Shown here one piece after another: positions 1 to 64,000 of a stretch of 64,000 nt of DNA. The notes below the pieces were generated by a model. The model was not told the origin of the DNA, made no database searches, and saw only the letters and a list, made by a program, of their open reading frames with translations. The stretch comes from an uncultured virus (IMG/VR IMGVR_UViG_3300037847_005438). Taxonomy: Duplodnaviria > Heunggongvirae > Uroviricota > Caudoviricetes. The DNA is taken from the IMG/VR virus record IMGVR_UViG_3300037847_005438, positions 1-64,000 of that record; one strand, 5' to 3'. Position numbers and translations under genes: made by a program. The stretch's first letter is position 1; every line of letters starts with the position of its first letter.

Positions 1-2
1 CT

Positions 3-1373
3 GAAGGTCCTGAGTTTATGCCTCAAACTGGTAAGCAAGAAAACACAATACAGTTTAATTACTTTATGGGTGATCAGCTTATTAATGTTAAGTACCGTGA
101 CGGTAGAAAAAACTTTAAGCTTTATAAAGGCGCTGAAAAAGTATTTTATAATATTAATAGTATTGTAGGGTATGATACTTGCGTGATAACTGAAGGTGAA
201 ATGGACGTATTAGCGTTACACGAAGCTGGTATACCAAATGCTATTTCAGTACCAAATGGAGCTACGTTAAATAATAACAACTTAGATTACTTAGATAATT
301 GTATTGATTATTTTGATGACAAGACTAGAATTATATTAGCAGTTGATGCTGATGAACCTGGTCAAATGTTACAACGAGAACTTGTTAGACGTCTTGGAGC
401 AGAAGTGTGTTACCTTATAGATTTTAACGGTAATAAAGATGCTAACGACTTTTTGTTAGAACACGGTGCTGATGCGCTGCGTAATGCTATACACAACGCG
501 CGACCTGTACCACTGGAAAATGTATCAACCTTAAAAGACGTAGAAGATGAACTCAGAGACTTTGTTAAAAACGGTTTTAAACCCGGTTATCAAATTGGAC
601 TTAAAAACTTCGATCAAATATTTTCAACTTACACTGGTCAGTTCATTACTGTTACTGGTATTCCTAGTAGTGGTAAGTCTGACTTTGTTGATCAAATGGT
701 TGTTGGTTATAACAATTTATACGGTTGGAAAACTGCGTATGCTAGCCCTGAAAATCAACCGGTCTACTTACATGCGCACAAGTTAATGCGTAAACATTGG
801 CAGGATATGCCAAGGACAGATGATATTGGTAATGACAAATGGCAACAAGTAACTAATCATGTAAATGATAATTATTTCTTTATCGATATGGATAAATATA
901 GTTTAGAGTCTGTGTTGCGTAAAGGTGCTGAGCTAGTTAAACGTAAAGGTATTAAATGTTTAGTACTTGATCCGTTTAATAAAATTAGAGATATAGATGC
1001 TAAATCAGATGATGTAAACCGTTACACAATGGATTATCTAGCTAAGATCGAAGCTTTTTGTAAAAAGTATGATGTGCTCACATTTATTGTTGCGCACCCA
1101 ACTAAAATGTATAAAACAAATGATGGAAAAATTGAAGAACCTACTATGTACAATATTAAAGGCGGTGGTGAATGGTATGATGCTAGTTATCATGGTTTAT
1201 TGGTACACCGTGATTACGATGCTAAAACCACCAAGGTTAAAGTGCTCAAAGTTAAATTCCAAAACCTCGGTGAAAACGGGGCTGAAAGTCATTTTACTTG
1301 GGAGCCTCGTTCTGGTAGTTTTGTGCCTCATGTAACTGATGAAGCAGCTGCTGAACCAATGCCTTGGGAATAA
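3..1373 (+). CDS. DNA primase-helicase (T7 gp4/Twinkle-like), 5'-truncated by window edge
   Basis: TOPRIM motifs ITEGEMD and AVDADEPG; DnaB-type Walker A TGIPSSGKS, LVLDPF and IVAHP motifs; frame is open upstream of the ATG at 18 to the window start. Confidence 0.93.
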   Translation, partial: EGPEFMPQTGKQENTIQFNYFMGDQLINVKYRDGRKNFKLYKGAEKVFYNINSIVGYDTCVITEGEMDVLALHEAGIPNAISVPNGATLNNNNLDYLDNCIDYFDDKTRIILAVDADEPGQMLQRELVRRLGAEVCYLIDFNGNKDANDFLLEHGADALRNAIHNARPVPLENVSTLKDVEDELRDFVKNGFKPGYQIGLKNFDQIFSTYTGQFITVTGIPSSGKSDFVDQMVVGYNNLYGWKTAYASPENQPVYLHAHKLMRKHWQDMPRTDDIGNDKWQQVTNHVNDNYFFIDMDKYSLESVLRKGAELVKRKGIKCLVLDPFNKIRDIDAKSDDVNRYTMDYLAKIEAFCKKYDVLTFIVAHPTKMYKTNDGKIEEPTMYNIKGGGEWYDASYHGLLVHRDYDAKTTKVKVLKVKFQNLGENGAESHFTWEPRSGSFVPHVTDEAAAEPMPWE

Positions 1374-1642
1374 TGGCTTTTAAACGATGGCAAAAATCAC
1401 CTAGTAGAAAAGCTCCTGAGCGAAATTGGGAACAACAAGAAATGAAAATAATTGGTTGGTGTTTAACTAGAAATATAGGTGTTGGTATAAGTCCAGATTG
1501 GAAAGATGATTTAAATAGATGGAAAATAACTATAGATATTAACGGTAAATATTATGACGATCCAAACTTATATGATAATGAAGAAGTGTATAACAAAGTT
1601 ATAGAATATTACAAATACTATTATGATAAATACAATAAATAA
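1373..1642 (+). CDS. hypothetical protein
   Basis: ORF coupled by TAATG to the helicase stop and overlapping the next gene. Confidence 0.7.
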   Translation: MAFKRWQKSPSRKAPERNWEQQEMKIIGWCLTRNIGVGISPDWKDDLNRWKITIDINGKYYDDPNLYDNEEVYNKVIEYYKYYYDKYNK

Positions 1643-2279
1643 TAAAGTCTTTAGAAACGCAAACGAAGCCTATGAATATGTACATGATCAAATACTACAA
1701 TATGGTATAGATTTCGCTAATACTAAAGCATTGTTTAACGTAGGTTTTTATATAACAGATCCTATGGACAACAAAATAATAAATAAAGAACGTAATTGGA
1801 AACCTGATTATGCCGAGGCTGAATGGCAGTGGTATTTAAAAGGTGTTCCATATGTTTTTGAACTTGGTAATATATACGGTAAAATACCTGAAATATGGAA
1901 ACGTATGGCTGATGACTCTGGTAGAGTTAATTCTAACTACGGTTATCAATGGAACCGTAACGGACAGCTAGATAGAATAATACAAATGTTACAAGACAAC
2001 CCTGATAATAGGCAGTGCGCAATATCTATATACGACGGTAAAGAAATTGACGATTACAGTCACGACACGCCTTGTACTTACGCTGTACAGTTTACAATAT
2101 TACATGGTAGATTAGATATGTGTGTTACAATGCGTAGCAATGATCTTTGGTATGGTTTTTGTAATGATCAATATTGTTTCTCTAAGCTGCAAAAGATGGT
2201 CTCTGATAAATTAAATATTGAACCGGGTGTATATTATCATTTTGCACATAATATGCATTTATATAATGATAAAATATAA
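1623..2279 (+). CDS. thymidylate-synthase-fold enzyme, probably dCMP hydroxymethylase/methylase (T4 gp42-like)
   Basis: VNSNYG, catalytic PCT, MRSNDLWYGFCND, HFAHNMHLY; Asp at the specificity position where dUMP-specific ThyA has Asn. Confidence 0.8.
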   Translation: MINTINNKVFRNANEAYEYVHDQILQYGIDFANTKALFNVGFYITDPMDNKIINKERNWKPDYAEAEWQWYLKGVPYVFELGNIYGKIPEIWKRMADDSGRVNSNYGYQWNRNGQLDRIIQMLQDNPDNRQCAISIYDGKEIDDYSHDTPCTYAVQFTILHGRLDMCVTMRSNDLWYGFCNDQYCFSKLQKMVSDKLNIEPGVYYHFAHNMHLYNDKI

Positions 2280-3070
2280 TGTATTATTTATATCATATAC
2301 CAGGCAAAAAGATTGGTGTAACAACTAATCTTGAAGAACGTGTTCACAAGCAACAAGGATATTATCCTGGTGAATACGAAATAATAGAAACATCTGATGA
2401 TATAGATTTTATATCTTTAGGTGAACAAATAATGCAAAAGTGCTACGGCTACAAAGTAGACGAAGTACCTTATAATAAACTTAAATTTAATAATATGAAA
2501 ATAAACGTAACAGAGCAAACAACAACATTTCCATATCCAGTAAATAAACTAAAAGGTCATTTAGTTGATAATTTAGGTATGGAGTGGGATACAGAGTTTG
2601 GAAAAGTATTTTTAACTCACCAATCAATTAGTTGGATTATGAAAAATATTAAAACATCTATGTATAATGATAATAGATCTTATGTGTATAATAAAGCATT
2701 TGCTAGATGGTTTGATAATAACAACGCTTATCCAAGAACAGGTGGTATAATGTCAGATCATAAAAAAACATGCGAAACAATGTGTAGATTTGATAAGATT
2801 AGATTATGGGCAGAAGATAGAGGTTTATATCACAAAGGCGATCCTAAAACTCAAACATTAAAGTTAATGGAAGAAGCTGGTGAAATATGTAGAGCTGTAC
2901 TTAAAAAAGATGAAGAACAAATTATAGATGGTATTGGTGATTGTGTAGTTGTATTAACTAACTTAGCACATCTTGCAGGTACTAGTATTGAAGAGTGTAT
3001 TGATTCTGCATATAACGAAATAAAAGATAGAACAGGTAAAATGAGTAACGGAACATTTAAAAAAGATTAA
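2279..3070 (+). CDS. MazG-like NTP pyrophosphohydrolase (C-terminal) with GIY-YIG-like N-terminus
   Basis: KLMEEAGE...DGIGDCVVVL MazG motif; N-terminal YLYHIPGKKIGVTTNLEERV. Confidence 0.75.
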   Translation: MYYLYHIPGKKIGVTTNLEERVHKQQGYYPGEYEIIETSDDIDFISLGEQIMQKCYGYKVDEVPYNKLKFNNMKINVTEQTTTFPYPVNKLKGHLVDNLGMEWDTEFGKVFLTHQSISWIMKNIKTSMYNDNRSYVYNKAFARWFDNNNAYPRTGGIMSDHKKTCETMCRFDKIRLWAEDRGLYHKGDPKTQTLKLMEEAGEICRAVLKKDEEQIIDGIGDCVVVLTNLAHLAGTSIEECIDSAYNEIKDRTGKMSNGTFKKD

Positions 3071-3072
3071 TT

Positions 3073-3384
3073 ATGTCAGATAGAGAAATTATGGATTCAA
3101 AAAACGGTATAAGCTCACGTAAAGAATATGCTTTTAGAGATCCAGTTGTTAGAAACGTTTGTGATAAGTTTGTGTCGCGATCAGATATTGGTTATGAAAA
3201 GTATGGATCAACATTAGACGATGAGCGTAGATTTAAAATGAAAGGTCTTCAAAAATATCTTAACGATATACAAGAAGAACTAATGGATGCTGTGCTATAC
3301 ATACAAGCTGCGCGTGAAGAGCTTCAAGACTTATCTGAAGAGGCTTTAATAGATAAGTATAGGTATGATGAAGAAGAAATATAA
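3073..3384 (+). CDS. all-alpha NTP pyrophosphatase-like protein
   Basis: GYEKYGSTLD...IQEELMDAVLY, an EExxD motif of MazG-like helical proteins. Confidence 0.55.
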   Translation: MSDREIMDSKNGISSRKEYAFRDPVVRNVCDKFVSRSDIGYEKYGSTLDDERRFKMKGLQKYLNDIQEELMDAVLYIQAAREELQDLSEEALIDKYRYDEEEI

Positions 3385-3817
3385 AAGAAAAAAACGTGGT
3401 CCCGTTAGAGCTAAAAAAGTCACATTTGACGGGATCATGTTTGCTTCTGGTTTAGAAAAATATATGTATCAAGCTTTAAAAAAAGCTAAAATACATTCTG
3501 TATATGAAGGTGCAACATTTACTTTACAAGAAGGATTTAAATTAAAAAACGAAAGCTACGAAAGGCAAAGTAATGGTAAGGGTGAAATGGTAAATAGAGG
3601 TTGTAAAAAAATATTACCAATAAAATACACACCTGATTTTGTAAGTAGTTCATTTATAATTGAATGTAAAGGTAGAGCAAATGAAAGTTTTCCAATGCGT
3701 TGGAAAATGTTTAAAAAATATGTAAATGATTGTTTACCTCATGTAACTTTATATAAGCCACAAAACCAGAAGGAATGTGATAAAGTTGTAGAATTAATAT
3801 TAAACAAAAGTAAATGA
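3365..3817 (+). CDS. T7 endonuclease I-like PD-(D/E)xK nuclease / junction resolvase
   Basis: FASGLE, YTPDF and IIECKG motifs; basic N-terminus. Confidence 0.8.
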   Translation: MMKKKYKRKKRGPVRAKKVTFDGIMFASGLEKYMYQALKKAKIHSVYEGATFTLQEGFKLKNESYERQSNGKGEMVNRGCKKILPIKYTPDFVSSSFIIECKGRANESFPMRWKMFKKYVNDCLPHVTLYKPQNQKECDKVVELILNKSK

Positions 3818-5685
3818 TAGATATAAATAATAAAATTCTTTCTGATATTACAGTGCATATGAAATATGCTAAATATATACCAGAATTAAATAGAAGAGAA
3901 ACATGGGAAGAACTGGTAACCCGTAATAAAGAAATGCACCAAAAAAGATACCCAGAATTATATAATCAAATTGAAGAAACATACAGATATGTCTATAAGA
4001 AAAAAGTTTTACCAAGTATGCGATCGTTACAGTTCAGCGGCAAACCTATCGAAATTAGTCCAAACCGTCTTTACAACTGTAGCTACTTACCTATCGACCA
4101 TGTTGATAGTTTTAGTGAGTGTATGTTCCTTTTGTTATCTGGCTGCGGTGTTGGTTATTCTGTTCAGCAGCATCATGTAAAACAATTACCTCACATAACA
4201 AAACCTTTTAAAGGTAGAACAAGAAGATTTGTTATAGGTGATTCAATAGAAGGTTGGTCAGATAGTATTAAGGTTTTAATTAAGTCTTATTTGGGCTCTA
4301 AGAGATCATCTAAGATAAAATTTGATTATTCGGATATTAGGCCAAAGGGTGCACGTTTGGTTACGTCTGGTGGAAAAGCACCAGGACCTCAACCACTAAA
4401 AGAGTGTTTAGTAAAAATTAAAGGTATATTAGAAAATCAAAACGATGGAGAACAATTATCAACACTTGATGTACATGATATTATTTGTCATATTGCTGAT
4501 GCTGTGCTTGCTGGTGGTATTCGCAGAGCGGCTCTTATAAGTTTATTTTCAGCTTATGACGAAGAAATGATTTCGTGTAAGTCAGGAAGTTGGTGGGAAC
4601 AAAACCCACAAAGAGGTAGAGCTAATAACTCTGCTGTACTAATAAGACACAAAATAACAAAAGAATTTTTCTTAGATTTGTGGAAACGTATTGAATTATC
4701 CGGATCTGGTGAGCCTGGTATATATTTTAATCACGATAAAGATTGGGGAACTAATCCTTGCTGTGAAATAGCTTTGAGGCCTTATCAGTTCTGTAACCTG
4801 TGTGAAGTTAATGTAAGTGACGTCACAAACCAGGAAGAATTTAACTCAAGAGTTAAAGCCGCAGCTTTCATCGGTACGCTTCAAGCAGGTTATACGGAAT
4901 TCCACTATCTAAGAGAAATATGGCAAGAAACAACAGAGAAAGACGCACTTATAGGTGTGTCAATGACAGGAATCGCGAGTGCCGCTGTGCTCCCGCTGGA
5001 TATGAAGGCAGCTGCAAGCATAGTAAAAAGAGAAAACACAAGAGTAGCAAAATTAATAGGAATAAATAAAGCCGCTAGAACAACATGTGTTAAACCAGCT
5101 GGTACTACATCTTTAGTATTAGGCACTAGTTCAGGTATTCACGCTTGGCACAACGATTATTATATTAGAAGACTTCGTGTAGGAAAAAACGAAGCAATAT
5201 ATAATTATTTAAAACAAAATCATCAAGATTTAATAAAAGATGAATATTTTAGACCACATGACACTGCTGTGATAGAAATACCACAGTCAGCTCCAAAAGG
5301 TTCAATATTAAGAACTGAGTCTGCTTTTGACTTACTTAAAAGAGTTAAAAAAGTTGCTACCGAATGGGTTAAACCTGGTCACAGAAATGGATCAAATACT
5401 CACAATGTGTCTGCAACAATAAGTTTAAAAGAAGATGAATGGGATAAAGCTGGTAAGTGGATGTGGGATAATAGAGATTGTTATAATGGTCTCTCCGTGC
5501 TGCCTTACGACGGTGGTACATATACTCAAGCTCCTTTTGAAGATATAAATAAAAAAGAGTTTGAAAAGTTAGTTAAACACTTACATGATATAAATTTAGA
5601 AAATGTAAAGGAAGAAACTGACGAAACAGATCTATCTGGTGAATTAGCTTGTACCGGTGGATCTTGTGAAATAACAAGCTTATAA
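3814..5685 (+). CDS. nrdJ: class II (adenosylcobalamin-dependent) ribonucleotide reductase
   Basis: TNPCCEIAL active site, CVKPAGTTSL, GGIRRAALI, C-terminal ACTGGSCEI cysteine pair; no NrdB partner nearby. Confidence 0.9.
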   Translation: MIDINNKILSDITVHMKYAKYIPELNRRETWEELVTRNKEMHQKRYPELYNQIEETYRYVYKKKVLPSMRSLQFSGKPIEISPNRLYNCSYLPIDHVDSFSECMFLLLSGCGVGYSVQQHHVKQLPHITKPFKGRTRRFVIGDSIEGWSDSIKVLIKSYLGSKRSSKIKFDYSDIRPKGARLVTSGGKAPGPQPLKECLVKIKGILENQNDGEQLSTLDVHDIICHIADAVLAGGIRRAALISLFSAYDEEMISCKSGSWWEQNPQRGRANNSAVLIRHKITKEFFLDLWKRIELSGSGEPGIYFNHDKDWGTNPCCEIALRPYQFCNLCEVNVSDVTNQEEFNSRVKAAAFIGTLQAGYTEFHYLREIWQETTEKDALIGVSMTGIASAAVLPLDMKAAASIVKRENTRVAKLIGINKAARTTCVKPAGTTSLVLGTSSGIHAWHNDYYIRRLRVGKNEAIYNYLKQNHQDLIKDEYFRPHDTAVIEIPQSAPKGSILRTESAFDLLKRVKKVATEWVKPGHRNGSNTHNVSATISLKEDEWDKAGKWMWDNRDCYNGLSVLPYDGGTYTQAPFEDINKKEFEKLVKHLHDINLENVKEETDETDLSGELACTGGSCEITSL

Positions 5686-5699
5686 CTAAAACAATTATT

Positions 5700-6098
5700 A
5701 TGAAAAAAATGTTTTTAATGGCAAGTCTTATTCTTGCTGCTAATTTATGCTCTGCGCAGTTTATGGCTGTAACAACTATAAACATGCCAGAAGATGATGC
5801 GGAGTGGGAAATGTCAAATATCACTGATAACATAGGTATAGGTTATATTATAAAAGAAAATATAACTGTAGGTCTTGTTAAGAACAGTGAAGAGTACGAT
5901 ATGTGGGGTAGATATTATTTTAATGACTGCTACGCTGTTGTGCAAGCTCCAACTGAAGAAATGATGGACAACATGATGTTTGGTGTTGGTTATTCTTTTA
6001 AACTTTGGAAAGAACTTTATGTTGATCCAAACTATATGATGTCTACAAAAGAAGACTCAGAAGGAGAATTTAAATTAGGAATATCTTATAAATTTTAA
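5700..6098 (+). CDS. small outer-membrane beta-barrel protein
   Basis: Signal peptide MKKMFLMASLILAANLCSA; amphipathic strands FGVGYSF and C-terminal LGISYKF (BAM-type terminal Phe). Confidence 0.7.
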   Translation: MKKMFLMASLILAANLCSAQFMAVTTINMPEDDAEWEMSNITDNIGIGYIIKENITVGLVKNSEEYDMWGRYYFNDCYAVVQAPTEEMMDNMMFGVGYSFKLWKELYVDPNYMMSTKEDSEGEFKLGISYKF

Positions 6099-6124
6099 CA
6101 TTAATATTTAAATTAAATTAAATT

Positions 6125-6319
6125 ATGGCTTTTAATAAATTAAATACTTTATTTGACGAATTACAAGACGCTGTTAACGATTGTCAAACAGATGTTACGA
6201 AATTTGTTGATGGAAATAATTCCGCAGGAACGCGGGTTAGAAAAGCTATGCAGGCTATAAAGTCTCTAGCTCAAGAAGTTAGAGTTGAAGTTCAAGATCA
6301 AAAGAACAAACAATTCTAA
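6125..6319 (+). CDS. histone H1-like Hc1 family protein (Bacteroidota type)
   Basis: KFVDGNNSAGTRVRKAMQAIK motif. Confidence 0.75.
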   Translation: MAFNKLNTLFDELQDAVNDCQTDVTKFVDGNNSAGTRVRKAMQAIKSLAQEVRVEVQDQKNKQF

Positions 6320-6325
6320 AATATT

Positions 6326-6353
6326 AAAGGGAGCTTTTTAGCTCCCTTTTTTT
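6326..6353. terminator. bidirectional intrinsic terminator between convergent blocks
   Basis: AAAGGGAGCT-TTTT-AGCTCCCTTT followed by a T-run; lies exactly at the +/- convergence. Confidence 0.85.
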
Positions 6354-6816
6354 AATCTAAATCTATATATTCTATAGTAACACTTTCACCTTTTTCTATA
6401 GCTTCAGCTATTGGCGGATATATCCGTTTATAAGCTTGTGTTGATTTACCTATAAAACCATTTTTAATTAATAAATTGTTTTCCTGTGAATCACCAACTA
6501 TTAAACATCCAGCTGTATGCTCATCAGTATTACCAGTGTGTATTAATATCCATTTAAAGTTAGGTACATCTTGCAACCATAACATACCTTTGTGCATACT
6601 ACCGTATTTCTTTGTGTATCTAGCGTGATGTCCACCTTCTTTACGAAGTATTATGTTATACACACCAGCTGGAATACGAGTTTCAGCCATTACTTTTTCC
6701 TCTCTTCTTTCATCTTCTAACGTGTAACAAAGAAACTTTGTACCGTTTGTTACGTCAAATAATAATCCACTTGTTGAATCTTCTTGACTACTAAATCTAA
6801 TTACTTTTAATTTCAT
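6352..6816 (-). CDS. DUF5675-like protein (putative L,D-transpeptidase-like cell-wall enzyme)
   Basis: YTLED, RIPAGVY, DVPNFKWILIHTGN...TAGCLIVG His/Cys motif. Confidence 0.7.
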   Translation of the reverse strand: MKLKVIRFSSQEDSTSGLLFDVTNGTKFLCYTLEDERREEKVMAETRIPAGVYNIILRKEGGHHARYTKKYGSMHKGMLWLQDVPNFKWILIHTGNTDEHTAGCLIVGDSQENNLLIKNGFIGKSTQAYKRIYPPIAEAIEKGESVTIEYIDLD

Positions 6817-6817
6817 T

Positions 6818-8617
6818 TTATGTTGTTAATGGTATTTTTAATATTATTGTCATTGTTACAAATATTTCATCTGAACTGTTTGCGCTACTACCCATTATTG
6901 CTGGTAGCAAAGCATCACCTGCTGTTACTGCTAAATTTGCTGTATTAGAAACTAATTTACAGGGACCTTTAAAACTGTGATTACTAGTTCCGTCAGCACC
7001 TCCTGAAGACTCTGCTTCATCAGCCGTAGCAACGCATCTTAAAGTAAATTCGTTTACAGCGGCTGTATTACCATAATCTATACCAGTTGTATTAGTACCA
7101 CTTGTAGTAGATCCATCAGCGTGAAATAATCCAGCCTTAAAAGTGTTATCGTTGTTAGCGTTTCTACCATGCGCATGAAAACCTACTAAAATTCCAGTAT
7201 GAGGTATTACAAGAGAGTTAACAGCATGTAACCTTGAAAGTGTGTATGTGGTGGTACCAGTTGAAGTAGCTGTTATACCACTATCATTGTTCCAGTCTTC
7301 TTCATATATACCTTTAGTAGTATTAGGTAACATCCACTCTGGATTATTACTACCATCTCTAGTTGGTACAGCGCTAGCACTCCAAACCATATAAGCGTAG
7401 CTATATCTTAAATCAACATGTGATTTTAAACCAGCTGGTGTTACAGCTCTAGCTGTATCAGTACCTGTATCAGCCTCACCTGTAGTTGCTAACTCTACAA
7501 TACCCGCATTTGAATCTGTTGCTGTTTCCCCAGCTATAGTAACAGTTGTACCACTAACGCTTGTATCTACGCCAGCACCACCAGCTATAGTAAAATCAGC
7601 ACTACCAGAACTAACTGTAGCAGTGTTAGTATCATCTGCCGTAAGTCTAACACCTGTTATATCACCACTACCAGCTAACGATTGTATTCTATCATTTATA
7701 GCGGCAGATGTCATTAATGAAGTATCGTTATCAGCAAATGATTCAGAAGAAGTTTGAATAGCCTCAACACTCACACTATCTAAACCTAAAGTTGTTATAC
7801 CAGTAACACTACCACCATCTACGGTAACTGTACCATCTAAAAGTATATTATTACCAGCAAGTGGTTCTAGTTTTATTTGACCGCTAGCATCAAGCGTTAT
7901 ATCACCATCAGCTGCTATTTCAAAATTAGCAATTTTATCATCACCAGAATTTACACTATCGACTGTTGTTAATAATGTTGCTCCACTTTCACCAACCGTT
8001 ATAGAACAAAAATCAGTTGTTCTGTTAGAATTAAGAAGTTTTAAATGGTTTCCTGGAGTGTTTATTTCAATTCCAGAAGTATTCGCAATGTCCGCTACAC
8101 CATCGGCTGCTACATTTAATACTAATCCTTTTTTTGTTATTGTACCTTGATTACTAGCAGAGTCTATATCTATTTGACTACCAATCATTGTAACAACACC
8201 GCTAGCATGGTTGTTTGCTGCATCAGCCATGTTTATACTTAAACCAGTGGTGGCACTAGTTTGTCCTGATGCTGTTATACCTGCTTTATCATAGTCTATA
8301 TCTAATAGTGTTTTTGTTGCTGTAGTAGTAAGAGCATCATCAACATCTAATCTTAAAGCTTTACCACTAGTCAAAGAGTCACAATTAATATAAACAGCTG
8401 CTGCCGTTGTTAAGCTCTGTGCTTTAACTCTTATAGCGTTAGCGGTAGTATTTGCAGCATCTATATCTAAAGCTACTTGATCAACATCATTATTATCTAT
8501 TAACAAAGCAGATGCACCAGAATCTGTAGCTGTAGTTATATCTACTACATCTGTAAAGAAAGACTTATTTCTAAACCTAGAAACTAAGTCATATATGTGT
8601 TGACCTATAAATTTCAT
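6818..8617 (-). CDS. tail fibre / receptor-binding protein
   Basis: Thr/Ala/Gly/Ser-rich beta repeats; tail-fibre repeat AGIVELAT...DTARAVTPAGL. Confidence 0.7.
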   Translation of the reverse strand: MKFIGQHIYDLVSRFRNKSFFTDVVDITTATDSGASALLIDNNDVDQVALDIDAANTTANAIRVKAQSLTTAAAVYINCDSLTSGKALRLDVDDALTTTATKTLLDIDYDKAGITASGQTSATTGLSINMADAANNHASGVVTMIGSQIDIDSASNQGTITKKGLVLNVAADGVADIANTSGIEINTPGNHLKLLNSNRTTDFCSITVGESGATLLTTVDSVNSGDDKIANFEIAADGDITLDASGQIKLEPLAGNNILLDGTVTVDGGSVTGITTLGLDSVSVEAIQTSSESFADNDTSLMTSAAINDRIQSLAGSGDITGVRLTADDTNTATVSSGSADFTIAGGAGVDTSVSGTTVTIAGETATDSNAGIVELATTGEADTGTDTARAVTPAGLKSHVDLRYSYAYMVWSASAVPTRDGSNNPEWMLPNTTKGIYEEDWNNDSGITATSTGTTTYTLSRLHAVNSLVIPHTGILVGFHAHGRNANNDNTFKAGLFHADGSTTSGTNTTGIDYGNTAAVNEFTLRCVATADEAESSGGADGTSNHSFKGPCKLVSNTANLAVTAGDALLPAIMGSSANSSDEIFVTMTIILKIPLTT

Positions 8618-8619
8618 TT

Positions 8620-8943
8620 TTACGAATTAATTAGAATATCTAAAGTATCAGAACTACCAACTATTGTATATAAACCGTATTTTTTAAAATTAACACTTAG
8701 TAGACTAGTATTGTCTAAAAGTAAAGATGTTTTTGCAGGTATAGCTATATTTTTTATTATATTAAATTTACCAGCAGTTGCACCCTCCGGTTCATCTTCA
8801 ATAAATAACGTTACAGTAGCATCGGCACTAGCGTGTGTATTTGTTATCATTATAGAACGTACAGTAGAATTATAAGTTCCAGGTTCTATTAACTCAACAG
8901 TTGTACCAGTTGATCCAGTAATATTATAATATTTACTCGCCAT
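8620..8943 (-). CDS. small beta-rich virion protein
   Basis: SIMITNTH...IAIPAKTSLLL pattern; sits next to the tail fibre. Confidence 0.55.
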   Translation of the reverse strand: MASKYYNITGSTGTTVELIEPGTYNSTVRSIMITNTHASADATVTLFIEDEPEGATAGKFNIIKNIAIPAKTSLLLDNTSLLSVNFKKYGLYTIVGSSDTLDILINS

Positions 8944-8944
8944 T

Positions 8945-9415
8945 TTATTCGTAAAACACCATGTATTCTATAACCATACTGGTAGCTACACTAGGTTTTA
9001 CAAAAATATCATTTTCATCACTAGCTGCAGCCCATGGAATAATCATAAAATCACCAGCGTATAACCTACCAATCTCTACAGATCTTTCAGAAGAGTCAGC
9101 TACACTAAAATCTTCTTTTGAAGAACCAGTGCTTGCTTTACCTAAACCTATAGTAAAATACTCTGTAGAATCAGTATTTATGTTTTTTATGTATAATTTA
9201 GCTGCTTTATCAGCAGTTACATCTGCTACTGGAGCCGCTCCTACAGTTAATAGATCAACTTCATTTGTAGATGTTAATGTTTTTCTAGTAAGACCAGTTG
9301 CTTTATCTAGCCCAGTAGTAGAACCAGCTTTTGTCATTGTCATGGAGTTACTTACTGTCATGCCGTAACTACCAATATCACTATTAATATTTAATGTTGC
9401 GTTTATTGTTGCCAT
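8945..9415 (-). CDS. virion protein, paralogue 3 of a tandem family
   Basis: MATINATL, LYIKN and IGRLYAGDFMIIPW shared with neighbours. Confidence 0.65.
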   Translation of the reverse strand: MATINATLNINSDIGSYGMTVSNSMTMTKAGSTTGLDKATGLTRKTLTSTNEVDLLTVGAAPVADVTADKAAKLYIKNINTDSTEYFTIGLGKASTGSSKEDFSVADSSERSVEIGRLYAGDFMIIPWAAASDENDIFVKPSVATSMVIEYMVFYE

Positions 9416-9443
9416 ATTTGTTTATTTATATTGTTAATTACTA

Positions 9444-9893
9444 TTATGAATCAGCAGATGTTGGTAAAGTTAAACCCTCGTGAAGACAAGTGTATTCTAC
9501 GTTTATACCAGCTGCCGCTGCTTCTGTTGATGGTGCTATTTCTATGTCAGCGTGTTGAGCTATTTGACTCCAAGGCATGAATAAAAAATCACCCGCATAT
9601 AACCTACCTATTTCTGTTGCTGCTATGGTCACGGTAATATAATGAGTTTCATCAGTAGCTTTATTACAAATATAAACCCATGATTGTTTGTTTTGTCCTG
9701 CTGGTGAAGCTGGTAGTACTGGAAATATATCTAACGAAGTTGTAGCTGTTAAATATATATAAGCCATACCTGTTGTTTCTTCTAAACCAACTGTTGTACC
9801 TGCTTTGTACAGTTCTTTTGTTGTTGATAACGACAAAGCGTCACCAACTAAGTCACTACTTTCTATAGAAAGTGAAGCTGTTGTTGTTGCCAT
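9444..9893 (-). CDS. virion protein, paralogue 2 of a tandem family
   Basis: MATTTASL, VYICN, IGRLYAGDFLFMPW. Confidence 0.65.
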   Translation of the reverse strand: MATTTASLSIESSDLVGDALSLSTTKELYKAGTTVGLEETTGMAYIYLTATTSLDIFPVLPASPAGQNKQSWVYICNKATDETHYITVTIAATEIGRLYAGDFLFMPWSQIAQHADIEIAPSTEAAAAGINVEYTCLHEGLTLPTSADS

Positions 9894-9924
9894 AATTATT
9901 AATTTATTTAGTTATTGTTTATTT

Positions 9925-10344
9925 TTATTGATCTTGCCCTAAAACCATAAACTCTATAGTAGTAGGATTTGTTGTAGCGTAAGCTTTATAAGTCTTATCT
10001 CCATGCATAGGTATAAAACCCCAGTCACCTGCGTCTAACTGAAATTGTAAAGGATCTCCTGTGCTAGTATCGTCATATACAAATATTCTATTACCAGCTG
10101 TAGTGTCTAAATTTTTAATATACAAGTAAGGAATAGCAGCAAAATCATCCGCTGTATATAATGTTACTTGTCCACTAGCTGTACCTTTTGCCGTTGATAT
10201 TACTTTTTTTCTAGATAAACCTGTTGTATCTTCTATACCAGTTGCTGTTGTTGTTTTTGTTAGAGTTGCAGTAGACGTAAGAGCTAACTCATCTGATAAT
10301 AAATCAGTGCTACTTAACGTTATTGTTGCTGTTGTTGTCGCCAT
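9925..10344 (-). CDS. virion protein, paralogue 1 of a tandem family
   Basis: MATTTATI, LYIKN, LDAGDWGFIPM. Confidence 0.65.
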   Translation of the reverse strand: MATTTATITLSSTDLLSDELALTSTATLTKTTTATGIEDTTGLSRKKVISTAKGTASGQVTLYTADDFAAIPYLYIKNLDTTAGNRIFVYDDTSTGDPLQFQLDAGDWGFIPMHGDKTYKAYATTNPTTIEFMVLGQDQ

Positions 10345-10350
10345 AATTAT

Positions 10351-12936
10351 TTATTTTATTATTTTTCTTTGTACTGTTCCATCGTTATATATATAAAACA
10401 GAACTTGATTTTTAATTTCTTTTGTAGGTCTTCCTAATAAATCTGTTATTGTTACTAATTTTTTAACCTCTCTTTTTAACAATGGTCCAGACCAACCATC
10501 ATAACAATGATTGTACGTAGCTTGACATATTGTATCCCACTCATTTTCGCAGCAATAATCATCTACTGATAATACCCAGGCATAACAAGGATCGTTTAAC
10601 CAGTAAGGTATACCCGGCCCAGTTATACACTCAGCATCATATAAACAAGATAAACTATCGTTTACGTTTGCTGTTTCGTCATAGTTATATGCGTTAACAT
10701 CCATACATCCTTCAACCACAGATATACACGAACCATTGTCAGTATTAGCCATTGGATCATAGTTAAAAGCAGTACTATCCATACAACCGTAAATATAAGC
10801 AATACAACTAAAATCTTCCGTATTTGCTTGTGGATTATAATTAAGCATGCTAGGATCAGTACAGCCATAAATAAACGGTATACAAGAGTTGTTGTCAGCA
10901 TTAGCAAGAGGATTAAAATTAAACATAGTTGAGTCTGTACAACCAAAAACATAAGGTTCACAACTACCATCATCAGCGTTAGCTAGTGGATTGTAATTAA
11001 ACATTGTAGGATCAGTACAACCATACAAATATGCTATACACGTATCTGGTGTATTAGCATTAGGATTATAATTGAAAGCTAAAGGTTGCATACATCCATA
11101 AATAACAGGTATACATCCACTATTATCTACATTAGCAGTTGAATCATAATTAAACGCTGTAGAGTCCATACAGCCAAATACAGCTATATCTATACATGAG
11201 CCATCATCAACACCAGCTATATAACCTTGTGTGTAATATTGTAAATATCCTGGATTAGTACAACCAGGATTATAATAACAAGTATCATTAGTATTTGCTA
11301 AAGCGTTATAGTTATAAGCTAAAGTGTCCATACAACCTAAAACTACAGGCACACACTCAACACCACAAAAAGGATAAGCTTCATATATGTCTAATTCACT
11401 TCTATAATGTCTTAATTTATTTTCATTTGGACCAGGCCAAGGGTTATTACCTTCATATATTATAGTCCCATAACTATTTTCTACTTTAAATGAATTTTGT
11501 ATTGTTTGTATATCTAATTGTTGTGCGTTTTGTTGAGGTGTAGGTATTTCAAAGTAGTAAAAATAAACTTCATCATTAGAATTAAGATTTAAAGCAAATG
11601 TATCAGAATATATACCGTTTTGATTTATTCTAAACTGCCACAATGAATCACCTTGTTCAACACCTAACCAACAAGCACCCCATGAATCACCACCATCATC
11701 ATATAGTATTAAATCATAAGTACAAGGTGAAGTTCTTAACATGCGATCTGCATTAGGATCGTAATTAAAAGCAGCTGGATCTGTACAGCCATAAGTAGCT
11801 AATGTAACACAACTACCATCATCAACAGTAGCTAGCGAATCATATTCTAAGTAACTAGGTGTTGTGCAACCATATATTATAGTGTCATTATTACATTGAT
11901 CGGATATATAAGGGTTAGAAGAATCTGTATAACCAAAATTAGGTGGATTTAAATAAAATATTGTATCTTCACAATCTATATTTGTAACTAAGCAACTTCC
12001 AACTACTGAACCACCACCTATACCATCTCCATAGGTATCATTAATAGTAAAAACTATTGTGTCACCTACAGGTATACAAACTTGTGTGTGTATTGTTTGG
12101 CCCGTTTGTGTGTAATTGTAAGTTCCAGATGGTACAGAATATATTATATTTCCATTAGCAGTAACATCCCAAGATGTTTCACTTGGCCAATTATCTAATT
12201 TTATAGCTACATCAATCAAAGACTCAGTAGAATCACAATTAATATCTTGTATACAGCTACTGTCATCTACGTTAGCCCAAGGATTATAATTTGTAGCCGC
12301 AGGATCTGTACAACCAAAATAATAAATACAACTACCATTATCATGGGTAGCTAATGGGTCATAGTTAGAGGACACTGTATCTGTACAACCGTATACAACT
12401 GTATATGGATTACTAATCATTATATCATCTATACATATATCGCTAGTATAACTAGATCCTGTTATAGCTTTAAATTTTATTTTAAAAGGTGTTATTGGCG
12501 TTATTGGATAATAAGCTAATTTCCATTGATCTCCTTGATTTCCAGATATAGTGTCTAAAGCGGTGTAACCACTAGAATCTACTATGCCAACCTCTAAATC
12601 ACCCATAGCAGCACCATACATATGATACCAAAACGATAAAACTTTACCAGGTGTTTGTGATATATCAAACATTGGTGTATATATCGTAAAAACTTTACCA
12701 CCATAGTTTTGACCAGAAGATTCTACATAAAAATAAATACCACTACCTGTTGTGTGATCTCCAGATGGTCCAGTGTTAAAAGAACTTGTTGGTCCCTGCA
12801 TTAACCACCAATCACCAAAATCATTAGCATCTTGCTCCAAAGCAATACCATTTTCAAAATCATAAATCCAAGGAAACTGATTTATTTGTGAAAAGCTAAA
12901 TATAGGTAATAATAATAGTAGTAATAATTTTTTCAT
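10351..12936 (-). CDS. secreted MAM-domain protein with Cys-rich GCTDP repeats and T9SS-like C-terminal sorting tail
   Basis: Signal peptide MKKLLLLLLLPIFSFS; MAM motifs TGPSGDHT, LSFWYHMYG, GNQGDQW, ICIDDI; about 13 GC(T/M)DxxAxNYxxxAxxDDGSC repeats; C-terminal ITDLLGR...YIYNDGTVQRKIIK. Confidence 0.8.
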   Translation of the reverse strand: MKKLLLLLLLPIFSFSQINQFPWIYDFENGIALEQDANDFGDWWLMQGPTSSFNTGPSGDHTTGSGIYFYVESSGQNYGGKVFTIYTPMFDISQTPGKVLSFWYHMYGAAMGDLEVGIVDSSGYTALDTISGNQGDQWKLAYYPITPITPFKIKFKAITGSSYTSDICIDDIMISNPYTVVYGCTDTVSSNYDPLATHDNGSCIYYFGCTDPAATNYNPWANVDDSSCIQDINCDSTESLIDVAIKLDNWPSETSWDVTANGNIIYSVPSGTYNYTQTGQTIHTQVCIPVGDTIVFTINDTYGDGIGGGSVVGSCLVTNIDCEDTIFYLNPPNFGYTDSSNPYISDQCNNDTIIYGCTTPSYLEYDSLATVDDGSCVTLATYGCTDPAAFNYDPNADRMLRTSPCTYDLILYDDGGDSWGACWLGVEQGDSLWQFRINQNGIYSDTFALNLNSNDEVYFYYFEIPTPQQNAQQLDIQTIQNSFKVENSYGTIIYEGNNPWPGPNENKLRHYRSELDIYEAYPFCGVECVPVVLGCMDTLAYNYNALANTNDTCYYNPGCTNPGYLQYYTQGYIAGVDDGSCIDIAVFGCMDSTAFNYDSTANVDNSGCIPVIYGCMQPLAFNYNPNANTPDTCIAYLYGCTDPTMFNYNPLANADDGSCEPYVFGCTDSTMFNFNPLANADNNSCIPFIYGCTDPSMLNYNPQANTEDFSCIAYIYGCMDSTAFNYDPMANTDNGSCISVVEGCMDVNAYNYDETANVNDSLSCLYDAECITGPGIPYWLNDPCYAWVLSVDDYCCENEWDTICQATYNHCYDGWSGPLLKREVKKLVTITDLLGRPTKEIKNQVLFYIYNDGTVQRKIIK

Positions 12937-12944
12937 TTTATTTT

Positions 12945-13031
12945 TTATTTACAACAGTTTTTAGCACATAAATTAAAACATAATTTACCAAAAGTAATTT
13001 TACATATAAGTTTACAAATTTTTTCTTTCAT
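12945..13031 (-). CDS. 28-aa Cys-rich cationic peptide (absent from ORF track)
   Basis: Hand translation MKEKICKLICKITFGKLCFNLCAKNCCK; fills the gap between two genes with an A/T-rich leader. Confidence 0.6.
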   Translation of the reverse strand: MKEKICKLICKITFGKLCFNLCAKNCCK

Positions 13032-13038
13032 AATAATT

Positions 13039-13410
13039 TTATTTTTCTCCACATTTTTTTGAAGGGTTATTTACTTGTCTCCAGTCTTCTTTTTGAAACC
13101 AATCGCGCAACGTAGCGCCTTTTTTACGAGCACCTTTTACGTTTGTTTTTGAAGAGCGTCTATACTTACCAGCTTTACCAGCTTTTTGTTTAGCGTTAAC
13201 AAGTCTTTGTCTTTCAGATTTACTCATCGCGTCTATTTTTGCTTTTGGTAAGCATGTTTTACGAGTACCACCACCTTTTTGTTTTTTAGCTATAGGAGAT
13301 GATTTACGACAACTACCTTTAGCTCCTTTTTTAGTACCAGGTACACGCTCATATCCTTCCCAACAAGGCAATGGACTATTCTTAACAAACTTAGACTTAA
13401 TGTCGTACAC
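13039..13410 (-). CDS. basic hypothetical protein (DUF5872-like)
   Basis: CWEGYERVPG, CLPKAK, LRDWFQKEDW motifs; Lys/Arg-rich. Confidence 0.6.
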   Translation of the reverse strand: MYDIKSKFVKNSPLPCWEGYERVPGTKKGAKGSCRKSSPIAKKQKGGGTRKTCLPKAKIDAMSKSERQRLVNAKQKAGKAGKYRRSSKTNVKGARKKGATLRDWFQKEDWRQVNNPSKKCGEK

Positions 13411-13703
13411 TACTTCTTTTTCATTTTCATACCAGCAACTTTTTTCATCATTACCGCTGCTTTTTTCATCATCATACCTGATTTTTTAAGTTTCATTGCT
13501 GATTCTTTTTTAAGCTTCATAGCAGCTTTTTTCATAGTCATAGCTGAATCTTTCATTTTTTTCATTGTAGCTGGAGATGCTAATATTTTTTTCTTTAATT
13601 CTTCTGGTAAATTTTTTTGTTTACCAACTAAAGGTTTTTTTACTGGTGATTTTTTAGCCATTTTCATAGCTGTTTTTTTCATTTTTGCAGGTGCTTTTTT
13701 CAT
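13410..13703 (-). CDS. Lys/Met/Ala-rich histone-H1-like low-complexity protein
   Basis: Repeated AMKLKK/MMKK units with SP dipeptides; KPLVGKQKNLPEELKKKI core. Confidence 0.65.
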   Translation of the reverse strand: MKKAPAKMKKTAMKMAKKSPVKKPLVGKQKNLPEELKKKILASPATMKKMKDSAMTMKKAAMKLKKESAMKLKKSGMMMKKAAVMMKKVAGMKMKKK

Positions 13704-13705
13704 TT

Positions 13706-14236
13706 TTAAATACTGTTTTTTATATGTTTATACATTGAGTTACCTAATTCTTCGCCCATCTTACTGTCTGACTTATAGTGAGCGCGGGCAACTCTACGAC
13801 TATAAGAAATGTTTTTTGCTGTAGCCATAAATCCTTTTCTTGATCTAGGATATTTATCGCTTAAATAATTACCTATTAAAAAACCTTGAACAGAATGTCC
13901 TGATGGATAAGAAGGTGTTTTCATAGATTTCATAACAAAAGCTGATAGCTTTTTATCAAGTTCATAAGGTCTTTTTCTATTATGATGTTTCTTTAACTCT
14001 AATATCACAGGTGCTGACTCTTTTATAAGTTTTGCAGCAATGTTTTTATCATAATCTTTTATACCTTGTTCTTCAGCTGTTTTTTTAAATGCAGCTTCTA
14101 TATTATCATAATCTTTTACAAACTTTTTATTTAAAGGTATTTTTTTAAGCTCATTTATTTCTGTACGAGTAGTGTAACCACTGTCAACTGGTGGTTTCTT
14201 TTTTTTAAACGGCTTTGTGTCAAAGTCTTTAAACAT
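13706..14236 (-). CDS. PAP2-superfamily phosphatase / haloperoxidase-like
   Basis: Three PAP2 motifs: KKHHNRKRPY, SYPSGHS, SRRVARAHYKSD. Confidence 0.85.
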   Translation of the reverse strand: MFKDFDTKPFKKKKPPVDSGYTTRTEINELKKIPLNKKFVKDYDNIEAAFKKTAEEQGIKDYDKNIAAKLIKESAPVILELKKHHNRKRPYELDKKLSAFVMKSMKTPSYPSGHSVQGFLIGNYLSDKYPRSRKGFMATAKNISYSRRVARAHYKSDSKMGEELGNSMYKHIKNSI

Positions 14237-14496
14237 TATTTTTTCTTTTTACCGCCACCAAATTTACCTGGACCACCAGCTCTAGTACATCTTACACCCC
14301 AACCAGAAGCATAAGCACTAGGCCATACTTTAAACTTACGTTTAGCAGCAGCTTTGCACGCTGCAGATATTTTTTTTAAAGCAGAACTTTTTGTCATTTT
14401 AAAACTAGTAATTTTCATTTTGTTTGGATTACCTTTACCACCGTCTGCCTTACTAGCATGTACAGCTTTTCTTTGTGCGTCACTTACGTATCCCAT
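14236..14496 (-). CDS. basic hypothetical protein (DUF5872-like)
   Basis: CKAAAKRKFKVWPSAYASGWGVRC; start reassigned to MGYVSDAQRKAV. Confidence 0.6.
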   Translation of the reverse strand: MGYVSDAQRKAVHASKADGGKGNPNKMKITSFKMTKSSALKKISAACKAAAKRKFKVWPSAYASGWGVRCTRAGGPGKFGGGKKKK

Positions 14497-14509
14497 AATT
14501 ATTATTTTT

Positions 14510-14926
14510 TTAACATTTCCATCTACGTCTAGCGGCTCTACCTCTTTCACCGGTCCAACCTTTTGATCTAGCGCAGAACGACTTTCTTCTTTTTGCGGCT
14601 TTACTACCTGGTTTAACTTTTCCTGTTACAGCTGTTTTAAGCTTACTTCCAGGGTTTTTACGCCTATATTCTTTAACTCCTTTAGCGGTCATCCCAGCGC
14701 CTTCCTTGACTGTTCTAAAGTTACGACCTTTACCTTTTGTAGTTTTTCTAGGTTCGTTACTCTTTTTTCTTTTTCTTTTTCTTTTCTCTAATGGCGAATC
14801 CATTTCAAAAATAGGATCTCCATCATTTCTACGCCTACCACAACTAGTTACAGCAAAAGGATTGTTCTTTTGAACATAACCTTCTGTTTTTTTAAACATA
14901 CTATTTTGTTTTTCTGATCCTGGCAT
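14510..14926 (-). CDS. basic protein, DUF6321-like
   Basis: GMTAKGVKEYRRKNPGSKLKTAVTG...AKRRKSFCARS...RRRWKC. Confidence 0.65.
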   Translation of the reverse strand: MPGSEKQNSMFKKTEGYVQKNNPFAVTSCGRRRNDGDPIFEMDSPLEKRKRKRKKSNEPRKTTKGKGRNFRTVKEGAGMTAKGVKEYRRKNPGSKLKTAVTGKVKPGSKAAKRRKSFCARSKGWTGERGRAARRRWKC

Positions 14927-14928
14927 AA

Positions 14929-15291
14929 TTAAAAGTCACTCATTAATATATTATCTATTTCATCTTGTACTTCTTCTCTTGTTGCCACCATTTTAAAGCT
15001 TAAGTCAGCTTGAAATCTAGCAACTTCTTCTCCATCTTTAAATATAATTATAGTAGGTACAACAGCTATTTTATGTTTTGTTGCTTCGTCTGGATTTTTA
15101 GCTATATCTGTATAGCCTTTAGTATTACAATCGTTTAACTCCATTACCCAAGGAACATCATTAGCACTATTCCACTCAGCATTAAATTGTTTAACTTCTA
15201 TTTGCCCGAATGCTGTACTAAAGATAAAAACAAAAAACATAATAAGCATATACACAGTAAAAAGTTTCCAATTGACATTTTCTTTTTCCAT
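14929..15291 (-). CDS. exported thioredoxin-fold protein lacking CxxC
   Basis: N-terminal signal/TM segment; QFNAEWNSAN replaces FxAxWCxxC; keeps VPTIIIFKDGEEVARF. Confidence 0.75.
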   Translation of the reverse strand: MEKENVNWKLFTVYMLIMFFVFIFSTAFGQIEVKQFNAEWNSANDVPWVMELNDCNTKGYTDIAKNPDEATKHKIAVVPTIIIFKDGEEVARFQADLSFKMVATREEVQDEIDNILMSDF

Positions 15292-15296
15292 TTAAT

Positions 15297-15578
15297 TTAT
15301 CTATTGTATAATTTATCTTCTATTTTTTCTATTGAAGCTTTTATCTCTTGCACGTCTTTTTGAGTATCCATAATTGTGTTACGTATCATTTGATCTTTCA
15401 TGTTAAATTCCATACGTGTAACTTCATCAGGTGGAATAATCGGTAATTCTTTTGCTTCTGCTATATCAGCTTGTAACATAAACCACATACTTATTAGCGT
15501 AGCCATACCAAAACCTATAGCTATTAAGGTTTTTATACTTAACACAAAACCTGTATCTTCATTTAATTCTTTTGCCAT
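15297..15578 (-). CDS. single-pass membrane protein with C-terminal coiled coil
   Basis: Hydrophobic LIAIGFGMATLISMWFML; heptads DVQEIKASIEKIEDKL. Confidence 0.65.
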   Translation of the reverse strand: MAKELNEDTGFVLSIKTLIAIGFGMATLISMWFMLQADIAEAKELPIIPPDEVTRMEFNMKDQMIRNTIMDTQKDVQEIKASIEKIEDKLYNR

Positions 15579-15579
15579 T

Positions 15580-16659
15580 TTAAAAAATTGTGTAATTTAA
15601 TCCTATTTTAAAATCGTACCACTCACGATTCCAATATTTATTATATTTACCTTCTACAAAATATCCTAAATTTTTATTTTGTTTGATACCATATATCAAT
15701 CCACCTGAGTAATCATACCACTGATCTTCTGTTATAAAGTTATGATAGCTAAACTCACTACCATCGTTGTAATGATAAGGCATAATATTACCCCAAACAT
15801 GTAACCAATTTTTCTTAGTATATTTGTAATAATCAAAACCAAAAACAATTGAATGTTGTATGATTTTATCTAGTTGATCTCTTTTTTTAGCAACGTAATT
15901 TGATAACACCTCTGGTATTACAACCGCTTCCCATACCTCAGGACTAGTAGCAACTAAAACTCCGTTAGGATCAAAGTATTCACTGTTCTGAACGTCTATA
16001 GTGTATCCTTCTTGTATCGCTAAATATGTGTAGTGTAAATTACCATTATCTAACATCCACTCTGCTAAAGGATCATAACCATATGGTTCTGCTAATCTAT
16101 GTACAGCTCCAACATTAAAAGATAAATCTCTAGTTTTTTTATACCTAAACCTTTCAGATGCTTCAAAGTATTTTATATCAGCAAAACCATCTTCAAGATA
16201 TTCTAGCTTTAAAGCAAAAAAGTTTACACATAATGGATCTTCACAATCATCATCAGAACTAAACCTAATAAAATGATGTTGATCCATATAATCTACACCT
16301 TCTTGTCTTTTATAATCTACCTCAAATAAATATTCAACTCCTCTAACTTTACCAACAGTAGCCGCATCACTGTAGTTTGATTCAGTTCCATCGTAAAATG
16401 TTTGTGCTTTATTCTCATATCCAAACCTCGCTATTTTACGTAAACCAATAGTAAAATTATAGTCATAAGGAGTTGAAACAGTTTGTGTTGACAAACCGTT
16501 ATCAACAGAAAAAACTTTAACGTCAGACAATGAAGTACCACCGTTAACCGCGGCGTAAAACGTGGAAAACTTTAAAAGCTTTTTAATATCTATATCATAT
16601 GTCTGAGCTACTGTTATATTAGATATAAATAGTAGCAGTAATATTAGTCTTTTCACCAT
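15580..16659 (-). CDS. putative outer-membrane beta-barrel protein
   Basis: Signal peptide; aromatic-rich alternating strands; C-terminal FKIGLNYTIF. Confidence 0.65.
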   Translation of the reverse strand: MVKRLILLLLFISNITVAQTYDIDIKKLLKFSTFYAAVNGGTSLSDVKVFSVDNGLSTQTVSTPYDYNFTIGLRKIARFGYENKAQTFYDGTESNYSDAATVGKVRGVEYLFEVDYKRQEGVDYMDQHHFIRFSSDDDCEDPLCVNFFALKLEYLEDGFADIKYFEASERFRYKKTRDLSFNVGAVHRLAEPYGYDPLAEWMLDNGNLHYTYLAIQEGYTIDVQNSEYFDPNGVLVATSPEVWEAVVIPEVLSNYVAKKRDQLDKIIQHSIVFGFDYYKYTKKNWLHVWGNIMPYHYNDGSEFSYHNFITEDQWYDYSGGLIYGIKQNKNLGYFVEGKYNKYWNREWYDFKIGLNYTIF

Positions 16660-16664
16660 TGTTA

Positions 16665-16692
16665 TATAGTCACTTATTTTTTTAAATGTTTA
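16665..16692 (-). promoter_or_regulatory. putative late promoter motif TAAA-N15-GTGACTATA
   Basis: Same spacing as the copies at 27185-27212 and 56606-56633; intergenic, upstream of ATG. Confidence 0.55.
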
Positions 16693-16693
16693 A

Positions 16694-19600
16694 TTATCTA
16701 GTTCTAGTTCTTGTTCTTGTTCTAGTTCTAGTTCTTGTCCTTCTAGATTTAGTTTCTTTATTAACCTGTTTATTTGTTTTCTTTATTCTTTCTTTTACTT
16801 CTTTTATTTCTTTATCTTCAATACCAAGCTCCCATTTACTCCAACCTAAAGCAAGAGCAAGTCTTTGCCACCAAGCGTTTTCACTGTCTAAAGCTGTTCT
16901 TACATTTTCAACTTTTCTAAGTAATCTAGCTACAGGTACATTAGTTGCACCTTCTACTAAATTACCATAAGCATCCCATATAGGATTATCAATATCAAAA
17001 GTATTCATTTCAGGTATTACTTTTTTATTATATTCCATAGTTTTTTCAAAACTATCTAGCTTTCTAATTTTAATACCAACTGGTGGTGATAACTGTAATA
17101 ACTCATCACTTATAACTCCTAATTGTTTACCCCAACCTTTTTCGTTTTGTTCACCGTATTTTATAACTGCATTTTTTATAACAGATAAAACAGCACCACC
17201 AACACCACTACCTCTTAATATACTGTCTATACTACCGTTTAACAATCTTTGTTTTTTGTTCTTAAAAAATTTATCATCTTGCTCATCATCTTCAAAAGCC
17301 ATAGCAAATAAAGCGCTTTGTAAACTGTAGAATATAATGTTTTGTATAGCCCCGTAATATATTATTTTAGATATATTAGACATGTCGCTTTGCACTTGTG
17401 TTGTGTATGGTGGTGATTTTCTTCTATTAATTAAGTCTGAGCCAGCTTTTTTAATTAATCTAACATACTGCGATGTTACATTTTGAAAAGCTAATATCAT
17501 ACGACCAAGTACTGAAGCTTGTTGTTGTGAGATCATATCTGGTCTAGCAGACTGCTGTGTACTTTCTGCTGTAGCTTGAAAATCTTCAAAAGCTTTTATC
17601 TCAGCTTCTTTTTGTGATAAACCTTGTTTTATATACGTATTAATTCTATTTCTATAAAAAGTAGAACCACCAATTGCTATAGCGAAACTATCAGCCATTT
17701 GAGTAGGTAAAAAACCTTTATTTAATATAAAAGCTATAGCAGCTTTAACAGGATTTTTTGCCTTTTTAACAGCGCTAGCTATTTCAGCTCCATTAACATC
17801 AAAACCAACACCAGCTCTTCTTTGTTTTAAAAAGTCTGAATTAAATAATTTAGCAAAATCAGACCAAAACTGTGCTTGATTAGCAAAAGCTTTAGCGGCT
17901 TTAAATATGTTATTGTCGGCAAAGTTTATAAAATTAACAGCTGATAAAGTCTGTAAAACAGCAGATCTAGCATTAAAAAACATTGTAGCACCAATAGAAC
18001 CATTTAAGTAATCTAAAAATGCGTTTACCTGTCTATTACCACCTTGTTTTCTGTTGGTACCAGTTTTTATTCTTGATAGCATGTCTTGCAACGCTTCAAC
18101 AAAGTTATCACCAAAAGCAGCTCTAATTTTGTTTATATTTTCATTACTAAATATTATATCAGCGTTTTCAATAAACTCTGCAAAAAATTTAGCTCTACCA
18201 ACTCTACCTGTAGCGTCTGCTAAATCTTGTCTTATATTACCACTTATCCAATGCTCACCCGGCTCTACATAACCTTCTTCTATTTTAGATATTTGACCTA
18301 CCTTATCTGCAAATGCTTTTAACTTGTTATCTGAATTAACTAACTCTACAAGCTTGTTAGTGTCTGTTTCACTAAGACCAGGTATATCAAAACTAGCTTT
18401 TTTCCATAAATATACTCTAACAGCATCATCATACGTAAAATCACCATCAGGTGTGCTTTTGGTAAGCTTTTTACGTATATCTGGCATTTGTTTAGTTAAA
18501 TTTCTATAATCGTTAGCTATAGCTTGTTTAGCCATGTTAAGCTCTCTATACGCTCTGTTAAGTGGTTTTATAAGTGCTTTTTCAAAAAAGTCTCTATGTT
18601 TGTTACCCTGCTCACCTTTACCTATAAAGTTATATAATAAACCTATAAAATCTTCATGTGATGGTGGTACAAAAAATCTAAACCTACCTTTACCTTCGCC
18701 ACGTTTTCTAGCTTTAGCATCAGAAAAACGTTTTTGTGATTCAATACCAGCTACATCTTCTAATATATCATTAAATCTATCGTTCATTGAAGCGCTAAAT
18801 TTTGTTTTAGCTTGTACAACTTTTGATTTAATATCTAGTTGCTCTAAAACACTTTTTACAGCTTTAACATTTGGTAAAGCATCATCAACAAAATACATGT
18901 CATTATATCCTTCTGCAAACTTTTCCAACATCCAAACAGCTTTTGCTTCACCAGTACTATTACCTAAACCGGTTATATTTTCTAAAGGTATATTTATACC
19001 TTTTGATTTTAACCAAGCGTGTATTGCTTCTGCGCTTTGTGGTGGTCTAGCTGTTAACACAAAAACATTACTAGGTCCAAACTTTTTAATTTGATTACGC
19101 ATTTTTTGCAATAATGGCCCTTCAACACCACCTCTTACATTTATAAAATCAGTAAAATCAAACTCATAACCTTGTTCAGCAAGAGCAGATCCCAATATAG
19201 GCCAATCACTACTACTTATTTTAATAGTTTCTTTACCTTTTTTAGCTATTATAAAGTTTTCACCTTTGTCAATTAGTGTTTCATCAAAATCAAAAGTAGA
19301 CATACCTCTTGATGATTTGCTATACACATTTGACCTTGCTTTTTGCGTAGCTTTGCTAGATGCCTTACCAGCAGACTGCTCATTGTTACCATAAACTTTA
19401 CTCTTGTCTTTAAAATCAACTTTATCTACTGCTTTTTTAACTTTTGGATTATGCATTCTATCTACACCAGTTGATTTAAGTTTTTGTTCATTTAATATTT
19501 TATCTATAGTTTTTGGTATTAAATTAACTTTAGAGTTATTAAATATACTTTTTAAATCACTTACGCTAATTTTATTATCTATAGCGGCAATAGTTTTTTG

Positions 19601-22600
19601 ATATAAATCGTTTATAGTAACCTCATGGTCTAACGTTGTTTTTTTAGTTGGTAAACCCTCTACGTACATACCAGCTTTTGATATTTTTCTAAAAGACCCA
19701 ACTTGATCTGTGGTTAAAAGTTTTATTATAGCCTTTTTTTCAAGAGCACTTAAGTTTTTGTCCTCTACTATATCTATAATATAATCTATTGCTTGTTTTG
19801 ATTCTTCGTTTATAATTTCAATAAAATCAGAAAATTTTCTTTTTATATCAGTTACCTTTGCATAAGTATTTATTTCAATACCATTATAAGCTATTTTTGT
19901 ATAAGGTATTTTTTCACCGTCTTTTGTAAAAGTTCTAGTTTTTGTACCATCTTTGGTTTTAAGTTTTACAACACTAAAACCTTCAACACCTAAATTTTTT
20001 ATAATTTTGTCATAAACTTGACTATTTCTAGTTATACCATCCGCTTTTGAAGTTCTAATAGATTTGCTTTCGTTCTTCAAAAAATCTATTATTATTCTTG
20101 CTTTATCATTTTTATTTGCTTTTTCAAGTCTATCTTTTAATCTATTTACAGTTGCGTTATAACCATATTGTTTTATTTCTTTTACAGTAACTGTTTCTAT
20201 TTGTTTTAAAACGTTTTTTATATAAGTATTATCAACAACACCTTCTTTGATAATTTTAGCTAAATAAGCTTTGTCAGCAATATTTATATTTTGCTCATTT
20301 AACCTTGCAAAAGCTATTTGTAATGCTTGTTCAGGACCTTTATTAAAATTACGCAAAGCTGTTTCTAAAAATAAAAATTGTGATTGAAAAGAAAGACCTT
20401 CTTTATTTAGGTTTAATACTTCAATATCTAAAGAATTTTTAAACTTTTGTTTGCTAACAGAAAACTTTGTACTCATAGGCCTGTTAATCACGTCAGACAG
20501 TACTTGCAAGTCATCTGATGGTATTTCTTGACCTCTTAAATCAGCTATATCTTGTCTTTTTTGTATAACATCAGCCTCCTGAGCAACTTGCATAGTGGCA
20601 TCGTAAGCTAAAGCGCCAGACATGTATTTTGCTAATTGATCTTTTCTAGTACCTTTTAAACCAGATCTTTTACCTGTTTCAGGATTTATAGCTGGTTGGT
20701 CAAAAAACGATATAAATTGTTTTTCTGTAGGCATTACTTTTTTATAAAGACTTACAGCTTGACCTTTATCTATAGTGTTTAACGCTGATGGTGGTAATAA
20801 CTTTCTATTAACAGCATCTTGAACTTCTTTTTTACTTGTTAGTAATTTTTCAAATTTAACAAATACTTTTTGATCGTCAGCAACCTCTCTTTCCATTTGT
20901 ACTAAATCAGCTGTAAACATGGTTTCAACAATAGATTCTCTAAACTTTTTTAAGTTAGATATATATTGTTTTGTACCTAAAAAGTTTTTTATAGTTTTAA
21001 ATAAATAAGTATTAGCTTCGTCTCTTAAAGCTCTTTGTATGTTTCTGGCTGGTTTACCAGATTCATAAGCTCTTATTAACGCTTTACGTGCGGCATCTAA
21101 AACTCTATTATATAATTCACTTCCAGTTTCAATACCTAATTTTCTTCTAAACTTAGAATATTCAGGTTTTTTATCTTGTTTTTGTTTTCTTTTTTTAATT
21201 TCAGCAGCTATAGATATGTCTTGTTCTTCAAGTTCTTTCATAGCCACATCTTTTTCTGCTGCTACTTGTACTTTTACTTCACCTTCTTTAGTTGTTTGTC
21301 CTATATCTACAGTTGGCGCTGTTACTTGGCCTTTTGTAATACTATTATAAGCTTGTTTTGCTCTATTAGCTATTTGAGAATTAATATGTCCAAATAAACC
21401 ACTAGGATTTTTTCTTTCAGGTTGATATTTTTTAAACCAAGAAAAAAGTTCTGCATAAGTTGTGTCTAAAAACGTTTTATCATTAACGCCCTCGTGTGGT
21501 TGTTTTAAAATAAGATTGTCTAATAAACCTTGTTCTTGTATTTTTTTATATATATTTTCAGATTCAACTTCAAAATAAGTATTACCAATACCCTTTTCTT
21601 CTAAATTTGTAACAGTACCATCTTCATCTACAATTTGTTTTCCAAGATCATTTATTTCTTTCGTTGTTTGTACCGGTGTTAAATCTCTTCTTGGTGATAC
21701 AGATCTTGGCGCTGTAGTTTCAAAGAAAGCAGTTCCTTTTGTAGCTTTTGTTAAACCGCTACTCATAGCGCCTTTATGTATGCTTTTATTGTAATCTTTT
21801 AAAAACTTATAAGTACTTTTAGCATCAGTAAAATCAACATTAGCAAGACCAATACCAGCAAACATTCTTCTTATTATATCACCAATTTTAGTAAATAAAT
21901 TATCATTAAATTTTATTTCTCCATTTGCAATAGCATCAGAATAAATTGTAAAATATTCGTCTCTATTTTCTGATAAATATTCTTCTGTATAAGTTTCTTT
22001 ATTTTCTTCTATTCTTCTGTCTATAGCATCTCTACCTTCTTGACCTATTATTTCTAAAAAACTATCAATAGTTGATTGTTCTATTTTAGCGCCACTAGCT
22101 TTTATAATACCATGTAATAATTCATGATTACCAACATTATCACCATAAACCCTTGTTTTGGCTAAATCTTTGTTTATTATTATTTCATCACCTACTATAC
22201 CACCTAAAGCTTCAGCTAATCCAATATTTTCTGGATCATTTTTAAACCTTTCCTTTATTTCTTTTTCAGTTAATTCTGTAAATTTTAAACCATAAAGTTT
22301 ACTATGTTTTTTAGCAAAAGCCATATTAGCTTGAAAATTAGCCTCTGCAACATTAGCGGCTTTACCAGCTTTAACCTCAGCTATAGTAGCTTCATCACCA
22401 GATAATTCAACCATTTTTTCAGCAGCCTCTTGTTTTGCCTTTGCTTTTTTACCAATACCAGTAAAATCATTTTCCATTCTAATATCAGCTTTGGCAATAT
22501 CAATATCGTCAGCAGTATCAACAAAACTTTTCATTTGCTCATATGTAATGTCTTCACCATTTAAAGTGTATGTAGGTTTTTTAGCAGTTAATAAAGCTGC

Positions 22601-23572
22601 AGAAACATTAACAGGCGCGGTTACTGTACCTGTTATAGCTTCAAATCCAATTTCAGCGGGATCCATTTCTTGACCAGCTACTGCTCTACCTGCTATTTCA
22701 CCAGTAGCACCACCAACAGCTTCAACAGCTGTACCAGCAGCACCAGCCGCTAACACGCCTCTTTTAGCGCCTTTTACAGCTCTTTTAGTGGCAACAGCTG
22801 CTTTACCAGCTACACCGCCAGATAAACCTTCTATTGTACCTATAGCTAATCCCCTACCAATAGCTTTATTTCTTATAGATGTACCTTCTGTTTCTAATAA
22901 TTTTTTAACATTTTCATCAGTAAACTCTAGACCTTTTTCTTTTAATCTAGTTTCTATTAATTCACCAAAAGTTAATGCTGCTTCCATTGAAGTTGCTAAA
23001 CCACCCATAGCCCCAGCTAAAGCACCAGGTATACCACCTATCGCTCCTACACCAGCTCCAGCACCAATCGCAGCAATCGAAGCCCCAGGTGAATCTATTG
23101 CTGTACCTATTTGTGTGCCTAATGATTGTACAAATAATTCTGGTAATAAACCAGGTTGTTCTCTTACACCTCTAAAAAACGCAGTCCAAGTTTTACCTTC
23201 TTTTTGATATTGTTCTTGAAACTTTTTCATACGTTCAGACTCTTGATATTCTTTAGCCTCACCTTCTTTAGCTCTAATAAAGTCCTGTATAACGTCCATG
23301 TTAATATTAGAAAAATTTTCAGACATCAAATCTGTAGCTTCACCTGTAGTACTAGCTGCTTTAATACCTCGACCAAACCAAGTTTGATCAAACCAGCTGA
23401 TAGGCTCTGAAGCAACTTGTTTTTCAACTTGTTTTTGCTGTTCTGGTTTTTCAGAAACTTTTTCAAAACCATATTTTTTTGTATACTCTTCTACGCTCAA
23501 ACCTAGTTTTGATGCTGAGTTAAAAACTCGTTGTTCGCTAATTATATTTCCGTTATATAAATAATCTGGCAT
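16694..23572 (-). CDS. large polyvalent ejection/internal virion protein with zincin (HELLH) and HAD-phosphatase domains
   Basis: Gly/Ala-rich hydrophobic N-terminal region; GNHELLHG; HAD motifs FDFDETL, VLTAR, YFVDD; C-terminal RT repeats; last gene of the ejection cluster. Confidence 0.75.
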   Translation of the reverse strand: MPDYLYNGNIISEQRVFNSASKLGLSVEEYTKKYGFEKVSEKPEQQKQVEKQVASEPISWFDQTWFGRGIKAASTTGEATDLMSENFSNINMDVIQDFIRAKEGEAKEYQESERMKKFQEQYQKEGKTWTAFFRGVREQPGLLPELFVQSLGTQIGTAIDSPGASIAAIGAGAGVGAIGGIPGALAGAMGGLATSMEAALTFGELIETRLKEKGLEFTDENVKKLLETEGTSIRNKAIGRGLAIGTIEGLSGGVAGKAAVATKRAVKGAKRGVLAAGAAGTAVEAVGGATGEIAGRAVAGQEMDPAEIGFEAITGTVTAPVNVSAALLTAKKPTYTLNGEDITYEQMKSFVDTADDIDIAKADIRMENDFTGIGKKAKAKQEAAEKMVELSGDEATIAEVKAGKAANVAEANFQANMAFAKKHSKLYGLKFTELTEKEIKERFKNDPENIGLAEALGGIVGDEIIINKDLAKTRVYGDNVGNHELLHGIIKASGAKIEQSTIDSFLEIIGQEGRDAIDRRIEENKETYTEEYLSENRDEYFTIYSDAIANGEIKFNDNLFTKIGDIIRRMFAGIGLANVDFTDAKSTYKFLKDYNKSIHKGAMSSGLTKATKGTAFFETTAPRSVSPRRDLTPVQTTKEINDLGKQIVDEDGTVTNLEEKGIGNTYFEVESENIYKKIQEQGLLDNLILKQPHEGVNDKTFLDTTYAELFSWFKKYQPERKNPSGLFGHINSQIANRAKQAYNSITKGQVTAPTVDIGQTTKEGEVKVQVAAEKDVAMKELEEQDISIAAEIKKRKQKQDKKPEYSKFRRKLGIETGSELYNRVLDAARKALIRAYESGKPARNIQRALRDEANTYLFKTIKNFLGTKQYISNLKKFRESIVETMFTADLVQMEREVADDQKVFVKFEKLLTSKKEVQDAVNRKLLPPSALNTIDKGQAVSLYKKVMPTEKQFISFFDQPAINPETGKRSGLKGTRKDQLAKYMSGALAYDATMQVAQEADVIQKRQDIADLRGQEIPSDDLQVLSDVINRPMSTKFSVSKQKFKNSLDIEVLNLNKEGLSFQSQFLFLETALRNFNKGPEQALQIAFARLNEQNINIADKAYLAKIIKEGVVDNTYIKNVLKQIETVTVKEIKQYGYNATVNRLKDRLEKANKNDKARIIIDFLKNESKSIRTSKADGITRNSQVYDKIIKNLGVEGFSVVKLKTKDGTKTRTFTKDGEKIPYTKIAYNGIEINTYAKVTDIKRKFSDFIEIINEESKQAIDYIIDIVEDKNLSALEKKAIIKLLTTDQVGSFRKISKAGMYVEGLPTKKTTLDHEVTINDLYQKTIAAIDNKISVSDLKSIFNNSKVNLIPKTIDKILNEQKLKSTGVDRMHNPKVKKAVDKVDFKDKSKVYGNNEQSAGKASSKATQKARSNVYSKSSRGMSTFDFDETLIDKGENFIIAKKGKETIKISSSDWPILGSALAEQGYEFDFTDFINVRGGVEGPLLQKMRNQIKKFGPSNVFVLTARPPQSAEAIHAWLKSKGINIPLENITGLGNSTGEAKAVWMLEKFAEGYNDMYFVDDALPNVKAVKSVLEQLDIKSKVVQAKTKFSASMNDRFNDILEDVAGIESQKRFSDAKARKRGEGKGRFRFFVPPSHEDFIGLLYNFIGKGEQGNKHRDFFEKALIKPLNRAYRELNMAKQAIANDYRNLTKQMPDIRKKLTKSTPDGDFTYDDAVRVYLWKKASFDIPGLSETDTNKLVELVNSDNKLKAFADKVGQISKIEEGYVEPGEHWISGNIRQDLADATGRVGRAKFFAEFIENADIIFSNENINKIRAAFGDNFVEALQDMLSRIKTGTNRKQGGNRQVNAFLDYLNGSIGATMFFNARSAVLQTLSAVNFINFADNNIFKAAKAFANQAQFWSDFAKLFNSDFLKQRRAGVGFDVNGAEIASAVKKAKNPVKAAIAFILNKGFLPTQMADSFAIAIGGSTFYRNRINTYIKQGLSQKEAEIKAFEDFQATAESTQQSARPDMISQQQASVLGRMILAFQNVTSQYVRLIKKAGSDLINRRKSPPYTTQVQSDMSNISKIIYYGAIQNIIFYSLQSALFAMAFEDDEQDDKFFKNKKQRLLNGSIDSILRGSGVGGAVLSVIKNAVIKYGEQNEKGWGKQLGVISDELLQLSPPVGIKIRKLDSFEKTMEYNKKVIPEMNTFDIDNPIWDAYGNLVEGATNVPVARLLRKVENVRTALDSENAWWQRLALALGWSKWELGIEDKEIKEVKERIKKTNKQVNKETKSRRTRTRTRTRTRTRTR

Positions 23573-23578
23573 ATTTTA

Positions 23579-25486
23579 TTATATTTCTTCTCCTGGAATT
23601 AAACTTAAAAAATCTTCACTAAAAAACTTATTCATATCCTCTGCTCCTTTAACAGTAGCAGCGTCTCCTGCTTGAAAAGTATAAACTACTGTATTAGTTT
23701 CTTTATCAACAACCTGTATAGTATTGTTAGTTATTACCGTAGAACCAAATAATCCGCCAAATCTAGGTTCTTTTCTATCCATACCCCCGACTAAATAGTA
23801 TTTCTTTAAAAAGTTTTCTCCATAAGCTTTTGTTAACTCTTGTTCTATGTTTTCCTTATTACTTAACATATTTTTACTAACACCAAGTCCAGTGCCTCCT
23901 TCATCTTTTTTTGTTTTAGTATCTTTTGCTATTTTTTGGTCAAATACAGAATAACCTTTATCAGTTAATTTTTTTAATCCTTCTATTTTAGCAATATCTT
24001 TCATACTAATTCCATCTTTAATATCTAAACCTAGACCCTCTATACTTTCAACTTTTACACCACCATCATAAGCGAACCAGTTTTTACCGTCCCATCTATA
24101 TTCAAAATATTCTCCCAAAACTTGTTCTTCAAAATTTAAAAGATCGTTTCTTCTTTTTTCTAAAGTACTATAATCAACTTTTTTACCCCCTTGCCCTATA
24201 CCACCAGTAGAAGGATATTCAACTCCCCAACCTAATGATCTAGCGGAAACACTAGTGTCACTATCATCGTTACCAGCATTTTTTGCTAACGCTTTTTGTC
24301 TAGCACCAAATTCAAAGTTTAATTTAAATTTTTTATCTGCATAATCTATAATAGCTTGTTTTGAAAAATCACTTTCACCACTTAACAATGAACCAGTAAA
24401 AGCCATCCACTGGTTGTTTATTTCTTCTTGACTAATACCACCGCTATTATCAGTATCTTTAATGTTTGCTAAAAGCTTACCTCTTTGACCTGTTGCAACA
24501 GCAAGTTCGCCTTTTACTTCGCCAGCAGCTAAATCTTTCATCATTAAAGTCCATAAACCAGCTGTTTCTACGTTTTCCTCTCCCTCAGTTATATGTTCAT
24601 AAAAAGACTTATTATCAATACCAAAAGCGGTTCTCATTAATCTTCTTCTATCATTAGCTGTATTTGTCATATTGTTTAAAGCTCCCCTCATTTTACCAGA
24701 GTGATATTTACCGTATTCACCACCGTAAGTAGCACCTAAGTTTTCAGCTGAAGTTGAAAGCTCATTCATTGCGTTACCATAAACGTTTTCTTTGTCTGCA
24801 ACGTTTTCTGTTAATAATGATTGAAAATCACGTAAACTTATAGTTCTAGTTGTACCGTCAGAATATGTAGCTTCACTACCATCTTCATTGTATATTGTAT
24901 ATGACAAACCACCATTATCATCTTTGGTAATTCTAGCGTAATGACCAGCTACAGTAATTTTATTATTAGTATTACTAGCTATAATAGCATTAAGTGTCTC
25001 TTGCTTTTCAAGACCCATTAGATTGTAATCAAGATTATTACTTTCTACAGCTACAGCAGCATTATCTAAAGCTTCTCCCCATTTGTCTATTTCAGAAAAT
25101 AATTTATTTTTTCTAGTAAGTATTTCCATACGTTTTTTCCTAGTATCTCTATTACCAAAAACACCACTTAAAGGACCTAGTTCTCTTAACTCATCTTTTA
25201 AAGCGTAAATTTCATTAACAACATTTTCTGTACCTCCAGCATCATAAACTTTTTGCACAGCACTATTCCAGTCTATAGAGTTTTTTATTAACTCACCTCC
25301 AATAAGTGCTGAAGCTTTAGCTATTTCACCCCACATTTCACCGCTAGCCTTAACCGTTTCACCATAAACTCTTGATACATCTTCAAAAGTACCACTATAA
25401 TCAGGTGGAGCCGCGGCTAAACCGGCTCTAGTTGCTGCTGCTACTATTGTAGCATCTGCACCTGTTGTTATTTTAGTATTTGCCAT
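23579..25486 (-). CDS. putative ejection/internal virion protein
   Basis: Position in the ejection cluster; helical composition. Confidence 0.55.
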   Translation of the reverse strand: MANTKITTGADATIVAAATRAGLAAAPPDYSGTFEDVSRVYGETVKASGEMWGEIAKASALIGGELIKNSIDWNSAVQKVYDAGGTENVVNEIYALKDELRELGPLSGVFGNRDTRKKRMEILTRKNKLFSEIDKWGEALDNAAVAVESNNLDYNLMGLEKQETLNAIIASNTNNKITVAGHYARITKDDNGGLSYTIYNEDGSEATYSDGTTRTISLRDFQSLLTENVADKENVYGNAMNELSTSAENLGATYGGEYGKYHSGKMRGALNNMTNTANDRRRLMRTAFGIDNKSFYEHITEGEENVETAGLWTLMMKDLAAGEVKGELAVATGQRGKLLANIKDTDNSGGISQEEINNQWMAFTGSLLSGESDFSKQAIIDYADKKFKLNFEFGARQKALAKNAGNDDSDTSVSARSLGWGVEYPSTGGIGQGGKKVDYSTLEKRRNDLLNFEEQVLGEYFEYRWDGKNWFAYDGGVKVESIEGLGLDIKDGISMKDIAKIEGLKKLTDKGYSVFDQKIAKDTKTKKDEGGTGLGVSKNMLSNKENIEQELTKAYGENFLKKYYLVGGMDRKEPRFGGLFGSTVITNNTIQVVDKETNTVVYTFQAGDAATVKGAEDMNKFFSEDFLSLIPGEEI

Positions 25487-26700
25487 GTTTGTTCTTTTTT
25501 ATATTTTATAGCGTAATCTAACCATTCATCAATCATACTGTTTACTGGAATACAATTAATTCTATAACCTAAATCTTCTGTTAATAAATCATAACTAAAC
25601 TCAACACCGTCATAAAGTTCTTTACTTTCAACGTTTTCTGTTATGTGCATAGCGCGCTCACCTTTTATTCTATGCATGTCACAAAGATTAACAACCGCGC
25701 CGTTTTTGAATTTAATTTTATAAAATCTTTTCTTAGTAGGATCTTCTAAGTATTCATGTTTTTGTAATACTTTTACAGGCACACCACTATAACCAATTAT
25801 AGTATCACCTGGTTTAATATTTTCAATAAATACTTTGCCTTCAACAGTGTCTATTTTAGTACCTTTAGGTATACATGCTGTACCAGCTTTAATTTTAGCA
25901 GCACCTAAAGTAGCACCAGCACCGATTAAATCACCTAAAAAACCCATTTTTGAACCAGCTCTTTGACCAGCGGCGTTAGCTTGCATACCCATAGCAGACA
26001 TTTGATTTGCCATAGCTTGAGATAAAGCCGCGTTAGCGCCAGCCATTAATCCAAATTCAACACCTAGCAATGTAGATTCTCTACCAAACTCAGCTTGTTG
26101 TATAGCCGCTTCACCTTGTCTTCTCATTGTATCTGCTTGAAAACCACCTTGAGCAACTAGCTGTTCTCTTGATATACCTAACGCTCTAGCTCTTTCAGCA
26201 CCTTGTAATTCCATTTGCCTAATAGACATTTCTCCTTGAGCAGCTAACCTTCTATTAGCAGATTCTTGTTGAGCTATGTTAGCAGATATTTGTTCTGCTT
26301 GAGCTGCGCCTTGATTTGCTAATGATTGGGCTAATGATGCTACACCACTAGCACCAGCTGCACCTCTTAAAGTCTGTAATATGTTTGCTCTTTGTAAAGC
26401 ACCTTGTTCTGCTTGAAACTCAGCAGCACGCATGTTAACAGTTAGATCTTCGTATGGATTTTCCATACCTTCATAAAGATTTTCAAATTCTGTTTTTAAA
26501 TCAGCGTAAGGATTTTTTACATCAGCAAAAGGATTTTCAAACTTAAAACTTTCAAATTGTTTTCTTTGTTGTTCTAAAAGTTCTTTTTGTTCAGCTCTTT
26601 CGCCTTCAAAAAACTCAAGTTGCTCACCGGCCATATCGACCATTTGTTGCATTATGTTTTTTTGTTGATTCCTGTCTTTACCTCCAAATACATTTGACAT
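25468..26700 (-). CDS. putative ejection protein with C-terminal Hint (mini-intein-like) domain
   Basis: Gln/Ala-rich helical N-terminus; CIPKGTKIDTVEG...IENIKPGD...SYDLLTEDLGYRINCIPVN/S. Confidence 0.75.
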   Translation of the reverse strand: MSNVFGGKDRNQQKNIMQQMVDMAGEQLEFFEGERAEQKELLEQQRKQFESFKFENPFADVKNPYADLKTEFENLYEGMENPYEDLTVNMRAAEFQAEQGALQRANILQTLRGAAGASGVASLAQSLANQGAAQAEQISANIAQQESANRRLAAQGEMSIRQMELQGAERARALGISREQLVAQGGFQADTMRRQGEAAIQQAEFGRESTLLGVEFGLMAGANAALSQAMANQMSAMGMQANAAGQRAGSKMGFLGDLIGAGATLGAAKIKAGTACIPKGTKIDTVEGKVFIENIKPGDTIIGYSGVPVKVLQKHEYLEDPTKKRFYKIKFKNGAVVNLCDMHRIKGERAMHITENVESKELYDGVEFSYDLLTEDLGYRINCIPVNSMIDEWLDYAIKYKKEQTWQILK

Positions 26701-26710
26701 ACTTATATTT

Positions 26711-27163
26711 TTAATTATTTTTATTATCTAAATAAACTACATGATGTTTTTCTTCTGATATATCAACGTCTATATTTTTAAAATATAAATTATTATATTT
26801 TTTTTCACTTTGTTTTTTAATAGAATTAATTATACTTCTAACTTTTGATAAAGTCCAAACTCTTTCACAACCACTTTTTATTGCTGTTTCAAAACAAGCT
26901 TCTATTAAATGATAATACCAAAAAGCTTTGTTTTTAAAGTTTGGGTTTGATACCATATCGCTTAAATAACCCATTTTAGAGTTAGTAAGATATATATAAC
27001 AAGCGGCTATCATTGTGTCTTTATTTTCTATTATAAGACCGCCTAAACCATTTTGTGGTAACAAACTTCTTTCTGTAACGCCTAAACCTCTTTCAATCCA
27101 CCAACTGTTTATAATTTCTATATCTTCTTCTTTTATATACCGTATATTATATTCTTTGTTCAT
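26711..27163 (-). CDS. GNAT-family acetyltransferase-like virion-assembly protein
   Basis: IAACYIY, YLSDMVSNPNF, LIEACFETAIKSGCERVW; directly upstream of the ejection genes as in many podoviruses. Confidence 0.65.
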   Translation of the reverse strand: MNKEYNIRYIKEEDIEIINSWWIERGLGVTERSLLPQNGLGGLIIENKDTMIAACYIYLTNSKMGYLSDMVSNPNFKNKAFWYYHLIEACFETAIKSGCERVWTLSKVRSIINSIKKQSEKKYNNLYFKNIDVDISEEKHHVVYLDNKNN

Positions 27164-27184
27164 TTAATTTAATTTAAGTACTTA

Positions 27185-27212
27185 TATAATCACACTTTTT
27201 ACGCGTTATTTA
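27185..27212 (-). promoter_or_regulatory. putative late promoter motif TAAA-N15-GTGATTATA
   Basis: Matches two other copies with identical spacing. Confidence 0.55.
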
Positions 27213-27628
27213 CTACTAGGCGTAACTTCAGTACTTAAAGCAAACAATTCAGCTTTTTGATTAGAATTATTTACCATTGTAACTTCTAAATAATGACCAG
27301 TCATTGTAGCATTATTTACTTTTGCATCTTTTTCAAAAAAAACAAAATTACCAGCACCTGTACCAACACCATTATCATTTACCGTTACACTATTAAGGCC
27401 TATATCTGTTACTGTACCTATATTAAATGGTGGAGCCATTTGAGTACCAGAGTACATAAAGGCCGAAAGCTGCCCTTGAGTTACTCCATCAGGGTTGTGA
27501 GTTGATTTGTCCCCTACAAAGCTTCCAGTTGTATTTTGAAGACTTATAGGTGCGGACCAAAGCTTATCACCAATTTGCAATGAACTATTTTGTATATTTG
27601 TTGTAAATGTGTAGCGAGTATATGACAT
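27206..27628 (-). CDS. tail-associated structural protein
   Basis: NSSLQIGD...FVFFEKD...GHYLEVTM...KAELFALSTEVTPSSK; context. Confidence 0.6.
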   Translation of the reverse strand: MSYTRYTFTTNIQNSSLQIGDKLWSAPISLQNTTGSFVGDKSTHNPDGVTQGQLSAFMYSGTQMAPPFNIGTVTDIGLNSVTVNDNGVGTGAGNFVFFEKDAKVNNATMTGHYLEVTMVNNSNQKAELFALSTEVTPSSK

Positions 27629-27642
27629 ATATATATATTTTT

Positions 27643-28917
27643 TTAAGAAGCTGTCCCTACTGTTATTATTTTATCTAAATCTAAATTTATTGTTGTATTT
27701 GTTGTTGGTGTTTGTGTTGTCGTTATTTTTCCTTTAATTTGAACTTTTCTACTACAACCAGTGAAATATATTACAGTATTATTTTCTAATGTTTGGCTTA
27801 AACCAACAACCATAGAACCAGCGCTTGATGATGCAGATACAGATGCAATAAGATTTGTACCACTATTATTAACACCAACTCCTGCTATTTTAACATGATC
27901 ACCACCAGATATACCGTATGTTCCATTTAAATCTACAGTAGTACTACCACTAATGTCACCTCTAACAGTTTTAGAAAGCCTTTCTGGCTCTGTAGCTGAA
28001 AAGCTGCTAAACTCAACACCAACGCTAGTAGAATCAAATATTGTTGATGAACCATATGCTCTAAAAGTCAACGTTATACCGTCAGCAAAACTTTGAGCAG
28101 AGTTTAGTGTTAAAGTTTTTGTACTAGTATTTATAGCTGTAATTTTTGGTGTTCCAGATAAACTACCGCTACTAACAGCTGTGATTATCATACCTACGGC
28201 TATATTAGTTAAATCATCCAAAACTACTTCAGTAGCACTTGATATTGCACCATCTACAGTATCTGTTGTTTCAAAATAAAAATAATCTTCAAATTGTGAT
28301 AAATTAGCAAAAGCGTCTGTTAATCTTAAACCAAAACCATGTGAATCGTTTTCTACATTTTCTACAGTCCAATCAATATTAGTTGTAAAGTTTTGTGCTG
28401 TAGTTGAAGACTCTGTAAGTGTTGAGGTTGCAAAAGTTTTATAATTACTACTGTTAACTGTTCCTGGTGAAAAAGTTAATACCGCATTGCCAATTTGATT
28501 AAAAGATTTTTTAACAACATATTTATGACCGCTTATAGATCTACTAAATTGTGTGTTTTTATCTGGGGTTGTAAATAAAAATACAGTATAAGTATCACCA
28601 CCGCTATTAGCTGGAAAATTAATATTAGTAATAAAATTAGTGCCAGATATTTCTACTTCTAAATTTTTATAAAAACTAAAACCAGAACTGAAAGAGTTAG
28701 CGTTAAAATCATAAAATTGACCACTGCTGTTAAACACTTGAATATTAAATGCACAACCATCTGTTCCGTTTATAGATATTTGTCTTGAAAAACTAGAAGC
28801 CCCAGAAGAACTTAAATCTAAATCTATAGAGCTTATTATTCTTTCACCTGACTCTGAAACATCAAAAGATGCTTGTTCTTGAGCTTCTGCACTATTATGA
28901 TATTGACTGTGTGCCAT
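27643..28917 (-). CDS. tail-associated beta-rich structural protein
   Basis: Ser/Thr/Gly-rich beta repeats (IAVGMII...ITAIN...TLTLNSAQ). Confidence 0.6.
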   Translation of the reverse strand: MAHSQYHNSAEAQEQASFDVSESGERIISSIDLDLSSSGASSFSRQISINGTDGCAFNIQVFNSSGQFYDFNANSFSSGFSFYKNLEVEISGTNFITNINFPANSGGDTYTVFLFTTPDKNTQFSRSISGHKYVVKKSFNQIGNAVLTFSPGTVNSSNYKTFATSTLTESSTTAQNFTTNIDWTVENVENDSHGFGLRLTDAFANLSQFEDYFYFETTDTVDGAISSATEVVLDDLTNIAVGMIITAVSSGSLSGTPKITAINTSTKTLTLNSAQSFADGITLTFRAYGSSTIFDSTSVGVEFSSFSATEPERLSKTVRGDISGSTTVDLNGTYGISGGDHVKIAGVGVNNSGTNLIASVSASSSAGSMVVGLSQTLENNTVIYFTGCSRKVQIKGKITTTQTPTTNTTINLDLDKIITVGTAS

Positions 28918-28937
28918 TTATTTTTATTTTTTAATTT

Positions 28938-31900
28938 TTAATAAGGACTACTACCTGAACCACTACCACTACCACTACCACTACTACTAGTACTACTAGC
29001 ACTACTACTACTACCACTACCACCACCACTACCACTAATAAAATTAGATTGTTTTGATAAAACTACACCTAAACCTTGAACACTAAAATCTTCTAAATTA
29101 ATCATGTAAGGAAATGACGCTTGTGGAACTGTAGCGTAAATTCCAGCGGTCGCACTTACAACACCAGTTATATTACTAAACCATTTACCTTCTTTACTTT
29201 TAAACTCTAATATCTGAGCAGCTTGACCTTCGTTTTCTTTAAAATGACTTTTTGATCCACTGTTGTTTCTTATAATATCTGCATACCAACCATTAACACC
29301 AATAGAAGTTCCGTCTTCCCAGTCATTAGTAATAATATGTGTTGCGCCATCTATGACTTCCTCTGAATTTTCGTAATACCTTCTTGATAAACTTCCCTCA
29401 TAATTTAACGTGTGAAAAGTTTTTACTATAGAAGGTTCATCGTTAAAAATAGTTGTAACATGAGATGGTGTAAATTCGTTATAAAAAGTATTATAACCGT
29501 TATTTAGGCTTGCTGTATAATGTTCATATAATTTACCATCTAGTATTGTAAAGTATTTATTAGAAACACTAATACCGTTTTCAGGTATAAATGATTTAAA
29601 ACTTACCCAACCTTTGTTTTCTTCATTAAAACTTATTGTTTTTTCATCATACGGAACCATTTGGCTTACCGTCTGGAGATAAGTTGGAGAGTTTACGTCT
29701 GTGTCAAAGTAGGATTCAGTAGTGTATAAAGCCTTTTGCATGAAAAAGTTGTCTACTTCACCTTCAACTGGTCCTTCTAATATTTGTACAACAAAAGTAT
29801 TTAGTAATTCTCCTCCAAAGTGATCTATAGCTGTACCAGTTGTACCGTTTTCAGATTGCCAATTTAAAGCTCCACTATCATTAATTTCAGTTCCATTTTC
29901 ACCAACGCGGTGTATTTTATCATAAACACCAGTAGGGTTTGTGTCATCAAAACTAATAACGTCTGTTCTAAAGCCTTTGTTAGAACTACCTTCTGACGTA
30001 AAGTAATATATTCTAATTCTTCCAGACGTTAAGCTGTAATTAAATCTTATTCTATAATAACTAGATGGTTTTATTCTTTTATTTATAACTTGTCTTATTT
30101 CTGTAAAATCTGGAGCATCATTAAGTTTTATTTGATTATTTTCAAAGAATATATATTGTGCTGCCTGCAAGTCAAAACCTATAAACTCCCAGTAATCAAC
30201 AGATCCACCTGTTATAAAATTTGATCTATCAATTAATCTTAGGTCAGACAAATCGCAAGTCATCAAAACTGGAGGGGTAGATGATGCATTACTTGTATAC
30301 AAGTTGTCATTTCTAAAACTTATACTATTTTTATTAGGAGCCGCATCTTGATGTGTTTCATTTAACCAATTAGTACTAGGTGTATACGGTTGTTCATTTT
30401 TAGTTATAGAATTTATAGTACCATCAAAATTAAAATCTGTTTTATAAATACCATCTTCGTCAATATACATAGTTAATTTATAACCACTATCAACACTACC
30501 ACCAGGATTGCTTGCAAAATAAAGATCACTTCTAAGCTGTATTTTTAATGTGTCACCTGAGTGATTGTCTACTCTAATTCTAAACTCATAACCATCTACA
30601 GATGGCTTGACACTAATAGGTGTTGATAATGATGAAAAATCTTGTAAAAATATTTGCCCAGGCGCGGTAGCATCTACAAATCTTACTTTATCTCCTTCTA
30701 AAAACAATCTTCTTTGCGAAAAAGCGTGTGGCGTCATAGCGTCATCACCACCACCATAATCTGGTAATTTCCAAGTGGTAGGTGTAGGTGAGGTTGACCA
30801 AACTACATTTTGACCACTGTTATAATCCATACTAAAACTATCAACACTACCACCAGTTTCTCTTTCTGAAATATCCCTAACATTTATTATATCAATTTTA
30901 CCACTAAAATTATAAAATTGTAATCTTAATCTACCATCATTGTTTTGTACGTTATAACTGTCAGGATGTATTTTTACAACAGCTCTATACAACACAGAGT
31001 TGGCAGGCGCAGCTCCATTTGCATAATAACCATTAGATTCTATAGGTATTAAATTATAACCATGTAATTCATTCCAATTTGAATAATCTATTGGACTTAA
31101 TAATATAAAACCTCTGTCATCACCAGGGCTAGTATTATTGTTAGTAGGATTGTTTATAGAACCAAAAGTACCATAAGGTATATTGCTATCATAAAAATTT
31201 TGTGTATCAAAATGACCAGAACCACTAACGTTAACACCTGGTTCAATTAAGCCTCTTGCTAATATACCTGTATTTGAAGGAGGGCTGTGAAGAACAGGAT
31301 CAATAACAACAACATCTATCATAACCCATTTATCAGCAGTTCTTAATAAAGGTATATCAGCAGTATGCGTTATATAAACACTACCAGTAGTTGTTCTTGA
31401 ATCTATTTCTATTTTATCAGATCCATTGTTAATAACACCGTCAGCTTGATCACCTGGAACTATAACTCCATTTGGATTTGGATCATCCCAAGTGTGAACC
31501 GTACCGTTATCATCTGTCATAGAAGTTTGATTTATTACAGGGTTTTCTTGACCAAATTGATTTATTGCTTCTATGTGTTTAGTTGCAAATTGATCGCCAG
31601 ACTGAAAGGTAAGATTCCAAGAAGACGAAGTAAAATCGTGAGAAACTTCAGTCCAAGCAGGTACAGTAGCTGGTGGAATATCACCAAATGTTGGTATTGC
31701 AGGTTGGCCAGTATAATAAATACTATTAAAAGAAAGTATTTTTTCAACTTTTGCACTTGCTAATCTCATTGGTTTTTGAAAACTTTCACCAGGTTTATTT
31801 GTGTTTTTTACTCTGAACTTTAAGTCTTGAACAGCAATACCTTGATGTACATTTAAATTAGCCGCTAAACTACTCGCTGATCTTCTAAATTTAACGTAAA

Positions 31901-34900
31901 AAGTTAATCTCGCAACACCAAGCGAAGCATTAATACTATCTAAGGCAAGTGCTTGCTGAGAATGGTTACTACCACTACCATTCCAAGTTACAGTGTTACC
32001 ACTAACAAAACCTAAATGAAATTGAGTGTTAGTTTGGACCGTGCCAGGGTATCCTGGATTAAAATTATGACCTTCTATTTGGTTTTGCGCTAAAGAATAT
32101 TTATTAACAAAAGGAGTTGTTCCTGAAGACGCTGTCCCAAATGCTTTTCCGCCTTGTCTAAATATTTTATCACTATCAACAGGAGTATTACCATCACAAA
32201 TTATAATTTGAGGTACACAATAATTTGATGTTGAAGTACCACCGGCTTCTACTTCTATTGTAACTTTAAATTCTTCACCATAAAAAGCTGTTAAGTTGTT
32301 TGCGCTATCATAAGCACCTATTGTTTCACCATTTGTAAAACCTGGATTCCAACTAGATTGTATGTTCCAAGCTGGATTATTAGAATTCCAAGAAGATACA
32401 GTTGATTCTACAAGATTAGTTGGCATTGTACCTGAAGTATGTGTAAATGGAAATAAAGCATACTTAGTCTCACTACCAGATACAAGATTGCTACCTGCTG
32501 CAAAAACTAAACCAGCATAAGCATCAGACCCACCAAAAAAACCGTCTTGATCATCAAATATACTACCAATAAGATTACTATTTAAAAGTGGCATTTCGAA
32601 CCAAGTGGTGTTAACACCAATAGTTTCGTGATAGGATTTGTTATCATTATATACTTGAGCTGTTTGATTAGCAACTGATCTAGCCCAAACATAACCGTCA
32701 CCAAAAAAATCAACAGTTGGATCATTATGAAAAGGACCACTAGTACCGTAATTAACAGCTGTTGTTTGCCCAGTGCTAACGCCAGAAGGTGCAGACGTAA
32801 AATTATGATCAAATATTGTTTTTGTAGTAGTGTCAAAACCTACAAAAGATTCAGCTACAAATGGTTGTCCAGTTTGAGCTTGTTGGTACTGCCCTTGAGG
32901 TATAGCCGCGTAGTTAGTTACAGTTGTTTGACTATCTAAATGTCTAAGCGTAACTTCAGGAATATTGTTATAAGAAGAACTATTTACACTATTTACACGT
33001 ATTTCGGTTTGATTAATTTGAGTTCCAGAAGCAAAACTACCATTTTCAATAACATTACTAGCGCTAGGCGTTAAATTAATTAACTCTTCACCAGCTGTTA
33101 TAAATGAGTTTCTTAATAAATTTTGTGTAAAGTTATTTGTAAAAGTAATATTATATTCTTTTTTATACTCATCATATGTACCAACTAATTCATTTGGAAT
33201 TTTTAAATTATCTCTAAACCAATCACGCATACCAATATTTGATATAGGTGTTAATCCATCCATAGACAATCTAAGAACCGCGCCTCTTTGTTTATCTGTG
33301 AAATAAGCTCTATAAGATTCTGAGGCAAAACTTTCTGGGTTTTTTGATATACCGTAATCACCAACAAAAGGTGTTGCTGTACCTAAAACCTTATTAGACG
33401 CGATTAATTGTGGATTACCATCCGCATTAAATAGTGTATCTTTACCAGCTACTATATCTACTATTCTATCTTCACAAAAAGCAACCAATCCAACTCTTCT
33501 TTGAAATAACTTTTGTATACTACCGTAAGTTGGGTTTAAGTCTTTTGTTATTTTTTCAGCCATTATAAACTGATTAAGATCGTTTACACTAACGTCAGCA
33601 TTGTATATACCAGAATAAATTAAACCATTTGTCCTTGTTTCTTCTTGATAATTAGATTCTAAAGTAGAAGATACTATTGGTCCTTTTGATATAGTCATTT
33701 CGTTAAAACCATCTCTTATTCTATTTGATTCAATACCATTACCAAAAGAAAAACAATTATACCAACTCAATCCAACTTCTAAATCTCTACCTATATTTGA
33801 ATCTATATAAAACCTTGTTCTTAACGTACTAGTGCTAGTAAGTGGTGATCCACTACTAAGTGTTCCTGCTCCTAAAGTGTTACTAGGATCTGATGGTTGT
33901 GCTGATAGTAAAGCTGTAGTGTAGCTACCATCTTTCCTATAAAACCTAACTTTAGTATTAGAATAATCAATTTCATCGTTAGCATTGTCTAAAAATTGCC
34001 AACCTGGTTTTATTTCAAACTCATTTTTACTTATCCATCTAGTAATAACGCTACCAGTATAATTATAATTTAAGTTTTCAACTCTACAACCTACAGGAGC
34101 AAATATTTCACAAGTATTATCGTTAAGCTTAATAGGTATAACATCGCTAGCTTCGTGATATATATCTAAATCAATACTTTCTTTTGGCTCTGTTTCCCAA
34201 ATTATAGGTTGCTCAGAATTTACCTCTATAAAACTAGTTGCTTGTTCTATAAATTGAATAGCAGAACTAGTATCAAGATCTATATTAGTACCGTCTACAG
34301 GATTGTATGTTGAGCTTTTTGGATTTTTATCTACTTCTATTATATAACAAAGTCTTCTATTGTTAGCTCTACCAAAATCTCTAATAGTATCTTTAGCATG
34401 AGCAAGCTTGTCATCGTTACCACCACTTGAACCATCAGGTACATGGTTTCCATCAGAATCTACAGTGTCAGCCCAATCCATTACAGCTTTTTCGACAGAA
34501 TCAGAACCTTGATCGTATAACCAAGGTGTGGATCCACCCCAATATAATTGTTTTTTCCAACCGGTGTGGTTGTATAGTTTTTTTATTGAAACTTTTTTTA
34601 TAGTATAAATTTCTTCATTTGAATCAGCTTCAAATTTAAATTGTTTACCAATTTTTAAATTATCTATAAAACTTTGTATTTCTTTAGCATTTTCATTACT
34701 TTTTTTCCAAGTTGGATTCCATTGGTTTTCGTGTCTTTCTTTATATCTTTCATCATAACCAAAAGAATTTTTTACACCTGGACCTGGTGCTTCGTTTGTT
34801 GATTCATCAAACTTAACCGCTTCACCGTTAAAAGCCATTTCAACTGTATCTCCAATACCGTCCTCATAATCTGTTTTACCTTCCATAGGGACTACTATTT

Positions 34901-37900
34901 GATCATCGTTTGCACCAAATACAGCTCCATCATCTTTAGTAAAAACACCACCACCCCAAATACCTTGTAAGCCATTAGCAATAGAATTATTACCAGGAGA
35001 TATAGAATCACCCATGCCAGATGTTGAGTCAACTAAATCTTCACCTGGAGCTAAAATTGACAAGTGTATAAAAAACCTACCAGTTTCTTTTTCTTCACCA
35101 TAAGTATTATCAGGATTTAAATGAGCTTTGTACATGCCCACACCAGGTGCATATTCTTTTTTCCATCTTCTAATACCTATACCGTTACCATAACCAGCTT
35201 GATCATTATAAAAAAGATCTTTATAAGGTTTATCTGTATGAGTAAGATCACTTGTTATAACACCTTCTAAACCGTTAACGGCGTAGCTACTATCATTTGT
35301 ATTATCATTGTACCATTGACCACTAGCGTGTTTTGGGAATTTCCATCCAAATTTATAACCCCACTGAGAGCCTAATCTATTAGCAGCTGCTACAACAACA
35401 CTAGAAAAACCTTCTCCAGCTTTTGCTATTAAACTTGTTCTTCTACCATCCCATATTGGATTTTCTGGATATTCTACATGTATGCCTTGCCAAATTTGAC
35501 CAGAATTTTTAGCATAGTTATCACCACATATTTGTCCAGCTTGCATATACATCGCATCAATAAAAAAGTTACTGTCTCCAATTTCACTTTTTACTTGGCT
35601 CCAGTATGATGGTCGATCTGTTAACTGGTGCCCGTGAAGTTCTTCTGGTGAGTCAGTACCACCAGTTGGTACACTTGTGTTTGTAGAGTTAACAAGACCT
35701 TCATTCATATTAGAACCAGAGTATACTTTATCCGCAGCATAAAAACAAGGTCTTCTAGCTGATATAACGTAATCACTAAGAATATCCGTGTTTGAATCTA
35801 ATATACTACTTTTTAATATTGGATCGCTAAAAACTTTAACAAAAAACTTACCACTAAAGTTTTCATTATTTTTTTCTCTTCTTTGTTCTATTTGAAAAGA
35901 AACATTTGCATTTAAACTAGTAGTGCTACCAGCAGTACCTGTAGATATAAAATGATCTTCTCTACTAATAGGTTTTTCAATTTTTAATCTTACAACATCA
36001 CTAACAACATTTGCATCTATTATTTTGTATTTATTAGAATATGCAATACCATTATCAATCTCTCTATTCCAAGACATATACATATTGCCTTTTAAATAAT
36101 CTTTATCACCACTCCACTCACCGCTACCACCCCCAGCTAAAACAGCGCCGTCACAATTTGCACCTGTCCATGCTAATGTATCAATTTCAATAACAGTTTT
36201 TCCTCTAGTTGGTCTAGCGTCTGCGTTAGTAAATATACTACCTAAAACACCTACCACTTCCCTATTGTTAGCAACACCCATTGAAAAATATTCAAATTTA
36301 ACAAAGTCTGGGGCTTCGTTTTGTATATCTATAACTTTAAATCTATTTTTATCTAAGACCTGTGTTTGGCCGCTACCTATTTTCTTTTTTAGTATTATGT
36401 AATCATCTTCTTTTATTTTATTTCTTTCTGCTGAAGGAAAAGACAACCATAAAGTGTGTTGCATTTCATTTAGTGTCATATCATGAGGAAGATATGCTTT
36501 TTCCATTATTAAATTATAATATTCACCAGAAGTTTCTTTTACAAAATATTTTATATATTCAGCAAAACTAGGTGGATCTTTTTCTAATTTAGCTTCTATT
36601 TGATTTGTTTGATTCGCTGATATAACACCTGAAAAACTTTTCCAAGGAACACGAACCGCACTTTTACTAGATGTAAATACTGGTGTTTCTCTACCATACT
36701 TATCACCAAAAACTACACCTACTTGATAATTTCTTTGAGACTTTATAGATGGTAATCCACCATCTTCAAAATTACTATGCGGTAATAAATAGCTACCTCT
36801 ATTTTTATAAGTGGCTATTAAATTTGGTATTGATGTTTCAGGATTATAACCTTGAGTATAATTACCATAAACAACTCTATTACTAGTTATTTCTTGAGAT
36901 AATGCTTTTCTAGGTAAATTATCCCAAGGTCTTAATGTTTGGTTTTCTGGCAAAGCAGCTCTTATATTTTCTGAATCAACTATATATCTACCTTTATGGC
37001 CGTCACCTAAGTGGTTAGTTACAACGCCACCAGCGTTACTCCCACTAGACCATTTTCTACGCGCCAAAGGTATATCACCTTGAAAAGTTCCAGCAGCATG
37101 GAACTCGTCGTCTGTATACTTTATATTTGCAATAACGTAAACAACGTTAGAATTTTCTTGTTTATACAATATATCAACTTGCACAACATCAGAAAGCGTA
37201 TCTGGTAAAATAAAATTAGAAAGCTCTATAGATTTTATTTTATTTACCATAGAAGTATTTGTTGCTTCTTGCGCATTGTATACAAAACCTAAACTATTTT
37301 TTTCGTTTTGTGGATTAAAAATAACATCTGTATATGGCGCAATTGCTGAATATTGATTGTCAATATATTTGTATCTATAAGAAAATCTAGGAAATATTTT
37401 TTCAAATATAGGATCGTCAGACTTGTTTGATGTAGTATTTATTTTTACATCTAACTTTTTACTTGGTTTTTTTCTTATAGCAATTATATGTTCTTCTGTT
37501 ATATCTTCAGTTACATTGTCACCAAAAAAAACATCACCAACAGCAACTTCATCATAATTAGGACCGGGTGCAGCTCTTCGCATTGTCGGTCCCATTTTCC
37601 AACCGGTACTGTTATGTTGCCCATGGAAAATTGCAAATCTTCCTCTATATATTTCTTCTCCGTTTCTATATTGTATAGCGTCAACATCATAATTGTTTGG
37701 GCTAAAAAGACCTTGTGGATTTGCAAAGCTTATATTAAAAGTTTTTTCAATATCTTTTAAATGAAACTTACCGTATCTACCAACTTGACCTTTTAATGTA
37801 AATTCATCACCAGTTATAAGTTCACCTGTAATAGGGTGAGTATCACCACCAGAACTTGCGTCGTTTGGACGATTAAAAACAGATGTTATTGTAGTTCCAT

Positions 37901-38438
37901 GAAAACTTCCTTTTTCAAAACTTAGTTGAGTATGACTACCGTTTACTAATGCATCTATAGGTGTACCATCAATACATCTTTGTATATCTATTCTTCTAGG
38001 CTCATTAACACCATCTGTCCAAAGTAATAAGTTATTTATTATATTTATACCTGTTATTATTTTATTTGGAAACTTTAAAACAGCTTCAGGTGTACCTACT
38101 TTAGTATCAACTAAAACAGGTATAATACCATATTCAATAGAGTACTCTAATATAGCTTCAAAATTAGTATGGTTAGCATTAAACTCTCTTTTTACAAACC
38201 AATATAATTTATCATTTTTTTCGTCAGCAATAGCACCAATACATTTACAATCACTAGGAACTAAATTACCAGATACTAAAGAATTACCTAGTATATTTTG
38301 AACAGTACCAACATCAGAACCTTCGGATGTAGTTACTTGAATATTCATAGCGTCTCTATATTCACCCTTAGGAATAAGTCTCTCGTCCAGATCCTTATTC
38401 ATTCTAGCTTTTAAAAAAGTATTCTTAATCTCCGGCAT
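28938..38438 (-). CDS. tail nozzle/muzzle (stabilisation) protein with large insertions, 3166 aa
   Basis: N-terminal RMNKDLDERLIPKGEYRDAMNI; core YGISKNPESFA...YFTDKQRGAVLRLSMDGLTPIS; follows the ring proteins. Confidence 0.75.
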   Translation of the reverse strand: MPEIKNTFLKARMNKDLDERLIPKGEYRDAMNIQVTTSEGSDVGTVQNILGNSLVSGNLVPSDCKCIGAIADEKNDKLYWFVKREFNANHTNFEAILEYSIEYGIIPVLVDTKVGTPEAVLKFPNKIITGINIINNLLLWTDGVNEPRRIDIQRCIDGTPIDALVNGSHTQLSFEKGSFHGTTITSVFNRPNDASSGGDTHPITGELITGDEFTLKGQVGRYGKFHLKDIEKTFNISFANPQGLFSPNNYDVDAIQYRNGEEIYRGRFAIFHGQHNSTGWKMGPTMRRAAPGPNYDEVAVGDVFFGDNVTEDITEEHIIAIRKKPSKKLDVKINTTSNKSDDPIFEKIFPRFSYRYKYIDNQYSAIAPYTDVIFNPQNEKNSLGFVYNAQEATNTSMVNKIKSIELSNFILPDTLSDVVQVDILYKQENSNVVYVIANIKYTDDEFHAAGTFQGDIPLARRKWSSGSNAGGVVTNHLGDGHKGRYIVDSENIRAALPENQTLRPWDNLPRKALSQEITSNRVVYGNYTQGYNPETSIPNLIATYKNRGSYLLPHSNFEDGGLPSIKSQRNYQVGVVFGDKYGRETPVFTSSKSAVRVPWKSFSGVISANQTNQIEAKLEKDPPSFAEYIKYFVKETSGEYYNLIMEKAYLPHDMTLNEMQHTLWLSFPSAERNKIKEDDYIILKKKIGSGQTQVLDKNRFKVIDIQNEAPDFVKFEYFSMGVANNREVVGVLGSIFTNADARPTRGKTVIEIDTLAWTGANCDGAVLAGGGSGEWSGDKDYLKGNMYMSWNREIDNGIAYSNKYKIIDANVVSDVVRLKIEKPISREDHFISTGTAGSTTSLNANVSFQIEQRREKNNENFSGKFFVKVFSDPILKSSILDSNTDILSDYVISARRPCFYAADKVYSGSNMNEGLVNSTNTSVPTGGTDSPEELHGHQLTDRPSYWSQVKSEIGDSNFFIDAMYMQAGQICGDNYAKNSGQIWQGIHVEYPENPIWDGRRTSLIAKAGEGFSSVVVAAANRLGSQWGYKFGWKFPKHASGQWYNDNTNDSSYAVNGLEGVITSDLTHTDKPYKDLFYNDQAGYGNGIGIRRWKKEYAPGVGMYKAHLNPDNTYGEEKETGRFFIHLSILAPGEDLVDSTSGMGDSISPGNNSIANGLQGIWGGGVFTKDDGAVFGANDDQIVVPMEGKTDYEDGIGDTVEMAFNGEAVKFDESTNEAPGPGVKNSFGYDERYKERHENQWNPTWKKSNENAKEIQSFIDNLKIGKQFKFEADSNEEIYTIKKVSIKKLYNHTGWKKQLYWGGSTPWLYDQGSDSVEKAVMDWADTVDSDGNHVPDGSSGGNDDKLAHAKDTIRDFGRANNRRLCYIIEVDKNPKSSTYNPVDGTNIDLDTSSAIQFIEQATSFIEVNSEQPIIWETEPKESIDLDIYHEASDVIPIKLNDNTCEIFAPVGCRVENLNYNYTGSVITRWISKNEFEIKPGWQFLDNANDEIDYSNTKVRFYRKDGSYTTALLSAQPSDPSNTLGAGTLSSGSPLTSTSTLRTRFYIDSNIGRDLEVGLSWYNCFSFGNGIESNRIRDGFNEMTISKGPIVSSTLESNYQEETRTNGLIYSGIYNADVSVNDLNQFIMAEKITKDLNPTYGSIQKLFQRRVGLVAFCEDRIVDIVAGKDTLFNADGNPQLIASNKVLGTATPFVGDYGISKNPESFASESYRAYFTDKQRGAVLRLSMDGLTPISNIGMRDWFRDNLKIPNELVGTYDEYKKEYNITFTNNFTQNLLRNSFITAGEELINLTPSASNVIENGSFASGTQINQTEIRVNSVNSSSYNNIPEVTLRHLDSQTTVTNYAAIPQGQYQQAQTGQPFVAESFVGFDTTTKTIFDHNFTSAPSGVSTGQTTAVNYGTSGPFHNDPTVDFFGDGYVWARSVANQTAQVYNDNKSYHETIGVNTTWFEMPLLNSNLIGSIFDDQDGFFGGSDAYAGLVFAAGSNLVSGSETKYALFPFTHTSGTMPTNLVESTVSSWNSNNPAWNIQSSWNPGFTNGETIGAYDSANNLTAFYGEEFKVTIEVEAGGTSTSNYCVPQIIICDGNTPVDSDKIFRQGGKAFGTASSGTTPFVNKYSLAQNQIEGHNFNPGYPGTVQTNTQFHLGFVSGNTVTWNGSGSNHSQQALALDSINASLGVARLTFYVKFRRSASSLAANLNVHQGIAVQDLKFRVKNTNKPGESFQKPMRLASAKVEKILSFNSIYYTGQPAIPTFGDIPPATVPAWTEVSHDFTSSSWNLTFQSGDQFATKHIEAINQFGQENPVINQTSMTDDNGTVHTWDDPNPNGVIVPGDQADGVINNGSDKIEIDSRTTTGSVYITHTADIPLLRTADKWVMIDVVVIDPVLHSPPSNTGILARGLIEPGVNVSGSGHFDTQNFYDSNIPYGTFGSINNPTNNNTSPGDDRGFILLSPIDYSNWNELHGYNLIPIESNGYYANGAAPANSVLYRAVVKIHPDSYNVQNNDGRLRLQFYNFSGKIDIINVRDISERETGGSVDSFSMDYNSGQNVVWSTSPTPTTWKLPDYGGGDDAMTPHAFSQRRLFLEGDKVRFVDATAPGQIFLQDFSSLSTPISVKPSVDGYEFRIRVDNHSGDTLKIQLRSDLYFASNPGGSVDSGYKLTMYIDEDGIYKTDFNFDGTINSITKNEQPYTPSTNWLNETHQDAAPNKNSISFRNDNLYTSNASSTPPVLMTCDLSDLRLIDRSNFITGGSVDYWEFIGFDLQAAQYIFFENNQIKLNDAPDFTEIRQVINKRIKPSSYYRIRFNYSLTSGRIRIYYFTSEGSSNKGFRTDVISFDDTNPTGVYDKIHRVGENGTEINDSGALNWQSENGTTGTAIDHFGGELLNTFVVQILEGPVEGEVDNFFMQKALYTTESYFDTDVNSPTYLQTVSQMVPYDEKTISFNEENKGWVSFKSFIPENGISVSNKYFTILDGKLYEHYTASLNNGYNTFYNEFTPSHVTTIFNDEPSIVKTFHTLNYEGSLSRRYYENSEEVIDGATHIITNDWEDGTSIGVNGWYADIIRNNSGSKSHFKENEGQAAQILEFKSKEGKWFSNITGVVSATAGIYATVPQASFPYMINLEDFSVQGLGVVLSKQSNFISGSGGGSGSSSSASSTSSSGSGSGSGSGSSPY
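28945..29037. repeat. (CTA/CCA) microsatellite-like tract encoding a Ser/Gly tail
   Basis: ccactaccactaccacta...; translates to SGSGGGSGSSSSASSTSSSGSGSGSGSGSS. Confidence 0.8.
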
Positions 38439-38441
38439 TTA

Positions 38442-39929
38442 TTAATGTTTTATGTGTTTTGATTTACCTCTTAAAACTTGAGTTATATCTTCTAATTTTA
38501 TATTAGAAAGTCTTAGTTTTGCATTTCTAATAGCAGCAAATTTTTCTCTTTTAAGTCTTGGTACTATTTGTTGCGTTATTATTTGTGAAGAAGCAATAGC
38601 GTGTAGTATATATCTATACATAGCTTCTTCAGCAAATTTATGAACTTGCATTTCAGATTCAGTACCCAAACCGTCGCTTATATAATCTAATACAACAGTT
38701 TTTCCAGAAAGATTTGAGCTAAAATGTATTTTACCTAAAGTATTGTCTATATAAAAAGACCCGTTAGTTTGAGCATGTGAAGGCTCTAAACCATATCGTT
38801 CACCTTCATAAGGCCAATAAACATCATCTTCATAATTATCGTTTTCTACTTCACTTGGCGTTGTTGATTTATAATTAGTCCAAGTTGTTGAATTACCATT
38901 TGAATTACCAGCTGTCAAAGCTTGCATTTCTGTTAAATTAGATATTACTATATCATCAACGCTATTTTCACCAAATATAGCTGCATCATAAGTACCAAAA
39001 GCCATATCAAACTCTATAACGCTTGTTATTACAACCCAAACAGTACTATAAGTAGAAACATCTATAAATTCATCTTCAGCCAACTCTTTAGTAACACCAC
39101 TTTCTCCAAAAGTCCACTCTAAAACAGAATCGTTACCGTCACTAGTTTGTAACCAAGGCATGTTTAAGTCTGGAGAAACATTATTACCAGTTGTATAAGC
39201 TTTTGTGTAACCACCTGGATTATGAATATTAGGGTCTATACCTATTATACCTAATTTTAAATCACCACCAAATAATTTTGTTCCTGCTCCTTGAGTTGTT
39301 CCTTTAGCAGATATAGATATTTGATTAATATCAGCAACATCAATAGGTTGATAACATTTATATATTTTACTAAGATTACGACCAAAACTATTATGTGCAA
39401 ATTGTTTAAAATTTAAAAATCCATTAGGTGCGTCTATAATATCACCAAGAGATTGTTGAGATGGTGTTATACCTGACTTATTCCAAGGATTTATTAAACC
39501 ATCTGTAAAGTCCATGTTTACACCTATTTCAAATTCACCTGGAAAAGTATAATTACCATCATCATCTTGAGTTATGCTAAAAGGATTTGAAGTATGTCTT
39601 GTAAAATATATAGGATGTTTTATACCAGCGCTATCAACAGAAGATATTTTAGTATAATTTACATAATCATGTGGCAATATCATTTGTAACGTGGGTGGTA
39701 CTACAATTTCTTGAGCTTTTAAAGATTTGAAAGTATCAAAAGATAATTCAGCTAAAGCTCTTTGAGCGTGGAAAGCAACATCAACTCTAGTACAACTAGG
39801 TATAATTTTTTGTTTACCAACGTAAACAACCATAAATTGATTTATTATATCATCTAATGAAACAAATTGATAATTACCAAAACTATTGCCTTGATAATAA
39901 CCTTGTTGTGTTTGATCTAGTAATGCCAT
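38442..39929 (-). CDS. tail ring/adaptor protein
   Basis: LPHDYVNYTKIS, VVLDYISDGL, QVHKFAEEAMY; between capsid and nozzle genes. Confidence 0.65.
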   Translation of the reverse strand: MALLDQTQQGYYQGNSFGNYQFVSLDDIINQFMVVYVGKQKIIPSCTRVDVAFHAQRALAELSFDTFKSLKAQEIVVPPTLQMILPHDYVNYTKISSVDSAGIKHPIYFTRHTSNPFSITQDDDGNYTFPGEFEIGVNMDFTDGLINPWNKSGITPSQQSLGDIIDAPNGFLNFKQFAHNSFGRNLSKIYKCYQPIDVADINQISISAKGTTQGAGTKLFGGDLKLGIIGIDPNIHNPGGYTKAYTTGNNVSPDLNMPWLQTSDGNDSVLEWTFGESGVTKELAEDEFIDVSTYSTVWVVITSVIEFDMAFGTYDAAIFGENSVDDIVISNLTEMQALTAGNSNGNSTTWTNYKSTTPSEVENDNYEDDVYWPYEGERYGLEPSHAQTNGSFYIDNTLGKIHFSSNLSGKTVVLDYISDGLGTESEMQVHKFAEEAMYRYILHAIASSQIITQQIVPRLKREKFAAIRNAKLRLSNIKLEDITQVLRGKSKHIKH

Positions 39930-39935
39930 TTATTA

Positions 39936-40628
39936 TTAGTTTTCTTGTTGTAATTTACTTATTTCTTCTTGTCCAGCTGCTTGAGCTAAATTATAATCTT
40001 TTAAATTAATACCAGCCATTTTTGATATTTTTAAAACTAACTCTACTTCTTCAGATTGGTGTAATTCAAAAGATTGATGATCTGCAGCGCTTGGATTATA
40101 TAAAGCTTTGTTAGATACAACTATATAAGTCCAATTAACTCTTTTAGGTTTTCTTAAATAGTACATCCTATAATTACCAGTATCGTCAGTTGAAGCTGGA
40201 TAAAAATACATTGTATTATCTTGTATAGTGTATATTGGTCTAGAGTGCGTCGCTCTTGTGAGTGGTGAGTTTTGTGATTGAATTAAATCATTTTGATTTA
40301 TTTCTTCTACTTCTACAGATCTATTGAAAGGATTTTCTGCACCGTTGTTAAAATCAGATTGTAACTTAAACACGTTCCCTATTCTATAAAAATCTGAAAT
40401 ACCACTTAAATCAGTACCGTTAGGAGTTTCTTGTGTTTTTTTAAAAGGATATAATTTTTCTTCTACTAAATTACCTTTATTATTATCTAAATCATAAAAG
40501 TATTGCTCAAAAATATCCATTTGAGCCTGGTTGGCAAATAAGTTAAACTCTTGTGGTGTTATATAACCCCTCTGTTCTTTATTAGCTAAAGCTAATACTC
40601 GTTGATATACTTTGTCTATATTTACCAT
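39936..40628 (-). CDS. head-tail adaptor / ring protein
   Basis: NKEQRGYITPQEFNLFANQAQ, YYLRKP, FELHQSE; position. Confidence 0.65.
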   Translation of the reverse strand: MVNIDKVYQRVLALANKEQRGYITPQEFNLFANQAQMDIFEQYFYDLDNNKGNLVEEKLYPFKKTQETPNGTDLSGISDFYRIGNVFKLQSDFNNGAENPFNRSVEVEEINQNDLIQSQNSPLTRATHSRPIYTIQDNTMYFYPASTDDTGNYRMYYLRKPKRVNWTYIVVSNKALYNPSAADHQSFELHQSEEVELVLKISKMAGINLKDYNLAQAAGQEEISKLQQEN

Positions 40629-40648
40629 AATATTTTTTTATTGTAGTT

Positions 40649-40672
40649 GTAATCGCCCCGTAGGGCGACTAC
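40649..40672 (-). other. intergenic RNA hairpin with UNCG loop
   Basis: Minus strand GTAGTCGCCC-TACG-GGGCGATTAC; no U-tract follows, so more likely a stabiliser or processing hairpin than a terminator. Confidence 0.6.
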
Positions 40673-40685
40673 CTCTACAGTTTGA

Positions 40686-41510
40686 TTAATTGTTTAATCT
40701 TTTTTCTATACTTGTGTATATTTCCATACCTTCATCAGTTTTAAACCAATGCGCTAAAGCAGTGTATGGATGCTCGTCAAAAGGTACTGTCATTAATTTT
40801 CTATCATTAGAAGCCCATAAAAAATTACGATTATCTTGAGATAATTTTAATATACCAAGCTCAACAGCTTTAATACCAAAGTTTCTAAGTTGAACATTAT
40901 CATCAGAAGCTAATTCTAAAAACAAAGCAGGATTTTTCTTAGCAAATAATAATAAATCTCTTTTAATCTCTTTAGAACTCATCTTAGATACACTAGAACC
41001 CATTTCTACACGCATAATAGCTTCTGCAGTATCAATATCTACTGTTTTAGCTATATTTAAAGCTTCTAATTCTAATTCTAATATTTCAAGTTCATCAGCA
41101 GCTTCTACTTCTGGTTTCCACTCTTCAAAAAGTATATTTTTTTGTGGATGATATAAAGATAATAATTTTTGTAAAGTTTGTTTATTTCTAGGAACATGAA
41201 GAGCTCCATTTCTAAAAATAATATGTGCTAATCTTTGATCACCAATCATCTCGTCAACAAAAGGTGTTTTTTGATTTTCACAATATTTTAACTCTCTTTC
41301 ATAACCTTTTTCTTCATCAAAAAAGTATATACCCGCAGATTTAACCATATAAGATAGTGGTCTACGTTTTCTTGTTAAATAATAAACTCTATCTTTTATT
41401 TCCCAAGTTGGTTTTTTAGGTTCAACTTTTTTAGGTTTTGGTGTTTCAACAACTGGTGTTTCAACAACAGGTACCTCTACCTTTTGTTTTGTTTCTNNNN
41501 NNNNNNCCAT
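40686..41510 (-). CDS. conserved head-associated protein following the capsid gene (start interrupted by an N gap)
   Basis: Long ORF; 10 Ns at 41497-41506. Confidence 0.7.
   Translation of the reverse strand: MXXXXETKQKVEVPVVETPVVETPKPKKVEPKKPTWEIKDRVYYLTRKRRPLSYMVKSAGIYFFDEEKGYERELKYCENQKTPFVDEMIGDQRLAHIIFRNGALHVPRNKQTLQKLLSLYHPQKNILFEEWKPEVEAADELEILELELEALNIAKTVDIDTAEAIMRVEMGSSVSKMSSKEIKRDLLLFAKKNPALFLELASDDNVQLRNFGIKAVELGILKLSQDNRNFLWASNDRKLMTVPFDEHPYTALAHWFKTDEGMEIYTSIEKRLNN
41497..41506. other. assembly gap (10 N)
   Basis: Literal Ns in the sequence. Confidence 1.
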
Positions 41511-41535
41511 AATATAATATATAATAAAATTAATA

Positions 41536-41569
41536 AAATAAAAGGCCGAGGCCGAAGCCCCGGTCTTTT
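41536..41569 (-). terminator. intrinsic terminator after the major capsid gene
   Basis: Minus strand AAAAGACCGGGGC-TTCG-GCCTCGGCCTTTTATTTT. Confidence 0.8.
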
Positions 41570-41578
41570 AAAAATAGT

Positions 41579-43072
41579 TTACTTCATTAACATAAAGTTG
41601 TTAGCACCTTGAGTAACTAAACATCTTTCAGTTAACATGTGAATTTGCATTACATCTAAAGCAGATGTAGCAGCACCAACAGAACCAGTAACCCAAGTTT
41701 TCATTCTTCGGTCATCAGTTTGTGAAGCTCTATATCTAATGTGTAAGAAAGGACGTCTAACAGCAGCTCCAACAGTTTGATCATAAACTGAAGAAGATCC
41801 AGCTGGTATAATAACACCTCTTAATGCTTCAGATCCAGCTGTAGCGTTAATACCACCTCTAGTAGCTAAATCATTTAAGTATCTAAAGTCAGACTTGTAG
41901 AAGTCGTAAGAACCTCTTCTAAATCCAGAGAAACCTAAGTTAAGCGCCATATCTTCAGAGTTGTTAAATACTCCGTAAGAAGTACCACCAGCTCCGTAAG
42001 AATTCATTGAAGCTAACATGTCATCAATAGCTAAACTAGTAGCTCTATTAACAAACATCATGTTTTCTTCAATAGCACCTTGCTTATCAAACTCAGCTAA
42101 GATAGCATCAAATTCAGCTAAATCAGTAGCAGCATTAACACCAGTAACACCAGTAGTAACGTTACCTCTTTGCTCAATAGCATAGAATAAGCCTTCAGTA
42201 CCAGCATCACCTTCTGGAGATAAACCTAATTCACCATCAACATTAGTTGAATTGGATCCTGGAACAGACTCAAGCATAGCCATTTCTAAATAATCAGTAA
42301 ATCTAGCTCTAGTATCTGCTTCAGCTTTTAAGTACCATAAATATCCAGAAGCACCACCTTCAGAACTAACTTCTATCCAACCAATTCTACCAGCATCAGA
42401 ACCTGATACTTCGTAGTAATCTTTCATAATGATCGGCTTGTTAGTAAAAGTTTTAAAAGAAGGCTCGTTAGCACCTCTTGTAGATGAACCATCGTAGTTA
42501 TCACCTTTTTTAAACTCAGAACCTATAACTAATAAGGTAGCAGCACCAGCTGTTTCAGAGTGACCAGTTAAATCATCTGCTTCATAATCTCTAAGACCTA
42601 TAGTATTGCCATCAACAGCTACAACTAAACATCTTGATACTTTACCTGGAGTTGAAACTAAAACAATATCGTGGTTTCTAACACCGTGTGCGTCACCTGG
42701 ATTTGAAGCACCAAATCCATCTGCTACAACGTTTCCATCAATATCAGATGTTACTGTGAATTTACCTTTAGTACCTGATGAGCTAACGTTACCATCAACA
42801 TCAAGTGTTCCTTTAAGTGAGATATGTAATCTTGATTGCTCAGACCATATAACTCTATCAGAAGACATTGCTTCTTCTGCACCTACTTGAGCAAGGAAAC
42901 CAGAAATAGTACGAGGTCCAAAGATCTCAGCTTCTTTTTCCATTAACTCAGGTAGATATTGTTGTGCCCAACCTTCAGTTGAAGTGGACGTAAAATCTAC
43001 GTAGTTTGTAGATAGTGCTTGTTGCTGTGAACTTGGAACACTATTTAAACTACCTCCTGCAGTAATTGCCAT
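41579..43072 (-). CDS. major capsid protein
   Basis: 497 aa; follows portal and scaffold; followed by a terminator; WSEQSRLH, FSGFRRGSYDFYK, TERCLVTQGANNF. Confidence 0.85.
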   Translation of the reverse strand: MAITAGGSLNSVPSSQQQALSTNYVDFTSTSTEGWAQQYLPELMEKEAEIFGPRTISGFLAQVGAEEAMSSDRVIWSEQSRLHISLKGTLDVDGNVSSSGTKGKFTVTSDIDGNVVADGFGASNPGDAHGVRNHDIVLVSTPGKVSRCLVVAVDGNTIGLRDYEADDLTGHSETAGAATLLVIGSEFKKGDNYDGSSTRGANEPSFKTFTNKPIIMKDYYEVSGSDAGRIGWIEVSSEGGASGYLWYLKAEADTRARFTDYLEMAMLESVPGSNSTNVDGELGLSPEGDAGTEGLFYAIEQRGNVTTGVTGVNAATDLAEFDAILAEFDKQGAIEENMMFVNRATSLAIDDMLASMNSYGAGGTSYGVFNNSEDMALNLGFSGFRRGSYDFYKSDFRYLNDLATRGGINATAGSEALRGVIIPAGSSSVYDQTVGAAVRRPFLHIRYRASQTDDRRMKTWVTGSVGAATSALDVMQIHMLTERCLVTQGANNFMLMK

Positions 43073-43092
43073 AATTTTGTAATTTTAAATTG

Positions 43093-44271
43093 TTATTTAT
43101 TATTTTTAATTTTAAACTTAAAATCAGAAGAATTATCACCTAAAACTTTTACTTTTATTCCACCAGCTTCTATTTGTCCATGAGCTTGTCTTGGATTCAT
43201 ATCAACATTTTTAGATTTAGCAACACTATTTTTCATAGCGTCAGCTTTACCTTGTTCATAAAAGTGTTTTGCGATAGCATCAGCATTCATTGCTGTAAAT
43301 AAAGATTTATGATAACCCTTAGCGTCTTTTAAAGCTGAATTTTTATCTAAAAACTTTTTAGTAAAATTACTTATATCACTTTGAGTATTTTTAACCTCTT
43401 CAGCATTGTTTACATTAAACCTATATTTTTTATCACCGACATTGTATTCAAAACCTTTGAATTTGTCGTTAAAAACTTGATTAGTTTTTTGTGTAAAAAT
43501 ATCAGAGTTCTTTTTTACTATCTTTTGGTTTGCTTCTGACTCTTTGTTATATCTATTAAAGAAATCCATAGCTTTTTGTTGTTCAGGCGTAAGCTTTGAA
43601 CCAGCTTTAATTTCTTGATAGTATTTGGACTTTTGCCCGTCCAAGTGGCTTCTAGCGCTGGCAACTTGCTCTTTAAACGCTAATTTTTTTCTTTTTATTT
43701 CTCTATCTGTATCTTCTTCTTCATCTATTTGAAAAGAATCTTCCATTAAGAAATTTATTTCATCGTTAGTTAAATGTGGTTTTGTTTGTTTGTAATACTC
43801 ATATAATACATCATCATCATTTAACTTGCTATAATCTTGATTAAGCTTTACATAGTCATTTATATCACCACCAGTTTCTTCCATAAAATCAACTAGCTTT
43901 TGAATATTTTCTGGTAGTGGTTTACCGGTTGCTTCAGCTTCAGCTACAGCTTCTTCAATTTTTTCTTCTACTTCTGCAACTTGTTCTTCAGTAGCTTCTT
44001 CAGTAATTTCTTCTAATACTGCTGTTTCTTCTTGTGCTTCTGCTTCCGGTTGTATTTCTTCTTGTTTTTCTGCGGGCTCGGTGTCTTTAGACTCTGCAGC
44101 CACTCCGCTGTCGTCAGCGTTATTTTCTTTAGTTTCATTTTCTTTTGGTGTTGGTGGTTTATCTAAATTTACTTTTGTAACGTTTTCTTTTTCTTGAGTG
44201 TTTTTAATTTCAACTTTAGTTACATTTTCTTGTGTAGTTTCTTCAACTACGTTTTCTTTGTTTTCTTCCAT
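43093..44271 (-). CDS. capsid scaffolding protein
   Basis: Very acidic disordered N-terminus, helical C-terminus; between portal and capsid genes. Confidence 0.75.
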   Translation of the reverse strand: MEENKENVVEETTQENVTKVEIKNTQEKENVTKVNLDKPPTPKENETKENNADDSGVAAESKDTEPAEKQEEIQPEAEAQEETAVLEEITEEATEEQVAEVEEKIEEAVAEAEATGKPLPENIQKLVDFMEETGGDINDYVKLNQDYSKLNDDDVLYEYYKQTKPHLTNDEINFLMEDSFQIDEEEDTDREIKRKKLAFKEQVASARSHLDGQKSKYYQEIKAGSKLTPEQQKAMDFFNRYNKESEANQKIVKKNSDIFTQKTNQVFNDKFKGFEYNVGDKKYRFNVNNAEEVKNTQSDISNFTKKFLDKNSALKDAKGYHKSLFTAMNADAIAKHFYEQGKADAMKNSVAKSKNVDMNPRQAHGQIEAGGIKVKVLGDNSSDFKFKIKNNK

Positions 44272-44299
44272 AATATAATATAATAATAATTAATAAATT

Positions 44300-46717
44300 T
44301 TATCTAGGCTCAAAAGATTCTAGATTAAAGCTACCACCCATAATATCATTACCTGCAGATTCAAAGTTTTTAGGTGGTTTACCTGTTTTTCTTTGCTCTA
44401 TCATTTCACTTTGTTGTGTAGCTTGTATTTTTGTTCTTTCGTCTTTACGATCTTCTTTTTCTTTTTCTCTTTGTTTTATACCTTGTATTTCAGCATTACG
44501 AAGTTGCATGTTATACTGAAACTCTAAAGCCATTAATTCTTTTTTAAGCGCAGCTTCTTGTTGCATTTTTTGAGCATCTATTTGTGCTTTTATTTGTTCA
44601 AGTTGTGCTTGGCTTTGTGTCATAGCTTGATTTTTCTGCATTTCAACTTGCGCTGCAGCTTGTGCAGATTGTGTATTAGACTGTGTTTGCGCTTGGATAT
44701 TTTCCATTTGCATTTTTCTGTCTTTGTCTTGTTTCTTTTTTCTACGTATTTTTAGAAGTTGATTAGCTAGTTTTATATTTTTTATTTCTCTAAGATCAAT
44801 AGCATCTTCAAGCTCTATACTTTGTTGTTGTAAAGCCATTTGAATATTATTTTCTAATCTAGCTTTCTCTTCTTCGTCTGGTTGTAATTCTATAAATATA
44901 CCAAAATCATATAAGTGTAATTGTTTTATTTCATCTAACGTAGCAACATTATGCGCTCCTATAGCTTGTATAAAAGCATCAGCTGTAGGTGAATACTCTA
45001 ATATATCAGAAACTCTAAGTGATAAACACTCTGCTACTTCCGCTGTTAAATACAAACCTGATTGTAATATATGTCTTGTAGCTGTATTTGAATTAGCTGC
45101 CGCTAATTTTTGAACACCTACTAAAGCATTTTTATCTGGAGTACTACCATCTCTAGCTTCGTTCAACCCGGTTACATCTCTTATCATTTGTAAATAATAA
45201 TTGTAATTAGCAATAAGCGCTTGCATTTTATTACCACCACTACCAGATGTTATTTCTTGTATTGGTACTTTACCAGGGTTCATATCACCTTCTTGCGTAA
45301 ACGATCTACCAATTACACTACCTGTTTGGAAGAACATGTTTAAAGCTTCTTGTGGATTATAATTAGTACCATTACCTAAATCTATTTCAGCTAAACCATC
45401 TGCATCTAAATAAACACCATCAGGTATCATACGTGACAATACTTGTTGTAGTTTTAAATGTGTTAATTGTATCATATCAGCAAAACCTGTTATACGCTTA
45501 ACTAAACTTTCTATTCTACCATCATACATACGTGGAGCACATATAGCGTAGTTCATTTTTACCTTAGTATAATCACTTTTAGGACGAAGCATATTTTTAG
45601 CCATTTCCCATCTAAGTAGTTTATCTGTACCTAAAATTAAAGCTCCTTCATATAAACACTCTACAGATCTTAATAATCTAGAATAACCACCTTCTTTATT
45701 TTCAGGTGGATTAAAATTATCATCTTTAGGTATTACTTTTTCAGCACCAGTACCAGTTTCTTTTATTTTGTAAACTTCATTCATATAAGTTTTATAATTA
45801 AAATATAAAACTTGTATTTTATTATTATCTTCTTTGTCTGAGTTGTATTTACTTCTATTACTGTTCCTATGATAAGATTTGTTTTTCATTATATCTTGTA
45901 AATCACTTTCAGTAAGATGTGGAAATTGTTTTGCTAATTCATTTACTGGTATAGATTTAACTTCACCAACATAATATATATCATCAAAATAAGGAGAGTC
46001 TGTGTAAGAGTATACAAGATTAGCAGGATCAACATAATCTATAGTAACACCTTCTGAAGTGTTAAAGTTTGTTTTAACAGCACCTATACCCAATACAGTT
46101 AAATCATAATAAAAACGTTTTTTAGTTAACTCATATTTATTTCCTTCCATTAAAACATTTAAAGCTTGCTCTTGAGCTAATTCAACAGCTTGCTTATATG
46201 TTAATTGCATATGTATTCCTAACTCTTCTTCTGATCCTGGTAATTCTTCAAGATCAGTTTCTTTAGTGTTTATACCAAACCTAGATTCAACCTCTCTATC
46301 AAACTCTTTCATTTTCATATCAGTAAGAACTTTTTCCATATATTCAGTTCTTTTTTCTACCCCGTTTGGTGATTGAGAAAAAGCTTTTATATCATAAGTT
46401 CTTTCAGCTATACCATTAACAACGATATCTACAAACTTAGGTATAATAGGTACAGGCGTCCAGTCTAAATTTAAATAGGACAAATCACCGTTTATAGATA
46501 ATTCATCCTTATATTTTTGTATTGACTGTTCACCTCTAGCATATAGTCTTAAATTATGAAAGTTATTCATATTGTTTCTATACCTGTTATTATTATAGTC
46601 GTCGTTAAACCACTCAGTCTCTATAGCCCTAGCTACTTTTAAACCATAGTCATAGCTAAGCTTTTCAGCATCACTCACCGTTTGGCTAGGAAAATAACTT
46701 TTACTAGAATATGCCAT
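44300..46717 (-). CDS. portal protein
   Basis: PVPIIPKFVDIVVNG, VTGLNEARDG, long Gln-rich C-terminal coiled coil; follows terminase. Confidence 0.85.
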   Translation of the reverse strand: MAYSSKSYFPSQTVSDAEKLSYDYGLKVARAIETEWFNDDYNNNRYRNNMNNFHNLRLYARGEQSIQKYKDELSINGDLSYLNLDWTPVPIIPKFVDIVVNGIAERTYDIKAFSQSPNGVEKRTEYMEKVLTDMKMKEFDREVESRFGINTKETDLEELPGSEEELGIHMQLTYKQAVELAQEQALNVLMEGNKYELTKKRFYYDLTVLGIGAVKTNFNTSEGVTIDYVDPANLVYSYTDSPYFDDIYYVGEVKSIPVNELAKQFPHLTESDLQDIMKNKSYHRNSNRSKYNSDKEDNNKIQVLYFNYKTYMNEVYKIKETGTGAEKVIPKDDNFNPPENKEGGYSRLLRSVECLYEGALILGTDKLLRWEMAKNMLRPKSDYTKVKMNYAICAPRMYDGRIESLVKRITGFADMIQLTHLKLQQVLSRMIPDGVYLDADGLAEIDLGNGTNYNPQEALNMFFQTGSVIGRSFTQEGDMNPGKVPIQEITSGSGGNKMQALIANYNYYLQMIRDVTGLNEARDGSTPDKNALVGVQKLAAANSNTATRHILQSGLYLTAEVAECLSLRVSDILEYSPTADAFIQAIGAHNVATLDEIKQLHLYDFGIFIELQPDEEEKARLENNIQMALQQQSIELEDAIDLREIKNIKLANQLLKIRRKKKQDKDRKMQMENIQAQTQSNTQSAQAAAQVEMQKNQAMTQSQAQLEQIKAQIDAQKMQQEAALKKELMALEFQYNMQLRNAEIQGIKQREKEKEDRKDERTKIQATQQSEMIEQRKTGKPPKNFESAGNDIMGGSFNLESFEPR

Positions 46718-46719
46718 AT

Positions 46720-48933
46720 TTATTTTATTATTTTTGATGTATTGCCAGTATTTTTATACTTAGAAATACTTATGTTTAATTTAGGTTTTTCTATTTTAGC
46801 ATTTGGCCTGTATAAATGTTTATTATTTGCCATTATAGCTAAACCACTACTTATAGAAGCATCATGCTTTGTTCTTTTGTTTATATCAAATTTAGCCCAG
46901 TCATTTAATAATTCATTAAAATATAAATTACCAAAGCTACCATCTTGATTCATACCTACGTGATCTTGTATATACATTTCAATAGCTGCTGCATGTGCTT
47001 GCTTTATATCTTCACTTGTGTTTGGTATACCACCTATTTCTTTTTCTGCAACAGATAGTTTATTCCAAACTTTATCAGGTCTATTCATACTAAAACCTCT
47101 ATAACCTCTACGTCTTAAATAGTACAAAAGTCGAGGTTTATTATTCTCTGCTAGTATTGGCATTCCGTAAAAAACTAAAGCCATTAAAACATCTTCAAAG
47201 AATATCTCCGCCGTAGGTGGTCTTGATAGGTATTCTAAAAAGAAGCTATTAGCAGGAGCGTCCTCCATGCTGAACTTAGTTAGTCCGTGAAGTGCTCCTT
47301 TAGAACCTTCACCATCTACGGTCCCTGATATATCATAAGAGTCACAACCAAATGCGCCCATATGTTCATTACCAGGGTATCTCACACCATTTTTTAATAT
47401 AACTCTGTTTTGTAATTGTTGAGATGGTACCCAACTAACTTTAAATCTACCTTTTGGATCTGGGTAAAATATTACTTGTGTATCTTTAATACCATTCACC
47501 CATTGAAAATTACCTGTTGTAATTCCTAAAGTTCTAGACATTTCTTCGTTATAATCTATCTGCTCGTATATTTTAACTAAGTTAAATATACTATTTTTTG
47601 TTTCATCTCTAAACGCGTGCTCTTCAGTTCTTGGAAACTGGCGGTAAAATTCATTTAAAGCATCTTGATCATTTTTTAAACCATCAGCTTCATTTTGCCA
47701 GTGATCTATTACACCAACGTCTATTAATTCACCGTCTGGGGCGAGCACATCGACGTCAGGTGTATTAAATACTGGAACTCCGAACTCATCAATAAATCCT
47801 TCGTAGTTCCATTCCATTGGGATAAACAAAGAATAGAGGCCAGACTTAGTTTGACCATTTCTATTTCTTTTAGTGACATCTGATGCGTTGTATAGTTTTT
47901 TAAAATTTTCTCCACCTTTATCTAATGCGTTTGAAGTTGAGCCCATCATACATTTACCTATAATTCTACTACCTAATCGTAAACATGTTTTAGTTACTCT
48001 CCAGTTATTTAATATATTATCAGGTCTTTCCCATTTACCGCTTTCATCATGTACTAATAAGTTTAGCTTTTCACCATCATAACTATTGTCACCAGTATTT
48101 TTCCAGTCAATAGTAGTATCTAATCCTTCTAGTTCTTCTATTTTTTCGTTAGCTGTTATTTTTTTACGAGTAAATTTACTAGCTGGTACTCTATATGCTA
48201 ATTCTGTTTTAGGTCGATCCATACCATCTTGAATCGGTTTAAAGAAAAACGGGTAGTTAATACTAATAGGTACTACTTTATCGGTAAACATTTTCTTAGC
48301 GTCTGCACCTGTTTTAGATAGTATCCCATATCTACTATCACTTGCAAGAGTGGCTAAATTAACTGTTTCAGCAGATGACATAAACGAAAACCCTGATCTT
48401 CTGTTCTTTAGGTAGCACATACCGTAACATCTTTTATCAGCTTTACAAGCTTGCCAAAATATATAGAACAATCTATTTGCCTCTCTAAAATCTGGAGCAC
48501 CTACATCTATCTTACTCCATTGTAAGTACATATAGTGTGTACCTGTTATATATGTTGGTTTACCATTATTATTAAACCAAAAACCTTCTTCTCTACGTTT
48601 AAACTCTTCGTCTATATAATCAAACCATTGTTCTTTTGATTCTTCTGGATAATTTCTCCAATCAAATATATTTTTAAGACGTGATAATTCTTTTGGTTGT
48701 TCTATTCTTGACCACTTATTCCCTTGCAGTTTATGTACTTGCACGGGCACAGATGGTAAAGCAATTTTAAGATTTTGTATTTCATATATTTCACCTATTT
48801 TACCTGTTTTAGATATAACAATTATATCGTGTTCTTTGTTATAACCATACTCCCATTTTTTACCACGATTTAATCTTGTTATCGTAGTCTTTTTAATAGG
48901 CTCTATAACCTTAACTAAACTTTGCTCGTACAT
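46720..48933 (-). CDS. terL: terminase large subunit
   Basis: Walker A-like KNRRSGFS, Walker B LLVHDESG, MMGST coupling motif, nuclease GCDSYD and HDASIS. Confidence 0.88.
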   Translation of the reverse strand: MYEQSLVKVIEPIKKTTITRLNRGKKWEYGYNKEHDIIVISKTGKIGEIYEIQNLKIALPSVPVQVHKLQGNKWSRIEQPKELSRLKNIFDWRNYPEESKEQWFDYIDEEFKRREEGFWFNNNGKPTYITGTHYMYLQWSKIDVGAPDFREANRLFYIFWQACKADKRCYGMCYLKNRRSGFSFMSSAETVNLATLASDSRYGILSKTGADAKKMFTDKVVPISINYPFFFKPIQDGMDRPKTELAYRVPASKFTRKKITANEKIEELEGLDTTIDWKNTGDNSYDGEKLNLLVHDESGKWERPDNILNNWRVTKTCLRLGSRIIGKCMMGSTSNALDKGGENFKKLYNASDVTKRNRNGQTKSGLYSLFIPMEWNYEGFIDEFGVPVFNTPDVDVLAPDGELIDVGVIDHWQNEADGLKNDQDALNEFYRQFPRTEEHAFRDETKNSIFNLVKIYEQIDYNEEMSRTLGITTGNFQWVNGIKDTQVIFYPDPKGRFKVSWVPSQQLQNRVILKNGVRYPGNEHMGAFGCDSYDISGTVDGEGSKGALHGLTKFSMEDAPANSFFLEYLSRPPTAEIFFEDVLMALVFYGMPILAENNKPRLLYYLRRRGYRGFSMNRPDKVWNKLSVAEKEIGGIPNTSEDIKQAHAAAIEMYIQDHVGMNQDGSFGNLYFNELLNDWAKFDINKRTKHDASISSGLAIMANNKHLYRPNAKIEKPKLNISISKYKNTGNTSKIIK

Positions 48934-49211
48934 TACTTAGATCTGCCTTCCGCGAATCCTTTAAAGACTTTTTCCTTTCTCTCTTCAGGTGTTTTTCCCT
49001 CAAGCAAGTTTTTTTCTTCTTGGATTCTGTTAAGTATTTCAAACGCGTCAAATATAGCTAGTTTTTTAGTAGCTGCAGCATTTTTTAATCTATCAGCACT
49101 AACGTCATCTTCGGTGTTAGTAATAATCTTTTCTTTAGCAACGTTAATAAGTTCTTCAACTGCTTTTTGCCCAGCTTGGATTATAAGTTTCTTCGTTTCC
49201 TTGATATTCAT
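48933..49211 (-). CDS. probable terminase small subunit
   Basis: Small helical ORF coupled to terL; start reassigned to MNIKETKK. Confidence 0.5.
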   Translation of the reverse strand: MNIKETKKLIIQAGQKAVEELINVAKEKIITNTEDDVSADRLKNAAATKKLAIFDAFEILNRIQEEKNLLEGKTPEERKEKVFKGFAEGRSK

Positions 49212-49746
49212 ATTTAATTGTAATAAATTTAGATAAAACTCTATATAGTTTTTCGCCGTCAACTATAAATTCGTACTCACTATTTGGTGTAAAGCCTATT
49301 AGATCATTAACGTTTACTGTACCATCTGAGTATTTAACAACGCCTTGTAAAGGCTTTTCTTTTTCAATGTTAAATTTATCTACAGCTTTTAAAGGTTTTA
49401 CAAAACAATAACCTTTTGGTGCTAACCATTTATTTTTTCTTTTATATAAATATATTTGATCGTTAGCTATAAAATATGTAGATTCGTTAAAATAACTTCT
49501 ACTATTTTTTTCTACACCGTACTGATTATGCCATCTACGAAAAACGTTATGGTGCACTATAACTGTATCACCTGGCTTAATATCTGTATTACCAATAATA
49601 GGTGTTGATATAACAATCGCTTCTCTATTTATATATTGATGGTTAAAAATTTCAGTATTAAGTATCAACTCTGAATCACCAACTTTTTTAGTATTGTTAT
49701 ATCTTTCTCCTTTTGGTTTTACAACAAAGTTGTAAACACTTTTCAT
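49156..49746 (-). CDS. tandem GroES-like co-chaperonin domain protein
   Basis: Two GroES-like halves: FVVKP...IKPGDTVIV and CFVKP...GVVKY...EFIVDGEKLYRV. Confidence 0.55.
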   Translation of the reverse strand: MKSVYNFVVKPKGERYNNTKKVGDSELILNTEIFNHQYINREAIVISTPIIGNTDIKPGDTVIVHHNVFRRWHNQYGVEKNSRSYFNESTYFIANDQIYLYKRKNKWLAPKGYCFVKPLKAVDKFNIEKEKPLQGVVKYSDGTVNVNDLIGFTPNSEYEFIVDGEKLYRVLSKFITIKYEYQGNEETYNPSWAKSS

Positions 49747-49967
49747 TAGTACTCTAGATTATATTCTACAGATACAGCCATGTTTTTGTTAAAGTCTTTC
49801 CACGGTAATACATCTTTATTTTTTTTAATATAAATAGAATACTTGTCTTCTTCTTCTAATATATCACAAATAGTATGTCCACCGTAAACTTCTTGACCAA
49901 CAGCATAATGCATAGCATCGTTTTTATAGTCTTTACCTACACTAATCTTTCTTATTAACTTCGCCAT
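49746..49967 (-). CDS. hypothetical protein
   Basis: Coupled ORF in the late operon. Confidence 0.7.
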   Translation of the reverse strand: MAKLIRKISVGKDYKNDAMHYAVGQEVYGGHTICDILEEEDKYSIYIKKNKDVLPWKDFNKNMAVSVEYNLEY

Positions 49968-50244
49968 TTTCTTTTGGATAATTTATTGTACCATCTTGTA
50001 TGTTAATATCTGAAGTACCATATTCTGATTCAAACTTTATTTGCATTTCACCAATTTTTTCTTGCAATAAAGATATTTGATGTAAAAGATTATGTTTTCT
50101 AGTTTCCATACTACCTATTTCCAATTGAGACTTGTTAATGTCGTTAATTGTAGTTTGTACTTCTTTTAATTGCTCTTCTGTAATTTTTTTAGGTTTACTA
50201 AGATCAATTATTTCTTCTTTCTTTTTTGTTTTTGCTTTTGCCAT
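49942..50244 (-). CDS. coiled-coil hypothetical protein
   Basis: Heptad-rich; ends YGTSDINIQDGTI. Confidence 0.7.
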   Translation of the reverse strand: MAKAKTKKKEEIIDLSKPKKITEEQLKEVQTTINDINKSQLEIGSMETRKHNLLHQISLLQEKIGEMQIKFESEYGTSDINIQDGTINYPKENGEVNKKD

Positions 50245-50272
50245 TTTATTTAATTTAAGTTAATTTAATTTG

Positions 50273-50998
50273 TTAAGTTGTAGCAGATAATATAAACTGT
50301 ACAGGGTGTATATTGTATAAATCTTTATTTACAGCACTAACACTAGCACAGTTTTCTGCTAATACAAGATTTGTATCATCCGTAACGCTTTTAACAGTAC
50401 CGATAACTAAATCGTTTTCATCGTGAAGAACGTCTCCAGGTGCAAAATTTACCAAAGCACCTGTAGTTTTAACTACTACCGCCGTAGTGTTAGTAGCTGT
50501 TTCAGTAGCAACTTGAACTGTTGATCTAAAATCAAGAGCGCCTTTTACTATAGCGGCCATATATAAATCTTGTCCTACAGGTATATTTAATCCTGAAGCC
50601 GTTGCTATATTTAAAACATCTAAATCTCCATCGTTAAAAGCGAATGCAGCTTCAGATACATCAAAAAGCACGTGACCTGTTAAATTGTTTTTCCATTGAT
50701 ATGTACTTACACCAGCGTTAACAGTACCTAAGCTAGGTGGAGCAATATCAACGCTTATGCCTCTAGTATCTTCTTTAATTCCACTAGTAGCGAATAGTAA
50801 TTCAAAATCAACCATAGTTTGATCGGCACCGTTCGTACCTCTAATTATAGCTGTTATACCATTTATTTCGACGCCTTTAAAGCCATCGACCTTATGCCAA
50901 TCAAATAGTATATCTTCATCTTGAAAAGCCGCTCCAGCTTGTATACTAGCAGCTATTGTTGGTATTACTTTTGTAGTTGTTTTATTATATAATGCCAT
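50273..50998 (-). CDS. putative structural (beta-rich) protein
   Basis: Composition; FAPGDVL...IGTVKSVTDDTNLVL beta repeat. Confidence 0.55.
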   Translation of the reverse strand: MALYNKTTTKVIPTIAASIQAGAAFQDEDILFDWHKVDGFKGVEINGITAIIRGTNGADQTMVDFELLFATSGIKEDTRGISVDIAPPSLGTVNAGVSTYQWKNNLTGHVLFDVSEAAFAFNDGDLDVLNIATASGLNIPVGQDLYMAAIVKGALDFRSTVQVATETATNTTAVVVKTTGALVNFAPGDVLHDENDLVIGTVKSVTDDTNLVLAENCASVSAVNKDLYNIHPVQFILSATT

Positions 50999-50999
50999 T

Positions 51000-51386
51000 T
51001 TATTTTTTTACTTTTTCAAATGATCGACCACCAAAATAAGCGCCGATCACAGTTATTAATACTAATTGAAGTAAATCAACCCAACTAGATTTAACTTCAA
51101 ACTTTAATGCACCTGCGTCTATAAATATTAATAGCATGGTGCATACTATTAAAAATATTAAAGTCATAGGCCTAACATTTTTACTAAGCCATGAATCGCT
51201 TTTTAAATCTGCTTCCCAACGTGCTGTAATGTTTTTTTCCATTTCAACTTCGTAGTTAGCAATTAATTCTTTTATTTTTCTTTCTGCTTCAAACTTTTCT
51301 TCTTTAGACGTGTGTAAGCTATCTATAACTCCACCTACATTTTTTACTAAATCAGCAGCTCCACCAGATAATAATTTTCCCAACAT
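51000..51386 (-). CDS. holin, GTA 3TM-holin-like
   Basis: DSWLSKNVRP followed by two TM segments and GAYFGGRSFEK. Confidence 0.75.
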   Translation of the reverse strand: MLGKLLSGGAADLVKNVGGVIDSLHTSKEEKFEAERKIKELIANYEVEMEKNITARWEADLKSDSWLSKNVRPMTLIFLIVCTMLLIFIDAGALKFEVKSSWVDLLQLVLITVIGAYFGGRSFEKVKK

Positions 51387-51395
51387 AATTTAATT

Positions 51396-51614
51396 TTATT
51401 TTTTTGCAAATTTTTCTAAACCACTTATACCAAAGCAACCAAGCACTACAAGTACAAATGAATCATATACAAATTCATTTATTATTAAATCTTTACCTAC
51501 ATAACCGGTTACAAGGTCTGCTATCATAATCACACACATTATTGCAAATGCAATAAATCCTACAATAGATTTTTCATTCCAGTCGTTATTATCTTTAAAT
51601 ACTTCCATGCTCAT
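51396..51614 (-). CDS. small two-TM membrane protein (lysis-associated?)
   Basis: Two hydrophobic segments, ends GLEKFAKK; adjacent to the holin. Confidence 0.6.
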   Translation of the reverse strand: MSMEVFKDNNDWNEKSIVGFIAFAIMCVIMIADLVTGYVGKDLIINEFVYDSFVLVVLGCFGISGLEKFAKK

Positions 51615-52029
51615 TACCGTTATTTGCTTCTTTTTCCCAAGGAAAACCTTCGCTACCAGCTTCTTTTGCTACTCCATCTACTATAATCATATCTTTACCA
51701 TTAATAGTTTTTCTTGGATAAGTTACACCGTTATACTTTACAAAATCATCACCATAAGCTAATTTCCCTAATCTCATATCTGTAGAGTGACGCATTTCAT
51801 GATTTATTACTTGTCTTTCTTCTTCACTACCTGGTACTATTTTATCGCTAATATATATACTACCATCCATATTAGCTTCACCAAGTATTCCTTCTGCTAA
51901 TGGTTTTCTAATAACAGGTGTACCAGGTACAGACGCGTCACCTCCAGCCTCTTGACCAAAACGTAATTTGTTTTTTATTATACCACCTGAGGCATAATTA
52001 CTTTTACCTGTACCTAATTTAAAACCCAT
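51595..52029 (-). CDS. zincin-like metallopeptidase
   Basis: GEANMDGSIYI...INHEMRH...PWEKEA (HExxH plus distal Glu). Confidence 0.7.
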   Translation of the reverse strand: MGFKLGTGKSNYASGGIIKNKLRFGQEAGGDASVPGTPVIRKPLAEGILGEANMDGSIYISDKIVPGSEEERQVINHEMRHSTDMRLGKLAYGDDFVKYNGVTYPRKTINGKDMIIVDGVAKEAGSEGFPWEKEANNGNEHGSI

Positions 52030-52031
52030 AT

Positions 52032-52289
52032 TTATTTTTTAAATCTTTCTAAACCTTTTAAAGCTTCTTCTTCAGGTGTTGATTTTTTAGTTTCTTCTTT
52101 CTTTTTAGTTTCAGTTTTCTTATTATCTTCATTCATGCCAAAAAGATCTCTTATTACATTTACAGCGCCATATTTAGTTAAAGGATGACTAAATATACCT
52201 GTGCCTTTTATTGCGTCTTTTAAACCCATGAATTTAGCTATTGAAGGTTTATTACCTGATCTTAATTTAAAGCCACTATTTTTTTTCAT
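52032..52289 (-). CDS. basic protein with FKLRSGNKPSIAK tag
   Basis: Shares its N-terminal motif with 55386-55985 and 56012-56362. Confidence 0.7.
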   Translation of the reverse strand: MKKNSGFKLRSGNKPSIAKFMGLKDAIKGTGIFSHPLTKYGAVNVIRDLFGMNEDNKKTETKKKEETKKSTPEEEALKGLERFKK

Positions 52290-52726
52290 CTGTCTTTGTC
52301 TTTAATCATATCATCTATAGCTTTATTATAAACTTTATCTGTATATGATTTGTTATTATAAAAAATACTTCTTTCTGATGTAGGTAAATCTTCTTCACCC
52401 AAAAGTATTCTGTAAATTCTACTTATCATTTGAGAGCATTTAAAAGATGTTTTAAACACGGAGTACATTATGGTAGTTCTATTACGATGTCTCCAAGTAT
52501 CTATCCAACCATTTCTTCTTAATCTCTCCCATCTGTTTTTATCCCATGAATAAGTGTAAACTCCATCCATAAAATCTTTTCGTGTAAATCTTCCTTTACA
52601 ATCTAAATAAATTAATAATTCTAAATCTGCATCTTTTAACCCGTAAGTTTTACAGACCCACTTCCTAGTGAGCCTGTAATACTTAAGGATATTCATTTCA
52701 CGCAGATCCTGCGCGGTTAATCTCAA
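52286..52726 (-). CDS. putative winged-helix DNA-binding protein
   Basis: YGLKDADLELLIYLD...RLRRNGWI MarR-like pattern. Confidence 0.5.
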   Translation of the reverse strand: MRLTAQDLREMNILKYYRLTRKWVCKTYGLKDADLELLIYLDCKGRFTRKDFMDGVYTYSWDKNRWERLRRNGWIDTWRHRNRTTIMYSVFKTSFKCSQMISRIYRILLGEEDLPTSERSIFYNNKSYTDKVYNKAIDDMIKDKDR

Positions 52727-52732
52727 TTGTTA

Positions 52733-53143
52733 TTACGAGTTATCGTAAACAGCGTTGATTGTAATTGTACCACAAGACGTAATATCAGAAGATATATACT
52801 GAGTACCTCCAGCAGCGTCAGCAGCATCATCAGCAACTACAATAAAACCAGAGTTTAATCCAGCGTTCATAGCTCCAACAATAGCTTCTAATACTTCTTT
52901 ACCTTTATTAGCGTTGATATTAAGAACTACAGTATCACATAAAGGTAAGTTGTCAGCGTTATCTACAACTAAGCTGTTACCGTGATGATCTGGTCTTTTC
53001 AAGTTTTGAAAAAACAAAGTCATACTAGTATCACTAGTCATCTCACCACCTCTAAAGTGATCTGCTGGAAAGCAAGCTGAGTTTCCTGAGCCATCATCAT
53101 CTGCGACAGCAGCTTCTGTTCTAAAATACAAATAATTTTTCAT
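52733..53143 (-). CDS. hypothetical (possibly structural) protein
   Basis: Clean ORF with A-rich leader. Confidence 0.65.
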   Translation of the reverse strand: MKNYLYFRTEAAVADDDGSGNSACFPADHFRGGEMTSDTSMTLFFQNLKRPDHHGNSLVVDNADNLPLCDTVVLNINANKGKEVLEAIVGAMNAGLNSGFIVVADDAADAAGGTQYISSDITSCGTITINAVYDNS

Positions 53144-53211
53144 TTTTTTAGTTTTTTAATTAATAATTTGTTTTCGTTTTTCCGTTTAAGGTTTTTGGAT
53201 TATGGTTTTGG

Positions 53212-53469
53212 TTAATCTACTAAAACAACGTCACCATCACGAATAACTCTATAAAGAGTGTCTTTCCATGACATGTCGTGTCCAGCATGTTTATCGTAGT
53301 ATATCGTGTCACCATCTTTTAATCCTTCGACTAAATTACCACACGATATTATTTTTGCTTTTATATAACGATTGTCTACATCTGTATCATCCGTCATTAT
53401 AAGACCAGCAACCTTTTTAGGCTCTGTCTTTATTTTATCTACTATTATATATCTATTAATTGCCTTCAT
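53212..53469 (-). CDS. groES: co-chaperonin GroES
   Basis: MKAINRYIIV...AGLIM...LKDGDTIYY...VIRDGDVV; overlaps the groEL end. Confidence 0.8.
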   Translation of the reverse strand: MKAINRYIIVDKIKTEPKKVAGLIMTDDTDVDNRYIKAKIISCGNLVEGLKDGDTIYYDKHAGHDMSWKDTLYRVIRDGDVVLVD

Positions 53470-55018
53470 TCATCCTCATATTTGAAATTACACAATCTGC
53501 AGATATAATTGTTGAAACTACACTTACTGCGTTTTTAAGTGCAGACTTAGTTACAAGTACAGGGTCAATAATACCAGCTTCAATCATATCAGCTTCTTCA
53601 CCTGTTACAACGTCTACACCTAAACCTTTTTTTGGTCTTGGTTCTACTTGCTCTAAACCAGCATTTTCAAGTACAGTGTGAAAAGGTGCTGTAATAGCTT
53701 TAAATAGTATTTTTTCACCTACCGCGTCAGCGGTTAAATTTTGTGAAGCATTTAATAGTGCTACACCACCACCTGGCACTATACCTTCTTTAAGTGCAGC
53801 TTTAGTAGCATATATTGCATCTTCAACTCTATCTTTCTTTTCTTTCATCTCAACTTTAGAGTTAGCCCCTACTTTTACAATACCAACACTACCTGATAAC
53901 ATGGCTAATCTTTGTCGATGTTTCTTTTGTATAAACGGGTTTTTATCCCATTTGTCTATAGTTTTCTTAATACTCTCAATTCGCTCTTCCATTTGCTCTT
54001 CTGGAGTATCTATAGTTAACACAGTGTTTTTATCATCTGTAATAGCCGTATGCGCTTCACCTAAACAATCTATAGTTATAAGATCTAAATCATCACCTAA
54101 TTGTTCATTTATAACTTTAGCACCAACAAGAAAAGCTAAGTCTTCAACTGTATCTTGTTTAGTGGGACCAAAGCCTGGTAAGTCAACTATATTAACTTTT
54201 ATATTACCTTTTACTTTATTCATAAGAAGCGCAGCTTTAACCTGCTGTTCAACTGGAGCAACAATCAGTAATGATCTTTTGTTTTTTATTACATGCTCTA
54301 ATATTGTTTGTATTCTTCTTATGTTTGGTATTTCTGAACTAACGATTAATACTAACGGATTATCAAGTTCACAAACTTGTTTATCTTTATCAGTAACGAA
54401 ATGTGGTGATGTAAGTCCTGAATCTATTTGTACACCATCTACAACTTCAACATATGTCTCTTCAGTTGGTGACTCTTCCATTAATACCACACCATCTTTA
54501 CCTACTTTAGTATAAGCTTCTGCTATAATCTTTCCTAGCTCTGCATCATTATTACAACTAATTGAACTAACAGATTCCAGCATATCGCCCTCGATCTTGA
54601 CAGAAATCTTATTTAGGTAATCATTTACCTTTTTAAGACCGGAGTTTATCCCATCTTTTATTGTTCTAATAGCTTCATTGCTATTATTTACTTCTTTTAA
54701 CAAAGATTCAGCAAGGACGGTAGCTGTAGTAGTACCGTCACCTGCTTCTCTTACTGTATTTCTTGCAGCTTCTTTAATAAGGGTAGCCCCCATATTTTCA
54801 ACCGGGTCAAATAAGACAACAGATTCTGCTACTGTTACACCGTCTTTAGTTATGACCGGGAGTCCTCTGGCGTCTTCGTAAATCACGCACTTTCCAGATG
54901 CTCCTAAGGTTGATTTTACTGCTTTTGCGAGCTTTTCTACGCCCGTAATTACCTTTTTTTTAGCAAAATCGCCAAAATTCACGTCTTTGACAATCTCGCT
55001 AGGCTGATTGTATTCCAT
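53456..55018 (-). CDS. groEL: chaperonin GroEL
   Basis: ITKDGVTVA, AGDGTTTATVLA, GIVPGGGVAL, GIIDPVLV; lacks the GGM tail. Confidence 0.97.
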   Translation of the reverse strand: MEYNQPSEIVKDVNFGDFAKKKVITGVEKLAKAVKSTLGASGKCVIYEDARGLPVITKDGVTVAESVVLFDPVENMGATLIKEAARNTVREAGDGTTTATVLAESLLKEVNNSNEAIRTIKDGINSGLKKVNDYLNKISVKIEGDMLESVSSISCNNDAELGKIIAEAYTKVGKDGVVLMEESPTEETYVEVVDGVQIDSGLTSPHFVTDKDKQVCELDNPLVLIVSSEIPNIRRIQTILEHVIKNKRSLLIVAPVEQQVKAALLMNKVKGNIKVNIVDLPGFGPTKQDTVEDLAFLVGAKVINEQLGDDLDLITIDCLGEAHTAITDDKNTVLTIDTPEEQMEERIESIKKTIDKWDKNPFIQKKHRQRLAMLSGSVGIVKVGANSKVEMKEKKDRVEDAIYATKAALKEGIVPGGGVALLNASQNLTADAVGEKILFKAITAPFHTVLENAGLEQVEPRPKKGLGVDVVTGEEADMIEAGIIDPVLVTKSALKNAVSVVSTIISADCVISNMRMNEGN

Positions 55019-55047
55019 ATTTGATTAAATTTAATTAAATTGTACTT

Positions 55048-55341
55048 CTATTTGAATGTTTTTACTACTTTTGGCCCTTTTGTAGCCTCTAATTTCTTTG
55101 AGAAATGGTCGATGCTTCCGTCAATTGCTGCTTCGGCACCTTCTATGGTCTCTCTACGTGTAACATCGTGCCAATTTTTATCATTATCTGGATCATTTAC
55201 TTCAGTTTGATAAAAACCGTTAGGTAACTGTGTAATTCTCCAGTTACTTTTGTCAGCTAGATGCGTCCATTGGTTAATAGTTTTTTCATTCGGTTTAACA
55301 TTGCTAGTCATTGTACTAGTCTTGTAGTATAAATAAGTCAT
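55048..55341 (-). CDS. hypothetical protein
   Basis: WRITQLPNGFYQTE...DVTRRETIEGAE; clean ORF. Confidence 0.7.
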   Translation of the reverse strand: MTYLYYKTSTMTSNVKPNEKTINQWTHLADKSNWRITQLPNGFYQTEVNDPDNDKNWHDVTRRETIEGAEAAIDGSIDHFSKKLEATKGPKVVKTFK

Positions 55342-55385
55342 TTTGGTTTTATTTTTGGTTAATAACTTGGTTGCAGGGTCTTTCC

Positions 55386-55985
55386 CTATTTTTTCTTTTT
55401 ATATTTTCTTTTTGTAATTGGGGTCATATCTAAGTTTTTACCTTTATAATCACTAATAAATAAATTATGAATTGCTCGTTTTCCAGCTTCAGTTTTTGGT
55501 GTTTCCCAATCATCACTTCCAGGTCTTTGGAATTGGTAGCCTTCAAGGGCCCCAGCAGCAACAGTCCTGTCTCTATACTTAAACTTATCACCTTTTTTAC
55601 CTGAAAAAGTGTAGTAATAACCTTTTGATTTTTGTTTAGAAGCGTCTGTAGACTTTTTAACTTCAGGCGTCTTTATTTTTGTTTCTTTAATTTCAGAAGG
55701 TTTTTTAACATCTTTGTTCTTTCTTTTAAACTTGTTAAACTCTTTCCTCATTCGAGTTCTTTCTTGAAACTTAGATTCACCTCTTCTAGTTCTAGCGATC
55801 TTATCCTCCATATCTTGCTTTATATTGATCCTGCTTTCACTTTGTCTTTTTTCTTTAAAGTCTTTAGCTTTTTGACCAATGTCTTGTAATTTTCCAAATA
55901 AATCTTTAAGACCTGCTAATTTAGCAATAGAAGGTTTATTTCCAGATTTTAGTTTAAATGCTGATTTTTTATTTCCTGGTTCCAT
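55386..55985 (-). CDS. basic protein with FKLKSGNKPSIAK tag
   Basis: Shared N-terminal motif; Lys-rich. Confidence 0.7.
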   Translation of the reverse strand: MEPGNKKSAFKLKSGNKPSIAKLAGLKDLFGKLQDIGQKAKDFKEKRQSESRINIKQDMEDKIARTRRGESKFQERTRMRKEFNKFKRKNKDVKKPSEIKETKIKTPEVKKSTDASKQKSKGYYYTFSGKKGDKFKYRDRTVAAGALEGYQFQRPGSDDWETPKTEAGKRAIHNLFISDYKGKNLDMTPITKRKYKKKK

Positions 55986-56011
55986 ATTATTTTTTTATTA
56001 GGATAATTTTT

Positions 56012-56362
56012 TTATCTTAATGGAAAATTTCTAAACTCATACTTTCCTCTTTCTTCATTCCATCTAACTTCTAGCGTTTTATCGTTAATTCTGTCTAAAA
56101 TACGATTTCGCTCTTTTTTACTCATTTTATGTAGACCAAGATCTTCTTTTTGCAGCATATCTCTTGTTGGTCCTGGTGGTGGCTGACTTTTTCCTTTATA
56201 ATTTCTTCTATTCTTATCTTTAGTTGCAATAATATTTGCTTGATCAACTCTTGTTTTGTCTTGAGCTGCAGGAATAGGGTCTATTTTCATAGGAGATACA
56301 CCTGATAGCTTTGCTATAGAAGGTTTGTTTCCTGATTTTAATTTAAACGGTCCTTTTTTCAT
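56012..56362 (-). CDS. basic protein with FKLKSGNKPSIAK tag
   Basis: Start reassigned to MKKGPFKLKSGNKPSIAK. Confidence 0.7.
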   Translation of the reverse strand: MKKGPFKLKSGNKPSIAKLSGVSPMKIDPIPAAQDKTRVDQANIIATKDKNRRNYKGKSQPPPGPTRDMLQKEDLGLHKMSKKERNRILDRINDKTLEVRWNEERGKYEFRNFPLR

Positions 56363-56363
56363 G

Positions 56364-56600
56364 TTATTTTTCTTTTTTAGTACCTTTACCGTCATTGCCT
56401 CGGTTAGCTTTAACCGACTTGAACTTACGGTCTTTATGGTCGTAGTCTTTATTTTTTATGTTTTTACCTGCTTTTTTGGCAGCACGCCTCTTACGCTGGT
56501 TCTCTGCTTTTTTCTTACGTCTATCCTCTGTCATAGCCGCACGTTTATCACGAGCCGCCTTCATTCGCTTTGCAGTGGGTGTAAGTTTTTGTTTTGCCAT
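56364..56600 (-). CDS. basic protein with minimal HNH-like motif
   Basis: KDYDHKD...SVKANRG; first gene of the late block. Confidence 0.5.
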   Translation of the reverse strand: MAKQKLTPTAKRMKAARDKRAAMTEDRRKKKAENQRKRRAAKKAGKNIKNKDYDHKDRKFKSVKANRGNDGKGTKKEK

Positions 56601-56605
56601 ATCTC

Positions 56606-56633
56606 TATTATTACATAGTAATAAAGTAATTTA
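56606..56633 (-). promoter_or_regulatory. putative late promoter motif TAAA-N15-GTAATAATA
   Basis: Heads the whole minus-strand block; same spacing as two other copies. Confidence 0.55.
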
Positions 56634-56661
56634 CACTTGTTTTTAGGATATTATAAATATT

Positions 56662-56757
56662 GGGGTATAGTGCTGCGCCCCCCTCCCGGGGACCCGGCTC
56701 CCCCCAAAAATGATTTGCGAAAGCCCCACGGGCCCCTACGGCCAGTGATTTGCCGTA
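56662..56757. other. GC-rich non-coding island at the divergent strand switch (candidate genome end/packaging site or origin)
   Basis: C-tracts, TGATTTGC twice, TACGGC/GCCGTA hairpin in an otherwise AT-rich genome. Confidence 0.55.
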
Positions 56758-56883
56758 AACTTTTTACGTTTTGCTGGCTAGCCCCTATATACTAAATGTT
56801 TTTTTACACAAACTAGTTTAGTGTACAGTTAGATAATATATATGTAACTAAAATAAAATATTAACTAACTAAATAATTAAATT

Positions 56884-57102
56884 ATGGAAACTAAAAGATT
56901 CGTTATCAGAAAAACATTAATCGGAAAGAATACAATAATAACTTTCGTTAATAAGAAAAAAGAAACAGTGAAGTATAATCATGATGAAGTATACAATGCT
57001 CACAAAGAAAGATTCGACAACATGAACTGTTTCGCAAAGTATAAAAGTTATACTAATAGTAATGCGATGCCAGCATTCTGCCGCGACTTACAAATAAAGT
57101 AA
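56884..57102 (+). CDS. early protein, paralogue A
   Basis: KRFVIRKTLIGKN...YNHDEVY...KYKSYT; paralogous to 57752-57982. Confidence 0.8.
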   Translation: METKRFVIRKTLIGKNTIITFVNKKKETVKYNHDEVYNAHKERFDNMNCFAKYKSYTNSNAMPAFCRDLQIK

Positions 57103-57212
57103 GTCAAGGCAACGCACTTGAAAAAGCAAGTGTGTATAGCACTTGTGTATAGCAACGTCACTCGTACACAAACTTAATTAGACCACCATCAGATAATATA
57201 TGTGAATATAAA

Positions 57213-57386
57213 ATGAAAACTATGAAGATAGAATTATACAATCATCAGAATGAATTAATTGGAATATTACTAGAATTTCCATTTGAAGAAACTAATCAAG
57301 AACTTGAAGAATTAATAGTAGATTATATTAATGAAAATACTGATGTTGAAGAAAATGAAATTGATTACTATAAAATTGTAGAGTAA
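57213..57386 (+). CDS. 57-aa highly acidic early protein (absent from ORF track)
   Basis: MKTMKIELYNHQNELIGILLEFPFEETNQELEELIVDYINENTDVEENEIDYYKIVE; lies between motif copies 2 and 3. Confidence 0.7.
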   Translation: MKTMKIELYNHQNELIGILLEFPFEETNQELEELIVDYINENTDVEENEIDYYKIVE

Positions 57387-57443
57387 TCACAAACTAAATA
57401 AGTCACTCGTCAGATAATATATATGAACTTAAAATAATAAATT

Positions 57444-57632
57444 ATGTCGAGAAATAAAATAATAGAAGAAACAGTAGAAACTATAATAGATAATATAGAA
57501 GAGAAATTAGTAGAATATATGTTTGACCTTGGTGACTACTCAGAAACTAATAATAAATTTTATAAAGATAAAGAAGAATTAACTAACTTAGTAATAAAAG
57601 AATTATACAATAGAGTAAGAGAAGTAGAATAG
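57444..57632 (+). CDS. acidic early hypothetical protein
   Basis: ORF directly after motif copy 3. Confidence 0.7.
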   Translation: MSRNKIIEETVETIIDNIEEKLVEYMFDLGDYSETNNKFYKDKEELTNLVIKELYNRVREVE

Positions 57633-57751
57633 TACCTCTATACTAAAAATATCAAGTAAACAAAGTATATACTTTTCACAAACTAAAATCGATGTAAGTA
57701 AGATAATATAAATGTAAAAACAAATAACTAACTAAATAAAATTAAGAAATT

Positions 57752-57982
57752 ATGGAAAATGTATTAAAAAGTAAAAGATTCGTAGTAAGAAAGTCATTAA
57801 TTGGTAAAAATCAAGTAATAGTATTTACTAACAAAAAAGGTGATGAAGTAACCTATAACCATGATAAAGTATATGAAATCATGAAAGAAAAATTAACTAC
57901 TCTACCATGTTGGGAAAAATATAAGTCATACACAGCGACTAATAACATACCAACTATATGTAGAAACAAAGAACTAATTTAG
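57752..57982 (+). CDS. early protein, paralogue B
   Basis: KRFVVRKSLIGKN...YNHDKVY...KYKSYT. Confidence 0.8.
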   Translation: MENVLKSKRFVVRKSLIGKNQVIVFTNKKGDEVTYNHDKVYEIMKEKLTTLPCWEKYKSYTATNNIPTICRNKELI

Positions 57983-57993
57983 TTAGTTAGACT

Positions 57994-58069
57994 AGTCGAG
58001 GTGTGCACTTACGGTACTAATAATAGTATCTTGGACGGAAACGGTAATTAGTGTACACCTCTACTTTTT
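57994..58069 (+). terminator. branched stem-loop, terminator or small structured RNA
   Basis: 12-bp stem GAGGTGTGCACT/AGTGTACACCTC enclosing hairpin GGTACTA-ATAA-TAGTATC; followed by a T-run. Confidence 0.55.
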
Positions 58070-58075
58070 ACAAAG

Positions 58076-58123
58076 TGTGACATTAGGTAGTTAATATAAC
58101 TAGAGTAACAGGCAATTGTCACA
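58076..58123. repeat. TGTGACA...TAACTAGAGTAAYAGGC...TGTCACA element, copy 1
   Basis: Inverted ends plus a conserved core shared with 63192-63237. Confidence 0.75.
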
Positions 58124-58163
58124 AATTAAATTAAACAATAGTAAGATAATATAAATAAAAATT

Positions 58164-58352
58164 ATGAAATATATAACAGTGTTAGATTTTGAAGATGGTA
58201 GAATATACCAATATGATATAGGTTTTCAAGTAAACAAACTTGGTTGGAATCCTGATAGTGAATCGTGTGAAGGTTATTTAGTAAATAAAGGTCATAATTT
58301 AAGTAACTGTGAGTGGATGGTTCATAAAGATAGACAAGTAATAACAAAGTAA
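58164..58352 (+). CDS. early hypothetical protein
   Basis: ORF after motif copy 5. Confidence 0.7.
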   Translation: MKYITVLDFEDGRIYQYDIGFQVNKLGWNPDSESCEGYLVNKGHNLSNCEWMVHKDRQVITK

Positions 58353-58353
58353 T

Positions 58354-58548
58354 ATGAAGATAGATTTTGATAAAGTAGAGGTATTAGAAGTAAGTAATAT
58401 AAATCAATGTGACTACCCAGAGTATTGTGACGCTTACATATCAGAGGCGAACTACAATGGTAAAACAATGAGTGATGAGATGTTAGATGAGATAAATGAT
58501 AACTATCCTGACTTTGTATACATACAAGTAATGGAACAAATAAACTAA
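58354..58548 (+). CDS. acidic early hypothetical protein
   Basis: DYPEYCDAYISEANYNGKTMSDEMLDEIND. Confidence 0.7.
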   Translation: MKIDFDKVEVLEVSNINQCDYPEYCDAYISEANYNGKTMSDEMLDEINDNYPDFVYIQVMEQIN

Positions 58549-58551
58549 ACT

Positions 58552-58803
58552 ATGAAAAAAAGAAATTATATACTAACCTTAGTTGACTATGGTTATAAAG
58601 TTGAAGCGTGGGATGATTATGGTAAATATGTGTGTGTCTATGAAAAAACTCGTGAAGCAGCAAGTGAATTTATAATGAACTGGTGGGAAATGTCAAAGCA
58701 AAACAAAAAAAGTGATGACAACTGGAATAAAGCAATGCTAAAAATGATAGAGTTAGACAAAAAGTATGGTATTAATAAAGATAATAGAGACGGACTAGAT
58801 TAA
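58552..58803 (+). CDS. early hypothetical protein
   Basis: Closely packed ORF. Confidence 0.65.
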   Translation: MKKRNYILTLVDYGYKVEAWDDYGKYVCVYEKTREAASEFIMNWWEMSKQNKKSDDNWNKAMLKMIELDKKYGINKDNRDGLD

Positions 58804-58804
58804 A

Positions 58805-59029
58805 GTGTTAAACAAAATAATAAATAAAATGGTAAAAATAGTAGAAAAAAACGTAGCAGAATTAATAATAGTTTCATTAATATTACTAGTGTTTCTAACA
58901 AGTTGTGGAACCGCTAAACAAATACAAGAAGAACCAATGAAAGAGTGTTGTAAGAAAACTGCACAAGCGGTATATGAATATGAAGGATGGGTGGTAAGTG
59001 ATTGTGAAAACTGTGACGAAATAGACTAA
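58805..59029 (+). CDS. putative lipoprotein
   Basis: Hydrophobic stretch then lipobox LTSC-G; Cys-rich C-terminus. Confidence 0.6.
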   Translation: MLNKIINKMVKIVEKNVAELIIVSLILLVFLTSCGTAKQIQEEPMKECCKKTAQAVYEYEGWVVSDCENCDEID

Positions 59030-59100
59030 TGGGAGCGTGGATAATATTAATAATACTATCGGCAATGGTTTTAAGCTATTTTGGTAGTGAGTACGAGTAA
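59029..59100 (+). CDS. 23-aa membrane peptide (absent from ORF track)
   Basis: MGAWIILIILSAMVLSYFGSEYE; TAATG-coupled; stop lies 2 nt before motif copy 6. Confidence 0.45.
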   Translation: MGAWIILIILSAMVLSYFGSEYE

Positions 59101-59161
59101 AACACAAATTAAATTTGACAACAGTAAGATAATAAATGTGTAACAAATAAAATAACTAACT

Positions 59162-59332
59162 ATGAACAAAATTAAATTTTTAAAGCAAGACAAAATTAGA
59201 TTAAATGGTATAACTTACAAGCCTTATACTATATGCCAACTACCTGAAAGATTTGGCTTAGTAGATAATGATGGCTACTCATACTTTACTGAGTGGTTCA
59301 ATTACAAAGGTTTTACTTACATAGCAGAATAA
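59162..59332 (+). CDS. 56-aa early protein (absent from ORF track)
   Basis: MNKIKFLKQDKIRLNGITYKPYTICQLPERFG...EWFNYKGFTYIAE; follows motif copy 6. Confidence 0.7.
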   Translation: MNKIKFLKQDKIRLNGITYKPYTICQLPERFGLVDNDGYSYFTEWFNYKGFTYIAE

Positions 59333-59333
59333 T

Positions 59334-59543
59334 ATGAAGTGTAAGTGTAATAATATAATACCTCAAGGCCGAGTTAATCTTGGATTCAAAGTATGCGTAG
59401 ACTGCTCTACGACCGAAGCATATGGTTGTGCTCCAATTATAAACCATAAAACCGGTAATTCCATACAGATTATGTCAAGCAGTGACGCTGCTCGCATATC
59501 CAAGATAACTCAGCGTAGAGGTTATGGTACAATGTTAGGTTAA
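59334..59543 (+). CDS. DksA/TraR-like C4 zinc-finger protein
   Basis: CKCNNIIPQGRVNLGFKVCVDCS. Confidence 0.6.
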   Translation: MKCKCNNIIPQGRVNLGFKVCVDCSTTEAYGCAPIINHKTGNSIQIMSSSDAARISKITQRRGYGTMLG

Positions 59544-59589
59544 CACAAATTAAATTAAATTAGTAACAGATAATATAATAAAATCAAAT

Positions 59590-59877
59590 ATGAAAAAACT
59601 AACTAAACAAAAAGTAAAACAGTATTTCTCTTACAGGTCAGATGATAAATTACTACATTGTCCTGAAGCAATTGCCAACGCTTGTAATAGTATGGCTGAT
59701 GATTTTAGTAATCACGAGTTTGCTGATGTTGATGCACTAGATCTTATGAGGTTATTACTACTTAACACAGCGTTAAATGGTAAAGGTATACCAACACATA
59801 GTTATGGTTTTCATACAGCAACAGGTCGAGCAATTATTAATAAACTACAAATGAAATATTATGAGTATAAAAAATAA
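59590..59877 (+). CDS. early hypothetical protein
   Basis: ORF after motif copy 7. Confidence 0.65.
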   Translation: MKKLTKQKVKQYFSYRSDDKLLHCPEAIANACNSMADDFSNHEFADVDALDLMRLLLLNTALNGKGIPTHSYGFHTATGRAIINKLQMKYYEYKK

Positions 59878-60349
59878 ATTACAACTACTTGGTATACAAG
59901 AGGTTACAACTAAAAGACAAGAGAAAAATGGTACACGTGAATTTAAGTTACCAATAAACGATCCTTATGGTGATGCTATACACGTCGCATCTTTCGCCAC
60001 TGGCTACGTTAGACGTACTAGAACTACTGGTCGTAGTGATTGGCAACTAAATAAAACAAAGCAAGAAAAGCGCTACGTAGAAATGAAAGATTATGATACA
60101 GGTAGACCGGTAATTAGAACATTTAAAGATACTGTTAGAATATTAATAGAAGATGAGCAAGAAAGGTTAGAGTATTTAATAAGCTATTGTCTCAAAAACT
60201 ATTACATCGGTCAAGCAAATATGTTATCAAATGGTAAATATATACCTAAATGGAAGTATGATAACAAGTGTAATGAGTGTGATAGAGATGATGGCGCTTT
60301 ACAAAACTTATCAGTAATAGTAAATAACGAAAGATATAGAATAATATAA
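59861..60349 (+). CDS. early hypothetical protein
   Basis: EVTTKRQEKNGTREF...ASFATGYVR. Confidence 0.7.
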   Translation: MSIKNKLQLLGIQEVTTKRQEKNGTREFKLPINDPYGDAIHVASFATGYVRRTRTTGRSDWQLNKTKQEKRYVEMKDYDTGRPVIRTFKDTVRILIEDEQERLEYLISYCLKNYYIGQANMLSNGKYIPKWKYDNKCNECDRDDGALQNLSVIVNNERYRII

Positions 60350-60393
60350 TATGGGAAAACAAAACGAAAAACTACTAAAAAATATAGAATTAT

Positions 60394-60531
60394 ATGAGCA
60401 AAAAAAGAAAGCTGAACAGCAAAAATCCAAAATACTGGGACAAAAGCCAGATAACCGAAAAACCAATAGCAAAGAAAAAGCTAATGTGTGAAACTAAAGG
60501 TGTTAAAATATATGGAATATGGTACGCTTAG
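60394..60531 (+). CDS. 45-aa basic protein (absent from ORF track)
   Basis: MSKKRKLNSKNPKYWDKSQITEKPIAKKKLMCETKGVKIYGIWYA; an alternative frame 60351-60491 overlaps it. Confidence 0.5.
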   Translation: MSKKRKLNSKNPKYWDKSQITEKPIAKKKLMCETKGVKIYGIWYA

Positions 60532-60552
60532 TAGTCATATGGCCTAGTTAAT

Positions 60553-60768
60553 ACGAGGTGAGGGTGGTAGCGCGTGAGACGTGTAGCAGAGGAACGTGGG
60601 TTGAAATTACCTGGTGCACAAAATAATACGTTCTAATAATATCTGCATCTTACTCACTTGGCAGAACGGCAGGATAAAGCAAATATAAGGAAGAACAAAG
60701 ATCGAGCAGGTACAATTTAAAATACCAAGGAGTCGAGCCTTATAAGAACCACACCTGCCCGACCTCGT
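60553..60768 (+). ncRNA. candidate multi-helix structured non-coding RNA (~216 nt)
   Basis: Intergenic, GC-enriched, with a closing helix and two arms of nested complementary segments (see findings); strand inferred from context. Confidence 0.65.
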
Positions 60769-60822
60769 TTTATCACAAATTAAAATAGAAGTAAAATAGA
60801 TAATATAATAAAATTAAATACA

Positions 60823-61224
60823 ATGACAGAAAACGAATTATTACTAAAAATTGAAGGCTTAGAAAAAGCTATCAAAGAACATCAAGACTTTGTTAATACG
60901 TATGGTAATACGTTAACAACTACTAAACAAGAACTAGTTGACTTACACAAACCAGAGTTAACTACATCTCAAATGGAAGCTATTGAACGTGCTGTGGAAC
61001 AAGCTGTTAATGAGTTTGATTTTACAGATACAGATAACTATGAAATAGATTATAGTCTTGACTATGATAATAGAGTACAATGTGAATCACATGAGTTTAT
61101 TAATGAAAGTGATTTAGTTGAAATGATAGTTAACAGAGTGTGTAAATTATTCAAAGAAGTTGAAGAGTTAGACACAACAGAACCTGACCATCATAAAGTT
61201 ACTCACGTAGAAAAAATTATATAA
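60823..61224 (+). CDS. acidic hypothetical protein
   Basis: ORF after motif copy 8. Confidence 0.7.
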   Translation: MTENELLLKIEGLEKAIKEHQDFVNTYGNTLTTTKQELVDLHKPELTTSQMEAIERAVEQAVNEFDFTDTDNYEIDYSLDYDNRVQCESHEFINESDLVEMIVNRVCKLFKEVEELDTTEPDHHKVTHVEKII

Positions 61225-61225
61225 T

Positions 61226-61834
61226 ATGAATCTATTAACACAAAATAGTAAACTAAAACGTACATCTAAAGAATTAGGCTTAAGAGTATTTAACTTTGGT
61301 ATACCTGCATACAGGTCTGCTAGTGGTAAATTAACATGTCCATTTGCTGATGAGTGTGTTAAGTTTTGTTATGCTAAAAAAGGTGCATACATATGGAGTA
61401 ATGTACAGCCTGCGTTTGAAAAGCGTTATCAACTTAGTAAAACAGATAAATTTATACCAGCGATGATGGACGAGATAGTTAACAAGCGTCCTGATTATAT
61501 CAGAGTACACGATAGCGGTGATTATTATTCACCTGCATACTTAGAAAAATGGTTACGTATAGCTAGAACATTTCCTGAAGTTAAATTCTACAGTTATACT
61601 AATTGTGTAAATATGCTTAAAAATGTAGATTTACCTGATAACTATGATATTATATTCTCAGACAGTGGTAAACAAAAACATATGATAGATCAAACTATAG
61701 ATCGTCATACTAAAATATTTGACAGTCAAGATGAATTAATGTCTAACGGTTACATAGATGCATCTAAGATTGATTTATATGCAACGAAATGGTTTAACAA
61801 AGATAATATTAACGTAGGGCTTATAGCTCATTAA
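61226..61834 (+). CDS. GP88-like (radical-SAM-related Fe-S) protein
   Basis: LLTQNSKL, TCPFADECVKFCYAKKG, IRVHDSGDYYS, FYSYT. Confidence 0.7.
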   Translation: MNLLTQNSKLKRTSKELGLRVFNFGIPAYRSASGKLTCPFADECVKFCYAKKGAYIWSNVQPAFEKRYQLSKTDKFIPAMMDEIVNKRPDYIRVHDSGDYYSPAYLEKWLRIARTFPEVKFYSYTNCVNMLKNVDLPDNYDIIFSDSGKQKHMIDQTIDRHTKIFDSQDELMSNGYIDASKIDLYATKWFNKDNINVGLIAH

Positions 61835-61844
61835 AAATTAAATT

Positions 61845-62228
61845 ATGTCAACAAGAGCACAAATACGATTTGCTACGCGTGAAGCAGGTCAATCATTTAA
61901 CAAGCATCCAAATGCTATACACGCACAATTTTACAAGCACAGCGATGGTTATCCTGAAGGTTTAGGTATAGATATAGCTAATTCTATTATGAATAATGTA
62001 GGATTAAATGGTATTGAAATAGAACCATTAACACATAAGCATAGTGATTTAGAATATATATATTATATTTGGCAAGCACCAGGTAAAGAAACATTTATAA
62101 GTATATTTGAAGTAAATATGATACCAGCTTACTGCGAAACTTGTGGTCAAGACGTACAACTTGAAGATGCTTGTGTATTTGTAGGATTACCAACAGAATT
62201 AATAAATAAGTATTCACAAACTAAATAA
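61845..62228 (+). CDS. conserved phage hypothetical protein
   Basis: MSTRAQI...YKHSDGYPEGLG...EYIYYI. Confidence 0.7.
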   Translation: MSTRAQIRFATREAGQSFNKHPNAIHAQFYKHSDGYPEGLGIDIANSIMNNVGLNGIEIEPLTHKHSDLEYIYYIWQAPGKETFISIFEVNMIPAYCETCGQDVQLEDACVFVGLPTELINKYSQTK

Positions 62229-62233
62229 GAAAT

Positions 62234-62578
62234 ATGACAGATAATAAAAGAGTTACAAATAAACAAATATTAGATAAAATCGACTCGTTAAAAGTAGGTG
62301 ACGAAGGACTTAACATATTGGCTACCAAAATAGTAAGTCGTATGGTAAAACTCAAGTCAATGGAGGACTGGTTTCATCATGTTGCTAAGTCTGATAAAGC
62401 TTGGTCATCGACTTACAAAGATCTTAATTTATCAGAAGAAGTTGAGGCTTTGGGTGAAGCTGCAAAGCTTATGACATTAATGAATATATGTCAAGAAGAT
62501 GAAGAGTATGAAAAATGCGCCTTAATTAAAAATCGTATGGACGAGGTTAATAAAATACTTAAAAAATATAAAAAATGA
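62234..62578 (+). CDS. protein with C-terminal UVR-like coiled-coil motif
   Basis: EDEEYEKCALIKNRM. Confidence 0.6.
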   Translation: MTDNKRVTNKQILDKIDSLKVGDEGLNILATKIVSRMVKLKSMEDWFHHVAKSDKAWSSTYKDLNLSEEVEALGEAAKLMTLMNICQEDEEYEKCALIKNRMDEVNKILKKYKK

Positions 62579-62676
62579 CACGAAATGAACAGCAAATGTA
62601 TAGAGACATTAGCAACTTAACTAAAGCATTAGAAAAATTAGTAAAAGTATTAACTAAATTAGCAAAAGAACAATGA
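62575..62676 (+). CDS. 33-aa helical peptide (absent from ORF track)
   Basis: ATGA-coupled on both sides; MTRNEQQMYRDISNLTKALEKLVKVLTKLAKEQ. Confidence 0.55.
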   Translation: MTRNEQQMYRDISNLTKALEKLVKVLTKLAKEQ

Positions 62677-63158
62677 ATATATTTTATTTAGATAAATGCC
62701 CTGAAAAAGCGGCTAGACTACAGTATAATAAACATGTAGTTAAAATGATACTTGAGTCAGCTCAAATGTTATGTACAGCTCATCATTGTATTATGGGTGC
62801 TGATGCTAATGTACCTTATAAAGCAGCACATAGAAATCATCCATCAACTAAATGGGCTAGACAATCTGGTGAAAATTATACTTGGCTGTATAGACACATG
62901 ATGGAACTAGGTAGAGAGTACGAAAAACGTTATGGTAAAAAACATCTATCTATAATTAAATGTGAAGATCCATTGTCTATATTGCCAGGTGGTATATTAG
63001 AAACAGGATTAACTGAAATGCCTCAGTGTATGCCAGATGAATATAAAGATAAATGTAGTATACAAGCTTATTGGAATTATTACATAGGCGAAAAACACGT
63101 AGTAGCAAACCCTAAAACTGAAAAATTATATGAGCGAAGACCTCAAGAAACGTATTAA
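62673..63158 (+). CDS. pyrimidine-dimer DNA glycosylase-like protein
   Basis: MNIFYLD...HVVKMILESAQMLCTAH...HRNHPSTKWAR...PQCMPDEYK. Confidence 0.75.
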   Translation: MNIFYLDKCPEKAARLQYNKHVVKMILESAQMLCTAHHCIMGADANVPYKAAHRNHPSTKWARQSGENYTWLYRHMMELGREYEKRYGKKHLSIIKCEDPLSILPGGILETGLTEMPQCMPDEYKDKCSIQAYWNYYIGEKHVVANPKTEKLYERRPQETY

Positions 63159-63191
63159 AAAAGTTTTAATTACATTAAAACCACAAGGGAC

Positions 63192-63237
63192 TGTGACAAC
63201 AGCCCCTAAATAACTAGAGTAATAGGCTAATGTCACA
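63192..63237. repeat. TGTGACA...TGTCACA element, copy 2 (overlaps the start codon at 63230)
   Basis: Shares TAACTAGAGTAAYAGGC core and inverted ends with 58076-58123. Confidence 0.75.
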
Positions 63238-63850
63238 CGAAAGAAAATTAAAGTATTTAAATCAAAACCAAATTGTATACCGTAGACAACCAATAAAAGA
63301 TATACCAGACATTGATAATGAAGTATATATGTTTTATGTTAACGGCACACATGAGTGTTACGAACTGTTTAGATCATCAGCTAAAATAACTACATACAAA
63401 TCTCTTAAATGGCATTTGTTAGTATTATGGTATTTAAACCCTGATTTAGATCAAGATAAGTTTATGCAACTAGCAGAAGTTATATGCCACAAACCAAATG
63501 GCTTTGTAAGTTTTGCTATACACATTGATTTATTACGTAAAATAGTATATGAAGTTAGCATGCTAGATTTAGATGAGCCACCTAAAAACAAGCTGCGTAA
63601 AGTTATATTTAAACCATTTACTAGAGTTAGTAAAGAAGAAAAATTACGTATTGTAGGTGAGTTAATAGGTAGAACAAAACGTATAACTCAAGATGATATT
63701 TACGACTGCATGTTAGAAATAAATAATAATAAAGAAAAAATAACTATAGCTAAACTAGCTAAGTTATTAAGCTGTACAAGTAGAACAATACACAGGAACA
63801 TAGGTGTAGAATTAAAACGAGAAAAAGAATTATTAAATAAACAAATATGA
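63230..63850 (+). CDS. DNA-binding protein with C-terminal HTH (regulator or replication initiator-like)
   Basis: KITIAKLAKLLSCTSRTIHRNIG helix-turn-helix. Confidence 0.6.
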   Translation: MSHERKLKYLNQNQIVYRRQPIKDIPDIDNEVYMFYVNGTHECYELFRSSAKITTYKSLKWHLLVLWYLNPDLDQDKFMQLAEVICHKPNGFVSFAIHIDLLRKIVYEVSMLDLDEPPKNKLRKVIFKPFTRVSKEEKLRIVGELIGRTKRITQDDIYDCMLEINNNKEKITIAKLAKLLSCTSRTIHRNIGVELKREKELLNKQI

Positions 63851-64000
63851 AAAGTTATAATATACAGAACTATATTAGATATAAAAAAGATTTAGAAAAA
63901 ACAATAGCAAGAATAAAAATAAAAGAACATTATTCTTTATATGATAGAGATACATTAGTAACTTTATTTATGCCACTTGTAGAAAATATAGCTAGAAAAT
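63847..64000 (+). CDS. probable RNA polymerase sigma factor, N-terminus (truncated by window edge)
   Basis: MKSYNIQNYIRYKKDL...RDTLVTLFMPLVENIAR resembles sigma-70 region 2.1; only 51 codons visible. Confidence 0.5.
   Translation, partial: MKSYNIQNYIRYKKDLEKTIARIKIKEHYSLYDRDTLVTLFMPLVENIARK

Follow-up and report, generated by a model that had tools for sequence, protein, structure and literature searches.

Phage early regions house functions for host takeover and counter-defense, and to our knowledge nearly all of those described are carried out by proteins. ROOL and GOLLD are structured RNAs of ~500 to 800 nt that are found in phages and prophages, have entries in Rfam, and often lie beside tRNA genes; we know of no function or protein partner for either, nor of any description that portrays them as a pseudoknot, small and invariant, to which interchangeable arms can be added. 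The H-type pseudoknot aptamers (preQ1-II, SAM-II/SAM-V, and guanidine-III) occupy the 5' leaders of defined genes, and their helices covary; ligand pockets of riboswitches are typically formed by an invariant single-stranded core. The twister, pistol, hatchet, and HDV-like ribozymes combine a conserved pseudoknotted core with optional stems and are frequent in phage and metagenome DNA. The HK022 put RNA, two simple stem-loops just downstream of promoters, acts on RNA polymerase, and ToxI-type RNAs are tandem 34- to 45-nt repeats next to a toxin gene, with pseudo-ToxI serving as an antitoxin mimic.

Here, we describe an element from an uncultured tailed phage (IMG/VR record IMGVR_UViG_3300037847_005438), of which a stretch of 64,000 nt was analyzed (referred to here as the window). 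An initial annotation made from the sequence had proposed a novel structured noncoding RNA with a closing helix and two arms at 60553..60768. We confirm that the element is real; a folded noncoding RNA at this position in the phage early region is well supported, and the reading as a novel structured RNA finds support in 125 copies, in covariation of the closing helix (P1), and in the lack of a match in Rfam 15. The family is new to Rfam.

Fold, conservation, and strand of the RNA

Direct inspection of the sequence recovered every helix that the initial annotation had named, with its position correct (Table 1). Its further observations were also borne out: no open reading frame (ORF) of ≥25 amino acids (aa) lies on the + strand between 60531 and 60823, and GC content rises to 0.395 to 0.405 (200-nt segments, 60400-60699) against ~0.27 to 0.33 on both flanks. 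The element does end just before the eighth early promoter-like motif, but at a spacing of 6 nt, not 5.

Table 1. Coordinates of the RNA element and of neighboring features in the window
Feature	Position	Strand	Basis or remark
Early promoter-like motif ACAAA-N-RATAATAT	59545..59576	+	Heads the cassette with the RNA; putative promoter
Small basic ORF, 45 aa, MSKKRKLNSKNPKYWDKS...KGVKIYGIWYA	60394..60531	+	Usually directly upstream of the RNA in relatives
P1 closing helix	ACGAGGT 60553-60559 / ACCTCGT 60762-60768	+	Sequence, covariation
P1 5' strand ACGAGGU	60553..60559	+	Covariation
5' core block GGGUGGU	60562..60568	+	S1 5' strand GUGGU, 60564-60568
S1 proposed pseudoknot helix	GTGGT 60564 / ACCAC 60748	+	Sequence
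Arm 1, 97 nt, optional insertion	60569..60665	+	Conserved base module, variable tip
Arm 1 helices	GTGAG 60574 / CTCAC 60653; GCAGA 60586 / TCTGC 60642; GAACGT 60592 / ACGTTC 60628	+	Sequence
Middle core block ACGGCAGGAUAAAGCAAA	60666..60683	+	S2 5' strand GGCAGG, 60668-60673, then A-rich single strand
S2 helix	GGCAGG 60668 / CCTGCC 60754	+	Sequence
Arm 2 hairpin UAUAAGG...CCUUAUA, optional insertion	60684..60744	+	
Arm 2 outer helix	TATAAGG 60684 / CCTTATA 60738	+	Sequence
3' core block AGA-ACCAC-A-CCUGCC-CG	60745..60761	+	S1 3' strand ACCAC, 60748-60752; S2 3' strand CCUGCC, 60754-60759
P1 3' strand ACCUCGU	60762..60768	+	Covariation
U-run UUUU directly after P1	60768..60771	+	Likely RNA 3' end, terminator-like; putative termination
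Next early promoter-like motif (eighth copy)	60775..60806	+	Heads the following cassette, gene 60823-61224

The initial annotation had held that a folding energy no better than that of shuffled controls would count against the RNA. By single-sequence folding, the minimum free energy is -51.3 kcal/mol, with a z score of -0.77, and 43 of 200 shuffles fold equally well or better; four minimal relatives have z scores of -0.5 to -2.1. The comparative data outweigh this result: chance is excluded despite the folding energy because relatives preserve the pairing of P1 through sequence changes, hardly alter the core, and differ freely in their arms.

Covariation among homologues, which the initial annotation had named as a check, is strong for P1 across the family of 125 copies. 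A covariance model (R1) was built from forms without arm 1; it misaligns copies that carry this arm, aligning them only from the 3' half of the arm on, so family-wide statistics were taken from anchor-based columns instead. In these columns, 813 of 875 P1 cells pair, compared with a mean of 736.6 and a maximum of 757 in 500 row shuffles, and slid registers, used as a control, pair in 387 to 469 cells. Each of the seven base pairs of P1 is represented by at least three standard pair types. The tool count gives 96.2% paired, with both sides changed at four of the seven pairs, and a second alignment gives 97.5% (0 of 500 shuffles in either case). P1 is also rich in G-U pairs (e.g., 9, 11, and 5 cells at three pairs), which would be A-C mismatches on the opposite strand; the folded RNA thus belongs to the + strand.

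RNAalifold predicted both P1 and S2 de novo. A copy found by a pattern scan that left S2 free (L336) carries AGUAGG/CCUACU, i.e., two double compensatory changes, both in the one divergent sequence that supplies this kind of support for S2; in another copy (L145), GGCGGG introduces a G-U pair. S1 does not vary among the copies and so brings no covariation support for the pseudoknot, and three viral scans in which S1 or S2 was left free returned only canonical copies and chance matches. S1 is bordered exactly by the positions that do vary: in GGGUGGU the second G, and the A/G that separates ACCAC from CCUGCC. For the possible pseudoknot GTGGT/ACCAC proposed at the outset, both strands are present; we infer from the sequences that S1 and S2 cross. 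That the helix sequences themselves are invariant fits recognition of the core by a partner. We conclude that the RNA is folded, conserved, and read from the + strand.

A family of optional arms and changing neighbors

The 125 distinct full copies were pooled from viral and marine metagenome contigs. They share a core of ~60 nt, GGGUGGU ... ACGGCAGGAUAAAGC ... ACCAC(R)CCUGCCC, in which ~35 positions are fixed across >120 variants while P1 and the arms drift. GGGTGGT, left free by most search patterns, is exact in 119 of 122 distinct copies, and its second G (changed to A or C) is the sole variable position. Pattern scans were specific: 23 of 24 viral loci and 107 of 120 metagenome loci were true. 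ACCAC(A/G) lies 5' of CCTGCCC in those 107 metagenome matches, and the other 13 are chance matches in GC-rich coding DNA. A search with neighboring proteins recovered relatives that bear the element even though those proteins are only 50 to 87% identical. The family is common to many uncultured marine phages of Flavobacteria, and it is well supported that the nearest cultured relatives of the window phage infect Flavobacteriia. Phages of Flavobacterium, Cellulophaga, and Tenacibaculum have a terminase in common with this group at 45 to 64% identity but do not carry the element. Because all copies come from one related marine phage group, the core may owe some of its invariance to a mobile cassette that spread recently.

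Natural minimal forms are ~63 nt long (as in L014), and the whole element reaches at most ~290 nt. Arm 1 is missing in 36 of 125 copies, which have 3 to 4 nt instead, and arm 2 is cut to 5 to 6 nt in three. Arm 1 has a conserved base module, AGCGCGUGAGAYGUGUA ... AUCUUACUCACUUGGCAGA, next to a helix that covaries, and ends in a variable tip. Arm 2 contains an inner module, GGAAGAACAAAGAUCGAGC...GUCGAGCC, with the tip GGUACAAUUUAAAAUACC; in relatives, the same modules are also seen in other arms and at sites beyond the element. Hairpin modules swap between the two arm sites, and no T-loop motif was found in any of 161 arms. The two long arms seen by the initial annotation are indeed present in the window but are not an essential feature: they are optional and interchangeable, and the essential part is the short core, which that annotation had given as the closing and pseudoknot helices. 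It is well supported that the arms are optional decorations drawn from a shared pool of hairpin modules and inserted at fixed points in the pseudoknot loops.

The early promoter-like motif has eight matches, all on the + strand (56808 to 60806), compared with 0.64 expected. The 45-aa ORF upstream of the element overlaps a second conserved ORF (60351-60491), and one or the other is the upstream neighbor in 60 of 107 elements with an upstream ORF; the small upstream ORF has no match in Pfam, PHROG, or the Atlas. Neighbors vary among relatives: downstream ORFs fall into 12 clusters, the largest with 39 of 76, and most copies have a promoter-like motif between the element and the gene that follows. 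A gene begins 25 to 45 nt downstream of the element in four distant relatives (L014, L008, L050, and L080), where the element is placed like a cis regulator. Just upstream of it in L014 and L008 is TTTG-N20-TATCTTTG, which we take to be the Bacteroidota promoter consensus. A close relative, represented by an RNA-library contig, lacks the element, with 60550 joined to 60796 and no hairpin at the junction. Variable neighbors, a single copy per genome, and absence from one relative make an independent noncoding RNA cassette well supported.

A TTT within 7 nt of the P1 end is present in 83 of 125 copies, compared with 6.6% of random 7-mers from the same loci, and is absent in 42. A same-strand tRNA gene is downstream in 7 of 125 loci, at most 19 nt away in 4; the tRNA-Asp genes of relatives are neighbors of the element and no part of it. 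Long noncoding DNA comes after some copies. A simple terminator scan did not call the element, whose loop far exceeds 8 nt, and with sigma-70 promoter and simple terminator scans the early region was not informatively above shuffles. One metatranscriptomic run yielded contigs over the conserved blocks at word depths of 270 to 880, including relatives with other arms, and these contigs join the middle and 3' blocks. Since one contig spans the 3' end (60750-60820), not all molecules end at the U-run. This evidence consists of assembled Logan contigs from one library and is silent on strand, transcript ends, and RNA versus DNA; we take it as a weak hint of expression. Runs X17, X18, and X20, with a single contig each over the upstream ORFs only, are uninformative about absence of the element, as is run X15, in which parts of the arms are uncovered, about absence of the arms.

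Possible roles of the invariant core

Tentatively, we favor a role as an early RNA that is stable and offers its core as a binding site to a conserved partner. That the + strand transcript folds into a compact ~60-nt core is well supported; in it, P1 encloses a probable H-type pseudoknot (S1, GUGGU/ACCAC; S2, GGCAGG/CCUGCC) with invariant joining strands, AAC and AUAAAGCAAAA. Transcription of the RNA would start at the promoter-like motif at 59545, along with that of the early genes, or, in some distant relatives, at its own host promoter of the Bacteroidota type. P1 and the U-run probably form its 3' end; where a tRNA-Asp gene lies 2 to 19 nt downstream, the RNA presumably ends at the RNase P cut. 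The product may then persist as a stable small RNA. In our proposal, the invariant core provides one conserved partner with a specific, high-affinity binding site, and the arms are passengers. This partner would most likely be a protein of the host or the phage (RNA polymerase, a ribonuclease, and a defense protein are examples), for which the RNA could act as a decoy, sponge, or cofactor early in infection; the initial annotation had suggested an RNAP decoy, a protein sponge, or a ribozyme. A broader proposal, which we consider possible but more speculative, is that of a new RNA class (a ligand- or protein-binding pseudoknot or a ribozyme) that doubles as a docking scaffold for shared autonomous hairpin modules, shuffled by marine Flavobacteriia phages between both sites and other noncoding RNAs as a modular "RNA toolkit" for host takeover.

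The 3' end invites another interpretation, namely, a conditional terminator, riboswitch-like or protein controlled, in which a ligand or protein would stabilize the core and stop read-through into the next gene. S2 and P1 would then close into a 13-bp GC-rich stack before the U-run and block transcription that began in the upstream early cassette or at a promoter belonging to the element; without the ligand, transcription would continue. CCUGCCC-N-ACCUCG, the 3' strand, runs without a break to the U-run, which follows P1 far above background, and the ~35-nt invariant single-stranded core resembles ligand pockets. The element also stands where other early cassettes carry a long hairpin and a T-run (e.g., 57996-58062), and gene order is suggestive in two pairs of relatives: upstream terminator, element with U-run, and ATG 25 nt on in L050 and L080, and promoter, element, and gene 45 nt on in L014 and L008. 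We nevertheless consider such a switch unlikely. Its downstream genes do not form one family, most copies have a separate promoter-like motif before the next gene, and the 42 copies without a U-run, together with those followed by a tRNA or long noncoding DNA, do not suit it; no riboswitch family matches, and freely swapping arms of up to 140 nt would be unusual for aptamers. The same slot, from the last ORF of an early cassette to the next promoter-like motif, could hold a passive element with no specific partner, either an elaborate intrinsic terminator or a 3'-end cap that protects early mRNAs from 3' exonucleases, or both. P1 with a U-run in two thirds of copies and a compact pseudoknotted fold are what it would call for, but a plain hairpin needs no ~35 invariant nucleotides, and here P1 and the arm helices drift while the core does not. 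A relative manages with neither the element nor any hairpin at the same junction, and some copies lack a U-run, precede tRNA genes, or lie in 5' leaders, all of which makes a purely passive role improbable.

Alternatively, the early transcript might be processed by a new catalytic RNA, self-cleaving or of another kind; a small conserved pseudoknotted core with free peripheral stems, present in phage and metagenome DNA and sometimes beside tRNAs, would fit such a profile. In many copies, the upstream ORF ends 0 to 3 nt before P1, its stop codon abutting the helix, so that a separate RNA would need processing; cleavage would free the RNA from this ORF or help release an adjoining tRNA. Yet no ribozyme in Rfam 15 matches, even at permissive thresholds, and the strands, which read from the sequence follow the order a b (arm) c (arm) b' c' a', do not fit the HDV fold. 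Contigs of the RNA library also run from the middle block into the 3' block and across the 3' boundary, although such contigs are compatible with cleavage. We give catalysis a low probability. Lower still, in our estimate, is the chance of a selfish or DNA-level element, whether the core is a site for recombination, homing, or DNA protein binding or the whole is a mobile RNA-module cassette that confers no benefit, with the arm modules as small mobile hairpins. Mobility of some kind would be in keeping with the variable position in the early region, the presence or absence of the element among close relatives, its tandem duplication in one record, a recombinant remnant without the 5' half (L256), and the same hairpin modules in either arm and outside the element. 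However, pairing in P1 and in the helices of the arms survives sequence change by way of compensatory and G-U substitutions that are valid only on the + strand, which indicates selection on the folded transcript; moreover, the neighbors include no transposase, integrase, or homing endonuclease, and each complete genome has a single copy.

The element is an early-region RNA under very strong sequence constraint, in an abundant marine phage group, and unlike any curated family. A new RNA class would be added if its core proves to be catalytic or to bind a metabolite or a host protein. The minimal form of ~63 nt is small enough for direct biochemistry and structure work. It is also unusual for RNAs to evolve as these do, with hairpin modules exchanged freely between two insertion points and with other noncoding regions of the phages that carry them.

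Comparison with known systems

That the element matches no known family and is not a tRNA or tmRNA, as the initial annotation had judged, was upheld. Rfam 15 (4227 models) gave no matches in the whole window at gathering thresholds; with E values up to 10, only a 16-bit BSnc140 match upstream of the element appeared in 60350-60900, and with E up to 1, nothing fell on the element in 14 relatives, minimal forms included. Among the Rfam 15 models, no riboswitch family and none of the twister, twister-sister, pistol, hatchet, hammerhead, HDV, and other ribozyme models matched, and ARAGORN found no tRNA or tmRNA genes in the window. No copy was present in 50,697 GenBank phage records, and 60480-60830 has no DNA similarity to GenBank phages. 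A 101-nt minimal relative, searched against the same phages with E up to 10, hit 25 records, all by chance matches of 27 to 29 nt within genes of cyanophages and Pseudomonas phages. When prokaryotes were scanned with the pattern, each species represented by one genome, 30 matches resulted, GC rich and coding-like, none with the other core blocks; several of them read as ..PQDGRIK.. The single match of R1 in 151 Bacteroidota genomes (E, 0.004) lacks the core. Full-text literature searches with 12-nt core strings returned unrelated papers only, and keywords returned nothing on the element.

It is possible that the family is already listed, as an unnamed entry, in a computational set of 10,006 candidates for structured RNAs in IMG/VR, the database from which our window also comes (Fremin, Bhatt and Kyrpides 2023, PMC10690425). 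One of these, DNAVirus_1850, is given as 66 nt long, with 27 sequences, all marine, and one overlap with a tRNA-Asp call; compared by description only, it could be the core of our element or its neighbor. The accessible part of PMC10690425 contains no discussion of its structure, function, or name.

Several partial resemblances were rejected. ACGGC(A/G)GGAUAAAGC is like part of the guanidine-I (ykkC) consensus, ACGAGGU is like guanidine-III, and some words recall 5S rRNA, but none is backed by a model match, and ACGAGGU is a covarying helix. Stimulation of frameshifting or read-through in the upstream ORF was dismissed since the element is also found away from ORF ends. An operator of the T4 gene 32 type would be a pseudoknot in the leader of the gene for the phage's own ssDNA-binding protein, but the neighboring genes are others in the window and most relatives; a gene resembling SSB (C-terminal DLPF) comes after the element in L064 alone and before it in L014 and L008.

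Like ROOL and GOLLD, the element is phage borne and structured and has tRNA genes nearby; unlike them, it has a core of only ~60 nt, a far smaller total size, and no Rfam match. With the H-type aptamers it would share a compact pseudoknot, an A-rich strand able to lie in the helix groove, a near-invariant core, and, in some cases, an extra hairpin within a loop. In contrast to those aptamers, its S1 and S2 sequences are nearly invariant, no such family scores, and its neighbors vary, so that the 5' leader of consistent, related genes expected of a riboswitch is replaced by a dozen downstream clusters, usually behind a promoter-like motif. Size, pseudoknots, a conserved core, and optional stems recall the small self-cleaving ribozymes, none of which it matches in sequence or structure. 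From put and ToxI it differs in being present once per genome (G000 and 4 of 4 complete relatives), apparently outside any repeat array, and in lacking a neighbor that resembles a toxin, the adjoining genes having no matching Pfam or PHROG family. What it has in common with put and pseudo-ToxI is the character of a small, early, folded phage transcript, the sequence of which would be constrained by a protein partner, here a proposed one.

Relatives of the element and their common fold

Every helix listed in the initial annotation was found at its coordinates in the window. The single sequence folds no better than chance: its MFE of -51.3 kcal/mol (z, -0.77) is equaled or bettered by 43 of 200 shuffles, so the advantage over shuffled controls, whose absence had been set beforehand as grounds for refutation, did not appear. 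The case for the element therefore depends on relatives.

Two neighboring proteins (50 to 87% identical) led to six loci; five contain a related noncoding stretch, and the sequence of the sixth ends at the protein. Their alignment revealed three nearly invariant blocks and two intervening regions variable in length and sequence. Scanning viral contigs with the 3′ block yielded 24 loci (23 true members and one GC-rich chance match), and scanning metagenome contigs with the middle block plus CCTGCCC yielded at least 120; among the matches listed, 107 of these have ACCAC(A/G) at an unconstrained position and 13 are chance matches in GC-rich coding DNA. Pooling and de-duplication left at least 125 distinct full elements from viral and metagenome contigs, the metagenome part coming from the matches listed. 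Their general form is P1(5′) - 1-4 nt - GGGUGGU - [arm 1 or UUA] - AACGGCAGGAUAAAGC(A/G)AA - [arm 2 or nothing] - (N)GA-ACCAC-(A/G)-CCUGCC-C-(N) - P1(3′), where P1 is the closing helix, ACGAGGU/ACCUCGU in the window. The locus L014 carries a natural minimal form of ∼63 nt, with both arms missing.

P1 is real. Anchoring the columns to the core gave 813 paired cells out of 875 (125 copies by 7 pairs; 92.9%); 500 row shuffles gave 736.6 on average and never more than 757, and registers slid by 1 to 3 gave 387 to 469. All seven pairs occur as at least three standard pair types (one is C-G in 91, A-U in 17, and U-A in 6), and some copies replace the whole helix (GAGAGAG/CUCUCUU, GUAAAAGGU/ACCUUUUAC, or GUAAUUGAGGU/ACCUCAAUUAU). 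A pair-counting tool applied to two alignments of arm-1-less forms found 96.2% and 97.5% pairing, values reached by none of 500 shuffles, with both sides changed in 4/7 pairs of the first alignment and 3/7 of the second. G-U pairs, common in P1, would be A-C mismatches on the opposite strand, so the + strand, which has the same sense as the flanking genes, is the one that folds.

RNAalifold predicted S2 (GGCAGG/CCUGCC) together with P1 de novo. S2 is invariant except in two copies: L145, whose strand GGCGGG gives a G-U pair, and L336, whose AGUAGG/CCUACU represents two double compensatory changes. S1 (GUGGU/ACCAC) crosses S2, and together they would form an H-type pseudoknot. Covariation thus bears out the closing helix proposed initially and cannot test its pseudoknot, since S1 shows zero variation among copies. 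Both S1 strands are invariant although they were unconstrained in most search patterns (119 of 122 copies have GGGTGGT unchanged), and the sole variable positions border S1 exactly: the second G in GGGUGGU, which is A in L303 and C in L112, and the A-or-G position separating ACCAC from CCUGCC. These patterns lend support to S1; the same flanking positions disfavor the nested GGG-CCC pairings that RNAfold prefers for minimal forms.

With 125 distinct full copies, a covarying P1, and a near-invariant core of ∼60 nt, we regard the initial observation as confirmed and find support for its main interpretation, a structured noncoding RNA. We conclude that the element belongs to a real, strongly constrained structured RNA family unrelated to any curated family.

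Exchange of hairpin modules between the arms

In 36/125 copies, 3 to 4 nt stand in place of arm 1, which can be as long as 140 nt; arm 2, up to 107 nt long, is shrunk to 5 to 6 nt in 3/125. Each arm comes in 84 distinct versions, and the closing helices covary (e.g., GUAGU/ACUAC, GUACGUG/CACGUAC, GAUAACAC/GUGUUAUC, and GUGAG/CUCAC). The window's arm 1 is one of those built on a conserved base module, whose GUGAG/CUCAC becomes GUAAG/CUUAC in L049. At least 10 hairpin modules (29 to 56 nt) fill the arm 1 site of one phage and the arm 2 site of another, and some also lie outside the element, e.g., 3′ of it in L100 and 5′ of it in L022. Thus, the two arms described initially hold up as helices, but each is optional and can be exchanged for the other, and what stays constant is the core. 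This exchange of modules between two insertion sites is an unusual trait.

Some relatives also contain stretches of 400 to 900 nt without convincing ORFs that are composed of the arms' hairpin modules (see the table). They include two tandem element copies in L141 and T-arm-like hairpins (GGTTCGACTCCCACC), none of which ARAGORN calls as a tRNA. In a recombinant copy on the minus strand of L256, the middle and 3′ blocks remain along with arm 1's 3′ half, and another module takes the place of GGGUGGU and the P1 5′ strand.

Genome, cassette context, and expression

The window comprises the initial 64 kb of an IMG/VR virus record of 66.9 kb, rated complete by CheckV. The genome encodes a primase/helicase, thymidylate synthase, MazG, a class II ribonucleotide reductase, a portal, and a large terminase; a second giant ORF (2292 aa) is matched by an unnamed family. 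The terminase shares 45 to 64% identity with its counterparts in phages of Flavobacterium, Cellulophaga, Tenacibaculum, and Maribacter, which points to a host that is very probably a marine member of Flavobacteriia. Public sequencing runs containing this stretch are marine or seawater metagenomes.

Coordinates of features in the window and of module-built stretches in relatives
Feature	Position	Strand	Remark
Hc1-type histone-like protein	6125-6319	+	Pfam E 1.8e-20
Giant ORF, 3166 aa	28938-38438	-	PHROG family annotated virion structural protein
GroES/GroEL pair, phage's own	53212-55018	-	
Two-block early motif ACAAA-N18-28-RATAATAT	56808-60806	+	8 copies versus 0.64 expected
Overlapping small ORFs, 46 aa and 45 aa	60351-60491, 60394-60531	+	∼100-nt overlap, different frames
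Small ORF upstream of element	60394-60531	+	its end opens the 291-nt gap
Element	60553-60768	+	inside 291-nt gap between small ORF and next gene
Next gene downstream of element	60823-61224	+	closes the 291-nt gap
Module-built stretch, L022	∼912-1702	-	reverse-complement coordinates
Module-built stretch, L141	1083-1974		
Module-built stretch, L100	395-560		

As first described, GC is raised (∼0.40 over the element's region versus ∼0.27 to 0.33 in the flanks), and + strand ORFs of ≥25 aa are missing from the 291-nt gap. The element closes the early cassette beginning at 59545, and its T-run stops 3 nt short of the next early motif (start, 60775). This motif (ACAAAYTAAAT ... RATAATAT) stands at the head of the small early cassettes, each copy lying 15 to 50 nt 5′ of a small early gene. 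The motif does not match what we take to be the Bacteroidota host promoter consensus; therefore, a phage-specific or modified polymerase may read it.

Elsewhere in the early region, 57990-58062 (+) holds a long-range hairpin, GAGGTGTGCACT ... AGTGTACACCTC, followed by TTTTT and the next early motif; here, too, a structured element occupies an early cassette's terminator slot. At the divergence point of the leftward and rightward gene blocks, 56655-56790 is much GC-richer than the rest of this 30% GC genome, with C and G runs such as CCCCCCTCCCGGGGACCCGGCTCCCCCC; it has no ORF and no Rfam match.

The element is an independent early-region cassette whose neighbors differ between copies. It is single-copy in the window's genome and in 4/4 complete relatives; one 54%-complete record has a tandem duplication. 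Among 107 elements with an upstream ORF, 60 follow a pair of overlapping small ORFs and 19 a 133-aa family, which also lies downstream in 39 of the 76 elements with a downstream ORF. Many copies have the small ORF's stop codon directly next to P1. In many relatives, both overlapping frames are conserved and uninterrupted (MR..EKLLKNIE.YEQKEK..QQESKILGQKP and MSKKRKLNSKNPKYWDKS..KGVKVYGVWYE); in the window, neither matches a known family, and the arrangement may represent two overlapping genes or a programmed frameshift.

Same-strand tRNA genes lie downstream in 7/125 loci (6 tRNA-Asp and 1 tRNA-Phe), ≤19 nt away in four and just 2 to 4 nt in three; L032 is an additional locus with the element beside a tRNA. 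The distant relatives L014 and L008 have TTTG-N20-TATCTTTG, which fits the Bacteroidota promoter consensus, immediately 5′ of the element, with a gene start 45 nt 3′; L050 and L080 have the element between a terminator hairpin and a gene starting 25 nt after it. The L006 and L037 copies have no U-run and run on into AAATAT-ACGAGGAG..., where the junction and P1-like start seen in the element lead into different noncoding sequence, perhaps an RNA cassette of a second kind.

Assembled contigs over the conserved blocks in one marine metatranscriptomic run have word depths of 270 to 880 (442 for a contig with a different arm 2; 13 to 520 for flanking genes), depths that do not rank genes and come from libraries that may hold DNA. 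We take these contigs, which give no transcript ends, as a weak hint of transcription. Another RNA-library contig, joining 60550 to 60796 via 24 other letters, is a relative without the element.

Possible roles and relation to known RNAs

P1 and the arms drift, yet the S1 and S2 sequences themselves stay constant, which suggests that core nucleotides are read directly, by protein, ligand, or tertiary contacts. Our tentative preference is a stable early RNA whose core would specifically bind a conserved partner, in all likelihood a protein of the host or the phage, and whose arms would be passengers. As with the pseudoknot, we infer the transcript ends, stability, and function.

A T-run follows P1 in 83/125 copies versus a 6.6% background. 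A ligand- or protein-dependent terminator, in which S2 and P1 would stack before the U-run, has some limited chance of being correct. A passive terminator or 3′ stabilizer is unlikely, and so, to the same degree, is a new self-cleaving or processing ribozyme. A selfish or DNA-level element seems quite improbable.

The claim that the element resembles no recognized family stands: tRNA and tmRNA are ruled out, none being called, and Rfam 15 gave no match. No true match was found among 50,697 GenBank phage records, among 30 matches of a pattern scan covering one genome per prokaryote species, or in a covariance-model search of 151 Bacteroidota genomes; full-text literature searches with core strings and keywords returned nothing on it. 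A computational survey of IMG/VR lists 10,006 unnamed RNA candidates (PMC10690425). By its listed description, one candidate is 66 nt long, with 27 marine sequences and one overlap with a tRNA-Asp call, and therefore might be the core of this element (PMC10690425).
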